Positions 1 through 14,328 of a DNA stretch of 14,328 nt are shown here, one piece after another; positions within the stretch are counted from its first letter, which is position 1; the number at the start of each line of letters is the position of its first letter. The translations under genes were made by a program, and so were the position numbers. The DNA is taken from IMG/VR virus record IMGVR_UViG_2526164690_000029. The stretch is one strand, 5' to 3'. Under the pieces are notes generated by a model. The model did no database searches, was not told the DNA's origin, and was given only the letters and a program-made list of their open reading frames with translations. The DNA is from a virus. Taxonomy: Duplodnaviria; Heunggongvirae; Uroviricota; Caudoviricetes.

Positions 1-105
1 CTTGCCACCGCCTCGCAGAACGGGCATTCCCTGTTCCTGCCAGTTCTGAATGGTACGGATACTCGCACCGAAAATGTCAGCCAGCTGCTTTTTGTTGACT
101 TCCAT
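1..105 (-). CDS. nu1: Terminase small subunit Nu1, N-terminal 35 codons (gene runs off the window start)
   Basis: Reverse complement of 1..105 translates to MEVNKKQLADIFGASIRTIQNWQEQGMPVLRGGGK, matching the lambda Nu1 N-terminus as I recall it; start ATG at 105..103. Confidence 0.85.
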   Translation of the reverse strand, partial: MEVNKKQLADIFGASIRTIQNWQEQGMPVLRGGGK

Positions 106-109
106 TGTT

Positions 110-330
110 CATTCCACGGACAAAACAGAGAAAGGAAACGACAAAGGCCAAAAAGCCCGTTTTCAGCACCTGTCGTTTCCTTTCTTTTCAGGGGGTGTTT
201 TAAATAAAAACATTAGGTTACGGCGAAGAAGAACGGAAACGCCTTAAACCGGAAAATTTTCATAAATAGCGAAAACCCGCGAGGTCGCCGCCCCGTAACC
301 TGTCGGATCGCCGGAAAGGACCCGCAAAAT
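110..330. other. cos: lambda-type cohesive end site (cosB/cosN/cosQ region)
   Basis: aggtcgccgccc at 282..293 is the reverse complement of the lambda 12-nt cohesive end GGGCGGCGACCT. It lies between the Nu1 start and sequence resembling the lambda right end; cosB is expected between cosN and Nu1. Confidence 0.7.
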
Positions 331-492
331 GATAATAATTATCATCTATATGTCACAACGTGCATCTACGCCATCAAACCACGTCAAATAATCAATTATG
401 ACGCAGGTATCGTATTAATTGATCTGCATCAACTTAACGTAAAAACAACTTCAGACAATACAAATCAGCGACACTGAATACGGGGCAACCTC

Positions 493-687
493 ATGTCAAC
501 GAAGAACAAAACCCGCAGAACAACAACCCGCAACATCCGCTTTCCTAACCAAATGATTGAACAAATTAACATCGCTCTTGAGCAAAAAGGGTCTGGGAAT
601 TTCTCAGCCTGGGTCATTGAAGCCTGCCGTCGGAGACTAACGTCAGAAAAGAGAGCATATACATCAATCCAAAGTGATGATGAATAA
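493..687 (+). CDS. ylcI: YlcI-like small DUF3950 protein, possible ribbon-helix-helix fold
   Basis: 64-aa ORF MSTKNKTRRTTTRNIRFPNQMIEQINIALEQKGSGNFSAWVIEACRRRL... closely resembles YlcI of the E. coli K-12 DLP12 prophage as recalled; it sits at the prophage right end next to cos. Confidence 0.7.
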   Translation: MSTKNKTRRTTTRNIRFPNQMIEQINIALEQKGSGNFSAWVIEACRRRLTSEKRAYTSIQSDDE

Positions 688-1046
688 ACATCCCGGTTTC
701 TTCCACCATCGCACCGGAAAAGCGACTATGAGGGTAACCCTGCGTCTGTCAGCACAGTAAAACCCGGTGTGCATCGTTTTTGATTATTCCCACACACTCA
801 CGCAGAAGGAATTCCCCGTCGGGCTACGGTCATGGTTAATGCGGGAATACGGCGACGATACAGCGCAGCTAAAAGGGTAATGGACAGATAGAGCGGTTTA
901 TTTCATTCCACAGGATTCTGAGTGCCCCCCTCCTCCAATAGGCTGAGCATCCACCTATATAGTTTTAATTTTCATCAATCCATTTAACTATCGTTTAATT
1001 GTTGTCACATAGGATTCTGCCGTTTTTAACAATGCAGGATAATAAG

Positions 1047-1341
1047 ATGAAAAAAATGTTGTTTTCTGCCGCTCTGGCAATGCTTATTACAGGATGTGCT
1101 CAACAGACGTTTACTGTTGGAAACAAACCGACAGCAGTAACACCAAAGGAAACCATCACCCAATCACTTCTTCGTTTCGGGAATTGGACAGGAGAAAACT
1201 GTTGATGCAGCCAAAATTTGTGGCGGCGCAGAAAATGTTGTTAAAACAGAAACCCAGCAAACATTCGTAAATGGATTGCTCGGTTTTATTACTTTAGGCA
1301 TTTATACTCCGCTGGAAGCGCGTGTGTATTGCTCACAATAA
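1047..1341 (+). pseudogene. bor: bor/iss-family serum-resistance lipoprotein, frameshifted
   Basis: MKKMLFSAALAMLITGCAQQTFTVGNKPTAVTPKETIT (lipobox LITGC) matches Bor/Iss, then the frame breaks near 1150-1160 (cccaatcac versus expected cccatcac). The Bor C-terminus KTVDAAKICGGAENVVKTETQQTFVNGLLGFITLGIYTPLEARVYCSQ continues in the +1 frame to the stop at 1339..1341. An alternative Iss-like start (MQDNKMKKM) is at 1032. Confidence 0.8.
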
Positions 1342-1351
1342 TTGCATGAGT

Positions 1352-1369
1352 TGCCCATCGATATGGGCA
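1352..1369. other. Hairpin between convergent bor and Rz; possible weak bidirectional terminator
   Basis: Perfect inverted repeat tgcccat-cgat-atgggca (7-bp stem, 4-nt loop) directly after the Rz stop and 10 nt after the bor stop. No clear U-tract on either strand. Confidence 0.3.
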
Positions 1370-1372
1370 GCT

Positions 1373-1835
1373 CTATCTGCACTGCTCATTAATATACGTC
1401 TGGGTTCCTTCCAGTTGTTTTTGCATAGTGATCAGCCTCTCTCTGAGGGTGAAATAATCCCGTTCAGCGGTGTCTGCCAGTCGGGGGGAGGCTGCATTAT
1501 CCACGCCGGAGGCGGTGGTGGCTTCACGCACTGACTGACAGACTGCTTTGATGTGCAACCGACGACGACCAGCGGCAACATCATCACGCAGAGCATCATT
1601 TTCAGCTTTCGCATCAGCTAACTCCTTCGTGTATTTTGCATCGAGCGCAGCAACATCACGCTGACGCATCTGCATGTCAGTAATTGCCGCGTTCGCCAGC
1701 TTCAGTTCTCTGGCATTTTTGTCGCGCTGGGCTTTGTAGGTAATGGCGTTATCACGGTAATGATTAACAGCCCATGACAGGCAGACGATGATGCAGATAA
1801 CCAGAGCGGAGTATAATCGCGGTTACTCTGTTCAT
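1373..1835 (-). pseudogene. Rz: Rz i-spanin, frameshifted near codon 9
   Basis: ATG at 1835 overlaps the endolysin stop (ATGA) and reads MNRVTAII before hitting a stop after 24 codons. The rest of Rz (…[49 protein letters not shown]…EQCR) is intact in another frame; the difference from lambda looks like one extra A in gattatactcc. Confidence 0.75.
1432..1614 (-). CDS. Rz1: Rz1 o-spanin lipoprotein, embedded in the Rz +1 frame
   Basis: 60-aa [63 protein letters not shown], matching lambda Rz1 as recalled, with lipobox VVGC and a proline-rich tract. Confidence 0.85.
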
Positions 1836-2329
1836 TGCTGACCCCACAAACAGATTTCACGCTCAATCTCACGACGAGTCATGAGACCTTTCCATTGCTT
1901 ACCGCCAGCATATGTCCAGCGACGTAGCTGATCACATGCGCCTTTGATATCGCCCTGGTTTATTTTGCGAAGAAGCGTCGATGTTCTGAAATTGCCAGCA
2001 CCCACGTTGTAAACGAATGAGTAAAGAGCGCCGCGCGTTGTTTCCGGTATATCGACTTCGATGTACGGGTTAATTTGTCTGGCGACAGTGGCAAGGTCTT
2101 TATTCAAGAGTGCTTTGCATTCTGCTTTGGTATACGTTTTACCGGGAATGATGTCTTTTCCGGTGTGTCCGTGACATACAGTCCATACGCCAACGATATC
2201 TTCGTATGGTATGTAGCTGACACCTTCCAGGCCATCGTCACCACTCGGACCAGTGATGAGCACAGACGCTATGGCAACAGCCCCACCACCAATAGCAGCA
2301 GCAACAGCCTTGCGTAATGATGGCGACAT
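1832..2329 (-). CDS. R: SAR endolysin, T4-type lysozyme (phage 21 R / DLP12 RrrD-like)
   Basis: 165-aa ORF with a weakly hydrophobic Gly/Ala-rich N-terminus ([21 protein letters not shown]) typical of a signal-anchor-release domain, followed by a lysozyme domain. Resembles phage 21 R; the stop overlaps the Rz start. Confidence 0.9.
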
Positions 2330-2544
2330 TATTCACCTCTCGCAGCCTTACGCTTATCTTCTTTAATCTTGAAATAAAGGTTTGTCAGATACGTCAGCAA
2401 GCCAAACACCAGGCTACCCAATACGCCTATTGCCACCCACTGGGATGGGGAGACTTTGTCCAGCAACTGCAGTAGCCAGTATCCCGTCCCCACCGCTGAC
2501 GTGGTGTATGACACACCTGTTGTTATTTTTTCCATCTGGTACAT
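2329..2544 (-). CDS. S: Pinholin (phage 21 S-type) with dual-start motif
   Basis: [71 protein letters not shown] (71 aa) resembles the S21 pinholin; Met1 and Met4 give the holin/antiholin pair. The stop overlaps the endolysin start by 1 nt. Confidence 0.85.
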
Positions 2545-2952
2545 ACCCCGTCTCCCGTTATCCGGAAGCTGACAACAATAAAAAGCCACCAGTTAATTCC
2601 TGATGGCCCTGATGCATAAACGTCATAATACCTGACTGTTATGATTGACAATAATGATAATGTTTATATAGAAAGGTTCCCGATGTGTGTTACATATCAT
2701 TTCTCCACGGGGAATATCCCCACGCCAGCGCAGACTCTTTTACCCGTTCTCTTCTGCGCTGGCTCTTTTTTATTATGCTGCTGCATTTACCTCTGGCACC
2801 ATGCTTTCTATCTCAACACAATACGTGGTACTTCTTGTAACCAATATCATAACGATTAATCGACATAGAATTTCTCCCGTGTACAGGAACAGAGTTAAAA
2901 AGCCGGAACCGGAATCAAATCACAGGATGACCATCTGCCAGTGGCAGGTCAT

Positions 2953-2979
2953 AAAAAAAAGGCCGCGCCATGCGCAGCC
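2953..2979 (-). terminator. Intrinsic terminator candidate inside the late transcription unit
   Basis: Minus strand reads ggctgcgc-atg-gcgcggcc followed by TTTTTTTT (8-bp GC-rich stem with one G-U pair, then a U8 tract). Confidence 0.45.
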
Positions 2980-3693
2980 AGAACTCACAAGGAAAATGAT
3001 AGAAGGAAATAACATTAGTGATGTACGCATGGCGCCTCCCGCTAAGTTCTGCAATGATCAAACAGAACTCGCTACGTGCCCTTAAAACTCGATCATTTAG
3101 CCCCTCCAAGGAGGATTCACCATGCGGTTGATTTTTTAATAAACAGTAAACAAAAAAGTCAAGAATTATTCATTCTGTTCTTTCATCATCGGCCACAGCA
3201 ATACCACAATGCCGCAGACCAGAGCGCCATCAGTCAGTACCAACATTATCCTGCTGGTGAAATCCATCATCACCATCACTAAAAGCAGGATCACAACAGC
3301 AAGCAGACACAGTTTATAAAACAATGTTCAGAAAACGCATTCAGCATGCCTAAGGTTCTATTCCTACGAATAGCCAACTTGCAACTTAAAATATTATTTA
3401 TGCAGCCAATTAAATTCTGGTCCTTACAATATCAACCTGAAGATTCTTATCTTGTGCTGATTGATAAATGACAAACCTTTTACTACCTGCATTGAAAGAA
3501 GTAGACAAAACCAGACAATTATCATAACGAGCAAGAACATAATACCAACCATCATTATAATTAATCATTTCATATTCTTTCTTAAACTGTGGTTTGTAAT
3601 ATCCTGTCAGAAATGAAAAAAGCCAGAAATATGCCACAAAAGCAATCATCACAATCTCAAAAAAATGTTTTTTTATAAATGGCTTATCATAGA

Positions 3694-3702
3694 AGCATGA
3701 TA
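3694..3702. repeat. IS10 target-site duplication, left copy (AGCATGATA)
   Basis: The 9 bp directly left of the IS10 outside end are identical to the 9 bp directly right of the inside end (5032..5040). Confidence 0.9.
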
Positions 3703-3748
3703 CTGATGAATCCCCTAATGATTTTGGTAAAAATCATTAAGTTAAGGT

Positions 3749-3817
3749 GGATACACATCTTGTCATATGATCAAATGGTTTCGCGAAAAATCAATAATCA
3801 GACAACAAGATGTGCGA
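3749..3817 (-). ncRNA. IS10 RNA-OUT antisense RNA (position inferred from IS10 architecture)
   Basis: Established IS10 biology: pOUT drives an ~69-nt antisense RNA covering the transposase start. Coordinates are placed by offset from the IS10 outside end, not from independently recognised motifs. Confidence 0.4.
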
Positions 3818-5018
3818 ACTCGATATTTTACACGACTCTCTTTACCAATTCTGCCCCGAATTACACTTAAAACGACTCAACAGCTTAACGTTGGCTTGCC
3901 ACGCATTACTTGACTGTAAAACTCTCACTCTTACCGAACTTGGCCGTAACCTGCCAACCAAAGCGAGAACAAAACATAACATCAAACGAATCGACCGATT
4001 GTTAGGTAATCGTCACCTCCACAAAGAGCGACTCGCTGTATACCGTTGGCATGCTAGCTTTATCTGTTCGGGCAATACGATGCCCATTGTACTTGTTGAC
4101 TGGTCTGATATTCGTGAGCAAAAACGACTTATGGTATTGCGAGCTTCAGTCGCACTACACGGTCGTTCTGTTACTCTTTATGAGAAAGCGTTCCCGCTTT
4201 CAGAGCAATGTTCAAAGAAAGCTCATGACCAATTTCTAGCCGACCTTGCGAGCATTCTACCGAGTAACACCACACCGCTCATTGTCAGTGATGCTGGCTT
4301 TAAAGTGCCATGGTATAAATCCGTTGAGAAGCTGGGTTGGTACTGGTTAAGTCGAGTAAGAGGAAAAGTACAATATGCAGACCTAGGAGCGGAAAACTGG
4401 AAACCTATCAGCAACTTACATGATATGTCATCTAGTCACTCAAAGACTTTAGGCTATAAGAGGCTGACTAAAAGCAATCCAATCTCATGCCAAATTCTAT
4501 TGTATAAATCTCGCTCTAAAGGCCGAAAAAATCAGCGCTCGACACGGACTCATTGTCACCACCCGTCACCTAAAATCTACTCAGCGTCGGCAAAGGAGCC
4601 ATGGGTTCTAGCAACTAACTTACCTGTTGAAATTCGAACACCCAAACAACTTGTTAATATCTATTCGAAGCGAATGCAGATTGAAGAAACCTTCCGAGAC
4701 TTGAAAAGTCCTGCCTACGGACTAGGCCTACGCCATAGCCGAACGAGCAGCTCAGAGCGTTTTGATATCATGCTGCTAATCGCCCTGATGCTTCAACTAA
4801 CATGTTGGCTTGCGGGCGTTCATGCTCAGAAACAAGGTTGGGACAAGCACTTCCAGGCTAACACAGTCAGAAATCGAAACGTACTCTCAACAGTTCGCTT
4901 AGGCATGGAAGTTTTGCGGCATTCTGGCTACACAATAACAAGGGAAGACTTACTCGTGGCTGCAACCCTACTAGCTCAAAATTTATTCACACATGGTTAC
5001 GCTTTGGGGAAATTATGA
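3810..5018 (+). CDS. tnp: IS10 transposase (402 aa)
   Basis: ORF MCELDILHDSLYQFCPELHLKRLNSLTLACHALLDCKTLTLTELGRNLPTKARTKHNIKRIDRLLGNRH... matches the Tn10/IS10 transposase as recalled. Confidence 0.95.
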   Translation: MCELDILHDSLYQFCPELHLKRLNSLTLACHALLDCKTLTLTELGRNLPTKARTKHNIKRIDRLLGNRHLHKERLAVYRWHASFICSGNTMPIVLVDWSDIREQKRLMVLRASVALHGRSVTLYEKAFPLSEQCSKKAHDQFLADLASILPSNTTPLIVSDAGFKVPWYKSVEKLGWYWLSRVRGKVQYADLGAENWKPISNLHDMSSSHSKTLGYKRLTKSNPISCQILLYKSRSKGRKNQRSTRTHCHHPSPKIYSASAKEPWVLATNLPVEIRTPKQLVNIYSKRMQIEETFRDLKSPAYGLGLRHSRTSSSERFDIMLLIALMLQLTCWLAGVHAQKQGWDKHFQANTVRNRNVLSTVRLGMEVLRHSGYTITREDLLVAATLLAQNLFTHGYALGKL

Positions 5019-5031
5019 GGGGATCTCTCAG

Positions 5032-5040
5032 AGCATGATA
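5032..5040. repeat. IS10 target-site duplication, right copy (AGCATGATA)
   Basis: Identical to 3694..3702. Confidence 0.9.
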
Positions 5041-5639
5041 CCGATAAAAATCGCCCATAAGATCTTATCGAAATTGTAACCGCCAGCGCAATCGCTGCTG
5101 ACAGTAGCAAAAGAGGTACCTGAATCTTCTGTCTCAATATAGAAAACTCAATAATTGCCGGCACAAACAATAATTCCACAGCAAAATAAAGGCGAAATAC
5201 ATTTAGCTCTTGCATAGAATGTTTTCTTTTCACTGCGAAAAAGAATACAACACCAATACCCAACCGATAAGAAATATAGCAATGACGATAACTGCAAAAA
5301 ATAAACTTCTGGCAACATCATCAACACCTGCACCTACAATCCACCATGGGAAGCCGTAGTAAAAAGAAGTACCCCATCCATAGAAATAAGCACTCCCCCA
5401 TCCAAGGCATCCCATGTAGGCAATAAAAAGTGAAGAACTCCTGAGCAGCGCACCATCCTTCATAACCACCCCAATACAAGATGATAACATTGGCTTACAA
5501 CTCATAACAAAAGCAATTCAATGCCGTCAAGAGGTTACAGGCTAAAAAAACTCTATTACATTGCAGTCAGCATGTTTACTACACAAATACAATTCAGAGC
5601 ATAAAAACTACTCGGCGGCAGGTTATTGAGACTCATCAA

Positions 5640-5705
5640 TGACATGTAAAAAACGCCCATTATTGGTGTCAAGTTTCCCCAAAGTTATTCAAAAAGTCAA
5701 TATTA
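5640..5705 (-). promoter_or_regulatory. Late promoter pR'-like region downstream of Q
   Basis: Minus strand reads TTGACTTTTTGAATAACTTTGGGGAAACTTGACACCAATAATGGGCG, resembling the lambda pR' region (TTGACTTATTGAATAAAATTGGGTAAATTTGACT) as recalled. The -35 TTGACA lies at 5667..5672; the -10 is less clear. Confidence 0.4.
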
Positions 5706-5742
5706 TGCCGTTAATATGTTGCCATCCGTGGCAATCATGGCG

Positions 5743-6366
5743 CTAACGTGTGATCGCATTCAAAATGTTGTCTGCGATTGACTCTTCCTTGTGGCATTGC
5801 ACAACCAGAGCGTCATACAGCGGCTTAACAGTGCGTGACCAGGTGGGTTGGGTAAGGTTTGGGATTAGCATCGTCACAGCGCGATATGCGGCGCTTGCTG
5901 GCATTCTTGAATAACCGACGCCTTTACATCTTCCGCACTCTTTCTCAGCAACTATCCCCCACTGCTCTGTTTTGGCTATATCAACCGCACGGCCTGTACC
6001 GTGGCAATCTCTGCATCTTGCGCCCGGCGTAGCGGCACTACGGCAATAATCCGCATAAGCGAATGTTGCGAGCACTTGCAGTACCTTTGCCTTAGTATTT
6101 CCTTCGAGCTTTGCCACACCACGGTATTTCCCCGATACCTTGTGTGCAAATTGCATCAGATAGTTGATAGCCTTTTGTTTGTCGTTCTGGCTGAGTTCAT
6201 GCTTACCGCAGAATGCAGCCATTCCGAATCCGGCTTGTGATTGCGCCATCCCCATAGCAGCCATCACATCAGTACCAGAAAGAGAGTCAGAAGCCGTAGC
6301 CCGTGGTGAATCGCTCATCATCGGGCTTTTTGGCGAATGAAATTTAGCTACGCTTTCGAGTCTCAT
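5743..6366 (-). CDS. Q: Late-gene antiterminator Q (lambda type)
   Basis: 207-aa [113 protein letters not shown]... with the zinc-binding CRDCHGTGR…CGRCKG motif; near-identical to lambda Q as recalled. Confidence 0.95.
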
Positions 6367-7027
6367 GCGCCTTCTCCCTGTACCTGAATCAATGTGAGGT
6401 TTCCGCAGAACACTGCGCCAGTATCGATATACATCTGGTTGGCAAATTTGAGTGGTTTCACTGCTGGCGTATGACCAAAGATGAACGTGTCCGCGCCTTT
6501 GATTTCTTTCACGATCCCGTCTTGTGAGTTGCTGATTCGTTCGCGGTTCCAGATTACCTGCTGATGATCAACTGGCTTTCCAAACTCGTATTTATCACAA
6601 GGATAATCGGCGTGGCAGATGACATATTTTTTCCTTTACTCACCAGTTCGATGATTAACGGAAGTTCATCTGCTTTATGGGCAAGAGCTTTAGCCAGAAT
6701 TTCTTTGTCGTAATCGAGATTAAAGAACCAGCCACCGCCATTAAGCAGCCAGTGATTGACGTTTCCACGCTCTGATAAGCCATCAATCATCATTTGCTCA
6801 TGGTTTCCACGTACAGCTCTGAACCAGGGGAATGTGATTAATTCCAGGCATTCTACGTTCTCTGTACCGCGATCAACCAAATCGCCCACCGAGATAAGCA
6901 GGTCTTTTTTGGTGTCGAATCCTATCGTCTCCAGTTTTTTCATCAGGTTCGTGTAGCATCCGTGCAGATCGCCAACTACCCAAATATTTCGGTATTTGCT
7001 GCCATCAATTCTTTCGTAGATATTCAT
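6363..7027 (-). pseudogene. ninI: Ser/Thr protein phosphatase NinI (lambda PPase, orf221 type), frameshifted at a poly-A tract
   Basis: [29 protein letters not shown]…GDLVDRG…GNHE carries the metallophosphatase motifs and matches lambda PPase. The frame breaks after ELVSK at the A-run near 6627..6635, and the C-terminal part ([11 protein letters not shown]…IQVQGEGA) continues in another frame to the stop overlapping the Q start. Confidence 0.85.
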
Positions 7028-7626
7028 GCAACCTCACTTCTGCTGTTTCGCAGTTTTTTAAGTTTCTGTTGATACTCCGCCTTGATGGCCCTGCACTCTT
7101 CGACAGTCCAGCGATAGCGGTTATGGTTTGATTCGATTTCCTCTACTGCTTCCTGCCCGATGCGGCTAATCAGTTCGACGCGATACGGAACGAGATTTCC
7201 GCTTTTGTGCTGGTTGCACACCACGCATTGCTTGTGAATATTGCGTTCATCAAATCGGAGTTGAGGTGCCGCAGCAGTTGTCCGGTAATGTCCGGCATCC
7301 CACTGAGCAGACGTGAGCGTTCCGCACGAGATACATGGTAAGTCGCGGTCTCTTTCTCTGATGAAGGCGTTTACGGCTTGTTGGGCTTGTTTAATCCAGT
7401 AACTGCGGGGCTTTAAGGCGAGTTTTCGAATCTTCAGTTTATCTTTCTGTTTCTGCTCCTCTCGTCGTAGTTTCTTCTCTGCTGCTTTTTCCGCTTTTTC
7501 GCGTTCTTTACTTCGTCGTTCGAGTGCTATCTTGGTTCCACAAATCTCATTACACCAATATTGATTTTGATATTTTGGTATAAACCATTCATTGCAACAT
7601 TTACATTTCCTTCGATAGATTCGCAT
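7024..7626 (-). CDS. ninG: NinG (Rap) protein with a replaced, AT-rich-coded N-terminus
   Basis: [103 protein letters not shown]… matches lambda NinG from GTKIALERR onward. The start ATG at 7626 has an AAAGGAG Shine-Dalgarno site inside the 3' end of the upstream HNH ORF. Confidence 0.8.
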
Positions 7627-8167
7627 AAGTGCTCCTTTCGTTGCCGGAAAAATCACCGTAATACTTATCTCGGGCTTCTTCAGCAACTAGTACCGCTAAC
7701 TCCAGATCATCAAAGCATCCGAAGTGTTTACTCTTGCCATGGAATCCTAGCCTAACATTCCATTTTTTCTGTCGTTTGTGCCAAGTAACCCCTCTGCAAC
7801 CTGATTTGCTATTCTTTCGGATCCTTATATTTCTTGAATTTTCTATTGGCAGGCATTCTCTTAAATTTTCTGGCCTATTGTCGGTCCTAATTCCATTAAC
7901 GTGGTCAATTTGACCAGCAGGCCAACGATTATGAGTTATGTAAAAAACTAAGACGTGAGTTTTATATCTACGCCCATCTATCATGATCATTGAATAACCG
8001 TTGGAATCAAAAGTTCCAGCAACACTATTTAATGCTATCCTTCCCTGAGTGGGAACTTTCCATCTAAATACCCCGGTAGATTTATCGAAACTTAGTAACT
8101 CAAATATCCTTTTAACAGTTAAATCTTCTCTTTTACGGTTACATCGTCTTCGCGCTGGTTTAGCCAT
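7601..8167 (-). CDS. HNH endonuclease with C-terminal AP2-like domain, fused in frame to the first 9 codons of ninG (homing-endonuclease-like insertion)
   Basis: Starts MAKPARRRC (the lambda NinG N-terminus, with its native ribosome-binding site), then [21 protein letters not shown]…[19 protein letters not shown] (HNH motif) …[52 protein letters not shown] (AP2-like). The coding sequence is AT-rich compared with the flanking lambda-like DNA. Confidence 0.8.
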
Positions 8168-8366
8168 CGCCTTCTTCCTCCGTAATGGTTTTCTGAATTT
8201 GGCCACCTGAACAGAGCTCACCAAAGCTATGGATGTCGGTATTTCCACAATACCAAGATGGCGAAAATAACTGCATGATAAGCCTCAGGGAAAAGGGAAG
8301 ACACTACCCCCGATAATTCAGAAACAAATCGAAATACATGAACTAAAGAAAAAACCACAACAAACA

Positions 8367-8420
8367 GAAATAGAAATAGAAATAGAAATAGAAATAGAAA
8401 TAGAAATAGAAATAGAAATA
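8367..8420. repeat. Perfect hexanucleotide microsatellite (GAAATA)9
   Basis: Nine uninterrupted tandem GAAATA units, 54 bp, in the intergenic region between the minus-strand ninG/HNH block and the plus-strand island ORFs. Confidence 0.95.

Positions 8421-14328: not shown

What the first reader, a model, noticed from the sequence alone, without database searches (positions are those of the whole stretch)
3410..5505. Moron membrane-protein gene between Q/pR' and the lysis cassette, inactivated by a simple IS10 insertion
The Q-to-S interval is the classic moron position (stx, nmpC and others in related phages). Here it carries a ~250-codon multi-pass membrane protein gene that I cannot assign to a family. 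IS10 interrupts it with a perfect 9-bp duplication (AGCATGATA), and the ORF reads in frame across the reconstructed empty site, so the insertion looks recent. There is one further frame break at a T5 run near 5235-5245.
Basis: seen in the sequence. Interest (0 to 1): 0.5.

Follow-up and report, generated by a model that had tools for sequence, protein, structure and literature searches.

The report
IS10-split phage membrane gene (TfpB family)
An ordinary IS10 jumping gene has landed in a conserved accessory membrane-protein gene of unknown function, the same gene that coliphage 434 carries. The gene lies between the late-gene activator Q and the lysis genes of a decayed lambda-like prophage, and both the gene family and this exact insertion are already in public databases.

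Summary
The core observation is confirmed.
- **Insertion:** a complete 1,329-bp IS10 (3703..5031) lies between perfect 9-bp duplications (AGCATGATA). It sits in a minus-strand gene (3410..5490) that reads in frame once the IS and one duplicate are removed.
- **Gene:** the restored protein is 100% identical to phage 434 gp68 ('putative membrane protein') and to WP_001302581.1. The uninterrupted site occurs in 682 of 5,426 complete E. coli genomes. The IS10-filled site occurs in only two, both bovine O111:H11 strains holding at least 40 IS10 places each.
- **Family:** the gene can be assigned, to Pfam PF27470 'TfpB' and PHROG 1521. Both are of unknown function.
- **Protein:** about five membrane helices plus a small C-terminal beta domain, with no structural relative found. 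It is under strong purifying selection (dN/dS 0.06-0.09). 434B, whose Q-to-lysis region was replaced by DLP12 DNA, is still propagated as a phage, which suggests the gene is dispensable. Homologues also occur outside phages: Shigella pINV, ETEC LT plasmids, and Salmonella, Neisseria and Avibacterium chromosomes.
- **Second frame break:** It is a 1-base loss in a C run at 5259..5261, not at the T5 run. It is one of nine single-base indels private to the window, so it is probably a sequence-quality artefact.

Verdict: ordinary and already annotated, so low interest. The only open question is what TfpB-family proteins do.

The parts
3410..3702 (-). 3' part of the TfpB-family membrane-protein gene (codons ~154-247 plus stop codon 3410..3412): TM5 and the C-terminal beta domain
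   Evidence: ORF list. The translation is identical to the intact allele in L002 and to phage 434 gp68.
3694..3702 (.). Left copy of the 9-bp target-site duplication AGCATGATA
   Evidence: The same duplication is present in L001.
3703..5031 (+). IS10 (IS10R/ISVsa5-type), 1,329 bp, with the outside end at 3703
   Evidence: Ends and length. RefSeq annotates it as an 'IS4-like element ISVsa5 family transposase' in the identical locus. It is identical to both copies in L001.
3810..5018 (+). IS10 transposase ORF, 402 aa
   Evidence: PF01609 DDE_Tnp_1, E=1.5e-24.
3748..3817 (-). RNA-OUT antisense RNA of IS10. It is transcribed towards the outside end, the same direction as the phage late operon.
   Evidence: Rfam RF00240, 98.8 bits.
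5032..5040 (.). Right copy of the 9-bp duplication AGCATGATA (gene codons V151-C153/F154, in the loop between TM4 and TM5)
5041..5490 (-). 5' part of the TfpB-family gene (TM1-TM4). RefSeq start ATG is 5490..5488. The probable true start ATG is 5463..5461, preceded by GGGGTGG.
   Evidence: Homologues are 237-238 aa and align from M10.
5259..5261 (-). C3 run where every relative has C4. This -1 frameshift gives a premature TGA at 5230..5232.
   Evidence: Nearly all listed hits among the 682 uninterrupted genomes span 844 bp against the 843-bp query.
5501..5530 (-). Candidate promoter of the gene itself: TTGACG (5530..5525), 18-nt spacer, TATGAG (5506..5501). Inferred only.
   Evidence: The -35 hexamer and the TATG of the -10 are conserved in the window, 434, E. 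albertii, Escherichia sp. and the ETEC LT plasmid, in otherwise diverged DNA. The consensus scan found a neighbouring weak site at 5510..5481, but site counts were at chance level.
5544..5599 (-). Imperfect hairpin followed by U7: a terminator-like element between pR' and the gene. Inferred only.
   Evidence: Fold, with a z-score that is not significant. The homologous stretch is present in 434.
5672..5700 (-). Lambda pR'-like late promoter: TTGACT, 17-nt spacer, GAAACT
   Evidence: Read from the sequence. The resemblance to lambda pR' is from memory and was not tested.
5743..6366 (-). Lambda-type antiterminator Q, 207 aa
   Evidence: PF03589, E=1.2e-57; RefSeq annotation.
3166..3324 (-). DUF3927 small membrane protein (called TciB in the 434 record), the downstream partner in the shared module
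   Evidence: PF13064, E=3.4e-14.
2961..2979 (-). Intrinsic-terminator-like hairpin plus T8 closing the module
   Evidence: It is annotated as a terminator in phage 434.
1832..2544 (-). Lysis cassette downstream: S21-type class II holin (2329..2544) and lysozyme (1832..2329)

Best explanation
Window 3410..5490 (minus strand) is a TfpB-family inner-membrane protein gene (Pfam PF27470, PHROG 1521). It is the same gene as gp68 of coliphage 434.

**Setting.** It is the first ORF downstream of a lambda-type Q/pR' in a defective lambda/434-like prophage of an O111:H11-type E. coli. Together with a DUF3927 gene and a terminator it forms a mosaic module. That module sits behind different Q types in different phages.

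**Inactivation (shown).** A simple IS10 transposition inserted 1,329 bp into the loop between TM4 and TM5 and duplicated 9 bp. The event is recent and confined to an IS10-expanded lineage. The additional -1 frameshift at 5259..5261 is most likely a sequence error.

**Protein (predicted).** About five TM helices, N-terminus in and C-terminus out by the positive-inside rule, with a ~55-residue C-terminal beta barrel that would face the periplasm.

**Function (inferred, about 0.2 confidence).** I think it is a cell-autonomous envelope protein carried as accessory cargo. It would be transcribed from its own weak promoter in lysogens and by Q-dependent read-through after induction. Its benefit would go to the host, for example exclusion of or protection against incoming phages or toxins. 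I do not think it takes part in lysis. The biochemical activity is unknown.
For: **IS10 anatomy**
- Ends, length and duplication are as expected.
- Transposase and RNA-OUT are present.
- The O111:H11 genome carries the same insertion, annotated as two pseudogene halves around ISVsa5.

**Empty versus filled site**
- The uninterrupted site is in 682 of 5,426 genomes at >=99% identity.
- The filled junction is in 2 of 5,426.

**Gene identity**
- 100% identical to phage 434 CPT_434_68.
- PHROG 1521, E=1.9e-154.
- All 104 homologues carry PF27470, named TfpB.
- It is a real gene: dN/dS 0.055-0.086 at dS 0.23-0.32.

**Structure**
- AF2 pLDDT 84, pTM 0.78: five helices plus a five-strand domain.

**Accessory, not essential**
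- In 434B the whole Q-to-lysis region is replaced by DLP12 DNA, and it is still propagated as a phage (PMC9119081). That 434B lacks the gene follows from the annotated non-homology span, which covers it.
- Only 3 of 50,697 phage records encode it.

**Cell-autonomous**
- Intact homologues exist without any phage or lysis genes: Avibacterium and Neisseria housekeeping loci, Shigella pINV between IS elements, ETEC LT plasmids and Salmonella beside an sseJ-like gene.
- In the ETEC plasmid the DNA homology is confined to the gene plus roughly 45-70 nt upstream of its start. That stretch lies downstream of the conserved -35-like hexamer, which the upstream alignment picks up separately.
Against: - No experiment or database entry gives a function. 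Local Pfam, NCBIfam and PADLOC give nothing, and there is no fold or sequence match to solved structures.
- The promoter is only a consensus resemblance, and site counts are at chance level.
- Its position directly after pR'/tR' and next to the lysis genes would also fit a late or lysis-related role.
- Topology rests on the positive-inside rule. Helix 1 is only weakly hydrophobic.
Confidence: 0.85

Rival explanations
1. The second lesion, the -1 frameshift at 5259..5261, is not biological. It is a base-calling or assembly error in the source sequence, and IS10 is the only real lesion.
For: - Two independent complete genomes, one with IS10 and one without, agree with each other against the window.
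- They disagree with the window at 9 single-base indels and only 4 substitutions in ~12.7 kb.
- That indel-to-substitution ratio is far from what real divergence gives.
- Many of these indels fall inside otherwise intact genes. For example, 9617 splits a 590-aa ORF into 323 + 275 aa.
- The O111:H11 genome with the identical IS10 insertion has C4.
Against: - The prophage is already defective: IS10 in gene O and an internal stop in the terminase. Real decay is therefore possible.
- Not all nine indels lie in homopolymers.
- No read data are available.
Confidence: 0.65
2. The protein is a late or lysis-accessory factor. It would, for example, modulate holin timing or envelope breakdown, and it would be expressed only by Q-dependent read-through, not as a lysogenic-conversion moron.
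For: - It is the first ORF after pR'/tR', co-oriented with the holin, endolysin and spanin genes and immediately upstream of them.
- It is a multi-pass membrane protein, and it is followed by another small membrane protein, DUF3927.
Against: - 434B is still propagated as a phage although its whole Q-to-lysis region, which in 434 includes this gene, is replaced by DLP12 DNA.
- Homologues are kept intact and solitary in housekeeping loci and plasmids that have no lysis genes.
- It matches no holin or antiholin family.
Confidence: 0.1
3. The protein is functionally tied to neighbouring toxins or effectors, for example in membrane handling or release of AB5 toxins.
For: - A 59%-identical homologue lies ~870 bp from eltAB, divergently oriented, in all four ETEC contigs shown, two of them clearly plasmid-derived. 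Its cluster is indexed in over a thousand contig blocks.
- A Salmonella homologue lies beside an SseJ-like effector gene.
- The Q-to-S slot is where stx sits in related phages (established knowledge).
Against: - Most members have no toxin neighbour: this window, 434, Shigella pINV, Avibacterium and Neisseria.
- The adjacency is explained just as well by shared descent from phage late-region debris flanked by IS elements.
Confidence: 0.05
4. The split ORF is not a real gene but a chance open frame in AT-rich spacer DNA.
For: The local Pfam and NCBIfam libraries give no hit, and composition is A+T-rich.
Against: - 104 homologues in the first search, and 72 cluster representatives at 50% identity.
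- 32 invariant columns in the alignment.
- dN/dS of about 0.06.
- A confident AF2 model.
Confidence: 0.01

Closest known systems
Coliphage 434 gene CPT_434_68 'putative membrane protein' (UMO75332.1; OL657226 42170..42913)
   Same: - 100% amino-acid identity to the reconstructed product.
- 98% DNA identity over window 5032..5607 and 2842..3710.
- Same downstream DUF3927 gene (TciB) and terminator, and same slot between Q and the lysis genes.
   Different: - 434 has a Q82-type Q and a SASA (NanS-p-like) esterase between the module and the holin. The window has a lambda-type Q and no esterase.
- The 434 copy is intact.
Pfam PF27470 'TfpB' / PHROG 1521 (families of unknown function)
   Same: Every homologue, including a near-identical one reported at 100% (one residue differs in the alignment), carries the precomputed PF27470 hit. 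The PHROG profile is matched end to end.
   Different: - The PF27470 model is not in the local Pfam copy, so the score could not be recomputed here.
- The link to the Moraxella pilin-inversion-region ORF tfpB, from which I believe the name comes, is from memory and was not tested.
IS10 / IS10R of Tn10 (IS4 family; ISVsa5 isoform)
   Same: 1,329 bp, characteristic ends, 402-aa DDE transposase, RNA-OUT and a 9-bp duplication.
   Different: - It is a solitary simple insertion, not part of Tn10.
- The target AGCATGATA matches only the GC half of the preferred NGCTNAGCN hot-spot consensus (consensus from established knowledge).
Morons of the lambdoid Q-to-S interval (stx in 933W/H-19B, nmpC in DLP12)
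   Same: - Same slot.
- Present in some relatives and absent in others.
- Bounded by a terminator.
- The homologous DLP12 slot also carries an IS-disrupted gene, nmpC::IS5 (established knowledge).
   Different: There is no demonstrated promoter, lysogen expression or phenotype. The product is an inner-membrane protein of unknown role, not a toxin or a porin.

Membership tests
IS10 (IS4 family) | Element of 1,329 bp with the IS10 outside and inside terminal repeats | tested here: met
   Coordinates 3703..5031. The ends read CTGATGAATCCCCTAATGATTTT and CTGAGAGATCCCCTCATAATTTC (reverse complement). It is identical to the RefSeq-annotated ISVsa5/IS10 copies in L001.
IS10 (IS4 family) | 402-aa DDE transposase and the RNA-OUT antisense RNA near the outside end | tested here: met
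   PF01609, E=1.5e-24. RF00240, 98.8 bits against a gathering score of 41.
IS10 (IS4 family) | 9-bp target-site duplication | tested here: met
   AGCATGATA on both sides.
IS10 (IS4 family) | Preferred target NGCTNAGCN (a preference, not a requirement) | tested here: not met
   AGCATGATA matches only positions 2-3 (GC). It is not a hot spot, which favours shared descent of the two O111:H11 insertions over independent hits.
TfpB family (Pfam PF27470) | Significant match to the family HMM | tested here: met
   The test is by proxy. The precomputed PF27470.1 hit is on P0001 (reported at 100% identity; one residue differs) and on all 104 homologues, and the name is shown. The model is absent from the local Pfam copy.
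TfpB family (Pfam PF27470) | Homology to the namesake Moraxella TfpB | not tested
   No Moraxella sequence was retrieved. One Shigella dysenteriae plasmid record calls its homologue 'TfpB protein'.
PHROG 1521 | Full-length profile match | tested here: met
   E=1.9e-154; residues 26-247 match profile positions 1-222 of 222.
Moron (Juhala/Hendrix sense) | Extra gene present between genes that are adjacent in related phages | tested here: met
   - The module is bounded by homology breaks at window 5607 and 2842.
- It sits behind lambda-type Q here and Q82-type Q in 434.
- The 434B non-homology span covers it, and only 3 of 50,697 phage records encode it.
Moron (Juhala/Hendrix sense) | Own promoter | tested here: inconclusive
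   A conserved TTGACG-18-TATGAG lies upstream. The consensus scan is at chance level, and there are no expression data.
Moron (Juhala/Hendrix sense) | Own terminator | tested here: met
   GC-rich hairpin plus T8 at 2979..2961, annotated as a terminator in 434.
Moron (Juhala/Hendrix sense) | Expressed from the repressed prophage | not testable with these tools
   This needs RNA or protein data from lysogens.
Holins / lysis proteins | Match to a holin, antiholin, endolysin or spanin family | tested here: not met
   No Pfam or NCBIfam match. The true holin, lysozyme and spanin genes lie downstream.
Known anti-phage defence systems (PADLOC) | Match to a defence-system protein model | tested here: not met
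   0 families at E<=1.

The most novel reading that the evidence does not exclude
TfpB-family proteins may be an uncharacterised class of single-gene, cell-autonomous envelope proteins with a fold of their own. They are spread by virulence-linked mobile elements of enteric and mucosal pathogens: EHEC prophages and phage 434, Shigella pINV, ETEC LT plasmids, the Salmonella sseJ locus, and Neisseria and Pasteurellaceae chromosomes. They might confer a selectable trait such as phage or toxin exclusion. The IS10 knock-out here would then be a natural loss-of-function allele.
Probability: 0.15. Interest if true: 0.5.

Novelty: already known. Interest (0 to 1): 0.15.

Why it matters
As a finding it matters little. 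IS insertions in accessory prophage genes are routine. This one is already annotated in RefSeq as two pseudogene halves around ISVsa5, and the gene is already catalogued (phage 434 gp68, PF27470, PHROG 1521).

Two side points have some practical value:
- The gene belongs to a small, strongly conserved family that recurs on virulence plasmids and prophages and has no known function or fold relative. Phage 434 offers a tractable system in which to test it.
- The window carries nine private single-base indels. Frame breaks seen in this sequence should therefore not be read as biology without read support.

Tried and rejected
- **Family libraries:** local Pfam, NCBIfam and PADLOC scans of the reconstructed protein gave nothing meaningful.
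- **First AF2 run:** 33 close homologues gave pLDDT 58 and the model was discarded. Adding 17 distant representatives gave pLDDT 84.
- **Fold searches:**
  - Foldseek against PDB and BFVD gave no hit at E<=1e-3. The only signal was a weak SH3-like resemblance of the C-terminal domain.
  - afdb50 was not available.
- **Profile against PDB sequences:** nothing.
- **Literature:** searches for TciB, tciA, DUF3927 and tfpB gave nothing on this protein. The LT-II prophage paper does not mention it. The 1990 Moraxella tfpB paper is not held.
- **Related loci:** The search for related loci failed with the divergent alignment and gave only 5 loci with the close one.
- **Rejected readings:**
  - The T5 run as the lesion site.
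  - The third 62-aa 'membrane protein' annotated in 434. It is not frame-conserved in the window and overlaps the terminator.
  - An apparent SNP next to the IS junction. It was an artefact of my 2-base slicing offset.
- **tR' hairpin:** the fold is not better than shuffled sequence.
Full report
**1. Observation**

The region contains a complete IS10 of 1,329 bp at 3703..5031. It begins CTGATGAATCCCC and ends GGGGATCTCTCAG. It carries a 402-aa DDE transposase ORF on the + strand at 3810..5018. The IS10 antisense RNA, RNA-OUT, lies at 3748..3817 on the - strand with 98.8 bits.

The element is flanked by a perfect 9-bp direct repeat, AGCATGATA, at 3694..3702 and 5032..5040. Removing 3703..5040 joins two minus-strand ORF fragments into one continuous frame (...SIRSYGRFLSVSCFYDKPF...).

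- Lambda-type Q at 5743..6366 (-), PF03589.
- A lambda pR'-like TTGACT-17-GAAACT just downstream of Q.
- A DUF3927 gene at 3166..3324 (-).
- A terminator-like hairpin at 2979..2961.
- An S21-type holin at 2329..2544 (-) and a lysozyme at 1832..2329 (-).

**2. The second frame break**

The window does have one. Alignment with two complete genomes puts it at a C run, where CCC at 5259..5261 stands against CCCC in the relatives. On the gene strand this is GGGG to GGG at ...IGW|GIGVV....

A three-way comparison over ~12.7 kb is more telling. The window is the odd one out at nine single-base indels (1162, 1812, 5259, 6626, 9617, 11419, 11835, 11841, 13523) and only four substitutions. The two reference genomes agree with each other at all of these positions. 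An excess of private indels of this kind, many of them breaking otherwise intact genes, is what sequence errors look like. I therefore give about 0.65 to the frameshift being an artefact.

**3. Empty and filled sites elsewhere**

- The best genome matches are bovine and human EHEC-type strains.
- O111:H11 strain 88.0502 carries the same IS10 at the same site with the same duplication. RefSeq annotates the gene there as two partial pseudogenes around an 'ISVsa5 family transposase'.
- Strain 2013C-4538 has the empty site with an intact 744-nt gene, WP_001302581.1, annotated 'hypothetical protein'.
- The reconstructed 843-bp empty site is found uninterrupted at >=99% identity in 682 of 5,426 complete E. 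coli genomes. Nearly all listed hits span 844 bp, that is, with the extra C.
- The IS10-flank junction occurs in only two genomes, both bovine O111:H11, and each holds at least 40 IS10 places.
- The two IS10 copies in that locus are identical to each other and to the window copy. Each has its own perfect duplication.

The insertion is thus a simple, recent, lineage-specific event in an IS10-expanded strain. The target is not an IS10 hot-spot sequence, so shared descent is the likely reason the two strains have it. In another strain the same gene carries an IS1.

**4. What the gene is**

- The reconstructed protein is 100% identical to phage 434 CPT_434_68, 'putative membrane protein'.
- It matches PHROG 1521 end to end (E=1.9e-154, unknown function).
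- All 104 homologues from the large protein search carry the precomputed Pfam accession PF27470, whose name is TfpB.
- The local Pfam, NCBIfam and PADLOC libraries give nothing.
- Homologues are 237-238 aa and align from Met10 of the RefSeq model. The true start is therefore probably the ATG at 5463..5461, behind GGGGTGG.
- The family is small: 72 cluster representatives at 50% identity among 1.84 billion. It covers Enterobacteriaceae, Neisseria and Pasteurellaceae.
- dN/dS is 0.055-0.086 at dS 0.23-0.32 between Escherichia alleles, so it is a real gene under selection.

**5. Structure**

With a 50-sequence alignment AlphaFold gives pLDDT 84 and pTM 0.78. The model has helices at 12-45, 56-88, 93-120, 125-146 and 164-190, then a five-strand beta domain at 193-244.

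Hydropathy supports four strong TM segments plus a glycine- and aromatic-rich first helix. The K/R-rich loops at 88-92 and 147-163 predict N-in, C-out, which puts the beta domain in the periplasm. This topology is an inference. IS10 sits in the 147-163 loop.

No solved or viral predicted structure resembles the model. The C-terminal domain is at best weakly SH3-like.

**6. Context and likely role**

In 434 the order is Q82-type Q, terminator, this gene, DUF3927 ('TciB'), a terminator, a SASA esterase and then the lysis genes. DNA homology between the window and 434 covers only 5032..5607 and 2842..3710. The gene, DUF3927 and the terminator therefore form a mosaic module that sits behind different Q types.

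In 434B the whole Q-to-lysis region, which in 434 includes this gene, is replaced by DLP12 DNA, and 434B is still propagated as a phage. The gene therefore looks dispensable for lytic growth. Only 3 of 50,697 phage records encode it.

Homologues are also kept intact where there are no phage or lysis genes:
- Solitary among housekeeping genes in Avibacterium and Neisseria.
- Between IS elements on Shigella pINV, in 106 Shigella plasmids.
- About 870 bp from eltAB in ETEC contigs, two of them clearly plasmid-derived.
- Beside an sseJ-like gene in Salmonella.

In the ETEC plasmid the BLAST homology is confined to the gene plus roughly 45-70 nt upstream of its start. A separate alignment of the upstream regions shows a conserved TTGACG-18-TATG.. 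a little further upstream.

Together this favours a cell-autonomous envelope function carried as cargo, moron-like. The gene may be expressed from its own promoter and also by Q read-through. This fits better than a role in lysis. The activity itself is unknown. My preferred guess, an exclusion or protection function, carries only about 0.2 confidence.

**7. Comparison with the known, and verdict**

Everything structural here is already known or annotated: IS10, the target gene in phage 434, the Pfam and PHROG families, and the very same insertion in RefSeq.
- The family can be assigned.
- The frameshift is misplaced and probably artefactual.
- Strict 'moron' status is unproven.

Interest is low. 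The only open question is the function of TfpB-family proteins.

Noticed in passing
window 14041..14328 (runs off the end); duplication copy AACTTGGCT at 14032..14040: A second IS10 copy lies in the same orientation, inserted in the replication gene O just past the ori iterons (~13900..13960). In the matching O111:H11 genome it is a full 1,329-bp copy with its own perfect 9-bp duplication, and it is identical to the first copy. The two direct copies bracket ~9 kb (Q, nin region, P) and could delete that segment by recombination.
   Followed up: partly
window 1162, 1812, 5259, 6626, 9617, 11419, 11835, 11841, 13523: There are nine single-base indels private to the window, against only four private substitutions, when it is compared with two complete genomes that agree with each other. 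Several break otherwise intact genes; for example 9617 splits a 590-aa ORF into 323 + 275 aa. This looks like sequence error in the source.
   Followed up: yes
L008-L011 (ETEC contigs/plasmids), gene at 5001..5714; eltAB at 2987..4134 (-): A 59%-identical TfpB homologue sits ~870 bp from the heat-labile enterotoxin operon eltAB, divergently oriented and flanked by IS elements, with the STb gene nearby. DNA homology to the prophage copy covers only the gene and roughly 45-70 nt upstream of its start.
   Followed up: partly
L025 (pCP301 SF_p0168), L026 (S. dysenteriae pSLG231, 'TfpB protein'): An intact TfpB homologue (~56% identity to the ETEC plasmid homologue used as query) is present on 106 Shigella virulence plasmids. 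It is isolated between IS elements.
   Followed up: partly
window 3703..3817 (-) and downstream 3410..3702, 3166..3324: The IS10 outside end, with RNA-OUT/pOUT, points in the same direction as the phage late operon. Read-out transcription could therefore express the 3' gene fragment and DUF3927 without Q. The terminator at 2979..2961 would probably stop it before the holin.
   Followed up: no
window 2687..3108, both strands: The annotations conflict. RefSeq calls a 132-aa + strand ORF (2687..3085, no family). The 434 record calls a 62-aa - strand 'membrane protein' over the same DNA. The latter is not frame-conserved in the window and contains the terminator hairpin.
   Followed up: partly
window 2539..2841: Phage 434 has a 1.85-kb SASA (NanS-p-like) esterase gene between the module and the holin. 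In the window only ~300 bp of unrelated sequence occupies that slot.
   Followed up: no
window 1..248: The first 248 bases do not continue the co-linear locus of the O111:H11 genome. They match another prophage region of the same genome at 99.3% (DNA-packaging / YlcI-YnfO region). This is a mosaic or recombination junction.
   Followed up: partly
NZ_AP042478.1 (strain OkiPb01675), hit H84: In another bovine E. coli the same TfpB-family gene is interrupted by an IS1 element.
   Followed up: no
window ~13904 (gene O / ori region): The window and the O111:H11 genome share a deletion of about 90 bp in the iteron region relative to strain 2013C-4538. RefSeq also annotates the terminase large subunit of this prophage with an internal stop. 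The prophage is therefore defective independently of the IS10 hits.
   Followed up: partly

Follow-up and report, generated by a model that had tools for sequence, protein, structure and literature searches.

A candidate homing endonuclease cassette of the HNH-AP2 type in the 5' end of ninG in lambdoid prophages

The window analyzed here, a stretch of 14,328 nucleotides from a tailed-phage genome (IMG/VR record IMGVR_UViG_2526164690_000029), carries a nuclease gene lodged in the 5' end of the lambdoid ninG (rap) gene. We propose that this gene encodes a free-standing homing endonuclease composed of an I-HmuI-type HNH domain and an AP2 domain, and that it spreads among lambdoid phages by intronless homing, a reading to which we give a probability of roughly 0.6. 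The gene has taken over the translation start of ninG, the remainder of ninG has been provided with a foreign 5' end, and the resulting cassette is found at a single ninG site on many prophage backgrounds. The features of the locus are listed in Table 1.

Table 1. Features of the ninG locus, in window coordinates.
Feature	Coordinates	Strand	Description
Lambda-type island	8180..8139	minus	Last 10 nt of ninF with Shine-Dalgarno site, ninG ATG, nine codons and 2 nt
Predicted HNH-AP2 endonuclease ORF	8167 (ATG)..7601 (stop)	minus	188 aa; translation, Pfam, PHROG, AF2 model
20-nt imperfect tandem direct repeat astride the left junction	8149..8109	minus	AGACGATGTAAC-CGTAAAAG / AGAAGATTTAACTGTTAAAAG; TRF score 52
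Foreign cassette	7543..8138	minus	596 bp; HNH body, new Shine-Dalgarno site and ATG, 28 foreign ninG codons
Predicted HNH (His-Me finger) catalytic core	7847..7966	minus	Residues 68-107 (Pfam stretch); motif D88-H89...N101...N110
Predicted AP2-type DNA-binding domain	7655..7801	minus	Residues 123-171; profile matches and predicted fold
Putative Shine-Dalgarno site of restarted ninG (AAGGAG)	7637..7632	minus	Inside the HNH 3' end, 5 nt upstream of the ATG at 7626; read from sequence
Chimeric, intact ninG (rap)	7626 (ATG)..7024	minus	200 aa; PF05766 1.9e-83, residues 4-194
Foreign AT-rich ninG 5' segment	7626..7543	minus	28 codons, 84 nt, 28.6% GC; replaces lambda codons 1-31

The limits of the cassette were defined by comparison with phage lambda. 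On the left, the lambda-type island corresponds to lambda positions 42419-42460 with 40 of 42 nt identical, and homology stops at CGATGTAA|CCGTAAAAG; on the right, lambda-type ninG resumes at TGTGGAACC (position 7542), from where positions 7542..7024 match lambda 42525-43043 at 503 of 519 nt (97% identity). Between the two flanks there is no lambda homology, and 64 bp of lambda ninG have been swapped for the 596 bp of positions 7543-8138. The initial annotation of this DNA had described an in-frame insertion into the 5' end of ninG; the location was correct, but the event is a replacement and not a pure insertion. Its statement that the nuclease ORF opens with the native ninG start and the first nine ninG codons agrees with the lambda match: the lambda-type sequence supplies the N-terminus MAKPARRRC, and the Shine-Dalgarno site and ATG of ninG now act as the translation start of the HNH gene. 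The cassette has a GC content of 0.376 versus 0.489 in the rest of ninG, and over the 64-bp interval the version present in the carrier differs from lambda at about half of its codons. The left junction is straddled by a short imperfect direct repeat; among 1000 dinucleotide shuffles of positions 7601-8200 any such repeat arose in one, and none lay at the junction. The repeat may have been left by the founding event, or it may form part of a recognition sequence.

The content of the nuclease ORF had been described as HNH plus AP2-like from its translation, and profile and fold comparisons bear out both parts. The HNH_3 family of Pfam is matched with an E-value of 4.2e-11 (42.7 bits versus a cut-off of 24.8), and PHROG 99, 'HNH endonuclease', with 1.4e-71. 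In an alignment of the protein with 12 homologues, residues D88, H89, N101, L102, R103, and N110 are invariant, and a profile built from the family alignment finds the structure of I-HmuI (1u3e, 1.2e-7) with the DH...N...N positions aligned. Thus, the protein is predicted to be a His-Me finger nuclease of the HNH_3/I-HmuI type with an intact DH...N...N motif. The Pfam match to AP2, a domain that is common to HNH-AP2 homing endonucleases and plant ERF/AP2 factors, scores 22.2 bits versus a cut-off of 33.3 and is sub-threshold; the family profile, however, matches the solved AP2 domains 7wq5 (7e-11), 7et4 (4e-7), and 1gcc (3.5e-3). The AF2 model of the protein (mean pLDDT 86.7) places in this region three strands and a helix (E127-130, E135-142, E145-152, H155-173), and a Foldseek comparison of the model with the PDB returned 1u3e at the top and AP2 domains thereafter (1gcc, TM 0.67, rmsd 1.3 A). 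The C-terminal domain is therefore predicted to be of the AP2 type, with a three-stranded sheet packed on a helix. The combination of HNH_3 and AP2 is a recognized homing-endonuclease architecture (PMC5714182). Most homologues begin only a few residues ahead of a conserved 'L..LL.Y....G.F.W' block; ahead of it the window protein has 15 residues, which are consistent with a captured leader.

By its sequence context, the HNH gene is free-standing and lies outside any intron or intein. An intron-borne gene was considered and set aside, with no Rfam match at E<=1 in positions 6900-8700; and because the HNH ORF has its own stop and ninG its own start, there is no intein-like in-frame continuity with ninG. 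The gene is also distinct from the terminase-associated HNH genes of cos phages, being located in the nin region between ninF (or a moron) and ninG. A promoter of its own was likewise discarded as a candidate, since a search for sigma-70-like sites on the strand of the HNH gene found none, and expression is thus presumably driven by the nin operon transcript. Of 65 loci, 62 have the complete ORF of 188 aa, and the other three show an IS3 insertion, a frameshift, and a contig end, respectively; both common SNPs within it are synonymous and the non-synonymous ones are mostly rare. From this pattern the ORF looks maintained.

The initial annotation had also placed a restart of ninG at a new ATG with its own Shine-Dalgarno site inside the 3' end of the HNH gene, and both elements are indeed present there (Table 1), with an overlap of 26 nt between the two ORFs. 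The accompanying claim of a recoded ninG N-terminus needs a correction. The segment is an AT-rich homologue of the displaced part, as stated, but it is a diverged homologue and not a synonymous recoding: about half of its residues differ from lambda and it is 4 codons shorter. The new N-terminus retains the zinc-ribbon positions C8, C11, F15, P17, Q22, C25, and C29, and its alignment to the NinG profile begins at residue 4. The chimeric gene is thus predicted to encode a full-length member of the NinG/Rap family (PF05766), with both the N-terminal Cys-rich ribbon and the His-Me finger region. Among the 64 carrier loci in which a start was found, 56 have a ninG of 200 or 203 aa.

In the set of 5426 complete E. 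coli genomes, the cassette was identified at a threshold of at least 99% identity in 571 places, all of them chromosomal, in 538 genomes, and among the matches listed every E. coli place is annotated as an HNH endonuclease adjoining NinG. The lambda-type 3' part of ninG occurs in 2438 places in 1169 genomes; the cassette is present in about 23% of such copies and about 77% are empty. Carrier and empty copies of ninG co-reside in single chromosomes, for example that of E2865. Two sequenced Stx1 phages, AU6Stx1 and SH2026Stx1, carry the cassette, and the exact HNH protein is encoded on at least 1000 contigs, mostly from E. coli and some from Salmonella. The surroundings of the cassette are variable. 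In ETEC1730 and PK8241, ninF is located directly upstream, whereas in ECO2947, AU6Stx1, and the window this position is occupied by an AT-rich gene of 590 aa on the opposite strand (hereafter, the moron). Carrier contexts vary further in the type of Q and in ninH, which is found in some and absent from others, and they form at least 11 upstream and at least five downstream context clusters. Many of the carriers belong to a few pathogenic lineages.

For population analysis we used 57 IMG/VR loci together with annotated loci, samples that overlap in lineage and contain many STEC strains. The left junction is identical in 63 of 63 carrier loci (40 with the moron and 23 with ninF upstream), and the same junctions in all of them indicate that the arrangement is not a product of chance. 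In 81 empty alleles, a sample biased toward lambda-like NinG, the site is conserved and only a few positions vary. Loci with and without the insert thus display a presence/absence polymorphism at one precise ninG site in otherwise homologous genomes. None of the loci examined has the AT-rich ninG start without the nuclease gene.

The cassette is far more uniform than the DNA that surrounds it. Copies differ by 0-5 SNPs within the cassette versus up to 56 in the adjacent 519 nt of ninG, and nucleotide diversity in the same loci is about 0.002-0.003 in the cassette versus 0.015-0.10 in the ninG flank. Along 33 aligned moron-context loci, diversity amounts to 0.02-0.045 in the moron, 0.010 in the last 200 nt before the ATG, and 0.001-0.002 in the cassette, and downstream of it climbs to 0.013, to 0.033, and then to 0.08-0.10. 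The low diversity is thus peculiar to the cassette and not shared by AT-rich accessory DNA at this locus. Polymorphisms common to carriers and empties are located on the right at +9, +33, +57, and +108, counted from the junction, and on the left at -2, -16, and -20 relative to the ATG; the nearest are 9 bp (right) and about 31 bp (left) from the cassette. The +9 polymorphism could be a recurrent synonymous mutation instead of a conversion end-point. The right flanks of 51 carriers fall into 31 haplotypes; several of these are closer to an empty haplotype than to that of any other carrier, and one is identical to an empty haplotype. Taken together, the data show that the element is young, that it has entered many already existing ninG and prophage backgrounds, and that exchanges end very near its edges. 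The diversity valley supports the homing interpretation, being as expected of a recently spreading homing cassette.

Outside ninG, only distant relatives of the nuclease were identified. Near-identical copies were found at ninG exclusively, the next closest HNH proteins are at most 44% identical, and none falls between 99% and 44%; the initial annotation had named the same HNH gene at unrelated loci as a finding that would speak against its interpretation, and no such loci were encountered. In the manner of homing genes, the homologues of 33-44% identity are free-standing genes in unrelated phage contexts: for instance, one (L009) is located in a T7-like contig beside exonuclease and endonuclease I genes, another (L068) beside a tail-fibre-like gene, and a third (L007) near terminase. 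The possibility that relatives also reside beside ninG was thereby rejected, as none of them adjoins a ninG homologue. A genome scan for nuclease relatives returned only a 39% match from Planctomycetota.

A source of the foreign ninG N-terminus was sought by several routes. A tblastn search with its 34 aa against 50,697 phage records gave a next best match of only about 60% identity, and a word-indexed protein search retrieved only fragments of the same allele. A degenerate peptide scan had no match in 185,579 species-representative genomes and eight in metagenomes, all eight being the same cassette at ninG. An exhaustive phmmer search with 31 aa against 1.84 billion representatives yielded only matches of 38-40%; the proteins concerned have this Cys motif in repeated form, and their overall identity to NinG is only 20-25%. 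Thus, these searches found no donor lineage for either the nuclease or the AT-rich ninG 5' end. The replacement copy would most simply be the co-transferred 5' end of a foreign ninG that was once a neighbor of the nuclease gene, because both parts are AT-rich and always occur together, the segment is a bona fide NinG N-terminus, and known free-standing homing genes behave likewise.

We propose the following scenario for the origin and spread of the cassette. One illegitimate recombination would have fused the nuclease body to the Shine-Dalgarno site, ATG, and nine codons of ninG, and would at the same time have brought in the heterologous AT-rich ninG 5' end with its own Shine-Dalgarno site and ATG; as a net outcome, 64 bp of the resident ninG would have been replaced and a complete chimeric ninG left in place. 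All copies descend from one founding fusion event, which refines the interpretation given in the initial annotation. The nuclease would be made only during lytic growth, from the early-right (nin) transcript and with the initiation signals of ninG, and ninG itself would be translated from the internal Shine-Dalgarno site. Carriers and empties co-reside in the same chromosomes, which counts against homing and means that the enzyme, at the least, does not act during lysogeny. Where a cell also contains an empty lambda-type ninG, for example on a co-infecting phage or on another prophage, the enzyme would introduce a nick or a break into this allele, within the 64-bp interval or close to it. Repair templated by the carrier would then install the cassette, with the lambda-type flanks providing homology and the conversion tracts being short. 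The recognition site would coincide or overlap with the 64 bp that have been replaced, and carriers would be immune because their version of this interval agrees with lambda in only about half of the codons.

Other explanations were weighed against the same data. The diversity valley is confined to the cassette, with the moron, only 42 bp away, being 10-40 times more diverse, and linkage to flanking SNPs is gone within 9-50 bp on both sides, which is tighter than occasional crossovers predict. Both observations argue against a passive mosaic module, that is, an insertion of a single illegitimate origin that was spread by ordinary homologous recombination and by clonal expansion of STEC and EPEC, with an HNH protein that is inactive or irrelevant. 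The ORF points in the same direction, for it is preserved with its catalytic residues in 62 of 65 copies and its non-synonymous changes are mostly rare. Such a module would nevertheless account for the one founding junction common to all copies, for the concentration of many carriers in a few pathogenic lineages, and for the occurrence of carriers and empties together in one genome, and it agrees with the mosaic character of lambdoid nin regions, in which upstream and downstream modules vary freely. We consider it rather unlikely, though it is to be taken seriously. Free recombination among lambdoid phages could bring a young neutral or beneficial insertion into many backgrounds without nuclease drive.

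An explanation by selection would see in the HNH protein an accessory nuclease, which either excludes co-infecting lambdoid phages by cutting them or acts as a translationally coupled recombination partner of NinG/Rap, and in the valley a positive-selection sweep. The tight coupling to ninG (shared initiation region, 26-nt overlap, no promoter of its own) is in accord with this, as is the fact that NinG is itself a His-Me finger recombination nuclease (PMC5714182), and a sweep-like diversity pattern fits selection as well as drive. However, about 77% of lambda-type ninG copies do without the HNH gene, its distant relatives never adjoin ninG, and the pairing of HNH_3 with AP2 is characteristic of site-specific homing enzymes; moreover, if rivals were cut at ninG and then repaired from the carrier, the outcome would in itself be homing or marker exclusion. 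Selection for such an accessory function therefore seems quite improbable to us. Finally, presence/absence alone gives no direction, and for this reason we also considered an ancestral carrier arrangement, from which lambda-type ninG would have derived when the nuclease gene was lost. Nothing specifically supports this order of events, to which we give next to no credence, and it was rejected as contradicted by the sequence: a deletion cannot regenerate the 64 bp that the carrier allele lacks, the cassette is compositionally foreign (0.376 versus 0.489 GC) and far less diverse than ninG, and no allele combines the AT-rich N-terminus with the absence of the HNH gene. With respect to the initial annotation, which had interpreted the locus as a homing-endonuclease cassette, the protein family, the free-standing gene, the presence/absence at one site, and the diversity valley agree with that interpretation, which as a whole fits the data strongly and is partly supported.

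The proposed homing by the ninG cassette has precedents among T4-type phages, in which SegF, SegG, and MobE bring about intronless homing and marker exclusion and in which homing genes are also inserted within coding regions (PMC2988022). As in these systems, the nuclease gene is located outside an intron or intein, beside a conserved phage gene or inside it, and the carrier has a version of the target gene that differs from the allele that is, or here would be, sensitive (PMC2988022); MobE is, in addition, also an HNH enzyme. Their spread by break repair from the carrier, with co-conversion of the flanks, is proposed here by analogy (PMC2988022). The ninG cassette differs from them in that its ORF took the Shine-Dalgarno site, ATG, and nine codons of the target, which was rebuilt with a heterologous 5' end; in that its host is a temperate lambdoid prophage and not a virulent T-even phage; and in its core, which combines an HNH_3/I-HmuI-type domain with an AP2 module and for which nuclease activity is predicted. 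Among individual enzymes, I-HmuI of phage SPO1, an HNH nicking homing endonuclease (1u3e), is the top profile match over the nuclease region and, taken overall, the closest structure; the two proteins share a DH...N...N His-Me finger and, toward the N-terminus, an extended beta region. However, they are only about 17% identical in the structural alignment, and I-HmuI is intron-encoded and equipped with NUMOD/HTH DNA-binding modules, whereas the ninG-cassette protein is free-standing with AP2. The same two-domain architecture is found in the HNH-AP2 homing endonucleases of His-Me finger group 2 (PMC5714182). The nearest homologues that we found are metagenomic phage proteins of 33-44% identity at other loci. 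We know of no characterized HNH-AP2 homing endonuclease at ninG or in lambdoid phages.

Two further arrangements are instructive for the architecture of the locus. In gene 31 of the lambdoid Salmonella phage epsilon34, the N-terminus of a resident gene is fused in frame to an HNH homing gene (PMC2629481). Start capture there follows the same pattern and occurs in the same phage group; however, that gene is located in the early-left operon and belongs to another HNH lineage, and no replacement of the displaced gene end has been reported for it. The nrdA/mobE locus of Aeh1 and the T4 gene 39/60 mobA locus likewise have a nuclease gene inside a coding region that stays functional (PMC2988022), but there two polypeptides must reassemble. 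Unlike these split genes, ninG leaves only nine codons behind, and the foreign 5' end restores a complete single chain. Our literature search found no description of the ninG cassette.

If active, the cassette would provide a clear example of intronless homing for the temperate lambdoid phages, whose homing elements have, to our knowledge, received little study; if inactive, it would be an ordinary mosaic insertion. It would also offer a natural test bed, in which lambda genetics could measure how a homing gene protects its carrier via a foreign version of the target. Q follows about 1.5 kb downstream of the cassette, as do, in Stx phages, the toxin genes, and toxin expression is shaped by the mosaicism of this region. 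As a tentative and somewhat doubtful extension, the element may act as an active gene drive of Shiga-toxin and other lambdoid prophages, which on induction in polylysogenic E. coli would cut co-resident or co-infecting ninG copies, convert them, and stimulate prophage recombination just upstream of Q and stx. On this reading, capture of the start codon together with heterologous replacement of the target would be a compact 'self-immunising' design that is not known to have been described for temperate phages. In databases, the cassette protein is labeled only as 'HNH endonuclease'.

The lambda-type ninG sequence meets the HNH-AP2 cassette at the left junction, which is exactly straddled by a 20-nt imperfect tandem direct repeat (see Table). 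When the surrounding 600-nt region was subjected to dinucleotide shuffling, a comparable repeat arose anywhere in it in 1 of 1000 shuffles, and at the junction in none. Upstream of the cassette, the position of ninF is taken by an AT-rich moron gene, from which the divergent HNH gene is separated by a spacer containing a hexanucleotide microsatellite; in the closest genome, NZ_CP077567, this microsatellite is one unit shorter than in the window. Within our sample, the moron gene was found solely alongside the HNH cassette (40 cassette-carrying loci versus 0 of 81 lambda-type ninG alleles lacking it), and its diversity is 0.02-0.045. The gene is uninterrupted and encodes 590 aa in the Stx1 phage AU6Stx1, in the cassette-carrying Escherichia coli ECO2947 and in NZ_CP077567; in the window, loss of a single nucleotide at position 9618 breaks it into fragments of 323 and 275 aa.

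The starts available to the HNH gene differ between the two upstream contexts. Next to the moron gene, the HNH frame remains open further upstream (8248-8168, minus strand) to a GTG codon at 8248, giving an alternative ORF of 215 aa; the protein cluster P0002 (215 aa) reflects this start call, and the AU6Stx1 annotation assigns a 201-aa product to the same gene. The ninF context permits the 188-aa form only.

Table. Coordinates of repeats, insertion elements and additional genes in the window and in one other carrier locus
Feature	Position	Strand	Location or remark
iss (increased serum survival, bor-like) gene	about 1047-1341	+	located by homology to NZ_CP077567
IS4-like ISVsa5 transposase gene	3810-5018	+	inserted in a gene of the prophage, downstream of Q
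Ser/Thr phosphatase gene (lambda NinI-like)	6363-7027	-	split at 6627
20-nt imperfect tandem direct repeat	8109-8149		spans cassette left junction
AAATAG/AGAAAT microsatellite	8362-8420		9.8 copies; spacer between HNH gene and moron gene
AT-rich gene, PHROG 9230, function unknown	8655-10507	+	strand opposite to cassette
Second ISVsa5 copy, first 288 nt	14041-14328		window end
IS3-family element	4550-5763 of L003 (E. coli PK8241, NZ_CP080139)		between HNH ORF 3' end and ninG restart

Several other genes of the window are disrupted or appear to be so. The phosphatase gene is split by a 1-nt indel and has an intact counterpart of 666 nt in NZ_CP077567, iss appears to be disrupted by a 1-nt insertion at 1162, and a replication gene is cut off by the partial second ISVsa5 copy. 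Since about ten single-base indels distinguish the window from NZ_CP077567, some of them may be sequencing errors.

Damaged cassette loci were also observed elsewhere. The IS3-family insertion in L003 changed the C-terminus of the HNH protein (191 aa) and pushed the HNH gene and ninG apart, and the HNH ORF of another carrier, L067, contains a frameshift. In two further carriers (L042 and L046) ninG is cut to 35 aa. In the carrier metagenome contig PPYF01105303.1 (L158), 283 nt are missing from the interior of ninG, corresponding to positions 751-1033 of the query (window 8300..7000).

What the first reader, a model, noticed from the sequence alone, without database searches (positions are those of the whole stretch)
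8367..8420. Perfect (GAAATA)9 microsatellite in the divergent intergenic region
Nine uninterrupted hexanucleotide repeats are unusual in enterobacterial DNA. The tract lies ~120 bp from the ninG-side coding block on one strand and ~235-290 bp upstream of island ORF A on the other. Repeat-number variation here would not change any reading frame but could alter promoter geometry or DNA bending, so it is a possible contingency element for island expression.
Basis: seen in the sequence. Interest (0 to 1): 0.5.

Follow-up and report, generated by a model that had tools for sequence, protein, structure and literature searches.

The report
Known EHEC typing repeat (VNTR-9)
The nine-copy GAAATA repeat is real and changes length quickly between strains, but it is the long-known "VNTR-9 / O157-9 / TR1 / Vhec4" marker used to fingerprint Shiga-toxin E. 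coli, it sits inside the dead remnant of a jumping gene, and nothing found here suggests it controls the neighbouring gene.

Summary
In detail: a perfect (GAAATA)9 lies at 8367-8420, against 0 matches in 200 shuffles. It is not new. The published forward primers of MLVA locus TR1 (8270-8289) and PulseNet VNTR-9 (8152-8178) match the window exactly, so this is VNTR-9 = O157-9 = TR1 = Vhec4, in use since 2003. Published data give 6-23 repeats, a diversity index of 0.90 and about 4e-5 to 1.3e-4 mutations per generation. In 40 homologous loci I counted 5-23 units. Loci with near-identical 2.5-kb flanks carry 6-23 units, and 11 tracts carry variant units. One possibly new detail is that the "intergenic" DNA (~8181-8598) is an internally deleted IS911-like relic. 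The tract is an expansion of the OrfA leucine-zipper codons GAA-ATG-GAG-AAT-GAA-ATA into (Glu-Ile)n. The contingency-element idea is not supported. The tract lies 315 bp from the island gene's start and in no independent promoter spacer. Diverged homologs of that gene have no upstream repeat. The tract varies equally where the gene is frameshifted (as in this window) or cut off by IS30 (O157:H7). The best reading is a neutral slippage-prone VNTR.

The parts
8367..8420 (+). Perfect (GAAATA)9 core of the VNTR. In the relic's reading frame it reads (Glu-Ile)9.
8362..8366 (+). Start of a degenerate first unit (AAACAG in the AAATAG register). In O157:H7 copies a C->T change makes it a perfect extra AAATAG unit.
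8181..8598 (+). Internally deleted IS911-like (IS3-family) relic that contains the tract. It comprises a left-end fragment at 8193-8216 (24/24 nt identical to IS911 nt 10-33), an orfA remnant at 8205-8465 with two in-frame stops, an orfB N-terminal fragment at about 8466-8561, and a right-end-like segment at 8549-8598 (76% identical to IS911 nt 1199-1249).
8152..8178 (+). Exact site of the PulseNet VNTR-9 forward primer GCGCTGGTTTAGCCATCGCCTTCTTCC
   Evidence: primer from PMC3321953 Table A1
8270..8289 (+). Exact site of the TR1 forward primer ACTGCATGATAAGCCTCAGG
   Evidence: primer and unit AAATAG from PMC2246123 Table 2
8434..8435 (.). Position where O157:H7-type copies carry an IS30 left end, 14 bp right of the tract. 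Both published reverse primers lie inside that IS30 and are absent from the window.
7601..8167 (-). HNH(-AP2) endonuclease gene. It is the first gene on the minus-strand side and starts with the NinG N-terminus MAKPARRRC.
8736..10507 (+). AT-rich moron gene ('island ORF A+B'). It is 590 aa when intact, and here it is split by A7->A6 slippage at 9618-9623 into 8736-9626 and 9680-10507. It belongs to an orphan family of unknown function.
8581..8608 (+). Best, but weak (8 of 12), sigma-70-like site upstream of the island gene: TTGGTG-16-TATATT. Its -35 hexamer lies in the IS-relic right end. It is 160 bp downstream of the tract.

Best explanation
The tract is the MLVA typing locus VNTR-9 (= O157-9 = TR1 = Vhec4). 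It is a hexanucleotide VNTR in the nin region of lambdoid prophages (Stx1-phage-like) of enterohaemorrhagic E. coli. It arose when three imperfect hexamers in the leucine-zipper codons of an IS911-like transposase orfA (GAA ATG GAG AAT GAA ATA in IS911) expanded after the IS had decayed into a non-coding relic. It now gains and loses whole 6-bp units by replication slippage (slipped-strand mispairing). This happens far faster than point substitution, and it continues because the surrounding DNA is dead, so nothing selects against it. It most likely has no function of its own, and its value is as an epidemiological marker. Shown here: the identity of the locus, the copy-number polymorphism, the IS-relic origin, and the independence of the variation from the state of the island gene. 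Inferred: slippage as the mechanism (published passage experiments support it) and neutrality.
For: Two published forward primers match exactly at 8152-8178 and 8270-8289, and the published unit is AAATAG. The synonymy Vhec4 = TR1 = O157-9 is printed in PMC3768571 Table 1. O157:H7 copies share the left flank, the tract and 14 bp of right flank, followed by an IS30 that holds both reverse primers. PMC3321953 reports 6-23 repeats, 15 alleles and a diversity index of 0.90. PMC3777172 reports about 4.3-4.6e-5 mutations per generation per strain and a combined rate of 1.3e-4; its two repeat-number changes were single-unit gains. In my data, 40 loci have 5-23 units, and 11 of them carry variant units, some duplicated (GAAATGx3, GAAACAx2). 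Loci with 0-1 substitutions in 2.5 kb of flank have 6, 7, 8, 8, 10, 11, 13, 13 and 23 units. For the relic, BLASTP against IS911 OrfA residues 24-98 gives 48% identity and E = 3e-23, and the only gap falls at the (EI)n expansion. There are two in-frame stops, and IS911 left-end, orfB-start and right-end fragments are present. Neither strand folds (0 to -0.3 kcal/mol), which fits simple misalignment and not hairpin-driven instability.
Against: Neutrality is inferred and not measured, because no expression data were available. The tract lies on the same strand as the island gene and upstream of it, in AT-rich DNA (31-38% GC). An effect on nucleoid-protein binding or on a leader transcript therefore cannot be excluded. 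The standard reverse primers do not match the window, so by the PCR definition this allele would be scored 'null'.
Confidence: 0.87

Rival explanations
1. Contingency element. Length changes of the tract alter promoter geometry, DNA bending or H-NS-type silencing, and so switch or tune transcription of the + strand island gene.
For: The tract is hypermutable. It lies upstream of the island gene on the same strand, in AT-rich foreign-looking DNA. Expansion moves everything to its left by up to 84 bp or more relative to the gene.
Against: The tract ends 315 bp before the start codon and 160 bp before the best promoter-like site. The tool's scan at 9 of 12 matches finds no promoter in 8100-8800. 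The only site overlapping the tract is made of repeat units, so its spacing does not depend on copy number. A 6-bp period is out of phase with the roughly 10.5-bp helical repeat, so no cumulative intrinsic bend is expected (established DNA-curvature knowledge, not tested here). Diverged homologs lack any upstream repeat. The tract varies equally where the gene is frameshifted or replaced by IS30. The gene in this window is itself frameshifted.
Confidence: 0.07
2. RNA-level role in the phage early-right (pR) operon. Read on the minus strand, the tract is a G-free, unstructured (UAUUUC)n stretch just upstream of HNH-ninG-Q. It could act as a variable Rho-loading or pausing site that tunes N-independent read-through to Q.
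For: The minus strand carries O-P-ren-ninB-dam-ninE ... HNH-ninG-PPase-Q, so pR transcripts must cross the tract. The minus-strand tract has no predicted structure. In lambda the nin region is where the terminators upstream of Q lie (established knowledge).
Against: This is pure inference. The transcript has already crossed about 2.3 kb of untranslated antisense island RNA, where Rho could load anyway. N antitermination would override such a site. Many host prophages are degraded (IS insertions, and O interrupted in L005), yet the tract still varies.
Confidence: 0.03
3. The tract encodes a variable dipeptide repeat in a real small protein on the minus strand: (Phe-Leu)n in ORF 8227-8478, or (Ile-Ser)n in ORF 8318-8488. 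PGAP annotates the latter as 'hypothetical protein' in long alleles.
For: Both ORFs are open across the tract. PGAP calls a CDS there in genomes with 12 or more units. PMC3321953 lists the locus as 'inside ORF Z3935/Z3936'.
Against: Neither ORF matches any protein family, and I saw no Shine-Dalgarno sequence before either ATG when reading the sequence. The CDS is called only when expansion makes the ORF long enough. The IS30 insertion in O157:H7 removes the N-terminus of both ORFs. The DNA is demonstrably the antisense of a decayed transposase gene.
Confidence: 0.02

Closest known systems
MLVA locus VNTR-9 / O157-9 / TR1 / Vhec4 of E. coli O157:H7 (attributed in the papers read here to Lindstedt 2003, Noller 2003 and Keys 2005; used in the PulseNet protocol)
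   Same: It has the same 6-bp unit (AAATAG register), the same left flank with both forward-primer sites, the same 14 bp of right flank, and the same neighbours (HNH-ninG-PPase-Q). It is highly polymorphic in the same way.
   Different: In the window, as in O111, O26, O145 and some O157:H7 copies, the right flank is the uninterrupted IS911-like relic plus the 590-aa gene. The IS30 that carries both reverse primers is absent. Standard PCR would therefore give a null allele although the tract is present.
Other hexanucleotide VNTRs of EHEC used in MLVA (O157-3, O157-10/TR2, O157-17, O157-19, O157-25, O157-37)
   Same: They are 6-bp units that change by whole-unit gain or loss at about 1e-5 to 1e-3 per generation, and they are regarded as typing markers.
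   Different: They are different loci and sequences. I did not examine their genomic settings.
Promoter-associated phase-variable simple-sequence repeats of Neisseria and Haemophilus (for example TA repeats in the hifA/hifB promoter spacer, or the TAAA tract upstream of nadA). Recalled from knowledge, not tested here.
   Same: These are hypermutable short repeats upstream of a horizontally acquired, possibly host-interaction gene.
   Different: Those tracts sit in, or immediately next to, the -35/-10 elements or a regulator site, and they are conserved with the gene. This one is 160 bp or more from any candidate promoter, lies in an IS relic, and is absent from diverged homologs.
IS911 (IS3 family)
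   Same: The relic keeps a 24-nt perfect match to the IS911 left end. It also keeps an OrfA-homologous segment (48% aa identity), the start of orfB, and a right-end-like 50 nt.
   Different: It is not a functional IS. IS911 nt 34-154 and about 458-1198 are missing, there are two in-frame stops, there is no Pfam HTH_Tnp_1 hit, and a 54-bp microsatellite has expanded inside the leucine-zipper codons.

Membership tests
MLVA locus VNTR-9 / O157-9 / TR1 / Vhec4 | Tandem 6-bp unit AAATAG (the same repeat as GAAATA in another register) | tested here: met
   TRF consensus is AAATAG with 9.8 copies. The published TR1 unit is AAATAG.
MLVA locus VNTR-9 / O157-9 / TR1 / Vhec4 | Published forward primers anneal immediately to the left of the tract | tested here: met
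   TR1-F matches exactly at 8270-8289 and VNTR-9-F matches exactly at 8152-8178.
MLVA locus VNTR-9 / O157-9 / TR1 / Vhec4 | Orthology to the O157:H7 locus (shared flanks and neighbouring genes) | tested here: met
   O157:H7 loci L003 and L004 have the same HNH-ninG-PPase-Q block, left flank, tract and 14 bp of right flank.
MLVA locus VNTR-9 / O157-9 / TR1 / Vhec4 | Amplifiable with the published reverse primers (the operational definition) | tested here: not met
   There is no match within 3 mismatches in the window. Both primers lie in an IS30 that is present only in O157:H7-type copies. It is the same genomic locus, but the assay would score this allele as null.
MLVA locus VNTR-9 / O157-9 / TR1 / Vhec4 | Copy number polymorphic among closely related strains | tested here: met
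   There are 5-23 units in 40 loci, and 6-23 units among loci with 0-1 substitutions in 2.5 kb of flank. O111:H8 genomes give record spans corresponding to 9, 10, 11 and 14 units.
Contingency (phase-variable) simple-sequence-repeat locus | Hypermutable simple sequence repeat | tested here: met
Contingency (phase-variable) simple-sequence-repeat locus | Repeat placed so that length changes switch a gene: either in a coding frame with a unit that is not a multiple of 3, or within or abutting promoter or operator elements | tested here: not met
   The unit is 6 bp, so it cannot shift a frame, and no live ORF is involved. The tract is not in the spacer of any independent promoter-like site and lies 160 bp upstream of the best candidate.
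Contingency (phase-variable) simple-sequence-repeat locus | Repeat retained with the regulated gene in diverged homologs or lineages | tested here: not met
   The E. albertii 71% homolog and the Salmonella 48-51% homologs have no upstream tandem repeat. The tract persists and varies where the gene is broken or absent.
Contingency (phase-variable) simple-sequence-repeat locus | Demonstrated ON/OFF or graded expression linked to repeat number | not testable with these tools
   This needs reporter or RNA measurements. No such study was found in the held library.
IS3-family insertion sequence (IS911-like) | Sequence homology to OrfA and to the IS ends | tested here: met
   BLASTP gives 48% identity and E = 3e-23 against IS911 OrfA residues 24-98. 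blastn matches the IS911 left end 24/24, nt 155-457 at 66%, and the right end at 76% over 51 nt.
IS3-family insertion sequence (IS911-like) | Intact orfA/orfB able to make transposase | tested here: not met
   There are two in-frame stops, the first ~23 codons are missing, only orfB residues 16-47 are detectable, and there is no Pfam hit. It is therefore a relic and not an active element.

The most novel reading that the evidence does not exclude
Tract length tunes transcription that starts in or reads through the IS911-like relic into the 590-aa moron gene. That gene belongs to an uncharacterised family found here only in E. coli, E. albertii, Salmonella and Providencia (genera that, from general knowledge, carry type III secretion systems), and in E. 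albertii it lies next to an NleF-family effector gene. If so, a routine typing marker would double as a stochastic expression switch for a candidate new effector.
Probability: 0.05. Interest if true: 0.45.

Novelty: already known. Interest (0 to 1): 0.1.

Why it matters
As a discovery it matters little, because the repeat has been a standard MLVA marker for EHEC outbreak typing for over twenty years and its hypervariability is measured. Two modest points may be useful. First, the tract is an expansion of leucine-zipper codons inside an internally deleted IS911-like relic. This explains where the marker came from and why it can vary freely. Second, both published reverse primers sit in an IS30 that only some copies carry. 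Some of the frequent 'null alleles' at VNTR-9 (31.7% in one German O157 series) may therefore be tracts that are present but not amplifiable. In whole-genome data the locus can be scored across O157, O26, O111 and O145 by anchoring on the relic flanks instead.

Tried and rejected
1. Promoter-spacer mechanism. The tool's scan found 0 sites in 8100-8800. My relaxed scan found only weak sites, none with the tract in an independent spacer.
2. Structured RNA. Rfam at E <= 1 found nothing in 8100-8800, and neither strand of the tract folds.
3. Minus-strand (FL)n and (IS)n ORFs as real genes. I rejected this: there are no family hits, the IS30 disrupts them in O157:H7, and the DNA is antisense to a transposase relic.
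4. Function of the island protein. Pfam, PADLOC, NCBIfam and PDB sequence searches found nothing, and the PHROG match is 'unknown function'. The AlphaFold model from a 20-sequence alignment was poor (mean pLDDT 40, pTM 0.27), so I ran no fold search.
5. Literature retrieval. Look-ups of Vogler 2006 and Lindstedt 2003 by DOI or PMC id failed because the papers are not held. Searches for a functional study of the locus found none.
6. Exact source genome. The best match, O111:H11 strain 88.0502, has 8 units and the intact A7 allele, so it is not the window's source.
7. Other GAAATA arrays in IMG/VR, such as giant-virus MAGs, are unrelated AT-rich contexts.

Full report
**1. Observation**

Window 8367-8420 is exactly nine uninterrupted GAAATA units. 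Tandem Repeats Finder reports 8362-8420 with period 6, 9.8 copies, 98% matches and score 111. The extra 0.8 copy is a degenerate AAACAG unit on the left. An 18-nt probe of three units matches 7 times, against 0 matches in 200 dinucleotide-preserving shuffles.

**2. Setting**

The window is the early-right region of a lambdoid prophage of EHEC. The best match is E. coli O111:H11 strain 88.0502 at 99.9% over 249-14328.

- The minus strand carries the pR operon: O (interrupted by an IS), P, ren, ninB, dam and ninE, then HNH endonuclease (7601-8167), ninG, a Ser/Thr phosphatase and Q.
- Between ninE and HNH lies an AT-rich insert (29-37% GC against 45-54% in the flanks). It carries one + strand gene that is 590 aa when intact.
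- The same module occurs in Stx1-converting phages SH2026Stx1 and AU6Stx1.
- It occurs in 524 of 5426 complete E. coli genomes. Of these, 246 have both flanks as in the window.

**3. Identity of the repeat**

The forward primer of MLVA locus TR1 (ACTGCATGATAAGCCTCAGG, repeat unit AAATAG; PMC2246123 Table 2) matches 8270-8289 exactly. The PulseNet VNTR-9 forward primer (PMC3321953 Table A1) matches 8152-8178 exactly. PMC3768571 Table 1 equates Vhec4, TR1 and O157-9.

The two reverse primers do not match the window. The reason is clear in O157:H7 genomes. They share the left flank, the tract and 14 bp of right flank (TTAAAACAGACCAC). An IS30 left end then follows, and both reverse primers lie inside its transposase gene. 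So the window carries the same locus in its state before the IS30 insertion.

**4. Behaviour**

Published data for O157 are as follows.

- PMC3321953 reports 6-23 repeats, 15 alleles, a diversity index of 0.90 and 31.7% null alleles.
- PMC3777172 reports serial-passage mutation rates of about 4.3-4.6e-5 per generation per strain and 1.3e-4 combined. Its three Vhec4 events were two single-unit gains and one point mutation.

My own counts, anchored on both flanks in 40 loci (complete genomes, phage records and IMG/VR contigs), are these.

- The loci carry 5-23 units, with most between 7 and 11.
- Eleven of the 40 tracts are interrupted by variant units (GAAACA, GAAGTA, GAAATG, GAATTA). Some variant units are themselves duplicated, which is a slippage signature.
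- Loci with 0-1 substitutions across 2.5 kb of flank carry 6, 7, 8, 8, 10, 11, 13, 13 and 23 units.
- Neither strand of the tract has predicted secondary structure. This fits simple slipped-strand misalignment.

**5. Origin**

I did not find this point in the held literature. The left flank (8221-8361) is about 75% identical to IS911 orfA in Shigella phage Sf6. Read in the GAA-ATA frame, 8172-8522 translates to ...TELTKAMDVGISTIPRWRK\*LHDKPQGKGKTLPPIIQKQIEIHELKKKPQQT(EI)9LKQTTTFLMSYSLNN....

- BLASTP against IS911 OrfA residues 24-98 gives 48% identity and E = 3e-23. The only gap is 12 residues long and falls at the (EI) expansion, opposite RIEMENEIL.
- At the codon level, IS911 has GAA ATG GAG AAT GAA ATA where the window has (GAA ATA)9.
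- blastn also finds a 24/24 match to the IS911 left end (8193-8216), similarity through the start of orfB (to about 8560), and a 51-nt segment 76% identical to the IS911 right end (8549-8598).
- The conceptual protein has two in-frame stops and no Pfam hit.

The 'divergent intergenic region' is therefore an internally deleted, dead IS911-like element (~8181-8598). The VNTR is an expansion of its leucine-zipper codons.

**6. Test of the contingency idea**

- *Position.* The tract ends 315 bp before the island gene's TTG start in 10 of the 13 copies measured, and 312-316 bp in all but the two interrupted tracts.
- *Promoters.* No promoter-like site at 9 of 12 matches exists in 8100-8800. At 8 of 12, the best + strand site is 8581-8608, which is 160 bp downstream of the tract. 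The one site overlapping the tract is made of repeat units, so its geometry is independent of copy number.
- *Homologs.* The island protein has unnamed homologs in E. albertii (71-93%), Salmonella enterica (48-51%) and Providencia (50%). The 71% and 48-51% homologs have no upstream tandem repeat and no upstream similarity. Only prophage versions with upstream DNA 88% or more identical keep the tract.
- *Gene integrity.* The gene carries two independent 1-bp frameshifts 12 bp apart: A7->A6 in the window and L022, and GG->G in five loci including O111:H- 11128. The tract still ranges from 6 to 14 units on those backgrounds.
- *O157:H7.* The gene is gone and an IS30 sits 14 bp from the tract, yet the locus is among the most polymorphic.

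All of this fits mutation-driven variation and not selection-maintained variation.

**7. Rivals**

A regulatory effect on the island gene cannot be excluded without expression data. I give it 0.07. An RNA-level effect on pR read-through (0.03) and a real (FL)n or (IS)n peptide (0.02) have no positive support.

**8. Verdict**

Its functional part is unsupported. Interest is low. The IS-relic origin and the explanation for null alleles are small additions.

Noticed in passing
window 8736-10507 (frameshift at 9618-9623); homologs P0001-P0100; loci L078-L086: The 590-aa moron protein belongs to an orphan family with no Pfam, PADLOC, NCBIfam or PDB match. I found it only in E. coli, E. albertii, Salmonella enterica and Providencia alcalifaciens. 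From general knowledge these genera carry type III secretion systems; I did not check that in these genomes. In E. albertii the gene sits beside an NleF-family effector gene, and in Salmonella it is a single-gene islet between cdd and sanA. The N-terminal ~125 residues are rich in Ser, Thr and Asn, predicted disordered, and contain a duplicated LTLNDFLDN motif. It may be an undescribed effector. The AlphaFold model was too poor to use (mean pLDDT 40).
   Followed up: partly
window 9618-9623 and 9630-9631 (island gene nt 883-896): Two independent 1-bp frameshifts lie 12 bp apart and split the island gene at codons ~296-301. A7->A6 occurs in the window and L022. GG->G occurs in L001, L007, L045, L050 and L060. 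About 32 other loci are intact and 99.6-100% identical. This may reflect recurrent inactivation, or a homopolymer on/off site. I did not map it on a phylogeny.
   Followed up: partly
window 7601-8167 (-) and 7024-7626 (-); 20-bp x2 repeat at 8109-8149: The HNH(-AP2) endonuclease ORF begins MAKPARRRC, identical to the first nine residues of NinG in phage HK544. The window's own NinG has a different N-terminal ~30 residues and then becomes nearly identical. This looks like a homing-type HNH gene that inserted into the 5' end of ninG and captured its start.
   Followed up: partly
window 8434/8435; loci L003, L004, L025, L035, L062: Both published VNTR-9/TR1 reverse primers lie inside an IS30 that only O157:H7-type copies carry. 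Copies without it (O111, O26, O145 and O157:H7 strain LSU61) would be scored as null alleles although the tract is present.
   Followed up: yes
window 3808-5016 (+) and 14041-14328; L005 6560-7768 and 16895-18103: An IS4-like (ISVsa5/IS10-type) transposase gene interrupts a gene between Q and the lysis cassette. In the closest genome a second copy interrupts replication gene O, and the window probably ends in or near that copy. The prophage is therefore probably defective.
   Followed up: no
window 8581-8608: The weak promoter-like site upstream of the island gene has its -35 hexamer inside the IS911-like right end and its -10 hexamer just outside. This is the layout of an IS-end hybrid promoter. 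The match is only 8 of 12, so this is a lead and not a finding.
   Followed up: no
window 1047-1340 (+), by offset from L005 3799-4092: An iss/bor-type 'increased serum survival' lipoprotein gene lies next to the lysis cassette, as is usual for lambdoid prophages.
   Followed up: no
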